NCBI GenBank assembly: GCA_963809895.1
Contig: CAWELD010000010.1
Span: forward strand, 224,001 to 288,000
Reading direction: 5' to 3'
Source of the DNA: an uncultured Gemmatimonadales bacterium
Lineage (GTDB): Bacteria; Gemmatimonadota; Gemmatimonadetes; Longimicrobiales; Gaopeijiaceae
Length of the DNA: 64,000 bases
Shown piece after piece: positions 1-64,000 of this stretch; the first letter of the stretch is position 1, and each line of letters begins with the position of its first letter. The notes below the pieces were generated by a model. The model did no database searches. It saw nothing but the letters and a program-made list of their open reading frames with translations, and was not told the DNA's origin. A program made the translations under genes and the position numbers.

Positions 1-1
1 C

Positions 2-331
2 AAGTACTTCGACGAGAAGTCCGATGAGGACGACCCGCGTTGGTGGCTCGTCGATATCGCCTTCGTCAGGAAGCTCGACCGGCCGGTCAGCCTCCACGAG
101 ATCAAGGATCGGTCCTCACTCTCGGACATGGTGCTCGTCAACAACTCGCGCCTCTCGGTGCAGCCGGTGAAGAAGAGCGAATACGACGAGGTGCTGAAGC
201 TCGCCGACGGTGTCCGAAGGCTGACCCACCGGCCTCACGCGGTAGCAGGCGCGGTGGTCGCGCTCAGGCGAGCTTCCGCTCCGCCAGCCACTCCTCGGGA
301 GGGCGGGTGCGGGTCAGCTCCCGGGGCTTGA
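2..331 (+). CDS. EVE domain protein (5' end outside window)
   Basis: Frame from base 2 reads KYFDEKSDEDDPRWWLVDIAFVRKLDRPVSLHEIK...LSDMVLVNNSRLSVQPV, a typical EVE/THYN1 C-terminal half. The tail overlaps the convergent gene. Confidence 0.8.
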   Translation, partial: KYFDEKSDEDDPRWWLVDIAFVRKLDRPVSLHEIKDRSSLSDMVLVNNSRLSVQPVKKSEYDEVLKLADGVRRLTHRPHAVAGAVVALRRASAPPATPREGGCGSAPGA

Positions 332-1343
332 GCCGGAACCAGCGGGCCACCAGCAGGATCTCGGCCGCCTCGTGGGCCGAGAGGCCTCGCGGGCCGGGGA
401 GCGGTTCCTCGTAGACGGCCCGGATGCGCTCGGCCGCCCGCTGACGCCCCGGGGCGTTCTTCGGGAGCGCCAGGGCCTCCCGCACCAGTCCGCGCTGGAT
501 GAGGTAGATGCGGTCCGCGCCGCGGAAGCCCGGCACCCGGTAGACGAAGGTGAGCCGGGCCACCTCACCCTGAAAGGCCGTGAGCTCCTCCTGGAAGCGC
601 CGCAGCCGCTCGAGGCGGTCCCGGAGCAGGGCGGCGTACTCGAAGTCCATGCGCGAGGCGGCGCCGGTCATCATCTCGAGGAGCCGATGGAGCGGGGCCT
701 TTCCGCGACCCTCCAGAAAACGCTGCGCCTGCTTCACGCGTGCCTGGTAGGCCGCCGCCTCGACCCGGCCGCAGCAGGGCGCCATGCAGGTGCCCAGGTC
801 TGCCCGCAGGCAGCGCGGCGCCCGGGGTCCCCCGAATATCTCGAGCTGATCACCGAAGTGGATCGGGGTGGAGCCCGGACAATCCCTCAGTCCCAGCACC
901 TGTCCCAGGTCGCGGATCGTGTGTGCCACCCGACCCACCTTGGGAAAGGGCCCGTAGTACACGGCGCCGTCGTCGGCCACCCGGGTCACGGGCAGCACCC
1001 TGGGTGCGGGCTCGCGGGTGACCTTCACGAAGGCGTACGCGCGCTTTCGCTTGTGCTGCACGTTGTACCGCGGACGATGCCGCTGGATGAGCCTCATCTC
1101 CCGGACCAGAGCACCGAACTCGTCGGGGACGTAGTCCCAGTCGATGCGCCGTGCTTCGCGAATCAACTCGCCGGGCTTCTCCCCCTTCGGCGACCTGAAG
1201 TAGGAGAGCAGGCGCGTGCGCACGCGGATGGACTTCCCCACGTACAGCAGCCCGTCGTCGGGGCCGTACATGCGATACACGCCGGGACGGTTCTCGGCGT
1301 GGGCGCGGACGTACTCTCGTAGCGAGGGTCTGGGATGGCTCAC
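264..1343 (-). CDS. UvrC/Cho-like excinuclease (GIY-YIG + Cys-rich region + UVR domain; no RNase H-like or HhH C-terminal half)
   Basis: PGVYRM...LLYVGKS..VRTRLLSYF, E..LI....PRYN, Cys cluster (RDC...RCL...CMAPCCG) and UVR motif MDFEYAALLRD. Only 359 aa. Confidence 0.85.
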   Translation of the reverse strand: MSHPRPSLREYVRAHAENRPGVYRMYGPDDGLLYVGKSIRVRTRLLSYFRSPKGEKPGELIREARRIDWDYVPDEFGALVREMRLIQRHRPRYNVQHKRKRAYAFVKVTREPAPRVLPVTRVADDGAVYYGPFPKVGRVAHTIRDLGQVLGLRDCPGSTPIHFGDQLEIFGGPRAPRCLRADLGTCMAPCCGRVEAAAYQARVKQAQRFLEGRGKAPLHRLLEMMTGAASRMDFEYAALLRDRLERLRRFQEELTAFQGEVARLTFVYRVPGFRGADRIYLIQRGLVREALALPKNAPGRQRAAERIRAVYEEPLPGPRGLSAHEAAEILLVARWFRLKPRELTRTRPPEEWLAERKLA

Positions 1344-1459
1344 GGGACGGCGGGTTGTTTCGCATTATCTTCGGTTTGCGAAGATAGGCCGCGACGCGAC
1401 GCGACGCTACGGTCCCGAACCGCCATTGATCGTGCCCGGCACCTGGGGTAGAGTCCGTC

Positions 1460-2758
1460 ATGAGCCACGAGCCACGCGTTGTTCGCGACCCCCTCTGGAA
1501 CACGATCCAGCTGGACCCCACCGCCGTGCGCATCGTCGACACGGCATCGTTCCAGCGGCTCCGCTACATCCGACAGCTCGGGTTCGCTCATCTGGTCTAT
1601 CCGGGCGCGACGCACACGCGTTTCGACCACGCCCTGGGCGTCTACCACCTCACCACCACGGCGCTGCGGTTGCTCCGTGAGCGGGGAGGCGTGGCGCCCG
1701 AGGTCTGGGAGGGGGAGGAGCTGGTGCCGTACGCCGCACTCCTGCACGACATCGGGCACTACGCCTACTCCCACGCCCTGGAAGAGCTCGAGCAGGATCG
1801 GATTCCCGCCGACCACGAGGAGGTGAGCCGGCGCTTCTTCGAAACCACCGAGCTGCGCGACGCTCTGGCTCCGTTGGGTCTCGGCGCGGCCGAACGTCTG
1901 CACGCGCTCATCCGGGGGCAGAGCGGGTTGCCCCTGGGAGGACTGGTCAGCGGAAGCCTGGACCTGGACAAGATGGAATACCTGCGGCGGGACGCCCGCT
2001 TCTGCGGCGTGCCCTACGGCGAGGTGGACGTGGACCGTCTGCTGCAGGGACTGGCGGTGCTGCAGGATCCCGACACGGGTCGCTGGGAGCTCGGGGTCCA
2101 CGAGAAGGCGGTGGCCGCCCTCGAGTCGCTCCTGTTCGCCAAGTACCAGATGTTCAGGAACGTCTACTGGCATCACGCGGTGCGAAGCGCGACGGTGCTC
2201 TACAAGCGGGTGGTGGAGGACGCGGTGCGAGGGGGCCTGCTCGATCCCGAAGAGCTCATCGGCCCCACGGATCAGGAGTTGCTCTACGAGGTGGGACGCC
2301 GAGCCGTCGAGGACGACGGCGACATCGCGGCGCGACTGGCGTCGCGGTGGATCCCCGCCCTGCGCCATCGTCGCCTTCCCAAGCGGGCGCTGGAGATGAG
2401 CGCGTCGGACCTGGAAGGCCGGCGCGTGGAGGACTGGGCGGTGGGCGATTCGCCGTGGAAGCGAGCGGTGGAGGACGAGCTCGCGGCCGAGGTGGGCCTC
2501 GAGCCGGGCGAAGTGATGATCGACTTTCCGGCGAAGCGCGCCATGTTCCAGCTCGACCTGCTCATCCGGCGGCGGGACGGCCGCGTGGAGCGTCTGGGGC
2601 CCGGCGGACTGCCGGGCGTCCTGGACCTGCCCCGCGTCGCCCAGCAGCTGCACCAGAGTGCGCGCGCGCTGCGCGTCTTCACCTTCGAGCGTCGCACCAT
2701 CGACCCCGACCGGATCCTCTCGAAGATCACGCAGCCGGTCAGCGACGCCGGCGACTGA
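1460..2758 (+). CDS. HD-domain phosphohydrolase, SAMHD1/YwfO-like putative dNTP triphosphohydrolase
   Basis: FQRLRYIRQLG...VYPGATHTRFDHALG, ALLHDIGH..YSH, DLDKMEYLRRD, VYWHHAVR. Confidence 0.88.
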   Translation: MSHEPRVVRDPLWNTIQLDPTAVRIVDTASFQRLRYIRQLGFAHLVYPGATHTRFDHALGVYHLTTTALRLLRERGGVAPEVWEGEELVPYAALLHDIGHYAYSHALEELEQDRIPADHEEVSRRFFETTELRDALAPLGLGAAERLHALIRGQSGLPLGGLVSGSLDLDKMEYLRRDARFCGVPYGEVDVDRLLQGLAVLQDPDTGRWELGVHEKAVAALESLLFAKYQMFRNVYWHHAVRSATVLYKRVVEDAVRGGLLDPEELIGPTDQELLYEVGRRAVEDDGDIAARLASRWIPALRHRRLPKRALEMSASDLEGRRVEDWAVGDSPWKRAVEDELAAEVGLEPGEVMIDFPAKRAMFQLDLLIRRRDGRVERLGPGGLPGVLDLPRVAQQLHQSARALRVFTFERRTIDPDRILSKITQPVSDAGD

Positions 2759-2759
2759 A

Positions 2760-3548
2760 TCAGCCCGGGCCGGCCGGCTCCTGGGCTCGGCCGGCACCGG
2801 GTGCGCCGGCCGCCACCAGCACCACCGTGACGTTGTCCGTGCCGCCGCCCTCGTTGGCTGCCTGCACCAGCGAGGTGGCGACCTTCTCCGGTGAGTCGGG
2901 GGACGCCATCAGGATCTCGCGGATCGTGTCGTCGGTGAGATGCGTGGTCAGGCCGTCGGTACAGAGCAGGTAGAGATCGCCGACGTCCGTCTGCTCATGC
3001 CGGAGCTGCGGCTCCGGGAGGTCTTCCGAGCCCCCCACGACGCGGGTGAGGACGTGCGCCATGGGGTGTACCCGCGCCACGCCCGGCCGAAGGTTGCCGG
3101 CGTCCACCTGTTCCTGGACCCAGGTGTGGTCCCGACTGAGACGGGTCAGCGAGCCCTCCCGCAGCCTGTAGGCCCGGGAGTCTCCGACGTGGACCAGCGT
3201 GGCGACGCCCGTGTCGGGGCTCACGTGCAGCGCGGTGAGCGTAGTGCCCATCCCGCGACGCGCGGGGTGGAGATGGCCCTCTTCCATCAAGCGTCGGTGG
3301 GCCGATTCGACCCCTTCGAGCATTCTCTCGCCCCATGCTCCATTCGAACTTGGAGGGGAGTGGCCGAGCACCTCGCGGACGAAGGTCTCGACCGCCAGGG
3401 CGCTGGCTTCGGCTCCGGCAGGGTGTCCACCCATGCCGTCGGCCACCACGGCCAGTCCGGCATCGCTTCGAATGCGGAACGCGTCTTCGTTGCGGGGGCG
3501 GACCTGCCCCTGATCGGAGCGTCCGATGATGGTGAGGTCGAGGGCCAT
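2760..3548 (-). CDS. PP2C-family Ser/Thr protein phosphatase
   Basis: RPRNEDA, VADGMGGH, GMGTT, HVGDSRAY, LLCTDGL, GGTDNVT. ATG at 3548. Confidence 0.92.
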   Translation of the reverse strand: MALDLTIIGRSDQGQVRPRNEDAFRIRSDAGLAVVADGMGGHPAGAEASALAVETFVREVLGHSPPSSNGAWGERMLEGVESAHRRLMEEGHLHPARRGMGTTLTALHVSPDTGVATLVHVGDSRAYRLREGSLTRLSRDHTWVQEQVDAGNLRPGVARVHPMAHVLTRVVGGSEDLPEPQLRHEQTDVGDLYLLCTDGLTTHLTDDTIREILMASPDSPEKVATSLVQAANEGGGTDNVTVVLVAAGAPGAGRAQEPAGPG

Positions 3549-3751
3549 GGATCGGGGAGGGAAGTGAAACAAAGAAGGTAGTCTCTGAGGGCTTCCGGAA
3601 CCAGCCTGGAACCCCTCGGGCGGGGTGGGTTAGGAGGCCGTGGACGACGCGTTCGGAGGTGGTTCCGGGCGACCGCATCGCGGTTCCTCCTCGCCCGGGT
3701 CACGGGTCAGGAACAATGCAACCCTCCGGGGTTTAGCAACGTCCAACACTA

Positions 3752-3780
3752 TTGACACATGAGATCCTGTGGCCCATCTT
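3752..3780 (+). promoter_or_regulatory. Putative sigma-70 promoter of the sigma factor gene
   Basis: Perfect TTGACA (3752-3757), 17-nt spacer, CATCTT (3775-3780). Confidence 0.55.
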
Positions 3781-3878
3781 CCAGGGCTCTGGATTTTCCG
3801 AGCAAGGCTCAGGCGTGCTCGCGCGCGCCCAACGAGGCTCAAAAAAACCGGAAGCTCTGGTTCAAGGAGATAGATGCG

Positions 3879-4784
3879 ATGGCCGCTACCGCCACCAAGA
3901 CCCGCCGGAAGCGTAAGGGTCGCGGCAACCCGCTTACCGGCTTCGATGCGAGCATCGAGGAGCAGACCGCCCTCGACCAGTACCTACGCGACGTAAGCCG
4001 TCACGAGCTCATCACTCCCGAGAAGGAGAAGGAGCTGGGCGCCCTCGCGCAGGCTGGCGACGAGGATGCGGTGCAGGAGCTGGCTCGCGCCAATCTGCGC
4101 TTCGTCATCAGCGTGGCCAAGAAGTACCAGAACCGCGGCGTCTCCCTCACGGATCTCATCCAGGAGGGCAACGTCGGGCTGGTCACGGCTGCGCGGAAGT
4201 TCGATCCCGAGCAGGGCGTGAAGTTCATCTCCTATGCGGTCTGGTGGATCCGTCAGGCTATCCTCGCCTCGCTGGCCAACCATGGCCGGTCGGTGCGTGT
4301 GCCGCTCAACCGGGCCAGCGACCTCGCGCGCATCTTTCGCGAGAAGGAGCGCCTCAAGCAGGAGCTGGGGCGCGAGCCTTCCTCCGAGGAGCTGGCGGCC
4401 GCCACGGATCTGACTCCGGAGCTGGTGGAGTCGCTGCAGACCCTGAACGCGGCGGAGATCCGACTGGACGCCCCCATCGGTGACAGCGAGGACTCCCAGC
4501 TCGTGGAGCGCTTCATCACCGAGGAGGCGGCGGAGCCCGAGATCGAGGTGGAGAGCCGCCTGCTCACCGAGGCCGTCACCGAGGCGCTGTCGACGCTGGA
4601 CGCCCGGGACGCCAAGGTGCTGCGTCTCTACTTCGGCCTCGAGGGCGAGCGTGAGCACACCCTCGAGGAGATCGGCAACATGCTGGGCGTGACGCGCGAG
4701 CGGATCCGCCAGCTGCGCGACCGTGCGCTGCGTCGGCTGCGTGAGGGTGGAAAGGGCGCGGCGCTGGAGTCCTTCGCCGCGTGA
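3879..4784 (+). CDS. RNA polymerase sigma-70 factor, short RpoD/SigA-like (regions 1.2-4, no region 1.1)
   Basis: ANLRFVISVAKKY, DLIQEGNVGL, KFISYAVWWIRQAI, TLEEIG..LGVTRERIRQ. SD AAGGAG at 3864-3869. Confidence 0.93.
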   Translation: MAATATKTRRKRKGRGNPLTGFDASIEEQTALDQYLRDVSRHELITPEKEKELGALAQAGDEDAVQELARANLRFVISVAKKYQNRGVSLTDLIQEGNVGLVTAARKFDPEQGVKFISYAVWWIRQAILASLANHGRSVRVPLNRASDLARIFREKERLKQELGREPSSEELAAATDLTPELVESLQTLNAAEIRLDAPIGDSEDSQLVERFITEEAAEPEIEVESRLLTEAVTEALSTLDARDAKVLRLYFGLEGEREHTLEEIGNMLGVTRERIRQLRDRALRRLREGGKGAALESFAA

Positions 4785-4854
4785 TCCCGGGAGCCTGGGC
4801 GCAGGTGTTGTCCAGGCCGGGTTCCTGATCGTGCCGGGCGCACGAGTCGATCTC

Positions 4855-4897
4855 GACGCCCCCCGGACGTTTCGACGTCCGGGGGGCGTTCGTTTTC
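4855..4897 (+). terminator. Intrinsic terminator
   Basis: GACGCCCCCCGGACGT-TTCG-ACGTCCGGGGGGCGTT followed by CGTTTT. Confidence 0.8.
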
Positions 4898-4922
4898 GCG
4901 CTGGGCAGGTCCGCCGTTGTTG

Positions 4923-5825
4923 ATGGGTGTCGTCTACGGGTCCGGCGGGGGCGTGTATCGGGTGGCCCTGGACGACGGGCGGGTGGTGGATGCCTCGCTG
5001 CGCGGACGCGTGAAGCGCGAAGTGCGCCTGGGCGATCGTGTGGTGGTCGGGGACCGCGTGCAGGTGGAGAAATCCGCCGAGGGGGCGTGGACCATCGAGG
5101 CCGTGGAGCCCCGCCGGACCCGCATCGTCCGCCGTAGCGGCCCGGGTGGACGTCCCAAGGTCGTGGCGGCCAACGTCGATCGCCTCCTGGTCGTGGTGGC
5201 GGCCGACTCCGACCCGCCCCGACAGATGGTGGACCGCCTGCTGGTTCTGGCCGAGTCCGACGATCTGGACGCGATCGTCGTGGTCAACAAGATGGACGTG
5301 GGCGACGCCGCCTCGCGCGCCGCGCCCTTCCTGGAGACCTATCCGCCGCTGGGATATCCGGTGGTGCCGGTGAGCGCGCGCACCGGCGAGGGGATGGAGG
5401 CCCTGCGTCGCTACCTGTGCCAGGGTACGGTGGCCCTCGTGGGGCCGTCCGGCGCCGGCAAGTCGAGTCTGCTCAACGCCGTGCAACCGGGGCTCGCCCT
5501 CCGCACGGGCGAGGTTTCGCGCAGGACCGCCCGTGGCCGGCACACCACCGTATCGGCCCGCCTGATTCCGTTGGCGTGCGGCGGGCTGGTCGCCGACACG
5601 CCCGGGTTCGCCGAGGTGGGGCTCTGGGGCATCGCGCCCGAAGATCTGGACCACTGTTTTCCAGAGCTTCGCGGGTTGCGTGACGAGTGCCGGTTCCGGG
5701 GATGCGCGCACCTGAGCGAACCGGACTGCGCCGTGAGCGCGGCGCTGGCCGAGGGCAGCGTGGACCGCCGCCGCCTGGAAAGTTACCGGCTGTTCCGGGA
5801 CGAGCTGGAGCAGGCCGAGCGCTGA
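4923..5825 (+). CDS. rsgA: Small ribosomal subunit biogenesis GTPase RsgA
   Basis: OB-fold N-terminus (VVGDRV), circularly permuted NKMD / GPSGAGKSS / GRHTT / DTPG, zinc finger CRFRGCAH..EPDCAV. Confidence 0.95.
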   Translation: MGVVYGSGGGVYRVALDDGRVVDASLRGRVKREVRLGDRVVVGDRVQVEKSAEGAWTIEAVEPRRTRIVRRSGPGGRPKVVAANVDRLLVVVAADSDPPRQMVDRLLVLAESDDLDAIVVVNKMDVGDAASRAAPFLETYPPLGYPVVPVSARTGEGMEALRRYLCQGTVALVGPSGAGKSSLLNAVQPGLALRTGEVSRRTARGRHTTVSARLIPLACGGLVADTPGFAEVGLWGIAPEDLDHCFPELRGLRDECRFRGCAHLSEPDCAVSAALAEGSVDRRRLESYRLFRDELEQAER

Positions 5826-5831
5826 CGGCCT

Positions 5832-6635
5832 TCAGGCGCGCGGGTGGTCCGCCGCCTCGCTGCGCAGGGGGGTCACGCTGGGGGTGCCGCTCGCGGGATC
5901 GATCGAGACGGACACCGGCCAACGGTACACCGAGGCGAGTACCTCTTCGGTGAAGACCTGCTCGGGAGTTCCCTCGGCCGCCACCCTGCCGTGGTCCAGG
6001 AGGAGGAGGCGGTCCGAGAAGCGCGCGGCGAGATCCAGGTGATGCGTGACGAGCAGCACGGTCATGCCTTCGTCGGCCGAGCGCCGCAGGAGCTCCAGGA
6101 TCGTCATCTCGTGCCGGATATCCAGCGAAGCCGTGGGCTCGTCCAGGACCAATGCCCGGGGCTCCTGCGCCAGCGCCCGGGCAATCCTCACGCGTTGCAG
6201 CTCGCCGCCGGAGAGCGTGCGGACGTTCCGCCCCGCCAGGGGGGTCACGTCGCAGCGGTCCAGCGCGGCGGTGATGGCGGCCCGATCGCGGGGGGCCTCG
6301 CCGCCCAGCGCTCGCTGATAGGGATAGCGGCCCATGGCCACCAGCTCTCGGGCGGTCATGGGAAAGGGCATGGGCTCCGACTGGGCCACGGCGCCCACCT
6401 CCCGCGCCAGCTCCCGACGCGGCCACTCCGCGACGGGTCGATCCCCGATCAGGGCCTCGCCACCCACGGGAGCCAGGAGTCCGAGAAGGGTCCGCACGAG
6501 CGTGGACTTTCCCGATCCGTTGGGCCCGAGCACGGTGTAGAGGCAGCCGGCGGGCACCCGCATGCTCACCCGATCCAGCGCCGCCGTCGCGGAGCCGGGA
6601 TAGTGCACGATCAGGTCGCGGGCCTCGAAATTCAC
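5832..6635 (-). CDS. ABC transporter ATPase, cobalamin/iron-siderophore/heme family
   Basis: GPNGSGKST, LSGGELQR, LVLDEPT, VTHHL. GTG start overlaps the permease stop (GTGA). Confidence 0.92.
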   Translation of the reverse strand: MNFEARDLIVHYPGSATAALDRVSMRVPAGCLYTVLGPNGSGKSTLVRTLLGLLAPVGGEALIGDRPVAEWPRRELAREVGAVAQSEPMPFPMTARELVAMGRYPYQRALGGEAPRDRAAITAALDRCDVTPLAGRNVRTLSGGELQRVRIARALAQEPRALVLDEPTASLDIRHEMTILELLRRSADEGMTVLLVTHHLDLAARFSDRLLLLDHGRVAAEGTPEQVFTEEVLASVYRWPVSVSIDPASGTPSVTPLRSEAADHPRA

Positions 6636-7618
6636 GCCATGCTCCTGCGCAGCAGGACCAGGAAGACCGGTACGCCCACGAAGGCGGTCACGACCCCGAT
6701 GGGGATCTCGGTGGGAGGCAGGAGCGTGCGTGCGACGATGTCGGCCAACGTGAGGAAGGCCGCGCCGGTGAGGAAGGAGAGCGGGAGCAGCGCGCGGTGG
6801 TCGGAGCCCACCACCAGACGGAGGCCGTGGGGCACGATCAGCCCCACGAAGCCGATCACGCCCGCCACGGCCACACCGGCGGCGGTGATGAGCGATGCCA
6901 CCACGAAGGCCACGCGCTTCACACGCTCCACGTCCGTGCCCAGGTAGAGGGCGGTCTCCTCGCCCACCGACAGGAGGTTGAGGGCGCGCCCGAGCCCCAT
7001 GAGCACCGCCGCGGCGGGCAGCGTGTACGCGGCTGCCACGATCACGTCTCGCATGTCCGCGCCGGCGACGCTGCCCATCATCCAGAGGACGGCGCTGCGG
7101 ATGGTCGCGGCATCGGAGAGCGAGAGGATGAGCGCGATGACGGCGGCGAAGAAGGCGCCCACCACCACGCCCGCCAGGAGCAGGACCCGAACGTCCAGGC
7201 TCCGGTCCGCCGAGCGCGCCACCTGAAAGACCAGGAGGATGGCGAGGAGCGCACCGAGGAACGCAGCGACGGGCAAGGCCCCGGAGCCCATGGTGGTGAG
7301 CCCCAGCGCCAGCGCCAGGACCGCCCCAACCGCCGCGCCTCCCGAGATCCCCAGGATGTAGGGCTCGGCCAGGGGGTTCCGCAGCAGCGCCTGGAAGGTC
7401 GCGCCGGCCAGCGCCAATCCCCCGCCCACCAGCCACGCCAGCAGGGTCCGTGGAAGCCGGAAGCGAAGCACGATGTCGCGTGTGGCATCGTCTCCGCGGC
7501 CCCGCAAAGCGCCCCATACCTCCGTCGGCGACAGCGGGACAGGGCCCACCAGGACGGCCAGACCCACCGCGACCAGGGTGCACACCGCCAGGAGCACCGC
7601 GGCTCGCCGCCGTGTCAC
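6632..7618 (-). CDS. FecCD/BtuC-family ABC permease
   Basis: RLPR, FQALLRNPLAEPYILGISGGA, IGFVGLIVPH, EIPIGVVTA. Confidence 0.93.
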   Translation of the reverse strand: MTRRRAAVLLAVCTLVAVGLAVLVGPVPLSPTEVWGALRGRGDDATRDIVLRFRLPRTLLAWLVGGGLALAGATFQALLRNPLAEPYILGISGGAAVGAVLALALGLTTMGSGALPVAAFLGALLAILLVFQVARSADRSLDVRVLLLAGVVVGAFFAAVIALILSLSDAATIRSAVLWMMGSVAGADMRDVIVAAAYTLPAAAVLMGLGRALNLLSVGEETALYLGTDVERVKRVAFVVASLITAAGVAVAGVIGFVGLIVPHGLRLVVGSDHRALLPLSFLTGAAFLTLADIVARTLLPPTEIPIGVVTAFVGVPVFLVLLRRSMA

Positions 7619-8475
7619 CTCGAGATCCCCGGATGCAGCGCCCTGGCCACCGCCCACGCGGCCTCTGCCAGGTCCGGCCCCGGCTGTTCCACGGCGGCGG
7701 GGAGGACGCCGACGCGCGCGTCGCCCACCAGGGAGGCCGGGGGCGTGGTTCCGGGACCCACCAGGACGACCTCCACGTCTCGTACGCGGAGCACCTCCGG
7801 ACTCACGGGCCCGTACAGGCGGTCCAGGTCGGAGAAGACGTTGACGCCACCGCCGATGCGGATGAGCTGATCCACGAAGGTGCCCGGGCCCGCGACCCAC
7901 GGAGGCTCGCCTCCCAGCAGAAAGGCCGCGCGTACCGGTGGGAGCGCGGCCGCGGCTCGTCGGATGCGGTCGAGCTGGCCGTCCATGTCCGCCACCAGCG
8001 AGTCCGCCGCGGCGCGCCGATCGAGGACCTCACCCATCTGCCGGATGATGGCCCGCACGTCGTCGACGCCGTCGGGACGCACCGCGATCTGGGCGATGTC
8101 CAGCTCCCTCAGCCGCGCCGGGGTGTCGGTGTCCGAGGCGCCTCCGAAGCGGATGACCAGGTCGGGGTGCAGCGAGACCAGGACCTCCATGCTCGGATGC
8201 AGCCCCCCGCCCACGCTCGGCAACGACGCCAGTGACGGGATCGTATCGAAGTCGGTGCGGCCCACGAGGCGATCCCGGGCACCGAGGGCGACGATGATCC
8301 GGCTCACCGAGGGCACCAGCGAGATCACGCGCCGGGGCGTCGGCGCTTCGCCGTCGGCGGCGGGATGGCCCGCGGTGGCTCGCCCGGCGGAGCCTGCCGC
8401 CTGTCCCTGGGGTGCCTCGTGATCGCAGGCCGCCAGTCCCGGGATCAGGAGGATCGCCAGCAGGAGCCGGCGCAC
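7615..8475 (-). CDS. BtuF-like helical-backbone substrate-binding lipoprotein
   Basis: Lipobox LAAC, RVISLVPS, LVGRTDFD, PSMEVLVSLHPDLV, GGVNVF, QPGP. Confidence 0.85.
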   Translation of the reverse strand: MRRLLLAILLIPGLAACDHEAPQGQAAGSAGRATAGHPAADGEAPTPRRVISLVPSVSRIIVALGARDRLVGRTDFDTIPSLASLPSVGGGLHPSMEVLVSLHPDLVIRFGGASDTDTPARLRELDIAQIAVRPDGVDDVRAIIRQMGEVLDRRAAADSLVADMDGQLDRIRRAAAALPPVRAAFLLGGEPPWVAGPGTFVDQLIRIGGGVNVFSDLDRLYGPVSPEVLRVRDVEVVLVGPGTTPPASLVGDARVGVLPAAVEQPGPDLAEAAWAVARALHPGISR

Positions 8476-8518
8476 GGGCGGGCTGCGGACGGGACCACCC
8501 CCGGGATGGCCCACCGCG

Positions 8519-9538
8519 TCAGCGGTCGGCGGCGGGATTGGTCCGTTGCGTGCAGGGCTCCTCGAAGACCCGCTCCCAACGGTCCCCATCGCGGCGGTCC
8601 AGTGCGGCCACCCAGCGCGTGTCCTCGCCCAGAACCTCCAGCAGGATCTCGTTCTGACCGTCGCCGTCCCAGTCGGCCGCGCCGAACCAGCGTGCCGCCT
8701 TCTTGCCGCCCTCTCCTTCGACCTGGTACCAGTCATACGCCAGCTGGAAGCTCTCTCCGTGCGCGCTTCCGAGCACGAAGAGGCTGTACGCCACGGGTGT
8801 CGGCGACGGGGCCACCGCCAACTCGTCACGGAACATGAAGGTGGCGGCCACGCCGACCCCGGCGCTGTCCGGCGTGGGCACGACGTGCAGATCGGCTCGC
8901 GCCCGGCCCAGATCGTCGGGCCAGTAGGCGTCTTCTCGCATGATCACGCGGCTGGCCAGGTTCAGCGAGCCGCGTCGCGCCTCTTCGGTTTCACGGTCCG
9001 CGACGTAGCCCGCATGACCCGGGACGGCCCCGTCGGTGCGGCGCAGAGCCAGAAAGCGCGTGGCGCCGGAGGCCTGCAGGAGAAGCTCCGGTGTGCCGGA
9101 GACCGTGGGATGCACGGTGCAGGTCCCCGTCACCACGTCGGAGGTGTCGGCCACCAGGGTGCCGACGCGACTGCCACCGGCGAAGAGGAGGAACTCGGTC
9201 CCGGGCCGAAGACGGGTCGCCCGGAAGTGCTCCGCGAAGCCGGGCGCTTCGTCCTCGTTCGACAACGGGAGCAGCGTATCGCCGCGCAGCTCCGCTACCG
9301 GCCGCAGCGTGACGCGCGCGTCGGACCTGGTGCCCATGTACAGCACGGGGCCCGTGGGAAGCGGTGGCGGGGGCGGACCCTCCGGCGACTCGGCGGCGAG
9401 GCTGTCCACCTCGGGAGTCTCCACGGGAGGCGGAGGCTGGAGCCGCACTTCGGCGCCACCCCAATCCACGTTGTCGCAGCCCGCTGCCGTCACTATGATC
9501 ACGAGCGCCGCGAGCCGGCGAATCGCCTGTGATGCCAA
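8519..9538 (-). CDS. Hypothetical lipoprotein with C-terminal FG-GAP-like DxDGDG motif
   Basis: Signal and lipobox (AAGC-DNV), Pro-rich linker, ADWDGDGQNEILL. Confidence 0.65.
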   Translation of the reverse strand: MASQAIRRLAALVIIVTAAGCDNVDWGGAEVRLQPPPPVETPEVDSLAAESPEGPPPPPLPTGPVLYMGTRSDARVTLRPVAELRGDTLLPLSNEDEAPGFAEHFRATRLRPGTEFLLFAGGSRVGTLVADTSDVVTGTCTVHPTVSGTPELLLQASGATRFLALRRTDGAVPGHAGYVADRETEEARRGSLNLASRVIMREDAYWPDDLGRARADLHVVPTPDSAGVGVAATFMFRDELAVAPSPTPVAYSLFVLGSAHGESFQLAYDWYQVEGEGGKKAARWFGAADWDGDGQNEILLEVLGEDTRWVAALDRRDGDRWERVFEEPCTQRTNPAADR

Positions 9539-9702
9539 GGTTTCTCAGGGGTCGGAGGCGCACCCCCGGCACGGGGGCTCCCCGGTGGGCCCGGGGTCGG
9601 TCTCGAGGATCTGGAAGCTAGCCTTGGGCCGGGGACCGTGCAAAGCGGTGTCCCGCCATGGGCGGCATCGCTCCGGCGAGCTCTACCCGCACGAAGGATG
9701 CC

Positions 9703-10182
9703 ATGTCCGCGGACCCAGCTCACTTCAGGAAGGTGATGGGACACTTCGCCACCGGGGTGGCCGTGGTGACCTCCCGCACGTCGGAGGGCGACCCCTGCGG
9801 GGCCACGGCCAACGCGGTGGCGTCGGTGTCACTGGAGCCGCCCCTGGTGTTGGTGTGTCTCGCTACGTCGTCCGTGACCCACGGGTGCGTGCTGGAGAAC
9901 GGGGTGTTCGCCATCAACGTGCTGGACGCAGGCGCGGGAGCGCTGGCTCGGCGTTTCAGCCGAGGCCGGCGTGCCACCCGCTTCGAGGGTCTCGAGCTCG
10001 ACGAACAGGCCTCGGGCAGCCCGGTGCTGGCCGATGCCCTCGCCTGGTTGGACTGCCGCATCGAGGCCATTCATCCCGCGGGTGACCACGCCATCGTCGT
10101 GGGCCGGGTGCTCGCTTGCGATGCCCGGGCCGGTGACCCGCTGGTCTTCTTCCGCAGTGGTTTCCGCGAGGTGGCGCCCTGA
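9703..10182 (+). CDS. Flavin reductase family protein (HpaC/RutF-like)
   Basis: FRKVMGHFATGVAVVT, SVSLEPPLVLVC, FAINVL, AGDHAIVVGRV. Confidence 0.92.
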   Translation: MSADPAHFRKVMGHFATGVAVVTSRTSEGDPCGATANAVASVSLEPPLVLVCLATSSVTHGCVLENGVFAINVLDAGAGALARRFSRGRRATRFEGLELDEQASGSPVLADALAWLDCRIEAIHPAGDHAIVVGRVLACDARAGDPLVFFRSGFREVAP

Positions 10183-10778
10183 GACCCGGCGCGCGTCTGG
10201 CCGGCGTTCCGGCCTTCGCACTCGGCCTCGTGGCCGCGCTGGTGGCCGAGCTCGCCGCGGGGCTGCTCCTCTTCGCCGCCGACGGGTTCCTGCAGGCGCT
10301 CACGCTGGTGCTGGCGGTGGGTCTGGGATCGTTGGGATTGGGGCTGTTGACGGCTCCGTCGGGGCCGTCGCTTCCGGAGATCGCCCGATCCCTTCGCAGG
10401 CGCTGGTTCCTGGTGCTCGCGGCCCTCGGCGTCGCCGGCGGGCTCTCGGTGGTCTGGTCTCTCGGCGCGGGCCTGCAGCAGACGCCACCGGCTCGTGGGT
10501 TGGCACTGGCGTTCCTGGAGGCCTTCCCCCTGTACGCCGTCGGCACCGTGCTGGGCGCCGTGCAGGCGCTTCACCCGGGCTCGCGGAGCGGCGCCATGGC
10601 GGCGCTGGGCGGGGCGTTGGGCGTGGTCCTGGAAGGGAGCGTGCTGCTGGTGCGCTTCGAGCCCGTCTCCATCTACCTCCTCTGCATCGTCCTCCTGTCG
10701 GGCTCCGCGCTCGTGCACGGTCGGGCTGTGTTGGCGCTGGTCGCACCACCCCCCCAGAACCCGGAGGGGCCGCCATGA
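10179..10778 (+). CDS. Multi-pass membrane protein (probable CTG start; first canonical start at 10230)
   Basis: About six hydrophobic segments. Stop overlaps the next ATG (ATGA, 10775-10778). Confidence 0.65.
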   Translation: MRPGARLAGVPAFALGLVAALVAELAAGLLLFAADGFLQALTLVLAVGLGSLGLGLLTAPSGPSLPEIARSLRRRWFLVLAALGVAGGLSVVWSLGAGLQQTPPARGLALAFLEAFPLYAVGTVLGAVQALHPGSRSGAMAALGGALGVVLEGSVLLVRFEPVSIYLLCIVLLSGSALVHGRAVLALVAPPPQNPEGPP

Positions 10779-11842
10779 AGTTGGCTCATCTCTCCGACCT
10801 CCACCTCGGCCACCGGGCCTTCGACCGTACCCAGGGTGGGCAGAATCTCCGGGAGCTCGACGTGGCGGCGGCCTTTCAGCGGGCGGTGCAGGAGGTGATC
10901 CTTCAGGCGCCCGACGTCATCGTGGTCGCCGGCGACGTCTTCGATCGTCCCGCGCCTCCGCCCGGCGCCCTGGTGACGCTGACCCGGGGCCTCGAACAGC
11001 TCCGTAGCGCGCTGCCCGAGACCCCGGTCCTGATGGCAGGCGGCGCCCGCGACGTTCCGCGGCGCTCGGGAGACCCGGGCGCGCTGGCGGCCATGGACGC
11101 CTTCCCCCATGTGGAGGCCGCCACCTCCACGGCGCGCAGCGTCCTGTTCCGGGAGCGGTCGCTCCACGTCCAGCTTCTGCCGCACCGGGCCGTGCTGCGC
11201 GGGCCGGTGCCGGTCATGGAGCCGGATCCCCGGGCACGCTGGAACGTCCTGGTGGCTCACGGCCGGTTGGCGGGACCGGGGGACCCCCCCGACCTGGGCC
11301 TGCCGCTGGAGCTGGACGGTTGGGACTACGTGGCGCTGGGCTCCCGCCACACGCATCAGGTGGTGCGGCCCGGAGTCGTCTACGCTGGCGCCCTGGAGCG
11401 GGTGGGGCCGACGCCCTGGAAGGAGGCCGGCGAGGAGAAGGGCTTCGTGACGGTGGATCTGGACACGGGCGGCGTCCGCTTCCATCCGGTGCGCGGGCGG
11501 CCCGTGGTGGCGCTGGCGCCCACCCGCGTGCCCGCCGGCGACGCCCGGGCGCTCCGGGAGCGGGTGGCCGAGGTGGTACGCGAGGTTCCCGGTGGCATCG
11601 ACGGCAAGATCGTCCGAATCCGCCTGCGTGGCCCGGCGCCGGCGGACCTGACCGCGCTCCAGGGCGCCTTTCTCACGGGCCTCGCGGCCCGCGCCCTCCA
11701 TCTGTCGGTGGAGGTCGAGGCGGAAGGCGGTGGACGCGGGCCGGCGCGCGAGCTTCCCGATCGGGTCGCGGAGCACCTCGCCGATGACGCGCCGCCGGCG
11801 GTGGGCGCCCTGGTGGACCGGGTCCTGCAGGCCGGCGCATGA
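10775..11842 (+). CDS. SbcD/Mre11-like metallophosphoesterase with degenerate motifs III and V
   Basis: HLSDLHLG, AGDVFD and VAHG are intact. GNHD is replaced by GGARD and GHxH by GSRH. YAGALER and EEKGFV match the SbcD C-terminal core. Confidence 0.85.
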   Translation: MKLAHLSDLHLGHRAFDRTQGGQNLRELDVAAAFQRAVQEVILQAPDVIVVAGDVFDRPAPPPGALVTLTRGLEQLRSALPETPVLMAGGARDVPRRSGDPGALAAMDAFPHVEAATSTARSVLFRERSLHVQLLPHRAVLRGPVPVMEPDPRARWNVLVAHGRLAGPGDPPDLGLPLELDGWDYVALGSRHTHQVVRPGVVYAGALERVGPTPWKEAGEEKGFVTVDLDTGGVRFHPVRGRPVVALAPTRVPAGDARALRERVAEVVREVPGGIDGKIVRIRLRGPAPADLTALQGAFLTGLAARALHLSVEVEAEGGGRGPARELPDRVAEHLADDAPPAVGALVDRVLQAGA

Positions 11843-13338
11843 GGATCGGGGCGCTCAGGACCCATTCCCTGCCGGGGGTCGGCGCGGCCGAGGTCGAGCT
11901 GCCCGGAGGGCTGGTGGCGGTGGTGGCCCCCGACGGGCGTATCCGACGCGCGCTCGCCCGCATACTGGAAGGCGAGGCTTCGGGCGCGGCCTCCGACGTG
12001 CTGCTCTTTCCTCGCGTACCGGATCCGGTGCTGGCGCGCCTTCCCGAGGGGCTGCTGCACCGGCTGCGGACTGGAAGCGGACTGGCCGACGCCGATCAGG
12101 TCCTGGAGGTGGCTGCGCGGGCGTTGGCGTGGGCGGCGGGCCTGGACCGGGTCGAGGCCGCGCGGGTGAGGCTGGCGCAGTTGAGGGGGAATCCCGAAGA
12201 GTCCGGCGGGCCCACGGCGGAAGCGCTTCTGGCGCGCATCCGTGAGCTCGAAGGGGCGCCGGCCGAGCTGCACGGTCTGGAAGAGGAGCTCCGGGAGCTC
12301 AGGGGCGACGACGTGGAGGTGTCGGGTGACCTGGAGCAGGCGACCATGGAATGGTTGCGCGAGCGCCAGGACGCCGAGACCCAGCTCCAGACCTATCGCG
12401 ATCGCGCCCGTGAGCTGCGGAGCCGCCTGGGGGAGCTCGCCGACGCCGGAGCCGACGCCGATTGCCCCATCTGCGGGCGCCCCCTCCGGGATCACCTGCC
12501 CAGGGTCAAGGAGACGTTGGAGGAGGAGTGGGAGGCCGTGGTCCAGGATGGAAGCTGGTGGCGACGCCGGCGGGAGCAACTGGATCTCAAGCCGGACCGT
12601 CTGCAGGAGCTCGAGCGCAAGGCGCTGCGCGTGCACGCGGCGACCGAAGAGCTCGGCGAGCGCGTGGACAGGCTGCGCGACCGGGTCCGGGAGCTGGACG
12701 ATCTCAGGGTGCGCCTGGCGTCGTTGGCTCCGGACGACGGCAGCGCCGATCCCAGAGGCATCGTGCCGCGCACCGTGTGGGAGGCGGCCGACCGGGCGCT
12801 GGCGGGCACCGCGCGTGAGCTGAAGGCCGAGGCCCGGGCTCGGCTCCTGGACCGCGCATCCGGATTCCTCGGACGAATCACCGCGGGGCGCGTCCTGGGC
12901 ATGGGATGGGCCCCGCCGGGGCATCTCACGCTGGAGGGGATGGACGCCCCCCTGTATCCTCCGTCGGAAGAGGAAGCGGCGGCGGCTACGGTCGCGGCGC
13001 GCCTGGCGGCCGTGGAGCTCGTCTGGGAAGACGCCGGAGCCAAAGGCGCCGGGCTGCTCCTGGGCGACGGCTTCGATCGCCTGGACGAAGCGGCCCGTGT
13101 GCGAGCCGTGGACCTCCTGCGCCAACGTGCCCGCCGCGGCTTCGCGCAGATCGTCGTCGTGACGCGCGGCGAGGTGGTAGACCTCTTTCCAGAGGGCTTC
13201 GACGCAGTGGTGGAGCTCCGGGGTGACGGGTCCGGCGCCGCCTCGGTCCCGGCGGGCACGGGTGTGCTGAGGCTGGTCCCCACTCAGGCCGGTCCCTCGT
13301 CCGGTAGCGCCGCCACGGCCGTGACCTCGAGCAGGTAG
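11839..13338 (+). CDS. SbcC/Rad50-like coiled-coil protein with zinc hook and degenerate ATPase motifs
   Basis: Central CPICG between coiled coils. Head-domain remnants GLVAVVAPDG, PSEEE..A..AARLA, LLLGDGFDRLDE, QIVVVTR. ATGA-coupled to the SbcD-like gene. Confidence 0.8.
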   Translation: MRIGALRTHSLPGVGAAEVELPGGLVAVVAPDGRIRRALARILEGEASGAASDVLLFPRVPDPVLARLPEGLLHRLRTGSGLADADQVLEVAARALAWAAGLDRVEAARVRLAQLRGNPEESGGPTAEALLARIRELEGAPAELHGLEEELRELRGDDVEVSGDLEQATMEWLRERQDAETQLQTYRDRARELRSRLGELADAGADADCPICGRPLRDHLPRVKETLEEEWEAVVQDGSWWRRRREQLDLKPDRLQELERKALRVHAATEELGERVDRLRDRVRELDDLRVRLASLAPDDGSADPRGIVPRTVWEAADRALAGTARELKAEARARLLDRASGFLGRITAGRVLGMGWAPPGHLTLEGMDAPLYPPSEEEAAAATVAARLAAVELVWEDAGAKGAGLLLGDGFDRLDEAARVRAVDLLRQRARRGFAQIVVVTRGEVVDLFPEGFDAVVELRGDGSGAASVPAGTGVLRLVPTQAGPSSGSAATAVTSSR

Positions 13339-13676
13339 CCACGCTTCAGCTCACCGCACGGGATCACCGCTCGGGCGGGGCGATGCTCGCCGAGCATCTC
13401 TCCGTAGATGCGGTTCACCTCCGGCCACAGCTCCAGGTCCGCGACGAAGATCGTCACCTGCAGAAGGTGGGACAGGTCGGTACCCGCGGCCTTCAGGACG
13501 GCCTCCACGTTGTGGAGTGCTCGCCGGATTTGACTGTCCGCGTCCGCCACGGGTGCGTCCGGCGCCACCGGATTGATGGGAAGCTGGCCGGCCACGTACA
13601 CCAGGCCACCGTGCACCATGGCCTGGCTGTAGTGCCCGGCGGGTCGGGGCGCTTCGGAAGTTTGAACGATTCGCAT
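13284..13676 (-). CDS. RidA/YjgF family enamine/imine deaminase
   Basis: PAGHYSQA, VYVAGQLP, VNRIY, RPARAVI, LLEVTAVA. Confidence 0.92.
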   Translation of the reverse strand: MRIVQTSEAPRPAGHYSQAMVHGGLVYVAGQLPINPVAPDAPVADADSQIRRALHNVEAVLKAAGTDLSHLLQVTIFVADLELWPEVNRIYGEMLGEHRPARAVIPCGELKRGYLLEVTAVAALPDEGPA

Positions 13677-13679
13677 GGC

Positions 13680-14852
13680 TCATTGGGCTTGATAACGTGC
13701 GTGCTCCCGAGCCGGCGGCGCCTCGGGCCGCCAGCGGAAGCGCTCCAGGCGTGGGTTCTCCACGCCCTCGACGGCGTCGGCGACCAGGCCACCCAGGAGG
13801 GGCGCGAACTTGAAGCCGTGCCCGCTCCCGCCCGACGCCACCACCAGCGCCGGGCGATGGGGGTCCCGGGCGATCCAGAAGTCGCCGTCCGTACTGTCGC
13901 AATAATGACAGGCGCGCGTTCCTGCCAGGGGAGCGTCGGCGAGGCGGGGGATGGCGTCACGAAGGAACCGGCGCCCGCGGGCCTCCCATTCCGCCGGGAC
14001 GGGGCCGGGGTGCTCGGGCCGCCCCGGCCAGCCGCGTCCGTGGTGGCCGATCTTGACGATGCCGTCTTCTCCTGCCGGGAAGCCGTACCAGCCGGTGCCG
14101 GTGATGTCGGCGCTCCAGACCGGCAGCCGAGGCGGTCGCAGCTCGTCGGCCGACCCGGGTCGTAGAAGCAGGACGGGCAGAGCCACCGGCCGGAGCGCGC
14201 CGGCCAGAGCGGGCACGAGCTGCGGTGTCCAGGCGCCCGCGGCCACCACGATGGCCTCGGCCTGCACGAACCCTCCGCCACGGAGCTGGACGCCCGCCCC
14301 GTCGACCGTGTCCGCCACGATCGTCTCGGCCCGGCCCTTCCGGATGTCGACACCTTCGGCGCGCGCCGCGGCGGCCAACTCCGACACCGCCTGCCCGCTC
14401 TCCACCCAACCGGCGTGGAGGCTGAGATATCCGTCCACGAACGCGTCTGCGTTCCAGGCCGGATGCTCGCGCCGGATGGCGGCCCGGTCCAGCCTGCGCA
14501 CCGGGTGTCCGAGCCCCGCCACCGCCTGCATGCTCTCGTACTCGAATCCTCCGGCCGCCAGCGGGCCGCGGCTCAGGAGCAGAAAGCCCACCTCGTGAAA
14601 GAGGGGCCGGGTGAACAGGTCCTGGTTCCAACAGCGCCAGCCGTCCAGCGCTTCCTCTGCGAGCCGGGTGAGAAAGAGGTCGCTGCCGTAGTCCATGCGC
14701 ACGATCTTGGAGCGGTCGGTGGACGAGGCCTCGGGGCGAGGAATGGGACCGGGCTCGACCAGGGTGACGGCCCACCGGCGCCGGGCCAGCTCCCGGGCGG
14801 TGGTGACGCCGAAGACTCCGCAGCCGATCACCAGGGCGCGCCTGGTAGGCAT
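13680..14852 (-). CDS. FAD-dependent amine oxidase (sarcosine / fructosyl-amine / pipecolate oxidase family)
   Basis: VIGCGVFG, SSTDRSKIVRMDYG, VAAGAW, flavinylation-type Cys in ACHYCDSTDGDFWI, GGSGHGFKFAP. Confidence 0.85.
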   Translation of the reverse strand: MPTRRALVIGCGVFGVTTARELARRRWAVTLVEPGPIPRPEASSTDRSKIVRMDYGSDLFLTRLAEEALDGWRCWNQDLFTRPLFHEVGFLLLSRGPLAAGGFEYESMQAVAGLGHPVRRLDRAAIRREHPAWNADAFVDGYLSLHAGWVESGQAVSELAAAARAEGVDIRKGRAETIVADTVDGAGVQLRGGGFVQAEAIVVAAGAWTPQLVPALAGALRPVALPVLLLRPGSADELRPPRLPVWSADITGTGWYGFPAGEDGIVKIGHHGRGWPGRPEHPGPVPAEWEARGRRFLRDAIPRLADAPLAGTRACHYCDSTDGDFWIARDPHRPALVVASGGSGHGFKFAPLLGGLVADAVEGVENPRLERFRWRPEAPPAREHARYQAQ

Positions 14853-14926
14853 GACGTCCTGCCGGGAGTGGGGAAAGTGGGTAGCTTGACGTGCGATGGC
14901 GCAGTCTGACACACGGGAGGTGAGCC

Positions 14927-15892
14927 ATGCAACTCCGGGTCCTGTCGCGCGACGATCTCCACGGACTCCTGGACATGCCCTCGGCCATCGCGGCCATGCG
15001 CTCCGCCTTCGAGCAGCTCTCCGACGGCCGGGCGCAGATTCCGGTGCGGGCCGCCGTGGAGGGGCCGGTCGCGACCCTGCTGGCCATGCCGGGTCGCCTC
15101 GAGGTGCCCCAGGCGCTGGGGGCCAAGCTCGTGGCCGTGGCGCCCCACAATCGGCGCGAGGGTCTGCCGGCGATCCACGCCGCCGTCGTCCTTCTCGACG
15201 CCCTGTCGGGCGTGCCCCGAGCAGTGATGGAAGGATCCTGGCTCACCGCGCTTCGCACAGGCGCGGCCTCGGGGCTGGCCACGGAGCTGCTGGCGAGGCG
15301 GGATGCCCGTGTGCTGGCGGTGGTGGGAGCCGGTGCTCAGGCCCGGTTCCAGGTGGACGCCGTGCGGGCGGTCCGCAGCGTGGAAGAGGTGCGGATCCAT
15401 TCGCGCGGCGGTCGCTCCGCCCGGGCCCTGGCGTCGGAGCTTCATGACGTGAGGGTGGAGGTGGCCGAGACCGCCGACGACGCGGTGCGTGGCGCGGACG
15501 TGGTGGTGACCGTCACCGACAGTAGGGCGCCGGTCGTGTCGAACGATGCCGTGACGCCCGGTACACACCTGAACGCGGTGGGCGGCTACCGGAGGGACAT
15601 GCAGGAGCTGCCGACGTCGCTGATGGCCCGGGCCCGGGTGGTGGTGGATCAGGTGGCGGCGGCCCTGGCCGAGGCCGGCGATGTGGTGATCCCCCTGGAG
15701 GCAGGCGTCCTCGACACGGCCGAGCTCGTGGAGCTGGGGGCCGTGGCGGCGGGGGCGGCGCCCGGCCGTCGCCACGTCGACGAGATCACGGTCTTCAAGT
15801 CGGTGGGGAGTGCTGCTCAGGATCTGGCCGTGGCCGCCCTCGCGCTCGAGCGCGCGACCACGGCCGGCGTAGGCACGCTGGTGGAGCTCTGA
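14927..15892 (+). CDS. Ornithine cyclodeaminase / mu-crystallin family protein
   Basis: GAKLV, LTALRTGAASGLA, GAGAQA, HLNAVG, ITVFKSVG.A.QD. Confidence 0.92.
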   Translation: MQLRVLSRDDLHGLLDMPSAIAAMRSAFEQLSDGRAQIPVRAAVEGPVATLLAMPGRLEVPQALGAKLVAVAPHNRREGLPAIHAAVVLLDALSGVPRAVMEGSWLTALRTGAASGLATELLARRDARVLAVVGAGAQARFQVDAVRAVRSVEEVRIHSRGGRSARALASELHDVRVEVAETADDAVRGADVVVTVTDSRAPVVSNDAVTPGTHLNAVGGYRRDMQELPTSLMARARVVVDQVAAALAEAGDVVIPLEAGVLDTAELVELGAVAAGAAPGRRHVDEITVFKSVGSAAQDLAVAALALERATTAGVGTLVEL

Positions 15893-15908
15893 GCCGGGTC
15901 GGTCGGGC

Positions 15909-18221
15909 TCAGTTCCCCAGGGTCGACCAGGCTTCGCCCTCGGCGCGGTACCGATCCATGGCGGTGGTATCGCCGCGCGCGTACTCGCCCTGGGCCAGGG
16001 CGTAGTAGGCCCAGGCGTAGTAGTTGGGGATGCCCAGGGTGGCCACGTCGGGCCAGTGGTCCCAGTCGGGAATCCCGCCGCGGTGCATGAACACCGAATC
16101 CACCAGGACCTGGGTGCGCGGCAGGTCCAGCCAGTTTCCCGTCACCTGGTTCAACGGTGACCCCTCCGGCATCTGCACCACGCCCACCTCGGTGGAGTCG
16201 GGCAGTGGATGCGGATTCAGCTTGAAGGCGAGGCCCTGGCGCACCAGGTAGTCGTCCAGCCCCAGCGAGGTGGCCGCGTTCCCGCTGCTGGCGAAGTGGA
16301 TCGGACGCTGGCCCATGGAGTTGTTCAGAATCGCCAGCGCGTATTGCTGCCACGGGTACAGGACCGTGCCCTGGGGCAGGGTGGCGCGCACGTCGCCGAA
16401 CGCGAAGGTGCGCGCCCGGTCCAGCGGCACGTAGCTCTGCGCCACCTGATCGATGGTCGCGTCGTCCAGCGGCAGGATGGAGGTGGTGGGAGCCTGCACC
16501 GGTCGGGGCAACACGAGGGCCGCCTTGCCCTCCGCCGCGGCTGCGGCGGGGTCGTCGGTGTAGACGGCGTTGGTGTTGTCCGCCTGGTAGCTACGCTGGC
16601 AGAGGATGCGCGTGGGATCGTCCCGCCACGATACGCCGGTGGGGCACGGGGTGGTCAGATCGCGCAGCTGCTTGGCGTACCACCCGGTGTTCAGGTAGGA
16701 GGTGACGATGACGGTCACGTCTCGCCGGATGCCCTCCACCTCCTGCAGGTACCAGAGCGGGAAGGTGTCGTTGTCTCCGTTGGTGAACAGGACGCCGTAC
16801 GGCTCCACGCTCATGAGGAGATTGTAGGCCCAGTCGCGTGCTGCGTAGTTGCCCGCCCGACTGGCCCAGGTCCAGTTGAGCCCCAGCGGGAGCAGGGCCA
16901 GCATCAGCACGGGCGCCCCCCGCGCCAGGCCACCCAAGCGCTCCGTGAGCGTCTGCCAGATCGCCACGAGGCCCATGCCGGCCCACAGCCCGAAGACCGA
17001 AAAGCTCGCCACGAAGAAGTAGTCCCGTTCGCGCACCTCGTGGAGATCGAAGTTGTTCTGCGGGTCCGGGATCGTGTACCCGTAGCGGAAGTTCAGATAG
17101 TAGATGAGCCCCACCGACAGCGTGCCGAAGAGCACGAAGGTGTACCAGAAGCTGGCCCGGTCGCGACGCTGGTGCTCCATGGCTCCCCAGACCCCGAGTC
17201 CGGTGAAGAGCATGGTGAAGAGGATGCGTAGCGGCGGGAAGAGCGAATCCTCGCCGGACACCGACCGGGACCACTGCCAGTCGAAGTACTGCAGGTAGTT
17301 CAGGAGCTGCGAGGCCAACGGGGCCTGCCGGGGCTGGAGCGGAGGCTTGTCGTACTGCTCGCGCTTGAGCGCCGCGTTGAGTGGCTCGCACCCGGCGTTG
17401 CCGTAGGTGGCGATGCTGGTGAGGGCGCTGCCCATGCTCTGGCATTCGGGCGCCGCCTCGTTGATGACCGGATCGAGCTCGGCGCGGATCGGCAGGACCA
17501 GGTGGATGGAGAGACCCACCAGCACCGCGACGATGGCCGGGGGATAGAGCCGCCAGTTGAGCAGAGCCTTCGGGTGGACCAGGAGCACGAACACGCCCAT
17601 GGCCGGGGCCGCCAGGAAGGCCATGAGGTGGTTGCCCACGCTCAGCGCCAGGATGAAGACCATGAGGACGAGGAGGTTGTCGTCCTTGCCCTTGCCCAGG
17701 TTCTCCTGCCACCGGATGACGAGCCAGCTCAGGAGGGCGATGGTGAGCAGCGAGACCGTGTAGACCTTCTCGTTGACGTTGGACTGGTTCCACACGGTGA
17801 AGGCCGTGGCGCTGACCAGGACCGCGGCGGCGGCACCCACGAGCCGGAAAACACGGCTGGTCGAGAAGTGCCTCAGCACGTGGTGGATGACCAGGAACCA
17901 GAAGGCGTGCGCCCCCGCGCTCATGAAGGCGCTGAACAGGTTGATCCGCACCGCCGGGGACAGCCCCGTGGGAGCCAGCAGCACGGACCAGGCTCGCGCC
18001 AGGACCACGAACAGCGGGTTTCCGGGGGGATGGGGGATGCCCAGGATGTAGCCGGTGGCGATGTACTCGCTGGTGTCCCAGAACGCCGTCGTGGGGGACA
18101 GCGTCACGGCGTAGAGCATGAACACGGCCAATCCTGCGACGGCGGCCCAGCCGTAGGGGGGAGGTGGGCTCGCGCCGGCCTCTGGCGCCACCGTGCTGGT
18201 CTGATCCGTCGCCGTGCTCAC
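15909..18221 (-). CDS. DUF2723 / TMEM260-like membrane glycosyltransferase (GT-C)
   Basis: FWDTSEYIA...LGIPHPPGNPLF, VRERDYFF, LFTNGDNDTFPLWYLQEVEG, multiple TM helices. Confidence 0.85.
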   Translation of the reverse strand: MSTATDQTSTVAPEAGASPPPPYGWAAVAGLAVFMLYAVTLSPTTAFWDTSEYIATGYILGIPHPPGNPLFVVLARAWSVLLAPTGLSPAVRINLFSAFMSAGAHAFWFLVIHHVLRHFSTSRVFRLVGAAAAVLVSATAFTVWNQSNVNEKVYTVSLLTIALLSWLVIRWQENLGKGKDDNLLVLMVFILALSVGNHLMAFLAAPAMGVFVLLVHPKALLNWRLYPPAIVAVLVGLSIHLVLPIRAELDPVINEAAPECQSMGSALTSIATYGNAGCEPLNAALKREQYDKPPLQPRQAPLASQLLNYLQYFDWQWSRSVSGEDSLFPPLRILFTMLFTGLGVWGAMEHQRRDRASFWYTFVLFGTLSVGLIYYLNFRYGYTIPDPQNNFDLHEVRERDYFFVASFSVFGLWAGMGLVAIWQTLTERLGGLARGAPVLMLALLPLGLNWTWASRAGNYAARDWAYNLLMSVEPYGVLFTNGDNDTFPLWYLQEVEGIRRDVTVIVTSYLNTGWYAKQLRDLTTPCPTGVSWRDDPTRILCQRSYQADNTNAVYTDDPAAAAAEGKAALVLPRPVQAPTTSILPLDDATIDQVAQSYVPLDRARTFAFGDVRATLPQGTVLYPWQQYALAILNNSMGQRPIHFASSGNAATSLGLDDYLVRQGLAFKLNPHPLPDSTEVGVVQMPEGSPLNQVTGNWLDLPRTQVLVDSVFMHRGGIPDWDHWPDVATLGIPNYYAWAYYALAQGEYARGDTTAMDRYRAEGEAWSTLGN

Positions 18222-18333
18222 CGCGCGTGGTCCCAAGCCTGTAGAGACGTAGTGGAAGCCGCGCCCTCGGGGGCGCGGAGCCGCGAAGCGGAAAGATAGC
18301 CTGCCACCGTTCGCAGCCGAAGAAGCGGGGCAC

Positions 18334-20352
18334 TCATGACGAGGTCGGTCCGAGGCGGAGGACTCCGACGCTGTCGACGTCGAGCGTCCAGTCCGGGGGG
18401 AGCCATGTGGTGGCCGAGTAGTCCAGGATCAATGCCGGGCCCTCGATCCGGTGTCCGGGGCGCAGGTCCTTCCTCCAGGCGCGGGCCGTGCGCAGGGTCT
18501 CGCCTCCGTACACGACCCGGGCTTCCCCGAGAGGTGGCGGACCTTCGGCTCGCGCCAGCTCGGGGAGGGGGACGTCGGCCCCGGGAGCCGTGGCCACCGC
18601 CCGCAGCGTGACCGCCTCGACCGGCGCGTGGTCGCGTCGGTAGCCGTAGCGCAGTGCATGGGCCTGGTGGAACGCCTCGATCCACTCGGCCGCGGGCACC
18701 CGTAGCTCGAAGCTCTGGCCACGGTAGCGGGCGTCCACGCGCCGTTCCACCACGATGTCGCGACGCTCGATGCCCTCGGCTACCAGCGCCTCCACCGCCA
18801 CCCGCTCCAGCTCGGCGAACACCTCCGACAGCCGTGAGGCGGTGCCGGGATCGTCGCTGCTCGAGAGGACGGAGCGCGACGCCTCGCGGGTCACCGGCGC
18901 CGTGAGAATCCCCCAGGCGGACAGGAGGCCCGGGTCCGGGGGGATCAGGGCGCGGGCGGCGCCCAGGCGGTTCGCGAGCTCGGCCGCGTGCAGCGCTCCG
19001 GCACCTCCGAAGGCCACCAGTGGGAACTCCGCGGGATCGTAGCCCCGCTCTACGGAGATCACGCGCAGCGCCCGCTCCATAGCGGTGTCGGCCACGGCCA
19101 GGACGCCCTCCGCGGCGTCTTCGGCGGTGGCCCCCAGCGCGCGGGCCAGGGCCGCCAGCGGCTCCTCCACCGCGTTCCGGTCCAGGCGGCCCTCCCCTCC
19201 CAGGAAGGCGTCCACCGGAATTCGCCCGAGCCAGACGTGGGCGTCGGTCACCGTGACGCCCTGTCCGCCACGGCCGTACGCGATGGGGCCGGGGTCGGCG
19301 CCCGCGCTCTCGGGTCCCACGCGCAAGGCGCCGCCCGGATCGACGTGCGCCAGGGAGCCGCCGCCCGCGCCCACGGTGTGGATGTCGAGCACGGGCACCG
19401 CCACCGGGTGACCACCGATCTCGAACTCGCGGGTGTGAAGGGGCCGTCCCGGGCACAGGGACACGTCGGTCGACGTGCCCCCCATGTCGAAGGTCACCGC
19501 CCCATCGAATCCGGCGCGTCGTGCCCAGGCGAGGGCCCCGACCACGCCTCCGGCTGGACCGGAGAGCACCGTATGGACCGGCTCCCGCCGGGCGCGCCGG
19601 ACCGCCAGCGTTCCGCCGTTCGACCCCATGATCGCCAGGCGCGTCGCTCCGGCGTCGCGATCCAGGCGGCCGAGGTAGCGGTCCATGACCGGCGCCACGT
19701 ACGCATTGACCACGGTGGTACTGGTGCGCTCGTACTCCCGGTATTCCGGCAGCAGGCGGGACGACACCGACAGTGGCAGATCCAGGGCAGTCAGGGCCTC
19801 CGCGACGGCCTCCTCGTGGGCGGGATCCGCGTAGCTGTGCAGGAGGCACACCGCGACCGACTCGGCGCCACTGTCGCCGACCCGTGCGGCCAGCGTCGCC
19901 AGTTCACCGTCGTCCAGGGGGGTCACCTCCTCGCCCTGGGGGCCCAGGCGGCCCGCAATCCCCAGGCGACGCTCGCGAGGCACCAGCGGAGGTTCCCGGT
20001 GGCCCACCAGCGCGTAGAGCTGTGGCCGATTCTGGCGCCCGATGGCGAGCACGTCTTCGAAGCCCTCGTTGGTGACCAACGTCACCCGGGCGCCTTTGCG
20101 CTCCAGCAGCGCGTTGGTGGCCACCGTCGATCCGTGCAGGAGCAGGAACGGCTCGCCCGCTGCCAGGATCCGGCCGAGACCCTGAAGCACGGCCTCGGCC
20201 GGATCGCCCGGCGTCGACGGCACCTTGAGCGTGCTCAGGCGACGGTCGCGCCACAGGAGCAGATCCGTGAAGGTGCCACCGGTATCCACGGCCACGATGG
20301 TGGACGGGGCCTCGGACGCTGACGTTGACGGGTCGGGAGCGGGTCGGGACAT
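18334..20352 (-). CDS. Hydantoinase/5-oxoprolinase subunit A (HyuA-like)
   Basis: VDTGGTFTD, HGSTVATNALLE, REYERTSTTVVNAY, SGPAGG, DMGGTSTD, VGAGGGS, GPESAGADPGP. Confidence 0.92.
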   Translation of the reverse strand: MSRPAPDPSTSASEAPSTIVAVDTGGTFTDLLLWRDRRLSTLKVPSTPGDPAEAVLQGLGRILAAGEPFLLLHGSTVATNALLERKGARVTLVTNEGFEDVLAIGRQNRPQLYALVGHREPPLVPRERRLGIAGRLGPQGEEVTPLDDGELATLAARVGDSGAESVAVCLLHSYADPAHEEAVAEALTALDLPLSVSSRLLPEYREYERTSTTVVNAYVAPVMDRYLGRLDRDAGATRLAIMGSNGGTLAVRRARREPVHTVLSGPAGGVVGALAWARRAGFDGAVTFDMGGTSTDVSLCPGRPLHTREFEIGGHPVAVPVLDIHTVGAGGGSLAHVDPGGALRVGPESAGADPGPIAYGRGGQGVTVTDAHVWLGRIPVDAFLGGEGRLDRNAVEEPLAALARALGATAEDAAEGVLAVADTAMERALRVISVERGYDPAEFPLVAFGGAGALHAAELANRLGAARALIPPDPGLLSAWGILTAPVTREASRSVLSSSDDPGTASRLSEVFAELERVAVEALVAEGIERRDIVVERRVDARYRGQSFELRVPAAEWIEAFHQAHALRYGYRRDHAPVEAVTLRAVATAPGADVPLPELARAEGPPPLGEARVVYGGETLRTARAWRKDLRPGHRIEGPALILDYSATTWLPPDWTLDVDSVGVLRLGPTSS

Positions 20353-20417
20353 TTTCAGCGGTTCGCCGCCGCGGTCCTCGGGATCCGCGGCGTGGTCGTC
20401 TTCGATTCGAGAGCTTC

Positions 20418-21929
<1,512 letters not shown>

Positions 21930-21955
21930 CGGCCACGCTCCGCGGGACGCCGTCG

Positions 21956-23332
21956 TCAACCGCCCAGGGTGTCCGCCACCTCGGCGTAGAGGCGGATCAG
22001 GGCCTCCGTGCCGCGCTCCACGTTCTCGACGGGGATCCACTCGTCGGGGGCGTGCATGTTGCAGCCCGGGAGCGCGAAGCCCACCAACAGGACCGGGGCG
22101 CCCAGAATCTCCTCGAAGTCACCCACGATGGGGATCGAGCCCCCCTCGCCCACCAGGACCGGCGCCTTCCCGAAGGACTCCTTCAGCGCCCGCGAAGCGG
22201 CATCGAAGAGCGGCCCGCTGGGATCGGCCCTCCAGGGGCGCCCGCCGTGCAGCTCCAGCACCTCGGTGCGCACGCCGGCGGGCGTCACCCGGTCGAGGTG
22301 GGCCCGGACCTGCTGGGCTACCCTGGCCGGATCCTGATCCGGCACCAGGCGGAAGCTGATCTTGGCCATGGCCCGAGCGGGTAGCACGGTCTTGGCGCCT
22401 TCGCCCGTGTATCCCGACAGCAGCCCGTTGACCTCGCAGGTCGGACGAATCCAGAGCCTCTCCAGCGTGGAGTAGCCCGCTTCTCCGGCCAGTGCCGGCG
22501 CTCCCACGCTGTCGCGGAACTCCTCGTCGTCGAAGTCCAGCGCGCGAATCGCGGCTCGCGTGTCTTCGTCCCACTCCAGCACATCATCGTAGAAGCCGTC
22601 GACGGTGATGCGGCCCTCCTCGTCGTGCATGGAGTCGATGATGTGTGCCAGCGCCGCGGCCGGGTTGGGTACCGCCCCGCCGTAGGCACCGGAGTGCAGG
22701 TCGCTGCGGGCCGCCGACACGTGGAGCTCGAGATAGGCCAGCCCGCGCAGGCTGAAGAGGAGCGAGGGCTGCCCCTCGGAGAACATCTGCGAGTCCGAGA
22801 TGATCACTGCGTCGGCGGCGAGGCGGTCCTTCCAACGCTCGACGAAGGGGACCAGGTTGGGCGACCCGATCTCCTCCTCGCCCTCGGCGACCACCACGAC
22901 GTTGAGCGGGAGCGAGCCCGCGCCCCTCAGGCTGGCCTCCAGCGCCTTGACGTGCATGTAGAGCTGGCCCTTGTCGTCGGCGGAGCCGCGGGCATAGATG
23001 AGTCCGTCCCGGATCTCCGGCTCGAAGGGTGACGACGTCCATTCGTCCAGCGGCTCCGGAGGCTGCACGTCGTAGTGGCCGTAGATCAGGAGCGTCGGCG
23101 CATCGGGTCCCGCTTCGCGCCATTCGCCGAGGACCACCGGGTGTCGGGGTGTGTCCATGACCTCGGCATCGAGGCCGGCCTCACGCATCCGCTGGGCGAG
23201 CCAGGTCGCGGCGCGCGTCGTGTCGGCATCGTGGGCGGAGCTCGCGCTCACGGAGGGGATGCGGAGAAAATCGAACAGCTCTTCCTGGAACCGGAAGCGG
23301 TGCTCCTGGGCGAAGCGTATCGCGTCGTTCAT
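21956..23332 (-). CDS. M20 family dipeptidase
   Basis: YGHYDVQP, ARGSADDKG, EGEEEIGS, DLHSG.YGG, GGSIP, HAPDE. Confidence 0.92.
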   Translation of the reverse strand: MNDAIRFAQEHRFRFQEELFDFLRIPSVSASSAHDADTTRAATWLAQRMREAGLDAEVMDTPRHPVVLGEWREAGPDAPTLLIYGHYDVQPPEPLDEWTSSPFEPEIRDGLIYARGSADDKGQLYMHVKALEASLRGAGSLPLNVVVVAEGEEEIGSPNLVPFVERWKDRLAADAVIISDSQMFSEGQPSLLFSLRGLAYLELHVSAARSDLHSGAYGGAVPNPAAALAHIIDSMHDEEGRITVDGFYDDVLEWDEDTRAAIRALDFDDEEFRDSVGAPALAGEAGYSTLERLWIRPTCEVNGLLSGYTGEGAKTVLPARAMAKISFRLVPDQDPARVAQQVRAHLDRVTPAGVRTEVLELHGGRPWRADPSGPLFDAASRALKESFGKAPVLVGEGGSIPIVGDFEEILGAPVLLVGFALPGCNMHAPDEWIPVENVERGTEALIRLYAEVADTLGG

Positions 23333-23359
23333 GGGATCATTCGCGGTCGGGATAATGGG

Positions 23360-23620
23360 GGCCGGCTTCCGCCGGGCCACCGCAAAGAGAAGACGCCGTG
23401 CAACCCTCGGCGGGCGCGCGGCGTCAGAGAACATGCAGGGTGGACGGGTGGTGTGGTGAACGAGTGCCCTGCTTTCGAAACAGCGACGCCCGGCGCTATC
23501 CCGGGCGCGAGGGATTGGTCATCCCTTCGACATAGTGGACCGCCACCGGACCCGGTGTCCGTGGTGGGTTGGACGACGGCGCCGGCCACGCGATTCAGCG
23601 TGGGCCGGCGTCGGTCTTTG
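23360..23620. ncRNA. Candidate structured intergenic RNA (family unknown)
   Basis: Six to seven consecutive hairpins, terminator-like ends on both strands, and a possible + strand promoter TTCATG-17-GATAAT (23328-23356). Confidence 0.35.
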
Positions 23621-23666
23621 TGGAGCTCGCCTGGAAGGGGATCCTCCGGGGACACGGTGCAGCGGG

Positions 23667-23945
23667 TCAGACCAGGTGTCGCACGCCCCATCGGTACGTC
23701 CACGTCATGAGCGCCGCGAAGACCGCGGCGGCGCCCATGCCACCGGGGCTGAGCGAGCGCGGGTCGTAGAAGTGGAAGATCCCGACCCCGAGCATCCCGC
23801 CGATGACCGACGCGAAGGCACCGAGCCCCATGATCACCCCCGTGTGCCCGGAGGTCTCCTCAGGCCGCTTCACCACGGCCTTCATGACGAGGCCGATGAC
23901 GGCCCCCATGACGATCCAGATTCCGATTCCGATCCAGTTCTCCAT
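23667..23945 (-). CDS. GlsB/YeaQ/YmgE-like small membrane protein
   Basis: 92 aa, three Gly-rich TM segments (WIVMGAVIGL..K, LGAFASVIGG). Confidence 0.75.
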   Translation of the reverse strand: MENWIGIGIWIVMGAVIGLVMKAVVKRPEETSGHTGVIMGLGAFASVIGGMLGVGIFHFYDPRSLSPGGMGAAAVFAALMTWTYRWGVRHLV

Positions 23946-24057
23946 CGGTCCTTTCGTGTTCGGCGTGGAAGGCGTCGAAACTTACCCCTGTGAGGCGGGC
24001 GTGGCCAGCCCGCGCCGCGCTTGTTGACCGCGGCATCTCATGGAGCGAGCATGGAGC

Positions 24058-24543
24058 ATGAGCGACGACCATGTGATCGACCTGTCCGCCTATTTGCGGG
24101 CGAGAGACGGGGGAGAGGCCGACGCCAGCCCGTTGGCCCTGGAGGGCACCGACGGCGAGCGTCGGCGATACGTCCTGCCGCTGTGGCGGATGGCGTATCT
24201 GGCCAGCGCACGTTGGGCCGGACTGGTGCGGCGCGACCCTTCCGGTGAGGCGGAGGCGGTGGTGATCCTGGACCTGCGGCAGGAGCCGCCCCGCCCCGAG
24301 CCGCCGGCCGGGATGCGGGGCCCCGCCGATGCCGACGTGCCCCCCACGTTCAAGGAGCTCGAGGGTGGCGACCTGGCCATGCCGTTGGGGGTGGGCCCCG
24401 ACGGAGCACGCTGGTTCGTGCTGGTGGGGGATCGAGAGGATGGTGGGCCCGTGACGGAACGCCGCGACGACCTGCTCTTCCTCGCCGGGGAGTGTGCCGG
24501 CCTGCTGACGCTGTTGGAGGGATCCAGCACTCCGGCGCGGTGA
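24058..24543 (+). CDS. Hypothetical protein
   Basis: Coding-like composition (VIDLSAYL...DLLFLAGECAGLL), fills the intergenic gap. Confidence 0.6.
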   Translation: MSDDHVIDLSAYLRARDGGEADASPLALEGTDGERRRYVLPLWRMAYLASARWAGLVRRDPSGEAEAVVILDLRQEPPRPEPPAGMRGPADADVPPTFKELEGGDLAMPLGVGPDGARWFVLVGDREDGGPVTERRDDLLFLAGECAGLLTLLEGSSTPAR

Positions 24544-24546
24544 CGC

Positions 24547-25212
24547 TCAGCCGCCGTCCTCGCGGCCCATTCGCCGCTTGAGCTCTTCGAGTCGTGCGTC
24601 GACATCGACCTGCGGCCTGCGGGGCGGCGCGTAGGGATCCACCCTCAGATCGTCGAATTCCCCTCCGATGTCACGGGCGGCGTCGCCGGCCCGCTCCGTC
24701 TCGGAGATGCGCTCTGCCATCCGGTCCAGCTCGTCGAAGAGGTCGTCGGCCTCGCCGAGGCTCTGACGGGCGCCGGTGCGGCCCGCCTGCGCCGCGAGCT
24801 CGTCGCGTCGCTCCCGGGCTTCCTTCACCTTGGCCAGCATCTCCTCGACTTCGGCACGGCGCAGCTCGACTTCCTGCGTCAGAACCGCGGCCTTCTGCTC
24901 CAGTACCTGGTGCCGCTTCCGGTGGCGCTCGGCGTATTCCACCGCCACCGCCACCGTCTCTTCGTCGCCGATGTCACGAGCCATGCGCTCGCGCCGCTCA
25001 CAGGTCTCCACTTCGGCCGCCTCGGCGGCGGTCTCACGGCGGGCCCGCTGGAGCTGCTCCTCGAGTCCCGACAGGTGGGCCTTCGCCTTCGCGGTCTCGT
25101 CCAGCATGCTCTTGAGCAGCCGGTCTACGGTTTCCGGGACCTGATCCCGGGCCAGCTCCTGTCGGAAATTGTCCACGGCTTCACGGAATGCGCGGCGCAG
25201 GTCGTCGAACAT
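24547..25212 (-). CDS. PspA/IM30-like coiled-coil protein
   Basis: All-helical, A...GDEET..VA.EYA motif, C-terminal VDARLEELKRRMG. Confidence 0.7.
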   Translation of the reverse strand: MFDDLRRAFREAVDNFRQELARDQVPETVDRLLKSMLDETAKAKAHLSGLEEQLQRARRETAAEAAEVETCERRERMARDIGDEETVAVAVEYAERHRKRHQVLEQKAAVLTQEVELRRAEVEEMLAKVKEARERRDELAAQAGRTGARQSLGEADDLFDELDRMAERISETERAGDAARDIGGEFDDLRVDPYAPPRRPQVDVDARLEELKRRMGREDGG

Positions 25213-25215
25213 GGC

Positions 25216-25650
25216 TCAGGACTCGGCGAACATCTCGTCGATGGCGTCCCGGATCGCCTGGAGCGAGGCGCCGTCGCGGTGCATGCGATAGGCCGTGTCC
25301 GCCTCCATGAGGCACACGTCACAGCCCGCGGCGTGATCCGACTCGAAGCAGGTGAGCAGCGATCGGTGGCCGAAATGCTCGCTGCAGTCGCAGTGGCAAT
25401 AGAGTCCATCCAGGATCTGAGGGATCTCGACCGCTTCGAGATAGGCGCGGGACACGTCGGGATACGGCGCGTAGCGATCGGCCGGCACCACCAGGGCAGC
25501 GGTCACGTCGGGCCGGGGGTCGGGATGTACCGCGGCGCGGGCGATCCGAGGCGAGAGCAGGCGGAATCCCACCAGCGCCACCAGCACACCCGCCAGGAGG
25601 AGGATCGGTATGGGGATGCCGTTGCGGGCTCGCTTCTTCGTTTGCGCCAT
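25216..25650 (-). CDS. PCYCGC-motif family membrane-anchored protein
   Basis: N-terminal TM, LYCHCDC..HFGHRSLLTCF..DHAAGCDVC. Confidence 0.8.
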   Translation of the reverse strand: MAQTKKRARNGIPIPILLLAGVLVALVGFRLLSPRIARAAVHPDPRPDVTAALVVPADRYAPYPDVSRAYLEAVEIPQILDGLYCHCDCSEHFGHRSLLTCFESDHAAGCDVCLMEADTAYRMHRDGASLQAIRDAIDEMFAES

Positions 25651-25768
25651 CTCCGAGGACTCCCTGACAGGTCCGCTGCCGCGAACCCGGGTACCAAGAG
25701 GGGAAGGATACCGTTCTAAGGTAGTATCGTCTGCCGGGGCGTTCCATTCACCGATGCCCCGCCAATAC

Positions 25769-25804
25769 GAAAGGGGCGCCCACCGTGCCGGTGGCGCCCC
25801 TTCG
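25769..25804 (-). terminator. Intrinsic terminator after ECF sigma
   Basis: GAAAGGGGCGCC-CACCG-TGC-CGGTG-GCGCCCCTTC inverted repeat, with TTTCGTATT following on the minus strand. Confidence 0.65.
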
Positions 25805-25822
25805 CATGGTCGCGTCGCAAGG

Positions 25823-26434
25823 TCAGTTCACGAAGGGACCGATGCGCTGCGCGAACGAGTTCCGGGCGCGATGCAGCCGGCTCTTCACCGTGCCGAGATT
25901 GACGCCCGTGATCTCCGAAATCTCTTCGTAGCTCTTTCCCTCCAGCTCTCGGAGCCGGAACACGAGCTGATGATGCTCGGGAAGGTCGGCCACGGTCTCT
26001 TCCACGAGCTTGCGCAGGTGGCGCTTCCGGTAGAGGTCGTCGGGGCGGAGGTTGAAGTCCTCGAACTGAAGAGGGCGGTGATCGTCGTCCCAGTTGTTGG
26101 TGAGCTTCTGGAAGAGCACCAGAGGGCTCCTGGAGCGATTGCGCAGCTCGTTCTTCGAGAGATTGCTGGCGATGGTGTAGACCCAGGTCGAGAACTTCTT
26201 CGTCGTGTCGAATCGATGAAGGTGCCGGGTCACACGGATGAAGGCTTCCTGGACCAGGTCCTGCGCTCGGTCCGGGTCACCGGTCTTGCGGGTGATGAAG
26301 TGGGTCAGGCGGTCCCGATATCGACCGTAGAGTTCCTGGAACGCACCGGGACGGCCCTCCAGATGCGCCGTAACGAGCTCCTCGTCCGACAACTCGGGGA
26401 GGGGCCGCTGGCGCACCGGCTCTGGGTTGGGCAT
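25823..26434 (-). CDS. ECF RNA polymerase sigma factor (RpoE/SigW-like)
   Basis: SDEELV...AFQELY, AQDLVQEAF, FSTWVYTIA.N, LRELEGKSYEEIS...GTVKSRLHRAR. Confidence 0.93.
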   Translation of the reverse strand: MPNPEPVRQRPLPELSDEELVTAHLEGRPGAFQELYGRYRDRLTHFITRKTGDPDRAQDLVQEAFIRVTRHLHRFDTTKKFSTWVYTIASNLSKNELRNRSRSPLVLFQKLTNNWDDDHRPLQFEDFNLRPDDLYRKRHLRKLVEETVADLPEHHQLVFRLRELEGKSYEEISEITGVNLGTVKSRLHRARNSFAQRIGPFVN

Positions 26435-26498
26435 GTCCGTTCCTGTCGTGGAGGGCAAGTCAGCGTATAATCACGAATGATTCTTGATTCCACCTCGG

Positions 26499-26527
26499 AA
26501 GATGACACCTCGAGGCGGGAAGATCAA
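26499..26527 (-). promoter_or_regulatory. Putative promoter of the ECF sigma gene
   Basis: Minus strand TTGATC-17 nt-CATCTT with extended -10 TGn. Confidence 0.5.
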
Positions 26528-26550
26528 GCCCCACATTTTCACGATTACGC

Positions 26551-27678
26551 TCATTGTTGGATATTTGGACGATTTGTCAGTGCCTCTACCGACGACCCTG
26601 ACGTAAATCCGACGTATACAGCTTTTTCGACCGATAACGGTTCGTCTCGAGTCGCCAGCGCGGCGGTCGCAGCCGCATCCATCTCCTCGGTCACACCGGC
26701 CTCCATCTCGGCCATGACGTCCTGGCCGATCCCACGCGACTCCATGTAGGCCTCGAACAGACCGACCGGATCACGCCTGCCCCAGTGCTCGAAGAGCTCG
26801 GCCGGAAACGTGTCCCGGGCCTCACGCTCGTCGTGGGTCGCATGGCCACCCATGCGGAAGGTCTCGGCCACCACCATGGCCGGACCCTGTCCCTCCCGGC
26901 CGCGCGCTACGCCCAGGCGGGTCGCCGCGAGTACGTCCAGGACGTTGTTGCCGTCCGCTGGAAAGGAGCGCACGCCGTACGCCTCGGCGAGGCGCCCGAG
27001 GTCTCCGGGCCCGTGCTCTTCGGCTCGGGTACCCAACGCCACCTGGTTGTTCTGGAGGACGAAGACCACGGGCAGCCGTTCCACGGCCGCGAAGTTCATG
27101 CCTTCGTGGAAGGCCGCGGTGCGGGTGGCGCCATCGCCGACGAAGGTGAGCGCGACGCGTTTCTCGGCGCGCAGCTTGAAGGCCAGGGCGATGCCGCTCA
27201 CCACGGGGACGTTGATCCCCATGTGGCTGATGGGTTGGAGAATCCCCCGGCTCAGGTCGCCGATGTGGAGGTCGCGTCCGCCTGACGGAGAGCCGGCGGT
27301 GGCGAGGTAGCCGGCGAACATGTCCGCCAGCGGCATGCCCATCATGTGGAGCGCGCCGGCGTTGCGGATCATGGGGCAGACGACGTCCCGGCCCGGATCC
27401 AGGGCCGCCACCGCGCCCACGGTGACCGCCTCTTCACCGGTCCCGAGCCAGGCCTTGGAGATCACCCCGGTGCGCACCCAGCGCTTCAAACCGATGTCGT
27501 GCAGGCGGGTTCGGAGGAGGTCCCGATAGAGACCGAGAAGCTCGTCGCTACCGACGCGGGCGAGGATGGCGGTGCGCTCGGGATCCTCCACGAGGCGTCG
27601 CCGATAGCGGTCCATGATCTCCGGGTCCGGGGACCATTGGACGTATTCCGGGGGATCGAAGGCTGGATATCGTCGCAT
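26551..27678 (-). CDS. TPP-dependent 2-oxoacid dehydrogenase E1 alpha subunit
   Basis: GEEA, GDGAT...FHEGMNFA, LQNNQ, DGNNVL, RMGGHATHD, DPV. Confidence 0.88.
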   Translation of the reverse strand: MRRYPAFDPPEYVQWSPDPEIMDRYRRRLVEDPERTAILARVGSDELLGLYRDLLRTRLHDIGLKRWVRTGVISKAWLGTGEEAVTVGAVAALDPGRDVVCPMIRNAGALHMMGMPLADMFAGYLATAGSPSGGRDLHIGDLSRGILQPISHMGINVPVVSGIALAFKLRAEKRVALTFVGDGATRTAAFHEGMNFAAVERLPVVFVLQNNQVALGTRAEEHGPGDLGRLAEAYGVRSFPADGNNVLDVLAATRLGVARGREGQGPAMVVAETFRMGGHATHDEREARDTFPAELFEHWGRRDPVGLFEAYMESRGIGQDVMAEMEAGVTEEMDAAATAALATRDEPLSVEKAVYVGFTSGSSVEALTNRPNIQQ

Positions 27679-27953
27679 GGGCGAAAGGTAGCCAGCCGGA
27701 GCCTTCGGGCAACGCGGACACAACGAAAGAGCGGGGGAGGGGAGGGGCCCGAGGATGAAATCCAGCCCCCCCAGGATGGATCCACGGCACCGCCTCCGCA
27801 CTCGCCCCGCTCCGATGCGGCGCTTCGCTCACGCCACAGTCGTAATAAACCGGTCGTGCGCCCTGATGTCACTCTCAATTCGGTACGTTTTGAAAAAAAG
27901 TCCGTTGCAGGCGAGATTACGGGTCCCATGATCCACCGCATCGCGTGTTCGCC

Positions 27954-28649
27954 GTGACCTCATCCAACTCCCGCAGCCGTCCACGCGTCGCCGCCGTCTT
28001 CGGCCTGACGCTCCTGGAGGTCCTGCGCGACCAGGACCGTCCCACCGAAGTCCTCCAGGACGAGGACGTGTCGGTGACCATGCCTCGTCGGCTCGGACTC
28101 AGCGACGTCGTGGAGCGCCAGATCCGGACCTATCGGGAGGCGGTCCGAAAGCGGCGCAGGATGTCCGACGACCAGATGCGCGATCTGGTGCGGTTGGTGG
28201 TCCGACGACCGGACGCGGAAGACGTCTTCCGCGTGGCCGGCCATCAGTTGGCCGGTGGTGGAGGCGAGGACGATCCTGAACCCGGTGCCCTGCGCCGGCT
28301 GTTACCGCGCGGCGTCCGCTTCGCCCTGGCCCGGCGACGGGTGCGGCGCCGGTTGCGCGCGCTCTTCGGCCGCCGCGTGGGAGCCTTCGTACCGGGACCG
28401 TTCGCCCTCGAGGGCCGCTCGCTCCTCTTCATCCAGACCGACCCGGGTGGAGACGCCTGCCACTTTCTGTCGGGCCTGTGCCAGACGGTGCTGGACCAGT
28501 CGGTGGGCGATCGGGTACGGGTGGTCCATTCCCAGTGCGAGTCCCGCGGGGATGACGTGTGCCGGTGGTCGGTGGCCGCCGAGGCCCGCATCCGGGACAA
28601 GGAGAAGGTGGGCGAGCTTCTGCTGGGACCCGAGCTGGAGACGGGCTGA
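27954..28649 (+). CDS. V4R (4-vinyl reductase)-domain protein
   Basis: C-terminal ACHFLSGL...VHSQCESRGDDVCRW. Confidence 0.65.
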   Translation: MTSSNSRSRPRVAAVFGLTLLEVLRDQDRPTEVLQDEDVSVTMPRRLGLSDVVERQIRTYREAVRKRRRMSDDQMRDLVRLVVRRPDAEDVFRVAGHQLAGGGGEDDPEPGALRRLLPRGVRFALARRRVRRRLRALFGRRVGAFVPGPFALEGRSLLFIQTDPGGDACHFLSGLCQTVLDQSVGDRVRVVHSQCESRGDDVCRWSVAAEARIRDKEKVGELLLGPELETG

Positions 28650-28701
28650 CGCCGTCTGGCCGGCCCGGACATCGATTTTCCACGAGCCGACAGGATCACT
28701 C

Positions 28702-29172
28702 ATGACGCAGGTTGCCGCGGGCGACACGGCGCCCGACTTCGCTCTTCCCGCCGACGACGGCTCCACGGTGCGACTCTCCGACCACCGTGGCCACAAGGTC
28801 GTCCTGTACTTCTATCCCAAGGACGACACCTCGGGTTGCACCGCCCAGGCGTGCGAGCTCCGGGACGACCTGCCCCGTTTCGACGAGCTGGGTGTGCAGG
28901 TTCTGGGTGTGAGCCCGGACCCGGTGAAATCCCATGTGAAGTTCAAGGAGAAGTACGACCTGAACTTTCCCCTCCTCGCCGACGAGGACCACGCGGTCTC
29001 CCAGGCCTACGGCGTCTGGAAGGAGAAGTCCATGTACGGGCGAAAGTACATGGGTATCGAGCGGAGCACCTTCCTCATCGACGAGGAAGGGCGCATCGCG
29101 GAAGCGTGGCGCAAGGTGAAGCCCCGGGGCCACTCGGACATGCTGCAGGACTACCTGACGAAGGAGGGCTGA
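28702..29172 (+). CDS. bcp: Peroxiredoxin BCP/PrxQ
   Basis: LYFYPKDDTSGCTAQAC, GVSPD, YGVWKEKSMYGRKYMGIERSTFLID. Confidence 0.93.
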   Translation: MTQVAAGDTAPDFALPADDGSTVRLSDHRGHKVVLYFYPKDDTSGCTAQACELRDDLPRFDELGVQVLGVSPDPVKSHVKFKEKYDLNFPLLADEDHAVSQAYGVWKEKSMYGRKYMGIERSTFLIDEEGRIAEAWRKVKPRGHSDMLQDYLTKEG

Positions 29173-29182
29173 CCCCGGGGGC

Positions 29183-29704
29183 TCAGGGCGGCCCCTCGGC
29201 CTTCATGCGACCCTCGACTCGCCGGAGCGTGTCTCCCAGCGCCCGGTGCACCTTGTACAGGCACAGGTCCTGGACGACCTGGCGTCCGGCAGCACGGGCC
29301 TCGGCCGCGGCCTCATCCGCGCGAATGCCCTCCTGGAGCCAGATCACCGGGTGTTCGGGGCGAGCCATGGCCTCGCGCACGATGTCCCCCGCCTCGGCCG
29401 AGGGACGAAAGACCAGGACCATGTCCACGGGCTCCGTCACCTCGGACAGCGAGTGACGTGCTTCCTTGCCCAGGATGCGGTCCGCCGTGGGATTGACGGG
29501 GATGATCTCCGCACCCTTGGCCGCCAGGTACGACGGGATGCGACGGGCCGGCTTGACGGGGTCCCGCGAGATTCCGACCACCGCGATGCGCATGGTCCTG
29601 CGAACGATGTCGTGGATCTCGTCCGCCGAAGGATTGTCCGCGTCGGAACTGGCCCGCAGGGTCGCGTCCAGCGCCGCCCGGTCGTAGGCTTGATTGGTCT
29701 TCAT
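29183..29704 (-). CDS. CoA-binding protein (YccU-like)
   Basis: IAVVGIS.DP.KP, IIPVNP, VDMVLVFR, IWLQEGI, VQDLC. Confidence 0.88.
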   Translation of the reverse strand: MKTNQAYDRAALDATLRASSDADNPSADEIHDIVRRTMRIAVVGISRDPVKPARRIPSYLAAKGAEIIPVNPTADRILGKEARHSLSEVTEPVDMVLVFRPSAEAGDIVREAMARPEHPVIWLQEGIRADEAAAEARAAGRQVVQDLCLYKVHRALGDTLRRVEGRMKAEGPP

Positions 29705-29872
29705 GGCTGGGCTCGTCCAGTACGATGGGCGAGAAGGACGACAACGTGGGCGCTGCCGCGAGGAAGCGCCACCCCACCTTCACCTATTGATGTCCGTCAC
29801 CCGAATGATCAAGATGCGCGGCCTGACAGACCACGTGGTCGGCCGGGCGACTGATTCCATGCAAGGGAGATC

Positions 29873-30709
29873 ATGACAGGAACGATACTGATCGGCGCGG
29901 TGGCGCTGGTGCTCGGCGTCGCACTGGGATGGATCATGCGGGCGGGCCGGCGCCCGCCGCCGGACCCGGTGCGGGCTGCGCTGGGCGAGGTGGCCGCGCA
30001 CCTCGAGCAGGGTCGGCTGCCGTCGGCCGCCTCCGGTGAAGTCGACGAAATCCGAAGCCTTCGATCTGCGCTGGAGCGTGGCTGGGTCGCGCGGGACGAA
30101 CAGCGAGAAGAAGCGCTGCGCCAGGCTCTGGGGCGGATCGCCGCCTTTCTCGAGGAATCCGTGCAAGGGCCTCTCACGCGGGTTCGTGACGGTGACGAGG
30201 CCCTGCTGCGCGAGGGGGTGGAGCGGGCGCTGGGGGGGCTCAAGGACCTCGAGTTCTTCCTGCGCGAGCCGCTCACGCCCGACGAGACGCACAACCTGGT
30301 GCCGTTGGTGCAGCAGGTGGTGCGCGATTTCATCGCCGACTGGGAAGTGGGGGTCCGGTTCAGCGCGGATGCACAGCCCGTGCGCGCCCACATCCACCGG
30401 GACAGCTTCCTGGACGCCATCTACCTCCTGCTCCACAACGCCGGCCACTTCAGCGAGTGGAAGACCGTGGACGTGCAGGTGGAGTCCGATGGCGGGCGCG
30501 CGCGCGTGACGATCCGCGACCAGGGTCCCGGGTTCTCGCCCGAGGCGCTGGAGAGAGCCCGCGAGCTCTTCTACACCACCAAGCCGGCGGGGCTCGGGCT
30601 GGGCATTCCCTTCGCCCGCCGGATCATCGAGGGCTTCGGCGGCCAGCTCGACCTCCACAACCGCCCCGACGGCGGCGCCGAGGTGGTGCTGTTGCTGCCG
30701 GGGGCGTAG
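29873..30709 (+). CDS. Membrane-anchored HATPase_c histidine-kinase-like protein lacking the H-box His
   Basis: N-terminal TM. N box LLHNA, G1 DQGPG, F box FYTTK, G2 GLGLG. The H-box region reads FLEESVQGPL. Confidence 0.75.
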   Translation: MTGTILIGAVALVLGVALGWIMRAGRRPPPDPVRAALGEVAAHLEQGRLPSAASGEVDEIRSLRSALERGWVARDEQREEALRQALGRIAAFLEESVQGPLTRVRDGDEALLREGVERALGGLKDLEFFLREPLTPDETHNLVPLVQQVVRDFIADWEVGVRFSADAQPVRAHIHRDSFLDAIYLLLHNAGHFSEWKTVDVQVESDGGRARVTIRDQGPGFSPEALERARELFYTTKPAGLGLGIPFARRIIEGFGGQLDLHNRPDGGAEVVLLLPGA

Positions 30710-30716
30710 GGAGCGC

Positions 30717-31691
30717 TCAACCCACCCCGGCCACACGCGGCGGTCGCGCGGACGCTCCGGCCACCCCCAGGACGACCAGGCACAGACCCACCCATCCGGC
30801 CGGCGTGAGGCCCTGATCCAGCAGCACGGTGGCCAGGAGGGCGGCCACCACGGGCTCCGCGGTCGCCAGGATGGACACGTGGCCGGCGGGCACGCGACCG
30901 AGGGCGTCGTAGAAGAGGAACGCCGCCACCGCGATGGTGAGCAGGCCGTAGAGCGCCAGCAGCACCCATGCGCGGCTCGCGGTGGGTAGCGGCACCGGAC
31001 CCCAACCCACGGGCACCGCCACCAGCAGGATCAGGCAGGCGCCCCAGGTGGAATGCAGCACCGTGGCGACGCTCCCCCACCGGGGAGATGCGTATCGGCC
31101 GAAGAGCGTGTAGCCGGCGTAGGCCGCCGCGGCGGACAGTCCCCAGCCCAGGCCGGCGGGCGACAGGCTGATGCTCGCGCCCCGAGCTCCCGTGACCGTC
31201 AGCCACACGCCGCACACCGAAACCGCGCCGAGCACGATCTGGCGCCGTGTCGGACGCTCTCCGATCAGGGGGCCGGCCCCGGCCAGGACGAGAGCCGGTG
31301 CGAGGTAGAGCAGCGCCACGGTCGTCGGCACGCCTACGGCGTCCGTGGACATCTGGTATGCCACCTGGAAGAGCGCCGTGGCCGCGCCTCCGACCCCCGC
31401 GCACACGAGCAGACCGCGACGCGGGGTCTGCAGCGCACGTCTGCGGAAGAGGAGCGCGCCGCCGACGAGGAAGAGCAGCCCGGCCAGCGGGCGGAGCAGC
31501 GCCACGCTCTCCGGCGGCACGCCCGCCCGGAAGAGGGCCACCGAGAAGATCCCAGACGATCCCCACAGACTGGCAGCCGCCAGGACCTCCACGTAACCCG
31601 CGCCCGGGTGGGCTCCCCCCGCTCTGCGTGGGCCCTGGCCCGGGCCTCCGGAGCCGGCGGTGGGTCCTCCGGCGACCTGCGCGTCCGTCAC
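30717..31691 (-). CDS. DMT/EamA family transporter
   Basis: AASLWG, ALLYLAPALV, LIGER, VSILATAEPVVAALLA. GTGA overlap with the upstream gene. Confidence 0.88.
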   Translation of the reverse strand: MTDAQVAGGPTAGSGGPGQGPRRAGGAHPGAGYVEVLAAASLWGSSGIFSVALFRAGVPPESVALLRPLAGLLFLVGGALLFRRRALQTPRRGLLVCAGVGGAATALFQVAYQMSTDAVGVPTTVALLYLAPALVLAGAGPLIGERPTRRQIVLGAVSVCGVWLTVTGARGASISLSPAGLGWGLSAAAAYAGYTLFGRYASPRWGSVATVLHSTWGACLILLVAVPVGWGPVPLPTASRAWVLLALYGLLTIAVAAFLFYDALGRVPAGHVSILATAEPVVAALLATVLLDQGLTPAGWVGLCLVVLGVAGASARPPRVAGVG

Positions 31692-32134
31692 AGGTAGCCG
31701 TAGATCTGGTAGAGCATCAGATAGACCACGATGCCGGTCACGGACACGTAGAGCCACACCGGATACGTCCAGCGAGCCAGGCGGGCATGCTCCCGGAAAC
31801 GGCGCTTCCGCACGAGATAGAGGAGGCGCAGGACCAGTGGCACGACAATCACCGCCAGCGTCATGTGCGAGAACAGGATGGTGAGGTAGGCGGTACGTGC
31901 GAATCCCTCGCCGGCGAATCGGTGCGTTCCGGTGAGAGCGGCCCGGGTGAGGTAGAAGACCAGGAAGAGCACGGAGGCCGTGACCGCACCGATCATGGCC
32001 CGACGGTGCAGGTGTACCTTGCGGGCCCGGATGAACACGAATCCGGCCAGCAGACAGAGGGTGGAGGTCAGGTTGAGGGTGGCGTTCACCGGCGCGAGGG
32101 CGTTCCCCAACGCCTCGGCGTTGATGACACCCAC
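31688..32134 (-). CDS. DUF420 membrane protein (cytochrome oxidase-associated)
   Basis: NATLN, HRRAM, FLVFY, ILFSH, H..LARWT.PVWLYVSVTG.VY. Confidence 0.88.
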   Translation of the reverse strand: MGVINAEALGNALAPVNATLNLTSTLCLLAGFVFIRARKVHLHRRAMIGAVTASVLFLVFYLTRAALTGTHRFAGEGFARTAYLTILFSHMTLAVIVVPLVLRLLYLVRKRRFREHARLARWTYPVWLYVSVTGIVVYLMLYQIYGYL

Positions 32135-32137
32135 GCC

Positions 32138-33079
32138 TCAGACCTCGGCCGCCTGTCGGTCCCGCGTTTCCCGAGCCTTCCCGGGGGTGCCGTCCGCCGC
32201 GAATCCCCAGGTCGAGAGCAGGACGAGGGTGGCCAGCAGCGAAGCAGCGCCCAACGTGTGGAGCGACACCGGCGTCACGCCCAGGATCGTCACCACCGAC
32301 AGGATGCCGAGCGTCACCTGAACCACCACCAGCACCAGCGACAGGAGCGCGGCGGCGCGGACGTGCCGCGGGGTGTCGGGGCGCGTGAAGCGAACCGTCA
32401 GCGCCACGACGGCAATGGTCACGAGCACGGCCAGGACCCGGTGCGCGAAGTGGATGGCCACCAGCTCGTTGCCCATGGGCGGGATCCAGGCACCCAGGCA
32501 GGTGGGCACGTCGGGGCACGCCATGCCGGCGTCGGTGTGACGCACGATGCCACCCAGGAGGCTCTGCACGAAGACCAGGCCGGCCGCCGCCGAGCCCCAA
32601 CGCCGTAGCGCGCGGGCGGTGTCCGCGGGGAGGGCGGGTCGGGTCGCGCGCCGGGGAGACGTCGACGCAGCCAGGACCACCGCCAGGGACAGGAAGAGGA
32701 GGGCCAGGCCCAGGTGGGTCGTGGAGACGGCGTCCGGGAGTCGAAAGAGGACCGTGAGTCCTCCGAAGACCGCCTGCACCAGAAGGAGCCCGATGCCCGC
32801 CAGGCAGGTGCGGAAGATCCACGGACGTTCCGGGGTCTCGCGCCAGGCGTAGAAGGTCGCCAGAGAGAACATGAGGATGAGGCCGCCGGCCACGAGTCGG
32901 TGCAGGTGCTCCCAGAACACGCCGCCCGACATCTCCGGCATCAGGGTGCCGAAGCAGGTCGGCCAGTCGGGGCAGGCCAGGCTCGAATGGGTCGCGTGCA
33001 CGATGCTGCCGAGGGTGAGCAGCGTCAGCGTCCACGCGACGGTGACGATGAAGGCGCGATTGTGCTGTGGTCTATGCAT
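32138..33079 (-). CDS. ctaA: Heme A synthase COX15/CtaA
   Basis: ACPDWPTC, EHLHR, Q..FGGLTV, ACPDVPTC, IHFAHR. Confidence 0.9.
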   Translation of the reverse strand: MHRPQHNRAFIVTVAWTLTLLTLGSIVHATHSSLACPDWPTCFGTLMPEMSGGVFWEHLHRLVAGGLILMFSLATFYAWRETPERPWIFRTCLAGIGLLLVQAVFGGLTVLFRLPDAVSTTHLGLALLFLSLAVVLAASTSPRRATRPALPADTARALRRWGSAAAGLVFVQSLLGGIVRHTDAGMACPDVPTCLGAWIPPMGNELVAIHFAHRVLAVLVTIAVVALTVRFTRPDTPRHVRAAALLSLVLVVVQVTLGILSVVTILGVTPVSLHTLGAASLLATLVLLSTWGFAADGTPGKARETRDRQAAEV

Positions 33080-33225
33080 ATGGACCAGCCGGGACCTCGT
33101 CGCCCCGGTTCTCCGGACTCTCGTGTGCGTGGTGGCGCCGGGCCGACGGCCGCTGCATCGTGGTCGTCCCCCGGACGGGAGCATATGTTACTCGGGCTTC
33201 TCCTTCGCGTTTCACAGCCGTGCGC

Positions 33226-35016
33226 ATGACCGACACCGCGTCTCCACAGGCCCGCACCATCGGATTCCTCCGGCGGCTGAGGCCCCGCCTCGCACCGCAC
33301 CGGGCCGCCATCGCCGGGGCGGGCGTCCTCATCGTCGTCAGCAGCGCCGTCGGGCTCGCGTTCCCGCTGGTGGTGCGCGAGCTCCTGGACGCCGCGTTCC
33401 AACAAGGCAACGCGCCCTTGCTGAATCGCGTGGCGGTGGGACTCCTGATCCTGTTCGCCTTCCAGGGTCTGGTGAACTTCGGCCAGAGCTACCTGACGGC
33501 TGCCGTCTCGGAGCGGGTCATCGCGCAGCTCCGAAAGGATCTCTTCCAGGCCCTCGTCTGGCAATCGCCGGGCTTCTTCGCGGCCCGGCGGGTGGGCGAG
33601 CTGTCGTCTCGCATCGCATCGGACGCGGGCCTGCTCCAGCAGATCCTGCGCTTCGGGGTTCCCGAGGTGATTCGTCAGGGGATTTTCCTGATCGGTGCGT
33701 TGATTCTCATCACCGCCACCAATCCGCGACTCACCCTGGTCACGCTGACGGCCATCCCCTTCGCCATCGTGGTCGGCTGGTTCTTCGGACGGCGGGTCCG
33801 CAAGATCTCCACCGAGGTGCAGGACACGCTGGCGAAGGCGGTGGCGAGGGCGGAGCAGGTCTTCACGCAGATCCGCACGGTGCAGGGCTTCGCGCGCGAG
33901 GACTACGAGGCCCGCCACTTCGCCGTGGACGTGAACCGGACGCGGGATCAGGGGCTGCGTCGGGGCGTGGCCCGGGCTGCCCTCACCGGTGCCATCACCT
34001 TCGCGGCCTTCGGCGCCATCGTCATGGTGCTGTGGGAGGGTGGCCGGCTCGTGCTCACCGACCAGCTCACGGCGGGCACGCTGGTGGCCTTCCTCCTCTA
34101 TGCGGTCACCATCGCCGGCGCCATCACGTCACTCGCGGGGTTCTGGGGCAACATCCAGGAGGCCTCGGGGGCCGCGCAGCGCATCTTCGAGTTGCTCGAT
34201 CTCCGGCCCGAGCTTCGGTCGCCCGACGACCCACGCCCACTTCCGTCGCCGATGCGGGGAGTGATCAGGTTCGAGGGAGTCCGCTTCCGGTACGGCGACG
34301 ACCAGCCCTGGGTGCTCGACGGCATCGACCTCACCGTCGGCGCGGGGGAGACGGTAGCGGTGGTGGGTGCGTCGGGTGCGGGCAAGAGTACGTTGGCGGC
34401 CCTCGTTCCCCGCTTCTTCGACGTGCAACACGGCGACGTCACCATCGACGAAGTGGACGTGCGCGACCTGTCGCTCCGCCAGCTCCGTGAGACCATCGGC
34501 CTGGTCCCGCAGGAGCCCATGCTGTTCGCCGGGACCGTGATGGAGAACATCCTGTACGGCCGTGAAGGTGCATCGGCCGAAGAGGTGGAGAAGGCGGCGC
34601 GGCTCGCCCATGCCCACGAGTTCGTGTCGCGTTTCCCGGACCGCTACGAGCAGCTCGTGGGGGAACGGGGCGTCACGCTGAGCGGGGGCCAGAGGCAACG
34701 GATCGCCATCGCCCGGGTCATGCTCAAGCGCCCCCGCATCCTGATCCTGGACGAGGCCTCCAGCTCGCTGGACGCCGAGAGCGAGCGTCTCGTCCAGGAC
34801 GCCCTCGAGCGCCTGATGGCGGCGCGTACGACGTTGGTCATCGCGCACCGTCTCAGCACGGTCATCCGCGCGGATCGCATCGTGGTCCTCGACGGGGGCG
34901 TGATCGAGGACGTAGGCACCCACGCGGAGCTCCTGGAACGGAGCCCGGTGTACGCCCGACTCTATCGCCGACAGTTCGAGGACGCCCTCGCCAGTGTGGA
35001 AGGAGGCCGCGCGTGA
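33226..35016 (+). CDS. ABC exporter, fused permease/ATPase (MsbA-like)
   Basis: TM domain plus GASGAGKST, LSGGQRQR, LILDEASSSLD, IAHRLST. Confidence 0.92.
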   Translation: MTDTASPQARTIGFLRRLRPRLAPHRAAIAGAGVLIVVSSAVGLAFPLVVRELLDAAFQQGNAPLLNRVAVGLLILFAFQGLVNFGQSYLTAAVSERVIAQLRKDLFQALVWQSPGFFAARRVGELSSRIASDAGLLQQILRFGVPEVIRQGIFLIGALILITATNPRLTLVTLTAIPFAIVVGWFFGRRVRKISTEVQDTLAKAVARAEQVFTQIRTVQGFAREDYEARHFAVDVNRTRDQGLRRGVARAALTGAITFAAFGAIVMVLWEGGRLVLTDQLTAGTLVAFLLYAVTIAGAITSLAGFWGNIQEASGAAQRIFELLDLRPELRSPDDPRPLPSPMRGVIRFEGVRFRYGDDQPWVLDGIDLTVGAGETVAVVGASGAGKSTLAALVPRFFDVQHGDVTIDEVDVRDLSLRQLRETIGLVPQEPMLFAGTVMENILYGREGASAEEVEKAARLAHAHEFVSRFPDRYEQLVGERGVTLSGGQRQRIAIARVMLKRPRILILDEASSSLDAESERLVQDALERLMAARTTLVIAHRLSTVIRADRIVVLDGGVIEDVGTHAELLERSPVYARLYRRQFEDALASVEGGRA

Positions 35017-36107
35017 AGAATCCAGTCCGCAAGCTCCGCGTCATGGGTCGCTTCGTGCGCCGCCGCGCCAAGAGCGCCGGCGCGCCTCCGGGCACCCTGG
35101 TGCACACCGGTCCCAAGCGCATGGAGGCGGTGCGGGTATCGTTCCTGGACTACGATGCGGACCATCTGGACGAGCAGGCGGTCGAGCGGATCCAGGAGGT
35201 CTGGCCGTTCCGGGATTCGCCGACGGTGAGCTGGGTCAACATCGACGGTCTGCACGACACGGACCTGATTCAGCAGGTCGGTGACCACTTCGGGATCCAT
35301 CCACTCGTCCTCGAGGACATCCTCAGTGTCGGGCAGCGGCCGAAGATCGAGGAATACGACGGCTACCTCTACGTCGTGCTGAGCATGCTCATGTGGAACG
35401 AGGACAGCCGCGAGGTGGAGGACGAGCAGCTCTCGCTCATCCTGGGGCCGAACTACGTCTTCACCTTCCAGGAGAGAATGGGTGACGTCTTCGACCCGGT
35501 ACGGGAGCGGCTGCGGAGCGCCAAGGGCCGCATCCGCGGACGCGGCAACGACTACCTCGCCTACGCGCTCATCGATGCCGTGGTGGACCGCTACTTCCAC
35601 GTCCTCGAAGCCATCGGGGCGATCACCGAGGAGTTGGAGCTGGAGGTTCTCGAGGACCCCGACCGGTCGACCATGGAACGCCTGCACCACCTCAAGCGGG
35701 AGATGGTGGTGATCCGGCGAGCCATCTGGCCCGTACGGGACCTGACCAACGGGTTGGCCCGCTCCGATTCGCCGCTCATCCAGCAGGAGACGCGGGTCTA
35801 TCTGCGCGACGTCTACGACCATACGGTGCAGATCATCGAGACGGTCGAGGGGCTCCGTGACGTGGTCTCGGGCATGATCGACCTGTATCTGTCCAACGTG
35901 TCCAACCGGACCAACGAGGTCATGAAGGTGCTCACCATCATGGCCAGCATCTTCATCCCGCTGACCTTCATGGCCGGGATCTACGGGATGAACTTCGACT
36001 TCATGCCCGAGCTGCACATGCGCTGGGCGTACCCGACGCTGTGGGGGCTGATGGTGGTGGTGGCGGGGACGATGCTCCTCTACTTCAAGCGTAAGGGCTG
36101 GTTGTAG
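35013..36107 (+). CDS. corA: Magnesium/cobalt transporter CorA
   Basis: IHPLVLEDI...QRPK, NEVMKVLT, PLTF..GIYGMNF..MPEL. Confidence 0.95.
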   Translation: MKNPVRKLRVMGRFVRRRAKSAGAPPGTLVHTGPKRMEAVRVSFLDYDADHLDEQAVERIQEVWPFRDSPTVSWVNIDGLHDTDLIQQVGDHFGIHPLVLEDILSVGQRPKIEEYDGYLYVVLSMLMWNEDSREVEDEQLSLILGPNYVFTFQERMGDVFDPVRERLRSAKGRIRGRGNDYLAYALIDAVVDRYFHVLEAIGAITEELELEVLEDPDRSTMERLHHLKREMVVIRRAIWPVRDLTNGLARSDSPLIQQETRVYLRDVYDHTVQIIETVEGLRDVVSGMIDLYLSNVSNRTNEVMKVLTIMASIFIPLTFMAGIYGMNFDFMPELHMRWAYPTLWGLMVVVAGTMLLYFKRKGWL

Positions 36108-36109
36108 CG

Positions 36110-36142
36110 GAGGCTGCCCGCCGGTGCACGACGGGCAGCCTC
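36110..36142. terminator. Hairpin between convergent genes
   Basis: GAGGCTGCCCG...CGGGCAGCCTC, 11-bp stem, weak U-tract. Confidence 0.5.
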
Positions 36143-36179
36143 GGTGTAGGTGGGCGCGTGTCGCCCGACGCCGGAGCGC

Positions 36180-38132
36180 TCAGTCGGCGCCCGCGGGCTC
36201 CGGTTCGCGGCGAGCGGGCTCGCGGGCGTCCGCGGCGGATTCGTCGAGACCCTGCCCCGCGGCGCCGTAGGCTTCGCGCATTCCCACCACGCCCTCCTCG
36301 AGCCACTCGAACCGGCCGGCCATGGCTTCCTGCGCGACCTGGTAGGTGCGCACGTCGTCGTTGCGGAAGAGGCTCCGGAACGAGGCGTCCACACGCCGGC
36401 GGGACTGCCTGCAGAAGAGGTCCGCCAGCGTGACGGGAGAGGCATCCCCCGGGTTCTCCCGGCGCAGCTTCTCGGCACGCACGCACGCCGCGGTCATGGT
36501 GAAGAGCTCGGCGCCCACGTCGACGAGCCGCCCGAGCACCGCCTGTCGTTTCTCCAGCGACGGTCCGAAGCGCATCATGGCGTAGAAGAGCGAGCGGGCC
36601 AGCTTGCGCGCCCGTCGGTCGACCCAGCGCAGGTGGCGGGCCAGCGGACCGAACTCCCCGTAGCGCGGCCAGCGTCCCCACCCGATCCAGCGCGTGGGAT
36701 ACCACCACGCGTAGTAGACCGCCGCGCGCAGGGCGCCGGCGATGCGCTTCCCCGTGGGTGCCCGGGGATTCACCAGGTCGCCGGCCACCTTGAGGTGCTC
36801 GTCCACGGCCTCGCGGGCGATGAACAGCCGCATGATCTCACTGGAGCCCTCGAAGATGAGGTTGATCCTGAGGTCCCGGACCATGCGCTCGATGGGATAC
36901 GGGGTCTCGCCCCGGGCCAGCAGCGAGTCGTGGGTCTCGTAGCCCCGACCGCCCCTGATCTGGAGCGCTTCGTTGGCCAGCGTCCACGCCTTCTCGGTGT
37001 TCCACATCTTGGCCATGGCCGCTTCGAGGCGGATGTCGAACTGATGCGTGTCGGCCATGGCCGAGGTGAGTTCGACCACGGACTCCATGGCGAAGGTGTC
37101 GGCGGCCATGGTGCCCAGCTTCTGGGCAATGGCGTCGTGCTTGCCCACCGGCTGGCCCCACTGCACCCGCTTGGAGGCCCAGTCGCGGGATAGCTCGATG
37201 GCGGACTTGCCCGCGGAGGCGCAGAAGGCCGGAAGCGAGAGGCGGCCGGTGTTGAGGGTCACCAGGGCCAGCTTGAGTCCGCGTCCCTCGCCCCAGAGCA
37301 GGTTGTCACGCGGGACCCGGACGTCGGTGAAGCGGATGACGCCGTTGGACAGGGCACGCAGGCCCATGAAATGGCAGTGGTGCTCGGTCTCGATGCCCGG
37401 CCGGTCCATCTCCACGATGAAGGCGGTGATGGGGCGCTTGCCCCGTACACCTTCCCGCGCCGGCGTGCGGGCCATGACGATGATGATCTCTGCCCGGGGC
37501 CCGTTGGTGCACCAGAGCTTCTCGCCGTTGATGACCCAGTGCTCCCCGTCGTCGGAGAGCTCGGCGCGGGTGCTCATGTTGGCCGGGTCCGACCCCACGT
37601 CGGGCTCGGTGAGCGCGAAGGCCGAGAGGGCACCCTTGGCGAGCCGCGGCAGATAGCGCTGCTTCTGCTCCTCGGTCCCGAACATGAGGAGCGGTCCGGG
37701 GACGCCGATGGACTGGTGCGCGGAGAGGAACGCGCCCGTGGAGCCGCAGCGAGACGCGACGATGGCCAGGGCCCGGTTGTAGGTGGTCTGGGAGAATCCC
37801 ATTCCCCCGTATTTCCGGGGGATCTTGATCCCGAACGCGCCCAGCTCGGCCAGTCCCTCGAGCACCTCGTCGGGCACGTGACCTTCGCGGTCGAAGCGAT
37901 CGCCGTCGATGTGCTCCAGGGCGAAGGCGTGCAGGCGTTCCAGGAACGGCCGCGCCCTCTCCTGCTCCTCCGGGTCCGGCTCGGGGTGGGGATGAAGCAG
38001 GTCCAGCGCCAGTCGACCGTTGAACAGCCGCTTGGAGAACGACCGCTTCTCCCATTCCTCTTCGCGTGCCGCTTCGGCGACCTCCCTCGACTCGATCTCG
38101 CTCGCCAGACGGCGCTCTGCGTCCTTCGACAT
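36180..38132 (-). CDS. Acyl-CoA dehydrogenase (ACAD9/VLCAD-like)
   Basis: AFALTEPDVGSD, NGEKLWCTN, TLNTGRL, R.QWG, QIRGGRGY, RD.RI..IFEG. Confidence 0.92.
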   Translation of the reverse strand: MSKDAERRLASEIESREVAEAAREEEWEKRSFSKRLFNGRLALDLLHPHPEPDPEEQERARPFLERLHAFALEHIDGDRFDREGHVPDEVLEGLAELGAFGIKIPRKYGGMGFSQTTYNRALAIVASRCGSTGAFLSAHQSIGVPGPLLMFGTEEQKQRYLPRLAKGALSAFALTEPDVGSDPANMSTRAELSDDGEHWVINGEKLWCTNGPRAEIIIVMARTPAREGVRGKRPITAFIVEMDRPGIETEHHCHFMGLRALSNGVIRFTDVRVPRDNLLWGEGRGLKLALVTLNTGRLSLPAFCASAGKSAIELSRDWASKRVQWGQPVGKHDAIAQKLGTMAADTFAMESVVELTSAMADTHQFDIRLEAAMAKMWNTEKAWTLANEALQIRGGRGYETHDSLLARGETPYPIERMVRDLRINLIFEGSSEIMRLFIAREAVDEHLKVAGDLVNPRAPTGKRIAGALRAAVYYAWWYPTRWIGWGRWPRYGEFGPLARHLRWVDRRARKLARSLFYAMMRFGPSLEKRQAVLGRLVDVGAELFTMTAACVRAEKLRRENPGDASPVTLADLFCRQSRRRVDASFRSLFRNDDVRTYQVAQEAMAGRFEWLEEGVVGMREAYGAAGQGLDESAADAREPARREPEPAGAD

Positions 38133-38291
38133 GGAGTGCTCCCGGTTGGTGCCGGTGTCATGGAGGGCCGTGGGAGGGTATACCCCTCAAAGTTGGCGCC
38201 GTTGCCCCGGCCTGTCCAACGCGGCCGGATCGGCCATGGACCCGCCCGGGCTACGACGCGACGATCCAATCGGGGGGCGCCCCCCGGGTCG

Positions 38292-39503
38292 TCACACCGG
38301 CGCCGGCTCCTCCTCCAGGAAGGCCGCGACCTCGTCCATGCGGGCCTCGGCGTCACGCTGGCCCATCTCCATGAGCGCCTTGAGATAGTCCGGCTGGAAG
38401 AGGACCAGGCTCAGGAAGTCCGGACTCTCCGTCTCGCGCGTCCCCAGGCCGCGTGTGAGGAAGCGGAAGACCTTCGGCAGCTGCGCCTCGTACTTGCCGG
38501 CGAGCCGCCCGAGATCGGTGGAGGGCCGCAGGACCATGAGCTTCACCGGACGGAGCCCGATGCGGTCCTCCGTCGGCAGCTTCTCCAGCAGCCGGTTCAG
38601 GCGCTCGAGCCGGAGGGCGTCGTGGTCCAGGAGGTCCAGGAAGACCGAGTTCATCAGGACGCCCACGATCTGCGCCGGCGGCGGGTAGCCCGCCACCGCG
38701 GGTCGGTTGGCCTCTTCGGTGCTCCGGTCGTAGCGCGTGGAGATGGCCAGGATGCGCCGCGCTCCGAGGTGGAGGGCCGGCGACAGAGGAGCCGCGAGCC
38801 GGACACCGCCGTCTCCGTACCAGGCGCCGTCGAGCTCCACCGCCGGGAAGAAGAGGGGCAGGGCCGACGACGCCATGACATGCTCCACGGTGAGCACACA
38901 GTTCTGCGAGCGCCGCTGTGGACGCTCCCACTCCTGGATGTCTTCACCCTGGACCCACGTCACCGACTGGCCGGTGGTGTACGAAGACGTGCTCAGCGCC
39001 ACGGCCCTGAGGTGACCCCGGTCCAGGTTGTACTGAACCCCGGTGAGCTCTCCGTCCACGGCGTGAAGCGCCTCGGTCAGGAAGCGGCGCAGCGGCCGGG
39101 TGTCGACCAGTCCGCGAATGTGCACGTTGCGGGTCCCGAGGCCGCCGGACACGAGCTTCAGTGCCCAGGTCAGGACGTTGCGAGCCAGGGAGGACAGGTC
39201 GACACGGAAGACCTCACCCATCTCCAGGTTCGCCCACAGGCCGGTGAGCTCCTGCACGGCCTGTAGAAAGGTGCCGTGGTGCGAAGCGAGGTGGGCGGCG
39301 TTGATCGCTCCAGCGGACACGCCGGTGATGTAGGGGATCTTCAGGTTGGGGTAGTGATGCGCCAGGCAGCGCAGGAACCCGACCTGATACGCGGCCCGAG
39401 CGCCGCCGCCCCCCATGACGAGGCCCAGATCTCCGGGTCCGGGCCCGGTGGGCGCGTCTTCAGCGGGTAGGAGGGGATCGTCGACGGAGCAGGGTGTCGC
39501 CAT
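38292..39503 (-). CDS. Patatin-like phospholipase
   Basis: GGGARAAYQVG, GVSAG, ASSALP, DGG. Confidence 0.9.
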   Translation of the reverse strand: MATPCSVDDPLLPAEDAPTGPGPGDLGLVMGGGGARAAYQVGFLRCLAHHYPNLKIPYITGVSAGAINAAHLASHHGTFLQAVQELTGLWANLEMGEVFRVDLSSLARNVLTWALKLVSGGLGTRNVHIRGLVDTRPLRRFLTEALHAVDGELTGVQYNLDRGHLRAVALSTSSYTTGQSVTWVQGEDIQEWERPQRRSQNCVLTVEHVMASSALPLFFPAVELDGAWYGDGGVRLAAPLSPALHLGARRILAISTRYDRSTEEANRPAVAGYPPPAQIVGVLMNSVFLDLLDHDALRLERLNRLLEKLPTEDRIGLRPVKLMVLRPSTDLGRLAGKYEAQLPKVFRFLTRGLGTRETESPDFLSLVLFQPDYLKALMEMGQRDAEARMDEVAAFLEEEPAPV

Positions 39504-39571
39504 GGCTCCATTCTCCATCGATCCGGCGCGGGCGTCAAACCCCGCGGAGCCGGCGCCGAGGTGCGTCGGGC

Positions 39572-39967
39572 CTACCGCGCGGATCCCAGGAGCGTCGCTC
39601 CGGGCACGGCGAGGATGCCTGCCACCACCAGCGCGAGCGCCACCAGCGTCCCCACCACGTGGGGTCCGTAGCTCCGTTGCTCCATCGGCCGCCGCCGCAT
39701 GACCGACGGGACGATCTGGGCCGCCGCCGTGGCGAAGATCATGAGGATCACGTGGACGCCGAGTCCCGGATTGAACCGGCCCGTGAACAGGACGCCGATC
39801 CCCACGACGATCTGCACGAAGAGCAGCAGGGCGAAGATCCCTCCGAGCTGCCGCATGCGGTCGTCGTACGGACGCCGGGTGACGAGGCCGTAGAGGGCGT
39901 AGCCCAGGGCCGCCAGGCCGGCCAGCAGAACCAGATATCGGATTCCAGAGTGCGCGTGTGCGAGCAT
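39572..39967 (-). CDS. Four-TM hypothetical membrane protein
   Basis: HSGIRYLVL, four hydrophobic helices, His in helix 3. Confidence 0.7.
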   Translation of the reverse strand: MLAHAHSGIRYLVLLAGLAALGYALYGLVTRRPYDDRMRQLGGIFALLLFVQIVVGIGVLFTGRFNPGLGVHVILMIFATAAAQIVPSVMRRRPMEQRSYGPHVVGTLVALALVVAGILAVPGATLLGSAR

Positions 39968-40012
39968 TGCGTGTGGCGGTTGGTCGGAGTGTCGAGCGGT
40001 CGGGGAGGGGGG

Positions 40013-41170
40013 TCAGGGCAGGGACCCTTGCTTGGTGTCCCAGAAGAGGTCGGCGACGCTGCGGGCAGCCTGGGTGGGCCTGCCGCTCTGGATGTTGGTG
40101 AGGATGGACACCACGATGCCACGATCGGGAAAGATCATGAGAATGGTGCTGCCGCCCACGGCCCCACCCGTGTGCCACACCGTGCGCACCCCATCCTCGT
40201 CCCGGACGAACCAGCCCATTCCGTAGTCGGTGGCCTCGCCGTCGCGAAGGTGCTGGCTCGTCCACAGCAGGTCCACCGTGGCGGGCTCCAGGATGGCGTG
40301 ATCGAGGTAGGACGATCCGTAGCGCACCATGTCCCGCGCGGTGGAGAGATAGCCGCCGCCTGCCCACTTGTTGCTGTTGTCGACGAAGGGCGCATTGACG
40401 ACTCGGCCGTCCTCGCCCCGGATGTAGAAGCGGGCACGGTAGGGGATGATGGAGTCCACGAACTCGCCCACGGTCTCGCGCATCCCCAGCGGGTCCAGTA
40501 CGCGTTGCCGCATGAACCGCAGGAACGGGATCCCTGCCGCGCCCTGCATCACCGCGGAGATCAGGTTCCAGCCGTAGGTCGAATAGCTGTACTGCGTGCC
40601 CGGCTCGAAGAGCAGCGTGTCGTTCTCGAAGATCTCGAGCGCATCCACTACGTCGTCGTAGTGAACCGCCGACCGGAACTCCAGGCCTCGATAATGCCGA
40701 ATGCCCGCGATGTGGCCGGCGACCTCTCGCGTGGTCACGGGCCAGCGCTTTTCCGGGAACGACGGCACGTACTGCTGCACCGGCGCGTCCAGGTCCACGC
40801 GACCCTCCTGCACCAGGATCCCGAGGCCCGCCGACGTGAGCGCCTTCGAAATGGACGCGATGCGGAACTTGGTGTCCGGCACCACCGCCACGTGATTCTC
40901 CAGATCGGCGAATCCGAAGCCCTCCGCCCACACCACCTCACCATCCACGGCCACCGCGACCGAGAGGCCGGGAACGCCCACTTCCTGCATCTGCTGCCGG
41001 ATGACGTCGCGCGATCCTTCGATGGCGCCCCGCCAGACCCCGGGCGACGGGGCCTCGGCAGGCTGGACGGCGACCTGCGCCGAGGCGGCGGTGAGGCCGC
41101 CCGAGAGCAGGAGGAGGGCGGCGGAGGCGAGGCCGGCGAGCCTCGACCGGTTGCGGTGATGGGGCGTCAT
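40013..41170 (-). CDS. Secreted serine hydrolase, beta-lactamase class C-like family
   Basis: Signal peptide, FRIASISK, YSYSTYG, WHTGG. Confidence 0.9.
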   Translation of the reverse strand: MTPHHRNRSRLAGLASAALLLLSGGLTAASAQVAVQPAEAPSPGVWRGAIEGSRDVIRQQMQEVGVPGLSVAVAVDGEVVWAEGFGFADLENHVAVVPDTKFRIASISKALTSAGLGILVQEGRVDLDAPVQQYVPSFPEKRWPVTTREVAGHIAGIRHYRGLEFRSAVHYDDVVDALEIFENDTLLFEPGTQYSYSTYGWNLISAVMQGAAGIPFLRFMRQRVLDPLGMRETVGEFVDSIIPYRARFYIRGEDGRVVNAPFVDNSNKWAGGGYLSTARDMVRYGSSYLDHAILEPATVDLLWTSQHLRDGEATDYGMGWFVRDEDGVRTVWHTGGAVGGSTILMIFPDRGIVVSILTNIQSGRPTQAARSVADLFWDTKQGSLP

Positions 41171-41246
41171 GGAGCACCTCGATGCTGGAATGTTCCGGCA
41201 GTCTACCGCCATGGGGCGCACGAGGCCACCGTGCCACCGTGGGTCG

Positions 41247-42033
41247 CTAGGGAGCCCCGGGGCCTCTCAGCGCCCGCTCCAGGATCTCCAGGAGCTCGGA
41301 ATCCATGTCGTCCACGCCCTGCATCCACTCGATGTAACCCGGCTCGTTGCGGGCCACGTCCTCGAGCAGGCTCCCCCGGTGCTTTCCTCGCCGAAAGAGC
41401 AGTCCCTCCTCCGTACTCTCGAACCATCGCTCCAGCGCCGTCTCGAAAGGCGCGTACTCGTCGCAGTAGGCGTGCAGCCCGTCCAGGTCCCTGGGAAGGT
41501 GGCCGTAGCGCTCGAGCTGGGCGGACAGGACCGCGGCCGAGGTGCGGATGTCGCCGAGGGCGCTGTGGGCCTCGGGGTGCTCGCGGCCCAGGTAGAAGCG
41601 GGCCGCCGCCGACAGGTCGCGGCGCTCCTCGCGGTGGAAGATCGCCTGCATGTCGATGAGCCGCCGGTCGCCCACGTCGAAGTCCACCCCGGCTCGGCGG
41701 AACTCGGCCAGGAGCATGGGCAGATCGAAGCGGCGGATGTTGAAGCCGGCCAGATCGGCATCGTCCAGGAGCTCGGTCGAGCGCCCGTGCGCGCCGCGCG
41801 AAGGGCGCCTCGTCCCGCACGTCCTCGTCGGTGATGCCGTGGACGGCCGTCGCCGCGGCGGGGATGGGGATTCCCGGATTGAAGCGGCGCACGCGCTCCA
41901 GGACGTCGCCGGCGGGGGTGAGACGGATGAGGGCCAGCTCCACGATGCGGTCGGCGGTGACGCTCAGGCCGGTGGTCTCGAGATCGAAGAAGACCAGCGG
42001 CCGGTCCAGGGGAAAGGGAAGCTCCATGGTCAT
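41247..42033 (-). pseudogene. DEDDh 3'-5' exonuclease (DnaQ-like) split by a one-base frameshift near 41777
   Basis: FFDLETTG...VHGI in one frame continues as AGFNIRRFD...AHSALGD in another. Removing one base restores ALAELLDD. Confidence 0.8.
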
Positions 42034-42269
42034 GGCTCCGGCCTCCGGGACGACACGAGGGCAGGCAGGGACACCGCCGCCCACGCCCCTTCCAGGACGA
42101 TGAATCCGAGTCGCCAATCGACGATTGCGATCCACAGGAGGAGGAGCGAGCCGCACAGGTTCAGGAGCGCGTACGTGCGGTCCCGCGGCCCGAGGCGGCC
42201 ACGCTGGTTCAGAACGTAGGCCACCAGGATGAGCGTGGCCCCCACGAGCGAGATCGTTTGATCGAACAA
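42030..42269 (-). CDS. Small membrane protein (CBU_0592-like)
   Basis: GA.LILVAY...Y.LLNL.GS...GFIVLE..W. Stop overlaps the exonuclease ATG. Confidence 0.75.
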   Translation of the reverse strand: MFDQTISLVGATLILVAYVLNQRGRLGPRDRTYALLNLCGSLLLLWIAIVDWRLGFIVLEGAWAAVSLPALVSSRRPEP

Positions 42270-42343
42270 GGCGGCGTCCCCATGCTACGTGGTTCGCGAA
42301 GGGTCGGTCCACATAAGGTACCCGCGTCACCCCCGGAGGTAGA

Positions 42344-43345
42344 ATGGCCGAGTCGGACATGCGCGCCATCGTGCTGCGAGAGCACGGCGGGCCCGAGGTC
42401 ATGGAGTTGCGTCGCGTGGCCCGGCCGGTACCCGCCCGGGGCGAGCTCCTCGTGCGCGTGCACGCCTCCGGGGTGAACCGAGCGGACCTGAGCCAGCGCA
42501 GGGGGCACTACCCCGCACCTCCCGGGTGGCCCGCCGACATTCCCGGGCTCGAATACGCGGGCGTCGTCGAGGCCACGGGCGCGGACGCCGACCTCTTCCA
42601 GCCCGGGGATCGGGTCATGGGTCTCGTCGGGGGAGGTGGCTACGCGGAGCTCCTGTCGGTGCCGGAGCGAGAGGCGGTGGCCGTTCCTTCGGCGCTGGAC
42701 CTCGGGGAGGCGGGTGCCGTGCCCGAGGCCTTCTTCACGGCCTGGGATGCGCTGGTGCGGCAGACGGGCCTCTCCGGCGGCGAGACGGTGCTGGTCCACG
42801 CCGCAGGCAGTGGCGTGGGCACGGCGGCCATCCAGATCGCCCGCGCGTTGGGATGTCGCTCGGTGGGAACCTCGCGCACACCGGAGAAGCTGGAACGAGC
42901 GGCGGGGTTGGGCCTGGACCAGGGCATCCTCGTCGGCGGAGACGCGGACTGGCCCGCCGCGGTCCTGGAGGCCACCGGAGGGCGAGGCGTCGACGTGGTC
43001 CTGGATCTGGTGGGTGCCGCCTATCTGGAAGGCAACCTGCGCTGCCTCGCACCACGGGGCCGCTGGATCGTCGTAGGTGTGCCGTCGGGCCACGCCGGAA
43101 CGATGGACCTTCGCGCCCTCATGGGGCGCCGCGCCTCCATCACCGGCACGGTGCTCCGAGCGCGCCCTCCGGAAGAGAAGGCCGTGTTGGCGCGCGACGT
43201 GGCCAGGCGCCTGAATCCCCTGATCGAGAAGGGTGCCCTCGTGCCCGTCGTCGAGCGGGCCTACGCACCCGAAGAAGTGGCGGAGGCGCACCGCCGCATG
43301 GAGTCGAATCTCAACTTCGGCAAGCTCCTGATTGTCTGGCAATGA
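42344..43345 (+). CDS. NAD(P)H-quinone oxidoreductase, PIG3 family
   Basis: GVNRAD..QR.G.YP.P, PGLE, GGGYAE, PEAFFTAW, HAAGSGVG, N.GKL. Confidence 0.9.
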   Translation: MAESDMRAIVLREHGGPEVMELRRVARPVPARGELLVRVHASGVNRADLSQRRGHYPAPPGWPADIPGLEYAGVVEATGADADLFQPGDRVMGLVGGGGYAELLSVPEREAVAVPSALDLGEAGAVPEAFFTAWDALVRQTGLSGGETVLVHAAGSGVGTAAIQIARALGCRSVGTSRTPEKLERAAGLGLDQGILVGGDADWPAAVLEATGGRGVDVVLDLVGAAYLEGNLRCLAPRGRWIVVGVPSGHAGTMDLRALMGRRASITGTVLRARPPEEKAVLARDVARRLNPLIEKGALVPVVERAYAPEEVAEAHRRMESNLNFGKLLIVWQ

Positions 43346-44760
43346 GGAAGAGTGGAACGAACCCCAGGAGGACCCACGTGAGGAGTCTCATCGCTACCGG
43401 CGTGCTCGCCGGCCTGTTCGTCGTCGTGCCCGTCGCCGTCCGCGCCCAGGACCAGGCTCCGGTGCCGCCCGACCGGGACGCGAGGATCTATGGGATCATC
43501 GAGCGTGCCTCGTCCGAGCGGATCGAGTCCGACATCCGGACGCTGGTGGGCTTCGGCACTCGCAATACGCTGTCCGACACGCTGTCGGATACCCGGGGCA
43601 TCGGCGCCGCCCGTCGCTGGATCAAGGCGGAATTCGACCGGATCTCGGCGGACTGCGGCGGCTGCCTGGAGGTGTCGTACCAGCGCATGCTGGTGGAGGC
43701 CCAGCCCCGCTCCCGGATCCAGGGGGACACCTGGGTCGTGAGCGTCGTGGCCGTCCTGCGGGGCACCACCGATCCGGGACGGTACGTCATCATGAGCGGC
43801 GACATCGACTCGCGGGCCTCGAGCGCCACCGACGCGGAGACCGACGCGCCGGGCGCCAACGACAACGCCTCGGGGATGGCGGGCGTGCTGGAGGCCGCCA
43901 GGATCCTGACGACCATGAGACCCTTCGGAGCCAGCATCGTGTTCGCCGGCCTCGCCGGAGAGGAGCAGGGGTTGTACGGCGGTCAGCACATGGCGCAGGT
44001 GGCCCGGGACGAGGGCTGGAAGATCACCGGCGTGCTGAACAACGACATGATCGGCAACATCGAAGGCATCGACGGCGTCATCGACAACTCGACCTTCCGC
44101 GTCTTCTCCCAGGCCACGCCGGTGCCGGACTATCAGCCACAGCGCTGGAACTATCGCTTGTACGGCGGCGAGGTGGACGGCCCCTCCCGGCAACTCGCGC
44201 GCTACGTCGCCCGCATCGCCGACGACTACTTCACGAATCTCGACGCCAGGATGATCTATCGCCTGGACCGCTTCGGCCGCGGGGGCCATCACCGTCCCTT
44301 CAACGACGCGGGCTTTCCCGGCGTGCGCATCATGGAGACCCACGAGAACTACAACCGACAGCATCAGGACGTGCGCATGGAGGACGGGATCGCCTACGGA
44401 GACGTGCTCGAGGGCGTCGATTTCGACTACGCCGCGCGCCTGACCGCGGTCAACGCCTCGGTGCTGGCATCGCTGGCGTGGGCTCCGGCGGCGCCCGAGA
44501 ACGTCCTCATCAACGGCGCCGTCCAACCGTCCACGACCCTGATGTGGGATCCCGTGGAGGACCCGGATCTCGCCGGATACCGGATCTACTGGCGCGACAC
44601 CACCGCACCCCAGTGGGAGCACTCGCGGTTCGTCGGCAAGGTCGATCGCTTCACCCTGGAGAACCTGGTGATCGACAACTACCTGTTCGGCGTGGCGGCG
44701 GTGGGGACGAGTGGCGACGAGAGCGTGGTGTCGTTTCCCGTGGGTCAGGGTCGGCGTTGA
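43342..44760 (+). CDS. Secreted M28 family aminopeptidase with C-terminal FN3-like domain
   Basis: FGTR, GDIDSR, PGANDNASG, GEEQGL, NNDMIGN, RGGHH.PF, QHQD. Confidence 0.88.
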   Translation: MRKSGTNPRRTHVRSLIATGVLAGLFVVVPVAVRAQDQAPVPPDRDARIYGIIERASSERIESDIRTLVGFGTRNTLSDTLSDTRGIGAARRWIKAEFDRISADCGGCLEVSYQRMLVEAQPRSRIQGDTWVVSVVAVLRGTTDPGRYVIMSGDIDSRASSATDAETDAPGANDNASGMAGVLEAARILTTMRPFGASIVFAGLAGEEQGLYGGQHMAQVARDEGWKITGVLNNDMIGNIEGIDGVIDNSTFRVFSQATPVPDYQPQRWNYRLYGGEVDGPSRQLARYVARIADDYFTNLDARMIYRLDRFGRGGHHRPFNDAGFPGVRIMETHENYNRQHQDVRMEDGIAYGDVLEGVDFDYAARLTAVNASVLASLAWAPAAPENVLINGAVQPSTTLMWDPVEDPDLAGYRIYWRDTTAPQWEHSRFVGKVDRFTLENLVIDNYLFGVAAVGTSGDESVVSFPVGQGRR

Positions 44761-45378
44761 TCATCCGCTCCCGGGCTCAGGCTGCGACCCGGACGCATGG
44801 GTGTGCCCCGGCGGCACGAGGAGGTCCTCCAGAAAGAAGGCGGCGAGCTCGGAGCGCCCCGCCAGGCCGGCTTTTCGGTAGACCTCACGAGCCTGTTGGC
44901 GGACCGTGCGCTCGGAGGTGTCACGAACCCGGGCGGCTTCGCGATGGCTGAGCCCCTTCAACAGCAGGAGCGCCACGTCCCGCTCGGCGGGGGTGAGCTG
45001 CCAGCGGTCGAACTGCCGCCCCATGCTTCGGCCGAGGCCCTCGAGGAGGTCGCGGGCTTCGTGGCGCCAGCGCTGGGCTTCGGCTCGGGCGGTATCCACG
45101 TCCCGGGCCAGGAGTCGCGCCTCCACCCGCGCCCGACGCATCCTCAGGAAGAGGTGCAGGGCGCCGGCGCCGGCGGTGAGCATGAGCGTGCCTTCGAGCA
45201 CCAGGTGCAGGGGTCTCGCGCCCGAGCGGCTGTCGAGCACCAGGTCGGCTCCGACCAGGATCACCACCGCCACCAGGACCGCCAGGACGAGCTTCAGCCC
45301 TCCTTCATCCGACGCATCGGCCTCTCCCGAAGGCGAGTTCGTAATGCGTGACCGCGTCGCTAAGTCGTTGTCGTTCAT
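44761..45378 (-). CDS. Membrane-bound LuxR-family transcriptional regulator
   Basis: Two TM helices, coiled coil, FDRWQLTPAERDVALLLLKGLS...TSERTVRQQ...VYRK. Confidence 0.85.
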   Translation of the reverse strand: MNDNDLATRSRITNSPSGEADASDEGGLKLVLAVLVAVVILVGADLVLDSRSGARPLHLVLEGTLMLTAGAGALHLFLRMRRARVEARLLARDVDTARAEAQRWRHEARDLLEGLGRSMGRQFDRWQLTPAERDVALLLLKGLSHREAARVRDTSERTVRQQAREVYRKAGLAGRSELAAFFLEDLLVPPGHTHASGSQPEPGSG

Positions 45379-45512
45379 CGTGGTGCCATGTTATCGCACA
45401 TCTGACGGATAGCGCTACCCGCGGGGATTCGGCATCGTTCACCATCCTGGAAGGGATCGGCCTGGGATGGGCCTGAACGAGAACCTGTGCATTCATTCTG
45501 CGGAACCGAACC

Positions 45513-46052
45513 ATGAGCAAGCGATCCGGGTGGACCCTCAAGATCATCATCGGCCTGGCGGTCGTCGCCGTGGGCATCCAGTTCATTCCGGTGGATCGTT
45601 CGAATCCTCCGGTGGCGCAGGCAGCCCTCGTCCCTCCCAGCGAGGAAGTCGGCGCCATTCTCCGGACGGCGTGTTACGACTGTCATTCCAACGAGACCGA
45701 ATGGCCGTGGTACTCCAGTGTCGCGCCGGCCTCCTGGCTCCTGGCGGACCATGTGTCCGAGGGCCGTCGCGAGCTCAACTTCTCGACCTGGGCGGAGCAG
45801 CAGCCGCGCCGCATGGACCACAAGCTCGAGGAGTTGGTCGAGAAGGTCCGGGACGGGGAGATGCCGCTCAAGAGCTACACCCTGATGCATCCCCAGGCCC
45901 GACTCACCGACGAGGACCGCCAGGTCCTGATCGCATGGGCCCGGGACGCCCGCGCACAACTGGACGTGCCGGCGGATCAGCAGATGGAGCACGGCGAGGA
46001 GCGGGGTGAGCGGGAGTCGGGGGAGCGCGGATCAGGCCAGCGGGACCGCTGA
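45513..46052 (+). CDS. Heme-binding (Haem_bd) c-type cytochrome domain protein
   Basis: N-terminal TM, ACYDCHS, WPWYS, DHV.EGR..LNFS, GEMPL.SY..MH. Confidence 0.88.
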   Translation: MSKRSGWTLKIIIGLAVVAVGIQFIPVDRSNPPVAQAALVPPSEEVGAILRTACYDCHSNETEWPWYSSVAPASWLLADHVSEGRRELNFSTWAEQQPRRMDHKLEELVEKVRDGEMPLKSYTLMHPQARLTDEDRQVLIAWARDARAQLDVPADQQMEHGEERGERESGERGSGQRDR

Positions 46053-46083
46053 AGCCCCGGTAGGTCGGGGCGGAGCCCGGTGG

Positions 46084-47178
46084 CTATCCGCCGCCGGGCG
46101 ATGCGCCTGCCCCCGGCAGCTCCAGCCGGACCCGCACGCCATTTCCGTACTCCACCCGCACGTGGTCGGCATCCAGCGGCGCTTCGCCCGCGTCCTCGAC
46201 CCAGAGCGCGGTGAGCCGGCCATCGGGGAAGTAGCGCTCGATGAAGGCCTTCCCACGATCGGGGCCCAGCACGAAGAGTAGCGTGGAGAGGGCGTCGGCG
46301 GTCATACCGTCGTCGGCCGCCACGGTGACGGCCACCACGCCCTGGGCGGGCTCTCCGGTGGTGGGGTCCATGATGTGGCTGTAGCGGGCCCCGCCATCCT
46401 CGAACATCTGCTCGTAGTCCCCCGACGTCGCCACGGATCCCGACCGCACCGCCACCGTTCCCATGAGGTCGTCCGGTGCCCGTGGATGGCGGATACCCAG
46501 CACCCAGAGGGAGTCCGCCCCGGGCGGGGCGCCGAATACGCTCACGTTGCCGCCCAGGTCGGCGAGGGCCGACGTAGCTCCGGCCTCACGCATGGCCTCC
46601 AGCGCCCGGTCCAACGCGAACCCCTTGGCCAGGGCCCCGAAGTCCAGTTGCATGCCCGAGCGTTCGAGTCGGGCACGGGCGCCGGCGCTGTCCACCGTCA
46701 CGCCCTCCCATCCGACCAGGGCTTCGGCCCGGGCGAGGGCGTCTGGATCGGGACGGCCGGGCTCGTGCTGAAAGAAGCCCCACGCCTTCATGAGGGGCCC
46801 CACCGTGGGATCGAACGCCCCCTGGGAACGGCGTGCCCAGGTCAGGGCGGCGCCCAATACCTCGAGGGTCCACGGGGACAGCGGTGTCCAACGACCGGTG
46901 CCGGCCGCGTCGTTCAGGCGCGAGATCTCGGAGTCGGGTTTGTAGTTGCTCATGAGCGAGTCCACCCGGAACACCGCGGCCCGGCCTGCCTCGGCGGCCG
47001 TGCCGGCGGTCTCCTGATCCGCCGCCCATGCGCTCACCTGGAGCACCGTGCCCATGACGGGTACCGAGCGGTCGACCCTGGAACCGGGCACGGGGCCCTC
47101 GCCCGCGCACGCCGAGAGAGCGCCCAGGACCACGGCCGCGAAGGCGGCCACCAGGACGTGGCGGCTCCGGAGGGTCAC
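46084..47178 (-). CDS. apbE: FAD:protein FMN transferase
   Basis: Lipobox LSAC, MGT, SEISRLN, FDPTVGPL, DFGALAKG, DLGGN, ATSGDY, HIMDP, ADALST. Confidence 0.93.
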   Translation of the reverse strand: MTLRSRHVLVAAFAAVVLGALSACAGEGPVPGSRVDRSVPVMGTVLQVSAWAADQETAGTAAEAGRAAVFRVDSLMSNYKPDSEISRLNDAAGTGRWTPLSPWTLEVLGAALTWARRSQGAFDPTVGPLMKAWGFFQHEPGRPDPDALARAEALVGWEGVTVDSAGARARLERSGMQLDFGALAKGFALDRALEAMREAGATSALADLGGNVSVFGAPPGADSLWVLGIRHPRAPDDLMGTVAVRSGSVATSGDYEQMFEDGGARYSHIMDPTTGEPAQGVVAVTVAADDGMTADALSTLLFVLGPDRGKAFIERYFPDGRLTALWVEDAGEAPLDADHVRVEYGNGVRVRLELPGAGASPGGG

Positions 47179-47192
47179 GACTGGTTGACTCG

Positions 47193-50024
47193 TCAGTCCT
47201 GACGCCCGAGGCCCAGCGCGTCACGGACCACGCGTTCCTGCTCCTGGGCGTGGGCCCTGGCCCGGCCCTCGGCGGGGCTGGCCCGCTCGGGTCGTGACAC
47301 GTGGCGTAGCGGGAGCGTCCGGGGAACCACCGCCCGCAGCCGGGGACCGATGAAGGTGAGGGCGCCCATATTGCGGGGTTCCTCCTGGACCCAGACCACC
47401 TCCTCGAGCGACGGATAGCCCTTCACGACCGCCTCGATGTCGGCCGCGGGGAAGGGATAGAGCTGCTCGACCCGGGCCACGGCCACATGAGGCGCCTGAT
47501 CGCGTTCGCCGTAGCCCTGGATGTCGTAGTACACCTTGCCGGAGCAGAGCACCAGGCGACGGATCTCCGACCGCTCGCTGGCCAACTCACGATCGTCCAG
47601 CACCGGGTGGAAGCGTCCGTCGACCAGCTCCGAGGCGGGGGAGCTGGCGGCGGGAAGACGGAGCAGGCTCTTGGGCGTCATCACCACCTGCGGGTGCTCG
47701 GGACGCGCGTAGGCCTGACGTCGCAGCATGTGGAAGTACTGCGCCGGCGTGCTCGGATAGAGGACCCGCAGGTTCTCCTCGGCACAGAGCTGCAGGAAGC
47801 GCTCGAGCCGGGCGCTGGAGTGCTCCGGTCCCTGTCCCTCGTACCCGTGGGGGAGCAGCAGCGTCAGATTCGACACCTGTCCCCACTTCTGGCGGCCCGA
47901 CGAGATGAACTGGTCGATGGCCACCTGCGCCGCGTTCACGAAGTCTCCGAACTGGGCCTCCCACAGGACCAGGTCCTCCTTGCTCGCCACCGAGTAGCCG
48001 TACTCGAATCCCACGACCGCAGCCTCGGTGAGCGGCGAGTTGTAGATCTCGAAGCGGCCGTCGCCCACGTGGGCCAGCGGTGTGTAGGTCTCGCCGGTCT
48101 CGACGTCGTGGAGCACCAGGTGCCGTTGGCTGAAGGTGCCGCGCTGAGAGTCCTGTCCCGAGAGCCGTACCACCCGGGCCTCCTCCAGCAACGATCCCAG
48201 TGCCAGGGTCTCGGCGTAGGCCCAGTCCAGCCGGGTGTCTTCGGTGAAGCTCTCCCGCCGGCGATCGAGCTGGCGCTTCAGTTTGGGATGCACGGTGAAG
48301 CCTTCGGGAGCGCTGAGGGCGGCCTCGTTGAGATGGGCCAGCCGCTCCAGCGGCACGCCGGTGTCGGGCTCCACCACCTCGACGGCCTCGTCGATCACGG
48401 GGCTCGTGTCGCCGTTCTTGAGCTCTTCCTGGATGCGGTCCTGGGCCTCGCGGAAGATGCGGGCCACCTCGTCGTCCATGGCGTCGACGTCGTCCTGCGA
48501 GACGACGCCCTCTTCCACCAGACGCCGCGCCAGGATCGTGCGCACGGTGGGGTGCTCCCCGATGCGGGCATAGAGCCGGGGCTGCGTGTACGCCGGCTCG
48601 TCGCCTTCGTTGTGGCCGTGGCGACGGTACCCCACCAGATCGATGACCACGTCGTCGTGGAAGCGGTCCCGGTACGCCATGGCCATGCGCATGGCCGCCA
48701 GGCACGCCTCGGGCTCGTCGGCGTTCACGTGCAGGATCGGAAAGTCGTAGCCTTTGGCCAGGTCGCTGGCGTACAGGGTGGACCGCCCCTCGCTGGGCGT
48801 GGTCGTGAACCCGATCTGGTTGTTGGCGATCACGTGGACGGTGCCGCCCACGGAGTAGCCCTCCAGGCGGGCCATGTTGAGACCTTCGGCGACGATTCCC
48901 TCGGCGGCGAAGGCCGCGTCGCCGTGGATCAGCACCGGTACCACGGCGTCGGTGTCCTGTGTCGCGTCGCCGTTTCCGTCTCCGAACTGCCAGGCCCGCG
49001 TCATGCCCATGACCACCGGGTTCACGAATTCCAGGTGGCTGGGATTCGGGGCGAGGACCACGTCCATGGTCGTGCCGTCGGGCAGCGTGTACTCGCCCCG
49101 GGCTCCGTGGTGGTATTTCACGTCACCCGTGCCCGCCACCGCCAGCGCGCCTCGTCCCTTGAGGCCCTCGAACTCCCGGAACATCTCCCCGTAGGAGACC
49201 CCGAGAATGTGCGTGAGCACGTTGAGGCGGCCGCGGTGCGCCATGCCGATCACGACTTTCGTGCCACCACGGGCGGCGGCTTCCACCAGCGCCGTATCCA
49301 GCATGGGCACGAGCATGTCGGTGCCCTCGATGGAGAAGCGCTTCTGCCCCAGGTAGGCCCGCTGCAGGAATTGCTCGAATCCCTCGACGCTGGTCAGGCG
49401 CTCCAGAAGCCGGCGGCGTTCGTCGGCCGAGGGCGGGCTCGTGTGGATGCCCGACTCCACCTGATCCCACATCCAGCGCACGCGCTCCGGGTCGACCAGG
49501 TGCTCGAACTCGTAGGCGATGGCGCTGCAGTAGGCCTCACGCAGGCGGCGCAGAGCGTGCGCCACGCTCTCTCCGGGCGTGGCCTCGGACTCGTCCATGA
49601 TGATGGAGGCGGGCACTTCTTCCAGCTCCTCCATGGAGGTGCCGAAGAACGACGGATCCAACTGGGGATGTCCGGGCGGATCGCTTCCCAGCGGATCGAT
49701 GTGCGCCAGCATGTGCCCGTGGTCCCGGAAGGCCTGCACGAAGGAAGTCGCCCGGGCCACCACCGGGAGCAGCCGCTCCAGACGGGCGGCGTCGGCGCTG
49801 GCGGGCACCTCCGACGGCCTGGCGGCAGGCGGTGCGGGAGCGGCCACGCCTCCGTTGCCCGAGAGGCTCTCCGGCACCAGCAGGCCGGCCGCCTCGGCGG
49901 CGCCCGTGCCCCGGGCGAAGAAGGTTCGCCAGGACTCCGGCACGGCTTCCGGATTGCGGGCGAATTCCTCGTAGAGCGCCTGCGCGTACGCGGCGTTCTG
50001 ACTATCGAATGGCGTGTCGCTCAT
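47193..50024 (-). CDS. sucA: 2-oxoglutarate dehydrogenase E1 component
   Basis: KRFSIEG, GMAHRGRLN, GDVKYH, NPSHLE, HGDAAF, GHNEGDEP, RGTFSQRH, WEAQFGDF, GPEHSSAR. Confidence 0.96.
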   Translation of the reverse strand: MSDTPFDSQNAAYAQALYEEFARNPEAVPESWRTFFARGTGAAEAAGLLVPESLSGNGGVAAPAPPAARPSEVPASADAARLERLLPVVARATSFVQAFRDHGHMLAHIDPLGSDPPGHPQLDPSFFGTSMEELEEVPASIIMDESEATPGESVAHALRRLREAYCSAIAYEFEHLVDPERVRWMWDQVESGIHTSPPSADERRRLLERLTSVEGFEQFLQRAYLGQKRFSIEGTDMLVPMLDTALVEAAARGGTKVVIGMAHRGRLNVLTHILGVSYGEMFREFEGLKGRGALAVAGTGDVKYHHGARGEYTLPDGTTMDVVLAPNPSHLEFVNPVVMGMTRAWQFGDGNGDATQDTDAVVPVLIHGDAAFAAEGIVAEGLNMARLEGYSVGGTVHVIANNQIGFTTTPSEGRSTLYASDLAKGYDFPILHVNADEPEACLAAMRMAMAYRDRFHDDVVIDLVGYRRHGHNEGDEPAYTQPRLYARIGEHPTVRTILARRLVEEGVVSQDDVDAMDDEVARIFREAQDRIQEELKNGDTSPVIDEAVEVVEPDTGVPLERLAHLNEAALSAPEGFTVHPKLKRQLDRRRESFTEDTRLDWAYAETLALGSLLEEARVVRLSGQDSQRGTFSQRHLVLHDVETGETYTPLAHVGDGRFEIYNSPLTEAAVVGFEYGYSVASKEDLVLWEAQFGDFVNAAQVAIDQFISSGRQKWGQVSNLTLLLPHGYEGQGPEHSSARLERFLQLCAEENLRVLYPSTPAQYFHMLRRQAYARPEHPQVVMTPKSLLRLPAASSPASELVDGRFHPVLDDRELASERSEIRRLVLCSGKVYYDIQGYGERDQAPHVAVARVEQLYPFPAADIEAVVKGYPSLEEVVWVQEEPRNMGALTFIGPRLRAVVPRTLPLRHVSRPERASPAEGRARAHAQEQERVVRDALGLGRQD

Positions 50025-50155
50025 TGGGTCCTGATCCAGGTACGGACATCCCCTGCTTCCTTCGGCCTTCAAAGCTACGAAAATTCGTTCTCGGGGCGAG
50101 GGCGGCCGGGGGCGCCCGTGGCCTGTCCCGGAGCGTCCTCCTATTGTTCGCCGCC

Positions 50156-50938
50156 ATGGATACCCTCTCGCCTCCCCACGGACCCACGATCTCCGAAGAG
50201 GCCGCCGTCGGGCCCGTGCCCTATGCGGTCCACCCCGGCTGGCGGCGGGCGTTCCCCTGGCTCGCTCACGGAATCACCCGGGAAGGGGATCCAGCGACCC
50301 CGTGGGACATGGCGCTTTTCGGGGACGGCGCCGCGGCCCCCACTCTGCGCCGCTGGCAGTCGCTTCTCGACGCCGTGGGCATGGACCGGGCCGTGCACGC
50401 CCGCCAGGTGCACGGCGCGGCGGTGCGTGTCCACGACGGCCTCGCCCCGGGGATTCGACTCGCCCCGGATTGCGATGGGCACGTGACCGGCGCGCCGGGC
50501 GTGCTGCTGGCGGTCACGGTGGCGGACTGCGTGCCGGTGTGGCTGGTCCACCCCCGGCGGCGCGCGGTCGCCCTCCTGCACGCGGGCTGGCGTGGCATCG
50601 CCGCCGGCGTCCTGGAGTCGGGGCTCGCGGCGCTTCGGACGCGGTTCGGCATCTCGGCCGGGGAGCTGCACCTGCACCTCGGGCCCGCCATCTGCGGCCG
50701 ATGCTACGAGGTGGGCCCGGAGGTGCACGACGCCCTGGGCTTGCCCCGGCCGGAACGGCCCACTCCCGTGGACCTGCGCACGCTGCTCCGGGAGCGAGCG
50801 ATCAGCGCCGGCGTGCAGGAGGCGCACACCACCGCCTCGGCGCACTGCACGCGTTGCGGAGAGCTGGACCTGTTCTCGCATCGGCGAGGCCGGTACGAGC
50901 GCCAGGTGGCCTTCGCGGGCATCCGTGTCGGGGCCTGA
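50156..50938 (+). CDS. pgeF: PgeF/YfiH (laccase-domain purine nucleoside enzyme)
   Basis: QVHG, VADCVPV, HAGWRG, GPAICGRCYEVG, CT.C...FSHR. Confidence 0.9.
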   Translation: MDTLSPPHGPTISEEAAVGPVPYAVHPGWRRAFPWLAHGITREGDPATPWDMALFGDGAAAPTLRRWQSLLDAVGMDRAVHARQVHGAAVRVHDGLAPGIRLAPDCDGHVTGAPGVLLAVTVADCVPVWLVHPRRRAVALLHAGWRGIAAGVLESGLAALRTRFGISAGELHLHLGPAICGRCYEVGPEVHDALGLPRPERPTPVDLRTLLRERAISAGVQEAHTTASAHCTRCGELDLFSHRRGRYERQVAFAGIRVGA

Positions 50939-50953
50939 CGGTGGGGGTGGCGG

Positions 50954-51175
50954 GTGATGCCCCGCGGCGAGGTGTTGCCGGGCCTGTGTGGAGACTGCCG
51001 CCACGCGCGCGTGATCGAGAACCGTCGGGGCTCCACCTTCTATCTGTGCGAGCGTTCTCGCACCGATCCCCGCTTTCCCAGGTACCCGCCTCTGCCGGTA
51101 CTGGCCTGCCCGGGCTTCGAACCCGCGGCCCACGATCCCCCTGACAACCACCAATCCGAAACGGAGAGACCATGA
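50954..51175 (+). CDS. Small four-cysteine hypothetical protein
   Basis: GLCGDCRH...FYLC...RYPPLPVLACPGF. Stop overlaps the next ATG (ATGA). Confidence 0.7.
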   Translation: MMPRGEVLPGLCGDCRHARVIENRRGSTFYLCERSRTDPRFPRYPPLPVLACPGFEPAAHDPPDNHQSETERP

Positions 51176-51642
51176 GCGAGCCCTTCTACGTATCGCGCTG
51201 CACGGTGACCCGGGTGGCCGGCGTCCACCGTCGAGCCCGCCTCCAGGACGGCACCATCGTGGAGATGGGCGTCCACGGCGCCATCAAGCGACACTACGGC
51301 CTGGACGCCGAGCCGGACCTTCCGCTGCCGGTGGATCTGCTGGTGGCCGCCGCTGCCGGGTGACTACTGGGAACCCTCAATGGCGCGCTGGAGGCGCGCG
51401 AGATCCTTCTCTCGCCCGACGACCTCACGGTCGAGGCCGAGGGCATCAACGAGATCCGGGACCGGGTGCCCGTGCTGACCCTGATCCAGGTGCACTACAC
51501 CATGACCATTCCCCGGGGAACGCGTGACGCCGTGGACCGGGCGCTGGCCCGGCACGTCGATCGGTGTCCCACCGCGTGCTCGCTCAAGGGCGCGGTGTCG
51601 GTGACGTGGACCGCGGAGATCGAGGAGGCGGACGAGGCGTAG
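51172..51642 (+). CDS. OsmC/Ohr-like protein, probable selenoprotein (UGA at 51361-51363)
   Basis: PVDLLVAAAAG-UGA-LLGTL...HVDRCPTACSL. The frame stays open to TAG at 51640-51642 (156 aa), and a SECIS-like hairpin follows the UGA. Confidence 0.8.
51369..51407 (+). promoter_or_regulatory. Putative bacterial SECIS element
   Basis: Upper stem GCGCGC/GCGCGC (51383-88/51394-99) with loop TGGAG 25 nt after the UGA. Lower pairing CTC/GAG and GGA/TCC. Confidence 0.6.
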
Positions 51643-51646
51643 CCCG

Positions 51647-52996
51647 TCAGGCCAACGTGGTCTCGCTCTCTCGTCGCTCCTCGAGGCGCACGCCGATGCG
51701 CGACGCGGATTCCAGCGACAGGAGCAGGAGAGGGGGTACCCAGATCAGGGCGCGGGCCCAGAGAGGCTGGGGCCACACACCGGTATCCATGGCTGTCGGG
51801 AGTCCCCAGTAGCCCAGCAACGAAGTGCAGGTGAGGAGGAGCCAGGACCGGCGGCGATTCAGGACGGCCATGGGCAGCACCCAGAGGGCGTGCCAGGGAT
51901 AGAGCACGGGAGACAGCACGAGGGCGCCGCCGATGACGGCGAGAAGGCCGCGGCTCGTCGGGAAGCGGTTCGACGTCGCCCACATGACCACCAGCATGAA
52001 GAGGATGGTGGCGGCCAGCCGCGGCAGGGCCGTGCCTGGAAGGACCCAATCCAGCAGGGCGAAGATCCCTCCATTGAAGCGCGTGTGGTCCAGGAAGACG
52101 TTGGCGCCGTCGAAGAGGTGGGAGATGCCCGCCCAATACGGGAGCAGCGCGACGAGGAACAGCGCCAGGGCCACCGCCAGATACCGGAACCCCAGGCGGA
52201 TCGCGACGGCGGGTACGGCGGTGGCGGGCACCAGGCCCACGAGCGCCGACCAGGCGGTGCCCAGCGCGGCTCCCACGGGCCGCCGAGCCCACGCCAGCGC
52301 CAACGCCAACCCCAGCAATCCGAGTATCTGGACGTGGGCGTTCCAGGCGGTTTCGACAAGAAGAAGCGGGGACCAGAAGTAGAGGATCAGGGTCAGGCGA
52401 CGACCCCGGGAGTGGACTCGGGCCGCGCGAATCATGAGGGCGGCGGTGGCCAGGTCCGCCACCATCCACAACAACTTGAGGCCCAGCACCTGGAGCCCGC
52501 TCCACGCCGCGATGACGAACGCCCCCTGGGCCAGCGGCGGGTAGAGGGTGTGCATTCCGGGATTCGGAACGAGATCGAACCAGGCGGTGCGAAGGGGTTC
52601 GAGCACCGCCGCGCCGGGGGCGTAGAGATAGGGGTTCACGCCCTGCAGCTGGATGTAGCCGTCCCAGAGGTAGCGCCATACGTCGCGGGTGAGCTCCGGC
52701 GGCACCGGCATCAGGATCAGCCTGGCGGCGATCCCCACGATCCAGATCCAGGTCAGCGACGCGGCGCCGTCCCGGACGGCGTTGGCAGCGGCGGCGTACC
52801 CCACGATGGCCAGGACGAGGAGTCCGAAGCCCGGCCAGGGGAACGGCAGGTTCGGCCACCACGCCAGCGCCGCCAGACTGCCCACCTCCAGGGCTGCAGC
52901 GCCGAAGAAGACCGCCCGCAGCCGCGAACCGTCGGCCGGTGCGGCGGCCGCTTCGGCGGAGCGCTCGGTCATGCGGCGCGCGTCCGTGAAGACCAT
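51647..52996 (-). CDS. GT87/DUF2029-like polytopic glycosyltransferase
   Basis: DVWRYLWDG...GVNPY..AP, TLYPPLAQ, WSPL..VE...NAH, FNGG, YPW. Confidence 0.78.
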   Translation of the reverse strand: MVFTDARRMTERSAEAAAAPADGSRLRAVFFGAAALEVGSLAALAWWPNLPFPWPGFGLLVLAIVGYAAAANAVRDGAASLTWIWIVGIAARLILMPVPPELTRDVWRYLWDGYIQLQGVNPYLYAPGAAVLEPLRTAWFDLVPNPGMHTLYPPLAQGAFVIAAWSGLQVLGLKLLWMVADLATAALMIRAARVHSRGRRLTLILYFWSPLLLVETAWNAHVQILGLLGLALALAWARRPVGAALGTAWSALVGLVPATAVPAVAIRLGFRYLAVALALFLVALLPYWAGISHLFDGANVFLDHTRFNGGIFALLDWVLPGTALPRLAATILFMLVVMWATSNRFPTSRGLLAVIGGALVLSPVLYPWHALWVLPMAVLNRRRSWLLLTCTSLLGYWGLPTAMDTGVWPQPLWARALIWVPPLLLLSLESASRIGVRLEERRESETTLA

Positions 52997-53042
52997 GCCA
53001 TGGCCTGCCCCTCCCGTCCAAGAGGATTGAGACACCCGCGGG

Positions 53043-53861
53043 TCACCCTGCGAGGAACTCCAGCAGTGCGTCAAGCGATTCCTGCGGCCGCTCGTCCACG
53101 GGAAGGTGGCCACATCGGTCCAGGATCACCAGTTGCGCGTTCGGGATCTCGCGGCTGAGGCGCTCCCCGACCCAGAGCGGGACGACGGGATCGTCGCGGC
53201 CCCAGAGACACAGTGTAGGCACCTCGATCCCACCGTAGCGAGCCATCAACGCGGGAAGCTCGGGGGGCACGATGTGGGCCGCGCAGGTCACCAGGGCGGC
53301 CTGGGTGTCGGGGTCGGTGAGCGGATCGGCGAAGGTCGCGACGCGCTCCGGCGTGACGACCTGGTCCTGCACCACGACGTCACGCATGACCTTCGCCACC
53401 AGCCAGCGTTTCGGTGCCAGTCGCAGGACCATGCGGCTGAAGGTCGGGTGGTCCGCAAAACGCACGAAAGGCGGCGCTGCCTGGGGGTACGCGGCTCCGG
53501 CCACGCTCACCAGTCGAGCCAGGCGCCCCTCGTCGTCGTCCTGGAGCCGCACCGCCGCTGCCAGGGCCACTCCTCCGCCCAGCGAGTGCCCGATGAGCGT
53601 GGCGTCACGCAGATCCAGCTCCCGGACCAGGTCACCGACGGCGCCCCCGAGGCTCAGAGGATCGTAGGCACCGTCACGGGGCTTGGGGGCGGCGCCGAAA
53701 CCGGTCAGATCCACGTTCACCACCCGGTAGCGGGCGCGGAGGGGCGCGAGCCAGGGCGCCCACACGGCCCCATGGGCGCCGTAGCCGTGGATGAGGACCA
53801 AGGGCTCGCCCGTTCCCTCGTCGGTCCAGGCCAGGGGGATCGCCGCCCGCCCCTGCCTCAT
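53043..53861 (-). CDS. Alpha/beta hydrolase
   Basis: LIHGYG, DLTGFG, GHSLGG, WGRDD, CGH. Confidence 0.9.
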   Translation of the reverse strand: MRQGRAAIPLAWTDEGTGEPLVLIHGYGAHGAVWAPWLAPLRARYRVVNVDLTGFGAAPKPRDGAYDPLSLGGAVGDLVRELDLRDATLIGHSLGGGVALAAAVRLQDDDEGRLARLVSVAGAAYPQAAPPFVRFADHPTFSRMVLRLAPKRWLVAKVMRDVVVQDQVVTPERVATFADPLTDPDTQAALVTCAAHIVPPELPALMARYGGIEVPTLCLWGRDDPVVPLWVGERLSREIPNAQLVILDRCGHLPVDERPQESLDALLEFLAG

Positions 53862-56500
53862 GGCGCCTCCAGCTCCAGGCGGTGCGCGCCGCGGGCCTCG
53901 GCCTCGCGGGCGAGGTCGTCGTGGCAGGTGAAGAGGAAGACCTGGCGGGTGTCCGCCGCAGTGGCGAGCAGGTCCAGCCCGCGGCCCCGCCGCCTGGCGT
54001 CCCAGTTGACGAAGACCTCGTCCAGGAACAGCGGGAGCCGCTCGCCCGAGCGGTCCAGCTCGTCGAGAAGGGCGAGGCGCAACGCCAGGTAGACCTGTTC
54101 GCGCGTGCCGGTGGAGAGCGGGGGGCCCACCGGCCGGGGCTCGGCGAGGGCGGGGCCGCGGACCATGAAGGTGCGTCCGTCCTCGCCGCCGAGCAGGAGT
54201 CGATCGTAGCGCCCCCCGGTGAGGATGGAGAGAAAGCGCCCGGCACGCCGGAGGGCGCCGGGTTGATGCTCCTCGCGGATCCACCGGTCTGCATCGCGAA
54301 CCACCCGGGCCATGATGTAGAGGCGGTCCCGGCGGCGAGCCAGGTGGGCGCATTCCTCTTCCAGGCTCTCGATCTCCCCGTCGAGATCGTCCAGGGTGTC
54401 CCGGTCGGCGAGGTGCGCTACCTCGCCCCCGAGGCCCTCCACCCTCCTGGCGAGCTCCTCGATCTCCTCGGTCAGGCCCTTCTCCCGTGCGGCGAGTCGG
54501 GCCAGCTGCTCGTCGTCGGGGAGGGCCTCCTCGCTCCACGAGGCCGGATCCGGCGTGAGCTCGGCCAGCTCGGCCTGCGCTTCGTGCGCCCGTCGAAGCG
54601 CGTCCAGGCGCTCCCTCGCCTCACGGGCCCCGGCGATGGGATCGCCCTCCGGATCGAAGGCCGCCAGGCGGTCCCGCAGGGTGTGCGCGGCCCGCTCGGT
54701 CTCCTCCACGTGAGCGCAGACGCGCCGCCTCTCCCGGGCGAGCCGTTCCAGCTCGCCCTCGGCGGCGCGGGCCGCCTCCATGCGTCGGGTGGCGGCACGC
54801 ACGGCGTGACGCGCGGCGTGCAGGGCCGCACCGGGATCGGCGACCGGGAGGTCGTCGAGGGGCAACTCGGCGACGAATGCAGCTATGTCGGCGCCCAGGC
54901 CCTCCACGGACTCTGCCAGCTGCCGCTTGCGCGCCCGACGTTCGCGGAGGTCCCTCAGGATCTCCTGGATGCGCTCGACGTCACCGGCGAGCTCGGGACC
55001 CACGGGCCGCCCCTCGACCAGGAGCGCGAGGTCTCCCAGGATCTCGCTGAGCTGGGCCCGCGCCCGCTCCGCGTCGCGCCGGGCTCGCTGGGCGTCCTCG
55101 TGCCTGGTTGCGCCCCGCCGACGAGAGCGCAGCCACCAGAGCAGGCCGGCAGCGGTCGCGGCCCCGGCCAGAAGGGCGGCTCCCAGGGCGAGCACCAGCA
55201 CCTGGCCGGCCGTGGCGCCGACCGCGACGCCCGCCAGGCCCAGCAGGGCGGCCCCCACCAGGGGTGTCCGCGGAAAGGGAGGCAGGGCGTCGGAGTGATC
55301 CTCGGCCTCGGCCTGTCGCTGGCGAGTCGCCGCGTCGGTCCACGCCCGCAACGTGTCCCGGAGCCGGGGCAGCGGGATTCGGAGCCAGGCCTCTTCGTCG
55401 GCGTCGGCCCCGCCGTCGAGTCGCGATCGAACCGTGTCGAGGCGGCGTCCGAGATCGCGGACCTCCTGATCCAGCTGCGCGATGCGCAGGCGATTCTGGT
55501 CGGCACTCGCCCAGTGTCCGGCCAACTGTTCCAGTCGGGCCTCGCCGGCGAGCAGGCGCCTGTCCGCCTCGGTGAAGGCGTCCAGCGCCGATCGCGGGGC
55601 GCTCTCGTCGCTGGCCAGCCGCGCCAGGTCGTCCTGGGCGTCACGATGATGGCCCTGGGCCTCGGCCAGCGCGCGCTCGGGATCGGGGGGAAGATCGTCG
55701 AGCGGCTCGGGATCCCCCGCTCGAGCCTCGAGGTCCCGCGCGCGCCGAAGTCGACGCCGTACCGGAAGCAGCCGGCGCGCCCGCTCGAGCTCCACCCGGC
55801 AGCGTTCACGCTCCTCTCGCCGCGCCTCCAACAACTCGCGGGCGCGCCTAAGCTCCGCCTGTGCGTCGCGCATGCGTCGGTCGGCCTCCCGCACGTCGCT
55901 CCGGCGGAAACGCAGCTCCCCGATGCGCTCCCGGAGGTCGCGGATGCGCTGGTGGCCACGTCGATTGGGACGCCACAGAGCACCGGCCTCCGCTTCCAGC
56001 TCGTCGGCGACCGTCCGGGCCGGACGGAGGTCCCGTGCCCCGAGGGCGCCCACGAGCCGATCCTGCACCGCGTCCCAGCCGTCGGCGTCCAGCGAGGCGA
56101 GCTCCGCGAGCCCCAGGGCGAACACCTGCCGAAAGACCGGGAGCGGCACATGGGCGGCAGCCGGCACCGTGTGGTTCCGGATCGGCTCCTCCACGCTGCC
56201 TCGCACCAGAGACCCGGTCGGCGACGACAGAAGGCGCCGATGGACCTCCAGGACCTGTCCCGTTTGCAGACGCAGGACGGCATCGCCCGCGGCGTCACCG
56301 CCGGCCCAGGGAGCCCATGGGTTGCGGTCCCGCGAGGACGGATAGAAGCCGTAGAGCAGCGCGGTCAGGAACTCGAAGAAGGAGCTCTTGCCGGCCTCGT
56401 TCTCGCCGTGGACGAGCACCCAGGACGGAAGCGGCGCATCTCCCGTGTCGACTTCCTGGAGACCCCCGAAGGCCTGGATCCGGATCCGCTCGAACCGCAT
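53858..56500 (-). CDS. YhaN-like AAA_27 / Rad50-like ATPase with two internal TM helices
   Basis: GENEAGKSS, long coiled coils, LSTGTREQVYLALR, FLDEVFVNWD, FTCH. Confidence 0.88.
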   Translation of the reverse strand: MRFERIRIQAFGGLQEVDTGDAPLPSWVLVHGENEAGKSSFFEFLTALLYGFYPSSRDRNPWAPWAGGDAAGDAVLRLQTGQVLEVHRRLLSSPTGSLVRGSVEEPIRNHTVPAAAHVPLPVFRQVFALGLAELASLDADGWDAVQDRLVGALGARDLRPARTVADELEAEAGALWRPNRRGHQRIRDLRERIGELRFRRSDVREADRRMRDAQAELRRARELLEARREERERCRVELERARRLLPVRRRLRRARDLEARAGDPEPLDDLPPDPERALAEAQGHHRDAQDDLARLASDESAPRSALDAFTEADRRLLAGEARLEQLAGHWASADQNRLRIAQLDQEVRDLGRRLDTVRSRLDGGADADEEAWLRIPLPRLRDTLRAWTDAATRQRQAEAEDHSDALPPFPRTPLVGAALLGLAGVAVGATAGQVLVLALGAALLAGAATAAGLLWWLRSRRRGATRHEDAQRARRDAERARAQLSEILGDLALLVEGRPVGPELAGDVERIQEILRDLRERRARKRQLAESVEGLGADIAAFVAELPLDDLPVADPGAALHAARHAVRAATRRMEAARAAEGELERLARERRRVCAHVEETERAAHTLRDRLAAFDPEGDPIAGAREARERLDALRRAHEAQAELAELTPDPASWSEEALPDDEQLARLAAREKGLTEEIEELARRVEGLGGEVAHLADRDTLDDLDGEIESLEEECAHLARRRDRLYIMARVVRDADRWIREEHQPGALRRAGRFLSILTGGRYDRLLLGGEDGRTFMVRGPALAEPRPVGPPLSTGTREQVYLALRLALLDELDRSGERLPLFLDEVFVNWDARRRGRGLDLLATAADTRQVFLFTCHDDLAREAEARGAHRLELEAP

Positions 56501-56506
56501 GGTCTC

Positions 56507-57751
56507 CTACCGGGCCCGCTCGGGATCCAGCATGCGCGCCAGGATCTCACCCTCGGCGTCGCCCAGAACCTCTCGCACGTAGTCCCGGGCATCGACATCG
56601 TCTCGCAACCCCGCGAGCTCCCGCTCCAGGCCCGCCGGAAGGGCGCCCTGGCCGTGGGCGAGCTCCCGCAGGCGCCGGAGCGCGACCCCCAGGACGTCTT
56701 CCCGGCCCTCGTGCATGTCGGCGTCCACCACCGCGTGCACGCGGTCGGCGCGGACCTCCACGTCCAGGGCGCCGATGGCCTCGCGCAGCTCGCGGGCCAG
56801 CGCCGGCCGCTCGTCGTCCGAGGCGAGCTCTCGCCAGAGGGGCGTGCCGCCGGCGAGGGTCACGCGCACCATCCACTCGGCGTCGGGCGCCGGATCGGCC
56901 GCGCGCGCAGCGCGCCAGCGTCGGGTCACCGCACCCACCACCGCGTCCAGGGTGGCGGCGTCGCCGAGATCGGATACCTCGATAGACTCCCAGCGCACCG
57001 GTGCGAACGCTCGGAACTCCACCTCGGCCGCTCCGTCGACCCCCACGTCGACGAGCAGGCCACCGCGCGGCCCCGACTCGGCGTGGGTGCGACCCTGCAG
57101 GTTTCCAGGGTAGTGGATCGCCGGAAGCCCGGAGAGCGCCTGCCGGGTGTGCACGTGCCCGAGCGCCCAGTAGTGGTACCCGGCCCGACGCAGGGTCTCC
57201 ACCTCGGTCGGAGCGTAGGGCTCATGGGCCTCTTCGTCGCGGGACCCGACCACCTGAGCGTGCAGGACCGCGATCTCGGGCCGGTGTCCCTCCGGACGGG
57301 GAAAGCGGGCCGCCAGGTCACGTGTCTCACGGGGTCCGGTGTGCCCCGCAGCCGTCACGTGCCCCACCACCGTTCCGTCGCGGTCCCGGATGGCCACGCG
57401 GCGCGGCGTGGCGTCGGGAGCCACGGTCACGTTGCTCGGCCAGTGCAGGGACGCGGCGCGCGCGCCGTCACGACCCGGGTCGTGGTTGCCCGTAGCGTAG
57501 ACCACGGGGATGCTCGCGGCCTCGAGGCGGCCGAGCTCGTCCAGGAGGAAACGCTCGGTCTCGAAGGAGAGCGTGGCGCCGTCGAAGAGATCGCCGGCAA
57601 TGACCACGCACAGGACCTCCTCCGCCAGCGCGGCGTCCACGGCGCGCGCGAAGGCTCGGCGTGAGGCGTCACGCAGGCGCCGGCGGAGGTCCGGTGAGCG
57701 CCCTGCGAACGGCGTGTCCAGGTGAACGTCGGCAAGATGTAGGATGCGCAT
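56507..57751 (-). CDS. YhaO/Mre11-like DNA repair exonuclease
   Basis: ADVHLD, GDLFD, GNHD, LHA, ALGHVH, YPGNLQGR, all intact. Confidence 0.9.
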   Translation of the reverse strand: MRILHLADVHLDTPFAGRSPDLRRRLRDASRRAFARAVDAALAEEVLCVVIAGDLFDGATLSFETERFLLDELGRLEAASIPVVYATGNHDPGRDGARAASLHWPSNVTVAPDATPRRVAIRDRDGTVVGHVTAAGHTGPRETRDLAARFPRPEGHRPEIAVLHAQVVGSRDEEAHEPYAPTEVETLRRAGYHYWALGHVHTRQALSGLPAIHYPGNLQGRTHAESGPRGGLLVDVGVDGAAEVEFRAFAPVRWESIEVSDLGDAATLDAVVGAVTRRWRAARAADPAPDAEWMVRVTLAGGTPLWRELASDDERPALARELREAIGALDVEVRADRVHAVVDADMHEGREDVLGVALRRLRELAHGQGALPAGLERELAGLRDDVDARDYVREVLGDAEGEILARMLDPERAR

Positions 57752-57985
57752 GCACCGGGTAAGCTACATGTCGTGTCGGGCGCCGACAGGGCTGGATGCG
57801 GCGCGGTGGTCGTCGCGAGCCGCTGCGTCGCGTTCCGCGGACAGGCTCCGGCGAGCCCTTCCGACGCGTGCGCTGTCTACTATCTTGAGTATTGTCATGG
57901 ACTCCATCCGCTCCCCGGCCGCGGGCCGGAGGTTCTGCCCTCACCCCGAGGTCTTCCGCCCACTCGCGGCGCGTTTCCCTTCCCC

Positions 57986-60900
57986 ATGAGCGATACCACC
58001 CAAGCGGCGGTGACGCGGGTCCGGAAGGACTCGCCTACCGTCGACGCCGTCTGCCGGCAACTCGAGCGCCACGTGAGCGCCGACGAATGCGCCCTGGTCA
58101 TCGAGTTCGCCGAGATCTTCTTCTCCAAGACCCCGCCGGGGTTCCTCCACGAGCGGAGCACCGACGCGTTGGCCCACCTGGTCCTGGGGGCCTTCCGCTT
58201 CCTTCAGGGGAGCCGTCCGGACAGGGTCGACGTCCAGGTCTTCAACCCCGACGTGGACAACGAGGGATGGTACGCGCCGGTCACGCTGATCCGCACGAAC
58301 CTCTCCGAGCGCCCGTTCATCGTGGACACGATCAGGGAGTTCCTGCACGCCCAGGAGCTGCCCATCGAGCAGAACATCTATCCCGTCCTGCACGTCGGAC
58401 GCGACGAGACCGGTGAGGTCGTCGAGGTCAAGCCGTCGCGCGAGGGCGTTCGGCGCGAGTCGCTCGTGCACTGCGAGATCGCCCGGGTCGCCGACGAGGA
58501 CACCCTCGAGCGGATCCGCCAGGAGCTGCAGAGCCGTCTCGAAGACGTGGTCCGTGCCACCGACGACTTCCAGGCCATGCGCGCTGAGGCGGATGCCATC
58601 ATCGAGGAGATGGATCTGCGAGCCGCCGAGCTCCCGGCGCGGCGGGCCGAGCTGGAGGAGATCCAGGCGTTCCTGAGGTGGCTGCGGGACGGCGCCTTCG
58701 TCTTCCTGGGCTACCGCGGCTACGACCTGGTGCCCCAGGACGGCGAGCGAGCCGTGCGGGTGGAGGCGGGCTCGGGGCTGGGCGTGCTCCGCGACGAGAG
58801 CGCGTCGACGTTCTCGGAGCCCGTGGCGCTGTCGGAGTTGCCTGGAGGCATGCGCGAGCTGGTAGAGGGAGGCCCGCTTCTCATCATCAGCAAGACCAAT
58901 GCGGAGTCGACGGTGCACCGGCGTGCCCGCATGGACTACATCGGCGTCAAGAAGATGGGGCCCGACGGTGCGATCCACGGTGAGCATCGCTTCCTCGGGC
59001 TCTTCACCTCCAAGGCGTTCGCGGAAGAGGCGGAGCGCATCCCGATCCTGCGGGAGAAGTTGCAGACGATTCTGGAGGATGCCGGCGTCCAGGAAGGATC
59101 ACACGACTACAAGGAGATCAACACGATCTTCAACTCCATGCCGAAGGAGGAGCTCTTCCTCACTTCGGCGGTGGAGATCGGCGCCGATGTCCAGACCGTC
59201 CTCACCACCTACCACGCCGACGACGTGCGCGTGACGCTGCGCGGAGATCCCCTCCGGCGCGGCGTCTCCGTGATGGTCATCCTGCCCAAGGACAAGTTCT
59301 CGTCCGAGGTGCGGCGCCAGATCGAGCGGGCATTGGTGGAGATGTTCCACGGTGAGGCGCTCAACTATCATCTGGCATTGAGCGAAGCGGAGCAGGCGCG
59401 CCTGCACTTCTACATGGCGGCCACGCCGGACCGGATCGAGCATGTGGAGGCGAGTCATCTGGAGGCGATGCTCACCGAGCTCATCCGCTCCTGGGAAGAC
59501 CGGGTCCGCGAGGGTCTCGAGCGTGTGCGCCCCGCCGACGAGGCGCGCCGACTCGCCCGTCGCTACGGTGACGCCTTCAGCCCCGAATACCAGGCCGCCA
59601 CGCCGGCGTTGACGGCCGTGCAGGACATTCTCGAGCTGGAGGCCATGGCGGCGGACCGGCGGCCGGTTGCGGTGGCGTTCGCGAATCCGGACGTGTCGCC
59701 GGCGGCGCCCGGTGGCGAGCGGGTCACCGAGTTGAAGCTCTACCTCCAGGGCGAGCGGCTGGTGCTGTCGGACTTCATGCCCATCCTGGAGAACTGCGGC
59801 CTGCGGGTCATCGCCGTGAATCCCTTCGACGTCGAGGGCTCCGACGTCCAGAGGGCCATCATCTACACCTTCGCGGTCCAGGATTCGGAAGGGAGACCCC
59901 TCGAGGTCGAAGGCCGGGGATCGCTGCTCGGCCAGGCCATTCTCGCCGTGCGCGCCGGCGACGCCTCAAACGACGGGCTCAACAGCCTGGTCCTGGGCGT
60001 GGGACTCCACTGGCGCGAGGTGGACGTGCTGCGCACCTACGCGGGGTACGCCTTCCAGGTAGGAGCCGTGCCCAGTCGGATTTCGCTGCCCTCCGCGCTC
60101 ACCAAGCACACCGACGTGGCCCGCATTTTCTTCGACTGGTTCCGGGCCCGCTTCGATCCGGCGGCGGGAGCGACCGTCGAAGACCGACTGCCCGCGGTGG
60201 ACGACATCCGACGGTCCTTCACGGCGGCGCTGGCCAGCGTGGAGCTTCTGTCCGACGACCGGGCGCTCCGCCGCATGGCGGTTCTGCTCGATGCCACGCT
60301 GCGCACGAACTACTATCGCCACGGCGGGCGGACTCCTACCCGTCGCTCCGGGGGCGCCCCGTACATCTCGCTCAAGTTCGACGCGCGCAGGCTGGACAGC
60401 ATCCAGAAGACGCGCCTGCGCTACGAGGTGTACGTGCGTTCGTCACGGATGGAGGGTGTGCATCTGCGCGGCGCCTCGGTGGCTCGGGGCGGCATCCGGT
60501 GGAGCGACCGTCCCGACGACTTCCGCATCGAGATCCTGGGCCTGGTGAAGACCCAGATGGTGAAGAACGCGGTCATCGTGCCCGGGGGCTCCAAGGGAGG
60601 GTTCATCGCCACCCGCCTGCCCGCGGACCCCGAGGCCCGCGGCGAGGAGGGCAAGGAGCAATACCGTACGCTGATTCGCGGCCTCCTCGATCTGACCGAC
60701 AATCTCGATCCTTCGGGGGCGACGGTTCCGCCGGAGAACGTGGTGTGCTGGGACGACCCCGATCCCTACCTGGTGGTGGCGGCGGACAAGGGGACGGCGA
60801 AGTTCTCCGACGTGGCCAATGGGGTGTCGGCGGAGTACGGCTTCTGGTTGGGGGATGCCTTCGCCTCCGGTGGATCGCACGGGTACGATCACAAGGTCGT

Positions 60901-62896
60901 GGGCATCACGGCCAGAGGTGCGTGGGAGTGTGTGAAGCGGCACTTCCGGGAGAAGGGCAAGAACATCCAGGAGGAGCCGTTCACCGTGGTGGGCATCGGC
61001 GACATGAGCGGTGACGTCTTCGGCAACGGCATGCTCCTGTCCCGGAAGATCCGGCTCATCGCGGCCTTCGATCACCGGCACGTGTTCGTGGACCCGGATC
61101 CCGATCCCGAGGCCTCGTACCAGGAACGGGAGCGACTCTTCTCACTGGGGCGCTCCTCGTGGGAGGACTACGACGCCAGCGTCCTGAGCGAAGGCGCCCT
61201 TATCGTACCCCGTGGGGCGAAGGAGGTGGAGCTCTCGCCCCAGGCTCGATCGGCCCTGGGGATGCCGGAGGATACGGGCATCATCGATGGAGAGACCCTG
61301 GTGCGCGCCGTACTGCGGGCGCCGGTGGAGCTGCTCTGGAACGGCGGCATCGGCACCTACGTGAAGGCGGACTTCGAATCCCACGGCGAGGCCGGTGATG
61401 CATCGAACGACGCGGTCCGCGTGGATGCCGGGGAGCTGCGCTGCCAGGTCGTCGGCGAAGGAGGCAATCTCGGACTGACCCAGGCCGCGCGCGTGCAGTA
61501 CGCCTTGAGGGGCGGGCGCATCAACACCGATGCCCTGGACAATTCGGGTGGCGTGTCGCTCTCGGACCGCGAGGTCAATCTGAAGATCCTCCTGGGGCCC
61601 GCCGTGCAGGCCGGTGCTCTGTCCGAGGATGATCGCAACGACCTGCTGGAGCGTCTCACCGATCAGGTCGCCGACCTCGTCCTGTACGACAACTGGTCCC
61701 AGAGTCTCGCCATCTCGCTGGACGAGCTCCGGGTCGAGGACATGCTGGACGAGTTTCGGGATCTGATGACGGGCCTCGAGCGAGACGGGCTGCTGGACCG
61801 GGCCGCCGAAGGTCTGCCCTCCATGGAGATCCTGGTGGAGCGGGCCGACGCCGGCCACGCGCTCACCCGACCGGAGCTGTGCGTGCTTCTCGCCTACGCC
61901 AAGCTCTCGGTGAAGGCACATCTGTTGAAGAGCCCGCTGCCCGACGATCCGGCGCTGGAGAGCTACCTGCTGCACTACTTTCCCACGCAGGCCACCTCGG
62001 AGGCCGGCGCGGATCGGCTCAAGCAGCACCGTCTGCGCCGGGAGATCGTGACGAGCCAGGCGACGAACGACGTCGTGGACCTCATGGGAGCGAGCTTCGT
62101 GCACCGCGTCGCGCGGGACACGGGCCGGGGGGCCGACGAGGTCGTGCGCGCGTGGATGGTGGCGGCCCGACTGGCCGATCACCGCGCCCTGCTCCGCGAG
62201 CTCGCCGTGCCCGGCAGGCCGCTTCGTACCACCGATGCGTACCGTTGGTTGCTGGGCCTCGGAAGGGTGCTGGAGCGTACCACGCGCTGGGTGTTGTACA
62301 ACACGGGGCCCGACGATTCGGCCACCGACATCATCGGCCGGAATGCCGGTGGCCTGCGCACGCTCCGGAGCCACTTCCACGACATCGTTGCGGGTCACGA
62401 CCGGGAGGTCTTCGAGGGACGGGTCGAGGAGCTCATGGCCCTGGGCTCGGACGAGGACTTCGCCAGGGAGCTCATCACCTTGCGCTTCCTGGACCAGCTC
62501 CTGGAGGTCCTTCGCATCGCCCGCGAAACGGACTCCGACGCGCTGGACGCCGCGCGGGCGTACTACAGGGTGTCGGATCTCATGCATGTGCCCTGGCTGC
62601 GGGAAGCCATCTTCGAGAGCGCCGAAGACGACCGCTGGGAGCAGCGCGCCGCGCAGGCGTTGGCCGACGACCTCAGCCGTGCCCACCACCGCATGGTGGC
62701 CCAGGTCATGCGCAAGCGGGACGGCGGCCCCGACGTGGGCGAGGCGGCCACCCGACTCCTGGAGCATCGGGCCCGCGACGTGGAGCGGTTCAGACGGCTG
62801 CTGGAAGAGATCCGTGCCGAAGACGTCATGACGCTGTCCGGGTTTTCCGTGGCCGTGCGCGAGATGACCGTGCTCTCGGAGAAGATGGGCGCCTGA
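57986..62896 (+). CDS. gdhB: Large NAD-specific glutamate dehydrogenase
   Basis: About 1636 aa. ARGGIRWSDR, QMVKNAVIVP.GSKGGF, LVVAADKGTA, FASGGS.GYDHK, GDMSGDVFGNGML, EGGNLG, DNSGGV. Confidence 0.95.
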   Translation: MSDTTQAAVTRVRKDSPTVDAVCRQLERHVSADECALVIEFAEIFFSKTPPGFLHERSTDALAHLVLGAFRFLQGSRPDRVDVQVFNPDVDNEGWYAPVTLIRTNLSERPFIVDTIREFLHAQELPIEQNIYPVLHVGRDETGEVVEVKPSREGVRRESLVHCEIARVADEDTLERIRQELQSRLEDVVRATDDFQAMRAEADAIIEEMDLRAAELPARRAELEEIQAFLRWLRDGAFVFLGYRGYDLVPQDGERAVRVEAGSGLGVLRDESASTFSEPVALSELPGGMRELVEGGPLLIISKTNAESTVHRRARMDYIGVKKMGPDGAIHGEHRFLGLFTSKAFAEEAERIPILREKLQTILEDAGVQEGSHDYKEINTIFNSMPKEELFLTSAVEIGADVQTVLTTYHADDVRVTLRGDPLRRGVSVMVILPKDKFSSEVRRQIERALVEMFHGEALNYHLALSEAEQARLHFYMAATPDRIEHVEASHLEAMLTELIRSWEDRVREGLERVRPADEARRLARRYGDAFSPEYQAATPALTAVQDILELEAMAADRRPVAVAFANPDVSPAAPGGERVTELKLYLQGERLVLSDFMPILENCGLRVIAVNPFDVEGSDVQRAIIYTFAVQDSEGRPLEVEGRGSLLGQAILAVRAGDASNDGLNSLVLGVGLHWREVDVLRTYAGYAFQVGAVPSRISLPSALTKHTDVARIFFDWFRARFDPAAGATVEDRLPAVDDIRRSFTAALASVELLSDDRALRRMAVLLDATLRTNYYRHGGRTPTRRSGGAPYISLKFDARRLDSIQKTRLRYEVYVRSSRMEGVHLRGASVARGGIRWSDRPDDFRIEILGLVKTQMVKNAVIVPGGSKGGFIATRLPADPEARGEEGKEQYRTLIRGLLDLTDNLDPSGATVPPENVVCWDDPDPYLVVAADKGTAKFSDVANGVSAEYGFWLGDAFASGGSHGYDHKVVGITARGAWECVKRHFREKGKNIQEEPFTVVGIGDMSGDVFGNGMLLSRKIRLIAAFDHRHVFVDPDPDPEASYQERERLFSLGRSSWEDYDASVLSEGALIVPRGAKEVELSPQARSALGMPEDTGIIDGETLVRAVLRAPVELLWNGGIGTYVKADFESHGEAGDASNDAVRVDAGELRCQVVGEGGNLGLTQAARVQYALRGGRINTDALDNSGGVSLSDREVNLKILLGPAVQAGALSEDDRNDLLERLTDQVADLVLYDNWSQSLAISLDELRVEDMLDEFRDLMTGLERDGLLDRAAEGLPSMEILVERADAGHALTRPELCVLLAYAKLSVKAHLLKSPLPDDPALESYLLHYFPTQATSEAGADRLKQHRLRREIVTSQATNDVVDLMGASFVHRVARDTGRGADEVVRAWMVAARLADHRALLRELAVPGRPLRTTDAYRWLLGLGRVLERTTRWVLYNTGPDDSATDIIGRNAGGLRTLRSHFHDIVAGHDREVFEGRVEELMALGSDEDFARELITLRFLDQLLEVLRIARETDSDALDAARAYYRVSDLMHVPWLREAIFESAEDDRWEQRAAQALADDLSRAHHRMVAQVMRKRDGGPDVGEAATRLLEHRARDVERFRRLLEEIRAEDVMTLSGFSVAVREMTVLSEKMGA

Positions 62897-62919
62897 GGCA
62901 GCGGTCCGGCCAGACGCGC

Positions 62920-62953
62920 GAATGCCCCGCCGGACGCATCCGGCGGGGCATTC
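62920..62953. terminator. Bidirectional terminator hairpin
   Basis: GAATGCCCCGCCGGA-CGCA-TCCGGCGGGGCATTC, a perfect 15-bp stem between convergent genes. Confidence 0.8.
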
Positions 62954-62975
62954 TGTCTCGAGTCGCGCCACTACA

Positions 62976-63386
62976 CTAGCGCGCGGCTTTCAACACGTCG
63001 TCGACGTAGGAGTCCACGTTGGCGAGCACCTTGACCAGGTCCTTGCGTGCCTCGGCGGCAGACAGGTCGCCGGCGAATTTGAGCAGCACCTTGCGAATGG
63101 CATCGCGATCGCCGTTGGAGCCGGCGGCCTGGGCGGCGGCCTTCCTGCGCGAGACACGGCGCCGCGGGCGCGCAGGCTTGGCCTCCTTCTGCTTGTCCTT
63201 CGCAGCCGCAGCTTGCCGCCGCTTGATCTGTAGCGGATAACGGGCGTGGAACTGCCGAACGGTGAGTTGTTTCACCGAGGGGAGCGTGCCCTTCGCCTTC
63301 TCGTAGAGGTCAGAGGTCTTCGCATCGGGATTCTTGCGAAGCTCGTCCTGGACGAAGGACATGACCTTGTCGTCGGTCTTCGCCAT
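62976..63386 (-). CDS. Small basic hypothetical protein (nucleoid-associated candidate)
   Basis: 136 aa with a K/R/A-rich centre. SD GGAGGT at 63399-63394. Confidence 0.75.
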   Translation of the reverse strand: MAKTDDKVMSFVQDELRKNPDAKTSDLYEKAKGTLPSVKQLTVRQFHARYPLQIKRRQAAAAKDKQKEAKPARPRRRVSRRKAAAQAAGSNGDRDAIRKVLLKFAGDLSAAEARKDLVKVLANVDSYVDDVLKAAR

Positions 63387-63433
63387 CTTGGATACCTCCC
63401 TGGGGGGGGATGGATTGTCGGTACAGTCCTCCC

Positions 63434-63461
63434 ATTATGCCAGGATTGTCGTCTCTGTCAA
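63434..63461 (-). promoter_or_regulatory. Strong sigma-70 promoter
   Basis: Minus strand TTGACA-16 nt-CATAAT with TGn extended -10. Confidence 0.7.
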
Positions 63462-63484
63462 CGACGCCCTCTGCGATAGTCACC

Positions 63485-64000
63485 ATGGATGCTTCGGAAA
63501 TCACCGGACTACTGGACTTTCTGCGGGCTGCGGAACAGCTGAAGAGCACATATCGCAGCGCCTGGACCTCGACGGGCGAGCGGGAGAGCACAGCCGAGCA
63601 CACCTGGCGATTGAGCCTGATGGCCGTGCTCGTCGGCCCGGACTATCCGGACGTCGATGTGGGACGACTATTGCAGATCTGTGTCGTTCACGATCTGGGC
63701 GAGGCCGTCGGTGGCGATATTCCAGCGGTGGACCAGGATCCGGCGGTCAGCAAGGCGCCCGGGGAACGCGAGGACCTGGCAGCTTGACCGAATCCCTGCC
63801 GTCACGGTTGGGTCGGCGACTGCTGGATCTATGGGATGAATACGAGGCGGCGGAGACGGCCGAGGCGCGTTTGGCCAAGGCGCTGGACAAGCTCGAGACG
63901 ATCCTTCAGCACAATCAGGGACGGAATCCCCCGGACTTCGACTACCGCTTCAACCTCGACTATGGGAGGCGCTACACGGCGGGCGATCCTCTCGTGGAAG
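63485..64000 (+). pseudogene. HDDC2/YfbR-like HD hydrolase with frameshift near 63783 (3' end outside window)
   Basis: LK...R..W....ESTAEHTWRL...VHDLGE...GD stops at 63787. Another frame continues LTESLP...LWDEYE...EARLAKALDKLETILQH. Confidence 0.8.

Follow-up and report, generated by a model that had tools for sequence, protein, structure and literature searches.

The sbcC-like gene found in the analyzed window, a stretch of 64,000 nucleotides from the genome of an uncultured bacterium, very probably encodes a non-ATPase that is maintained by selection. Both this gene and the sbcD-like gene directly upstream of it are under purifying selection, and the constraint on SbcC has moved from the heads to the hook arm, resulting in an inverted conservation. 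The pair may well represent a natural case in which both halves of the near-universal Mre11-Rad50 complex have become pseudo-enzymes and the job of the hook and the adjacent coil has been kept alone. The features are the following (coordinates refer to the window, unless a locus is named):

10775-11842, plus strand: SbcD/Mre11-like gene (355 aa) with nuclease and cap domains and a C-terminal helix-loop-helix; active site eroded
11042-11053, plus strand: SbcD motif III, reading GARD where GNHD is canonical; the Asn metal ligand and the catalytic His are gone
11339-11350, plus strand: SbcD motif V, reading GSRH where GHxH is canonical; the second His is retained, the first is not
11839-11842, plus strand: ATGA, in which the stop of sbcD overlaps the start of sbcC and couples the two genes (sequence)
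11839-13338, plus strand: SbcC/Rad50-like gene (499 aa) with a shrunken head, a half-length coiled coil and a zinc hook
11926-11952, plus strand: Walker A position, APDGRIRRA aligned to GPNGAGKST (profile alignment)
12316-12594, plus strand: hook-proximal antiparallel coiled coil (residues 160-252), the best-conserved part (invariant residues, identities)
12463-12474, plus strand: zinc hook CPIC with C209 and C212 (sequence; zinc binding predicted)
12955-12975, plus strand: ABC signature position, YPPSEEE, lacking SGG (profile and MAFFT alignments)
13054-13086, plus strand: Walker B/D-loop position, LLLGDGFDRLD aligned to LILDEVFGSLD (profile-profile alignment)
13153-13167, plus strand: H-loop position, VVVTR aligned to LITH (profile-profile alignment)
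53858-57751, minus strand: intact YhaO/YhaN (SbcF/SbcE-like) nuclease-ATPase pair with canonical motifs; AAA_27 and Metallophos matches above cut-off
L065:2140-3729, minus strand in L065, also in L066 and L067: short-coil SbcC of genus g32, family f3

Sequence and predicted structure of the SbcC-like and SbcD-like proteins

The plus-strand translation of positions 11839-13338 is a single unbroken ORF of 499 aa, which contains every sequence string quoted in the preliminary description of this gene. A long ORF on the minus strand (11380-13125) was taken to be an antisense shadow; the homologs favor the plus strand. The unconserved C-terminal tail (13284-13338) overlaps by 55 bases with a convergently oriented gene of the RidA family. 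A contig of 259 nt from one metatranscriptome library covers positions 12918-13175 with 2 differences and may derive from carried-over DNA.

In a profile-profile alignment to 13 canonical SbcC sequences, namely 12 orthologs and one second copy (probability 100%, E 3e-45), the hook, Walker B, D-loop, and H-loop could each be placed in a definite register. For Walker A, residues 1-46 were profile-aligned to canonical orthologs with a probability of 59%. The motif G-x4-GK[ST] is found here in all 12 canonical sequences, but in none of 65 examined loci of the host family, which were selected non-randomly from the best matches and from arm-only matches. A true Walker B motif (hhhDE) is retained in a single one of these loci (G020) and the H-loop His in none, five of them lacking the C-terminal end. 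The register of the signature is ambiguous by two residues, as the profile alignment places YPPSE and MAFFT places PSEEE on ISGGE. SGG is missing in either register, and 10 regular-expression matches to SGG among the host-family sequences lie outside the signature position. Concerning the Q-loop, T78-G79-S80 was matched to TGQ by eye only, in a register which the profile alignment did not support and in which the Gln would be gone; G79 is present in 62 of the 65 loci. The CxxC hook is found in 64 of them. Since the same erosion occurs in all 65 loci, it is due neither to chance nor to an assembly error. A head without the P-loop GK[ST], the Walker B DE, the signature, and the switch His cannot run the Rad50 ATP cycle.

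The preliminary description, made from the window alone, had proposed an uninterrupted but short ORF in which Walker A, signature, Walker B, and H-loop are all eroded and the zinc hook and coils are kept. This is borne out by the translation and by the alignments to canonical SbcC, with an intact CxxC and a coil of about half the normal length. The pairing of PSEEE with LSGGE holds with regard to the absence of SGG, and its exact register is ambiguous.

Family scans of the SbcC-like ORF recognized the hook and coil alone, and every match, such as Pfam Rad50_zn_hook with E 0.002, was below the cut-off. Queried with the arm, the ESM Atlas returned one Rad50_zn_hook cluster besides clusters without a name. 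The AlphaFold2 model, based on an alignment of 86 sequences, reached a mean pLDDT of 90.4 and predicts a split ABC-type head fold with an antiparallel coiled coil. Its best Foldseek matches are SMC/Rad50 heads, the closest structural match being the Rad50 head of P. furiosus (3qkt; Z 18.4, rmsd 4.3 Å over 265 residues), and the expectation of a Rad50-like fold was thus confirmed at the level of prediction. Compared to canonical SbcC of about 810 aa, the N-terminal head is partly deleted. Linkers of low model confidence and variable length at residues 120-122 and 301-304 part the arm from the head. The prediction of a homodimer of residues 1-484 with zinc scored 0.17, compared to a mark of 0.42, and speaks neither for nor against a dimer. 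Judged by its sequence and modeled structure, the ORF is an SbcC by descent and fold, and by its catalytic features it falls outside the enzyme family.

The SbcD-like protein matches TIGR00619 with E 6e-12, which is below the cut-off. Its AlphaFold2 model (pLDDT 90.5) predicts a phosphoesterase domain, a cap domain, and a C-terminal helix-loop-helix, and the best Foldseek matches are Mre11/SbcD structures (E 1e-16). An (A/G)TGA junction of sbcD and sbcC is likewise found in most loci of the same genus and in several canonical loci. The DxH and GD motifs are retained, but the complete di-metal site (DxH, GD, GNH, H, HxH) is absent, and by its catalytic features SbcD likewise falls outside its enzyme family. 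In motif III, all 11 canonical SbcD orthologs carry Asn-His, whereas neither Asn nor His occurs in any of 58 host-family sequences, 57 of which have an Arg. In LpxH, an Arg is found at the position of the motif III His. The first His of motif V is present in 6 and the second in 54 of the 58 sequences, and the His of motif IV in 24. The residues D8, H10, D54, and H192, which we take from Mre11 structures to be one of the two metal sites of SbcD, are retained together in 54 of the 58 and are canonical in 11/11 outgroup orthologs. In the SbcD of three loci of genus g50 (L087-L089) and of L052 (G025), the remaining metal ligands are gone as well and the frame is open.

An ORF for a membrane protein of 182 aa (window 10230-10778, plus strand) adjoins sbcD and has no family match. 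In G191, the same slot is occupied by a membrane segment fused to a short-chain dehydrogenase-like domain, as assigned by eye.

Orthology, distribution, and selection

Close homologs of the SbcC-like protein carry the source labels Longimicrobiales or Gemmatimonadota, and the host family most likely belongs to the Longimicrobiales. For the survey, 221 genomes of the order were used, with 106 from the host family and 114 from two sister families (54 and 60). A full-length canonical SbcC ortholog of about 810 aa was found in at least 76 of the 114 sister-family genomes, a floor set by a stricter first look, and in 0/106 host-family genomes. The canonical form was also found in three families of other orders and is therefore ancestral. 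Neighboring genes common to the host locus are present in all 12 canonical sister-family loci examined, and the host-family loci examined share neighbors too, save one 3-kb stretch (G025). From gene order and sequence comparison, the degenerate pair is the in-place chromosomal ortholog of sbcCD and not a spare copy. The preliminary description had overlooked the erosion of SbcD and had not recognized the locus as that of the lineage's own sbcCD.

The profile of the degenerate form matches 82 of the 106 host-family genomes (termed carriers in the following), and uninterrupted frames are found across dozens of genera. In 26 of the 65 loci, SbcD and SbcC are fused, and in several genera the arm and SbcD alone are still well recognizable. 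Among all cluster representatives, 127 matched with E-values of no more than 1e-30; a large part of these are about 440-570 or 700-930 aa long. Using the profile search, the pair was not found in 24/106 genomes, including all 12 of genus g6, and is therefore dispensable in some lineages. Four copies look broken, namely those of G022 (split by a stop), G021 (in two pieces), G205 (in-frame stop, no sbcD nearby), and G163 (frameshifted sbcD).

Elsewhere in the class, a full-length match to the class-typical SbcC was found in 0/18 and 0/31 genomes searched of the families f4 and f7, so sbcC seems to be lost or replaced there, too. Extra or divergent SbcC/SbcD of canonical type, possibly mobile, were observed off the main locus in L068, L069, and L070 (G173, G108, and G115).

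A further reduction was identified in genus g32 of the sister family f3, where SbcC is shortened to about 530 aa at the same locus. It retains Walker A, Walker B, and the hook, whereas the signature, Q-loop, and H-loop are eroded. The sbcD slot is empty, and no sbcD ortholog was seen in five genomes; G123 carries two short-coil copies of SbcC. A tree of arm and heads groups g32 with the host family (support 1.0), which would make it an ancestral intermediate. The arm-only tree and the neighbor-gene tree both place g32 among the canonical sequences, and the case is therefore read as an independent reduction. From the arm-only tree, in which six rows are absent and two f5 rows are mis-extracted, the unrooted split alone was used.

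Codon models for 19 genes of the same genus gave omega values of 0.071 for the N-terminal head, 0.038 for the arm, and 0.062 for the C-terminal head, and 18 sbcD genes gave 0.024; these values, obtained from kin and thus non-independent sequences, are rough, since synonymous sites are near saturation (dN 0.07-0.18 and dS 0.9-1.5 in the closest pairs). Fixing omega at 1 worsens the fit by 527-899 lnL units. In the canonical form (12 genes), the arm is less constrained (0.105) than the heads (0.076 and 0.044). The same inversion is seen in the identities between genera, for which 24 host-family and 9 canonical genera were compared. The heads are 25% and 33% identical in the host family compared to 74% and 76% in the canonical form, whereas the arm reaches 57% compared to 41% (residues 140-206) and 62% compared to 51% (residues 165-250). 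As two neighboring genes give similar identities in both groups (59% vs. 56% and 48% vs. 56%), the groups are of similar depth.

Ten arm residues (W172, Q177, A179, R187, D237, G238, W240, W241, R244, and Q247) are invariant in 65/65 loci. Conserved residues are also located on outer heptad positions (R174, E175, Q177, E180, R187, D188; heptads assigned manually). The stem of the host family has a length of 0.54 substitutions per site (support 0.999). The preliminary description had favored repurposing over decay and had proposed an estimate of dN/dS among orthologs; with omega of SbcC at 0.04-0.07, i.e., purifying selection, and with orthologs across the host family that also lack the motifs, the repurposing is supported. 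The credit it gave to the hook has to be extended, because selection keeps the hook-proximal coil as well.

Proposed function and rival explanations

The retention of the genes and a hook arm that is more conserved than before suggest a non-enzymatic tether or scaffold. On balance, we incline to an ATP- and nuclease-independent scaffold that would be dimerized via the hook and would tether or hold DNA, a role proposed from comparative sequence data. In this mechanism, the lineage's own sbcCD would have turned into a double pseudo-enzyme at the base of the host family. Rad50 dimers are formed by one zinc bound between two CxxC motifs, and two SbcC arms could be joined in the same way. The conserved surface of Trp, Arg, and acidic residues (residues 160-252) would bind DNA or a partner, and the residual head would serve as a folded anchor for SbcD, either via the helix-loop-helix or by fusion. 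SbcD, with one metal site and the new Arg, may grip phosphate or the ends of DNA but not cut in the canonical way, and end processing was probably handed over to other nucleases, among which SbcE/SbcF is a candidate.

For Rad50 of S. acidocaldarius, the cited part of one study describes DNA binding by an isolated 230-aa fragment of hook and coil, with a KD of about 4 μM (PMC7334584). In the host family, the net charge of the arm core is −4.1 (−4.0 in the canonical form), and residues 236-252 alone are net basic. As the arm core is net acidic like that of canonical orthologs, its charge gives no pointer to DNA binding. A charge swap, in which an Arg-rich P-loop and an acidic signature would pair and lock the heads in the absence of ATP, was set aside on the basis of the distribution of R36 (45/65), E378 (36/65), and R443 (29/65). 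It is further weakened by the ambiguous signature register, but could still hold in genus g1.

Of the 106 host-family genomes, 69 encode a YhaN-type ATPase, compared to 0/54 and 2/60 (weak) in the sister families, and YhaO/YhaN are often located 35-60 kb from the degenerate sbcCD. SbcE of B. subtilis acts in break repair, and loss of sbcC aggravates the loss of SbcE, as given in the cited sections of PMC2811018. YhaN/YhaO (SbcE/SbcF) is therefore a plausible candidate for the catalytic substitute of SbcCD. An obligate partnership was rejected, as 23 of the 82 carriers have no YhaN match and 10 genomes with YhaN lack the pair. An unrelated, intact SbcCD of about 1,050 aa with a CxxC hook, which was probably acquired later, is present in 32/106 host-family genomes and 26/82 carriers, and 26 further host-family genomes show weak matches to it. 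It was observed mostly in the genera g36, g44, g61, and g6 (L107-L111). As 20 of the 82 carriers lack YhaN and also show no strong match to this unrelated gene, the explanation by substitutes is incomplete. A search for another SbcC in the source genome, as suggested by the preliminary description, found none. The remaining ATPase matches are of SMC, RecF, and RecN size, as assigned by length and best family match, and YhaN of this genome lacks CxxC.

It is unlikely, but compatible with part of the data, that SbcD is still an enzyme, i.e., a single-metal, Arg-assisted phosphoesterase or nuclease without ATP gating, for which the SbcC remnant would serve as a dimerizing carrier. The joint retention of the four ligands of one site in 54/58 sequences, the Arg fixed in 57/58, and the lowest omega of all regions are in line with this. 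However, the motif III Asn is missing in 58/58, three g50 genomes and G025 keep the gene despite the loss of the remaining site, and mutants of His84/85 in E. coli SbcD and P. furiosus Mre11 are nuclease-dead according to the cited parts of PMC6265447 and PMC3526295. Distinctly unlikely is a function outside DNA repair, in which the hook arm would dock to an unknown protein by analogy to the coils of Lamassu LmuB with LmuA and LmuC. Many of the fixed surface residues date to the stem of the host family, and Lamassu itself arose from SbcCD and uses head-distal coils to serve partners, as described in the cited part of PMC12663957. The fixed chromosomal site with housekeeping neighbors and no effector seen adjoining, the weak, coil-level PADLOC matches to LmuB, and the presence of SbcD including its cap domain speak against such a docking.

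A slow decay after takeover by SbcE/SbcF or a foreign SbcCD, with frames surviving by chance or weak constraint, would explain the fast divergence of the heads, the 24/106 genomes without the pair, and the four broken-looking copies. It is highly improbable and largely refuted by omega values far below 1, heads included, by an arm conserved beyond that of working orthologs with its ten invariant residues, and by intact frames across dozens of genera. The preliminary description had also considered a hook-mediated inhibitor, which would act on active SbcC in a dominant-negative manner. The 26/82 carriers which also hold the unrelated SbcCD with its CxxC hook would offer a target, but 56/82 have no strong match to it. 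Since there is no other SbcC in the source genome and its YhaN is without CxxC, this part of the preliminary description is hardly credible, whereas its reading as a repurposed protein stands.

Comparison with known systems

Working complexes entangle the roles of hook and coil with ATP-driven changes, and the host lineage separates them naturally. Roles of the Rad50 hook and distal coil beyond the relay of the ATP cycle, such as DNA binding, bridging, and docking, are treated as an open question in the cited part of PMC7752040. If the scaffold function holds true, hook and adjacent coil have a task that needs neither ATP nor nuclease activity (DNA tethering, holding of ends, or docking of partners) and is worth keeping alone, and the same gene was reduced a second time, independently, in a sister lineage. 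The complex is small (about 480 + 355 aa, or 700-890 aa as a fusion), its catalysis is removed and the constraint on its arm is stronger. The canonical orthologs at the same locus can serve as controls and the conserved arm residues as a ready list for mutations. Going by the eroded motifs, the label "SbcCD ATPase subunit" in host-family genomes probably denotes no active ATPase. The open-access searches gave no prior description of an eroded SbcCD pair, and a phylogenomic table could mention one.

The degenerate pair shares the locus, gene order, translational coupling, folds, and zinc hook with the canonical SbcCD of the sister families, and the arms are 39% identical. It differs by the lack of ATPase motifs, the partial deletion of the N-terminal head, the eroded SbcD motifs III and V, a distance from hook to C-terminal head of 141 residues compared to 273, and frequent fusion. 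Fusions of Mre11 and Rad50 in the same order, like Mimivirus R555, are sporadic, and R555 retains Walker A, Walker B, and the D-loop; two of the fusions listed lack one P-loop segment, the nearest printed hint to an incomplete head in the cited part of PMC3175470.

SbcE/SbcF of B. subtilis likewise consist of an SbcC-like ATPase adjoining an SbcD-like nuclease and are active in break repair, but have active motifs and no CxxC according to the cited sections of PMC2811018. In the source genome, the SbcE/SbcF-like pair is separate and intact, 40 kb from the degenerate sbcCD, and the SbcC-like ORF, which does contain CxxC, is thus not YhaN, a type marked by a hydrophobic central domain and the lack of CxxC.

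Lamassu LmuB/LmuC also go back to SbcCD, from which they diverged as the coil became shorter and the motifs drifted, and the head-distal coil is a functional surface; in contrast, Lamassu is a defense system with effectors whose Walker B motifs are only diversified, as far as the cited part of PMC12663957 describes it. In the degenerate pair, no ATP motif is left, SbcD is retained in full, and the genes occupy a fixed site on the chromosome. No LmuA/LmuC defense operon was found, and matches to LmuB were weak and confined to the coil, with none for SbcD.

Finally, a lineage-specific remodeling of an SMC-family protein in place, also detected by genomics, is the hinge-less SMC of marine Actinobacteria. 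As given in the cited part of PMC12153180, it is the mirror case, in which the ATPase head is retained and the dimerization domain is gone.

Follow-up and report, generated by a model that had tools for sequence, protein, structure and literature searches.

Within the window, which is the whole stretch of 64,000 nucleotides analysed here from an uncultured Gemmatimonadales bacterium, positions 51172-51642 are confirmed to hold one intact gene, encoding a selenoprotein of the OsmC/Ohr fold (Table 1). Exactly as described in the initial annotation, the frame that opens with the ATG at 51172 stops at 51363 after 63 sense codons and, beyond this TGA, continues for 92 more sense codons to the TAG at 51640-51642. 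The read-through translation contains PVDLLVAAAAG-U-LLGTLNGALEARE and, later, HVDRCPTACSLK. The G+C content at the three codon positions is alike on the two sides of the UGA (0.78/0.48/0.89 before vs 0.72/0.47/0.90 after). A scan for promoters and terminators at the locus found none.

Table 1. Positions of genes and sequence features at the locus, in window coordinates
Feature	Position	Strand	Basis
PgeF/YfiH-like gene, probably first of the same transcript, start approximate	50159..50938	+	PF02578, 158 bits
Small Cys-rich ORF, 73 aa, CxxC...C...C, stop overlapping the start codon of the selenoprotein gene (ATGA)	50954..51175	+	ORF
GGAG-type ribosome-binding site 5' of the ATG	51162..51167	+	Sequence only; function inferred
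OsmC/Ohr-fold selenoprotein gene, 156 residues, read through one UGA	51172..51642	+	PF02566, model, fold match
Codon 64, UGA in frame; predicted Sec, in the column of the peroxidatic Cys	51361..51363	+	TGA conservation, alignment to solved OsmC proteins
Bacterial SECIS hairpin within the CDS (codons Gly-Ala-Leu-Glu-Ala-Arg), 6-7 bp stem, GGA loop	51383..51399	+	Fold, covariation
Cys132, predicted resolving cysteine, C-P motif	51565..51567	+	Conservation

The letters at the UGA were compared with public data. Contig X1 from a public run that looks independent covers 51232-51416 at a depth of 2.1, spans the UGA without a single differing letter and reads TGA again, the run being possibly the source of the assembly. 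A contig from an RNA library corresponds to 51344-51493 and has one end 17 letters from the UGA; such contigs cannot prove transcription.

The two genes upstream recur in only part of the related loci. The Cys-rich ORF, which has no Pfam or NCBIfam match, immediately precedes the selenoprotein gene in 43 of 122 loci and the PgeF/YfiH-like gene is upstream in 42 of 122; the ORF possibly encodes a metal-binding partner, or its position reflects mere synteny. A sucA gene is found near the selenoprotein gene in 21 of the 122 loci, many of which are too short to reach it. The divergent sucA would suit a lipoyl reductant and hints weakly at one, since it adjoins the gene in close kin alone. In other lineages the neighbours are ctaA, nusA/rimP, DUF885 or glycosyltransferase genes. 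A conserved functional neighbourhood was not found among the 122 loci, as the neighbours vary by lineage and name no substrate.

The UGA codon is conserved in relatives. In a set of 86 loci that includes the window gene and some genomes twice, all 84 loci that cover column 64 have TGA, and in an enlarged set 122 of the 123 covering loci have TGA and one has TGC. Because 12 loci of the enlarged set were chosen for holding a TGA, the unselected counts matter more: in a phylum sample, all 49 matches, from 31 of 151 genomes, carry one TGA, as do 25 of the 26 matches from a second phylum. In a Planctomycetota-centred sample, the seed genome alone matched (1/151). Together with the Cys proteins in databases, the loci thus show both residues at this column, the alternatives that the initial annotation had envisaged for homologs. 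The Cys132 codon is TGC or TGT in 83 of 84 loci, and the cysteine is invariant in 45 of 45 proteins compared. Two copies of the gene are present in 18 of the 31 gene-bearing genomes. A paralogous branch of about 38% identity (L134-L139, L049, L050) has the motif T-L-D-Y...G-G-U-L-T-G-T-F-G-G-A-L-E-A-R, with UGA and hairpin in the same register as in the window gene.

Standard annotation mostly splits the gene, as had been anticipated. Among the best 120 database matches, 97 are C-terminal halves that start just past the UGA, and full-length proteins number 22, of which 19 have Cys; among 150 distant representatives, 71 span column 64 (56 with Cys), 33 are C-terminal halves and 19 are N-terminal halves that end at residue 63. 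Moreover, an ATG directly follows the UGA in 55 of 117 relatives. This ATG and the listing of the halves as proteins could speak for a gene inactivated by a nonsense mutation, for an error in the reads, or for a gene genuinely divided into two that each make a small protein. Against this, none of the 122 loci, which span several lineages at identities down to 37%, has TAA or TAG in place of the TGA, and both halves are conserved and in frame; the first start codon after the UGA in the window copy is at 51466; two separate products would lack the catalytic residue; and contig X1, with the reservation given above, has the same letters. We consider this reading refuted because of the conservation, and the probability left to it is negligible. 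Reading through the UGA repairs an annotation in which most of the best database matches are halves without the catalytic residue.

The initial annotation had pointed to a GCGCGC-TGGAG-GCGCGC hairpin with its loop 25 nt past the UGA, and this hairpin is present, with a predicted energy of -11.2 kcal/mol. When a U-G closing pair is added, it has a 7-bp stem and a GGA loop that begins 25-26 nt after the UGA. It fits the bSECIS model set out in the available text of PMC13188914, the geometry of which was applied with our own script and not with bSECISearch. In isolation the hairpin is not unusually stable: the z score of the 60-nt fold (-0.82) is within chance, and model-conforming hairpins of equal or greater stability follow 129 of 3000 TGA triplets drawn at random from the genome. 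Stability was therefore discarded as evidence. 

What raises the hairpin above chance is its conservation and covariation in relatives, in which UGA and hairpin are kept together. In 101 distinct sequences, counted as sequences and not as independent events, pair +27:+35 is A-U in 56, G-C in 41 and G-U in four and is broken in none; pair +23:+39 is G-C in 89, G-U in six and C-G in six; pair +26:+36 is C-G in 100 and U-A in one; and mismatches are confined to the closing pair (four) and +24:+38 (one). At the synonymous site +27 no letters but A and G occur, and position +35, with which it pairs, toggles between Ala and Val; RNA structure here clearly drives protein sequence, as a synonymous change in one codon goes with an Ala/Val exchange three codons further along. 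For the Leu that supplies the loop G, the codon is always CTG (117 of 117), with neighbouring Leu codons variable, and it is CTC in the TGC gene. Judged from these alignments, the hairpin behaves as a selected structure.

The genome that contains the window is 95% complete, and its relatives are labelled Gemmatimonadota, Longimicrobiales. The selenocysteine machinery sought in it is present throughout: tRNA-Sec, with anticodon TCA, scores 76.6 bits (cut-off 47), and selA (540 bits), selB (322 bits) and selD (374 bits) all exceed their curated cut-offs. The selD gene (G000:C3:3207072) has an in-frame TGA of its own in the motif HGAG-U-ACK, with a hairpin downstream. UGA is also the main stop codon of this genome, ending 959 of 1246 long coding-like ORFs; a general reassignment of UGA was rejected on this ground, and recoding at codon 64 is consequently site-specific.

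In the phylum sample, selA is above cut-off in 119 of 151 genomes, and all 31 genomes with the gene are among these 119; none of the 32 genomes without selA carries it. Among 60 near relatives, selA is present in 26 of the 28 genomes with the full gene, and family f2 has neither (0/12). The TGA form also occurs without a selA match in G027, which nevertheless has selB and tRNA-Sec, in G307, for which completeness is not given, and in G026, which is 78% complete and lacks matches for selA, selB and tRNA-Sec alike. The nominal p value of the co-occurrence of gene and selA is 2e-4, which overstates its strength because selA is common and kin are not independent. The frequency of selA indicates that selenoprotein use is common in Gemmatimonadota; the literature search listed no dedicated study of selenoproteins in this phylum.

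Tryptophan or glycine stands at the Sec column in the database proteins P0008, P0012, P0009, P0125, P0141 and P0123. The first three of these and five representatives with such residues, as well as the Cys twins described below, could be taken to mean that a special tRNA or an altered code reads the UGA as Cys or Trp instead of Sec. The W/G entries are most simply gene calls made under translation tables 4 and 25, as we infer. This reading is, moreover, at odds with the role of UGA as the main stop of the genome; the only tRNA found with a UCA anticodon scores as tRNA-Sec, and the hairpin, which fits the bSECIS model (PMC13188914, in the text available), has no loop G any more in the TGC gene. 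We hold a Cys or Trp reading to be highly improbable. As far as sequence comparison can tell, the UGA is almost certainly recoded as selenocysteine.

The TGC gene (L265) was confirmed as DNA and equals database protein P0011; it is the one gene in which a Cys codon was checked in this way, and its host genome has selA. In a careful tree of 56 rows, built with column 64 masked, Cys proteins fall at five places among Sec genes within a close clade (43 rows, support 100/100). Over the whole tree, the starred branches require at least five changes between Sec and Cys (bootstrap range 7-9). As a lead, this pattern suggests repeated reversion from Sec to Cys, in a direction that depends on the root, with one Cys codon seen as DNA and with TGA and TGC a single base apart; such reversion is called rare in bacteria in the available part of PMC13188914. 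The natural Sec/Cys twins, with 50-60% identity, offer a direct test of the benefit of selenium in an enzyme of the OsmC fold and, likewise, of the role of the uncharacterised Ohr-like group introduced below.

The read-through protein matches Pfam family PF02566 with 51.4 bits (cut-off 27.5) over residues 50-146, i.e. across the UGA, and its structure is predicted with a pLDDT of 95.4. The best fold match is 2onf (Ta0195; Z 15.8, rmsd 2.0 over 139 residues), followed by YhfA, VCA0330 and PSYC_0566, with 1ml8, 2d7v and 2pn2 among the entries, and the 12 best structural matches are all OsmC/Ohr-family entries. The Cys homolog P0002, used as a query against the ESM Atlas, matched generic OsmC clusters only. 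In alignments to solved OsmC proteins, the UGA falls at the first Cys, which bears out its proposed position at the catalytic column; the catalytic Cys pair of OsmC/Ohr has residues 64 and 132 as its aligned counterparts, and their separation agrees with the spacing of the redox pair (about 60 residues). We conclude that Sec64 and Cys132 very likely form a redox couple.

Other parts of the canonical active site differ. Of the two Glu residues in the PEE motif, the first, which we take to be the catalytic Glu, aligns to Val, Leu or Ile in this family, and Asp55 matches the next residue. The Arg of the FNTR motif of OsmC aligns to an unconserved position. The residues conserved in this family are R/K20, G33, H35, D55, R76 and H128. 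Arg or Lys is present at residue 20 in 51 of 56 and, in the model, seems to lie at the end of the beta1-beta2 loop or the start of strand 2.

According to the portions of PMC5384416 available, Ohr and OsmC need both an Arg and a Glu, a third, Ohr-like group exists without them, the catalytic Arg of Ohr sits in the beta1-beta2 loop, lipoyl groups are the reductant of Ohr/OsmC, and one Ohr-like protein had no peroxidase activity in one laboratory. By sequence, the redox pair would work as in Ohr/OsmC, yet the protein falls in neither subfamily: against TIGR03562 (OsmC) it scores 16.4 bits (cut-off 85.8), and TIGR03561 (Ohr) gives no match for the window protein P0001. It shares with both the fold and the position of the redox pair and differs in the replaced catalytic Glu. 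A separate, canonical OsmC with R-F-E and NPEEL (L109) is encoded in the same genome. With Val or Leu in the Glu column, the protein is placed in the poorly characterised Ohr-like group, which is a catch-all and not a defined clade. Like members of that group, it keeps the Cys pair and lacks the canonical Arg and Glu, with fold Z scores of 13.6-15.8, and its top matches include entries that PMC5384416, in the portions available, lists as Ohr-like. It is distinguished from the Ohr-like structures 2onf (Ta0195), 1ml8 (YhfA), 2pn2 and 2d7v by low identity (14-23%), by Sec in place of the first Cys and by a GVHG loop of its own.

In the mechanism that we propose, SelB would bind the GGA-loop hairpin 25-26 nt past the UGA and deliver Sec-tRNA, giving a 156-residue protein with Sec64. 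By analogy to Ohr/OsmC, the selenolate of Sec64 would attack a hydroperoxide or another oxidised substrate, Cys132 would close a Se-S bond with Sec64, and a dithiol, e.g. a lipoyl arm, would re-reduce this bond. More speculatively, an ionised selenol might make the Arg/Glu pair dispensable. The account as a whole, comprising a selenoprotein gene, SelB-dependent insertion of Sec64 and a Sec64/Cys132 redox pair, is in our estimate very probable. The initial annotation had proposed a Sec/Cys peroxide or thiol reductase; the Sec part of that proposal is upheld, and peroxide reduction is an extrapolation from Ohr/OsmC that is not assured, because the Glu of true Ohr/OsmC proteins is replaced by Val or Leu. 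By the same analogy, the chance that peroxides are the physiological substrate may be put slightly above even.

The protein could alternatively be a selenoprotein without peroxidase activity, in which Sec64 and Cys132 serve thiol-disulfide or persulfide exchange, act as a sulfur or selenium carrier or form a metal site, perhaps with the Cys-rich protein. The missing Glu and OsmC-type Arg are in keeping with such a function, as are the uncharacterised Ohr-like proteins among the best fold matches (2onf, 1ml8, 2d7v, 2pn2), the family-specific conservation of G33, H35, D55, R76 and H128, and the four-Cys ORF, whose overlap with the start codon recurs at 43 of 122 loci. However, this ORF is missing from most loci, both redox residues occupy the peroxidatic and resolving Cys sites, and R/K20 (51/56) seems, by its position in the model, to lie at the end of the beta1-beta2 loop, where the catalytic Arg of Ohr is located (PMC5384416, in the portions available). 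We regard exchange, carrier or metal-binding roles as a real but distinctly less probable alternative, with about one chance in three, and keep to the Sec64/Cys132 redox enzyme as the preferred reading.

An OsmC-like selenoprotein with the motif UxxT was predicted in 2005 from the Sargasso Sea survey (PMC1088965) and appeared again in the GOS survey of 2008 (PMC2398784), and this UxxT family is the sole OsmC entry in the inventories of 2022 and 2026 (PMC9312934; PMC13188914) and the deep-Sep supplement (PMC12013277), each as far as its available text extends; the available texts on BSepDB (PMC13326102) and SelCysML (PMC13745706) do not mention OsmC. The UxxT family, represented by NF041052 (OsmC_like_Se), shares with the window family the PF02566 fold, an identical Sec column, eleven residues past a conserved Pro, a second Cys about 70 residues later and a SECIS element within the CDS. 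Their motifs differ, with G-F-U-L-L-T-[QN] (UxxT) and G-C-F-A-E in the NF041052 family and G-U-[LM]-L-G-T-L and C-P-T-A in the window family, so that UxxT is absent here (U-L-L-G-T vs U-L-L-T in published sequences). In the NF041052 family the SECIS loop mostly follows the UGA by 19-20 nt; in the window family it is about 6 nt further away, at 25-26 nt. NF041052 is the family most often hit weakly by the window family (25 of 45 members), which would be compatible with a shared origin. Membership was rejected, as the window protein scores 12.8 bits against a cut-off of 95 and all four published-motif controls, scanned out of 80 loci collected with that motif, score 159-170. Group profiles of the two families cross-score at most 27 bits, and NF041052 has no match above cut-off in the 151 phylum genomes.

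A quick tree sets the window family (50 rows, SH-aLRT 98) apart from the published family (13 rows, 100), in a separation that is weakly supported. In the accompanying test, also by a quick method and with 84 rows after 14 of the 98 collected rows were dropped, the tree that joins the two families was 4.5 log units better (p-AU 0.575), so that common ancestry is not rejected and an origin independent of the published Sargasso family is not demonstrated. The 2026 review, in its available text, counts differing Sec motifs as distinct subfamilies (PMC13188914); by this rule, the branch described here is an unlisted subfamily. We found no description of it in the literature searched, and it may already be listed in BSepDB, among U-bearing GenBank records, or by Haft and Tolstoy 2025 or Deng et al. 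2026. In total, we conclude that this is a real, uncatalogued subfamily of an already published kind of selenoprotein, outside the published family; it is an addition to the inventories consulted, in which this subfamily has no entry, and not a new mechanism. A more far-reaching scenario is doubtful, namely a second, independently evolved Sec OsmC family (with a possible third of YhfA type) that is widespread in Gemmatimonadota and neighbours, in which Sec stands in for activation by Arg/Glu and has reverted to Cys several times.

Five other loci (L128-L132, in G100, G067, G094, G101 and G064) hold an OsmC-fold gene of YhfA type with a UGA, a hairpin of its own and the motif L-G-[SA]-U-[TM]-S-M-T-I-A-L-Y-A-R. 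In the tree these 5 rows (SH-aLRT 96) sit within a set of relatives that have Cys only, and all five genomes have selA. The two that were scanned score 57-61 bits on NF041052, below cut-off. This YhfA type is possibly a third Sec-OsmC subfamily.

Three minor observations concern other parts of the genome. On the minus strand of the window, an ORF at 41203-42402, presumably exonuclease-like from its start LVFFDLETTG, becomes low in complexity about halfway along, which points to a frameshift or an error of assembly. A translation-factor GTPase match at G000:C3:232157-233324 lies in two frames with one TAG inside and is possibly a damaged or misassembled EF-Tu copy. Finally, 18 tRNA genes are clustered within 3.3 kb on the same contig as the window and outside it (G000:C10:355200-358464).
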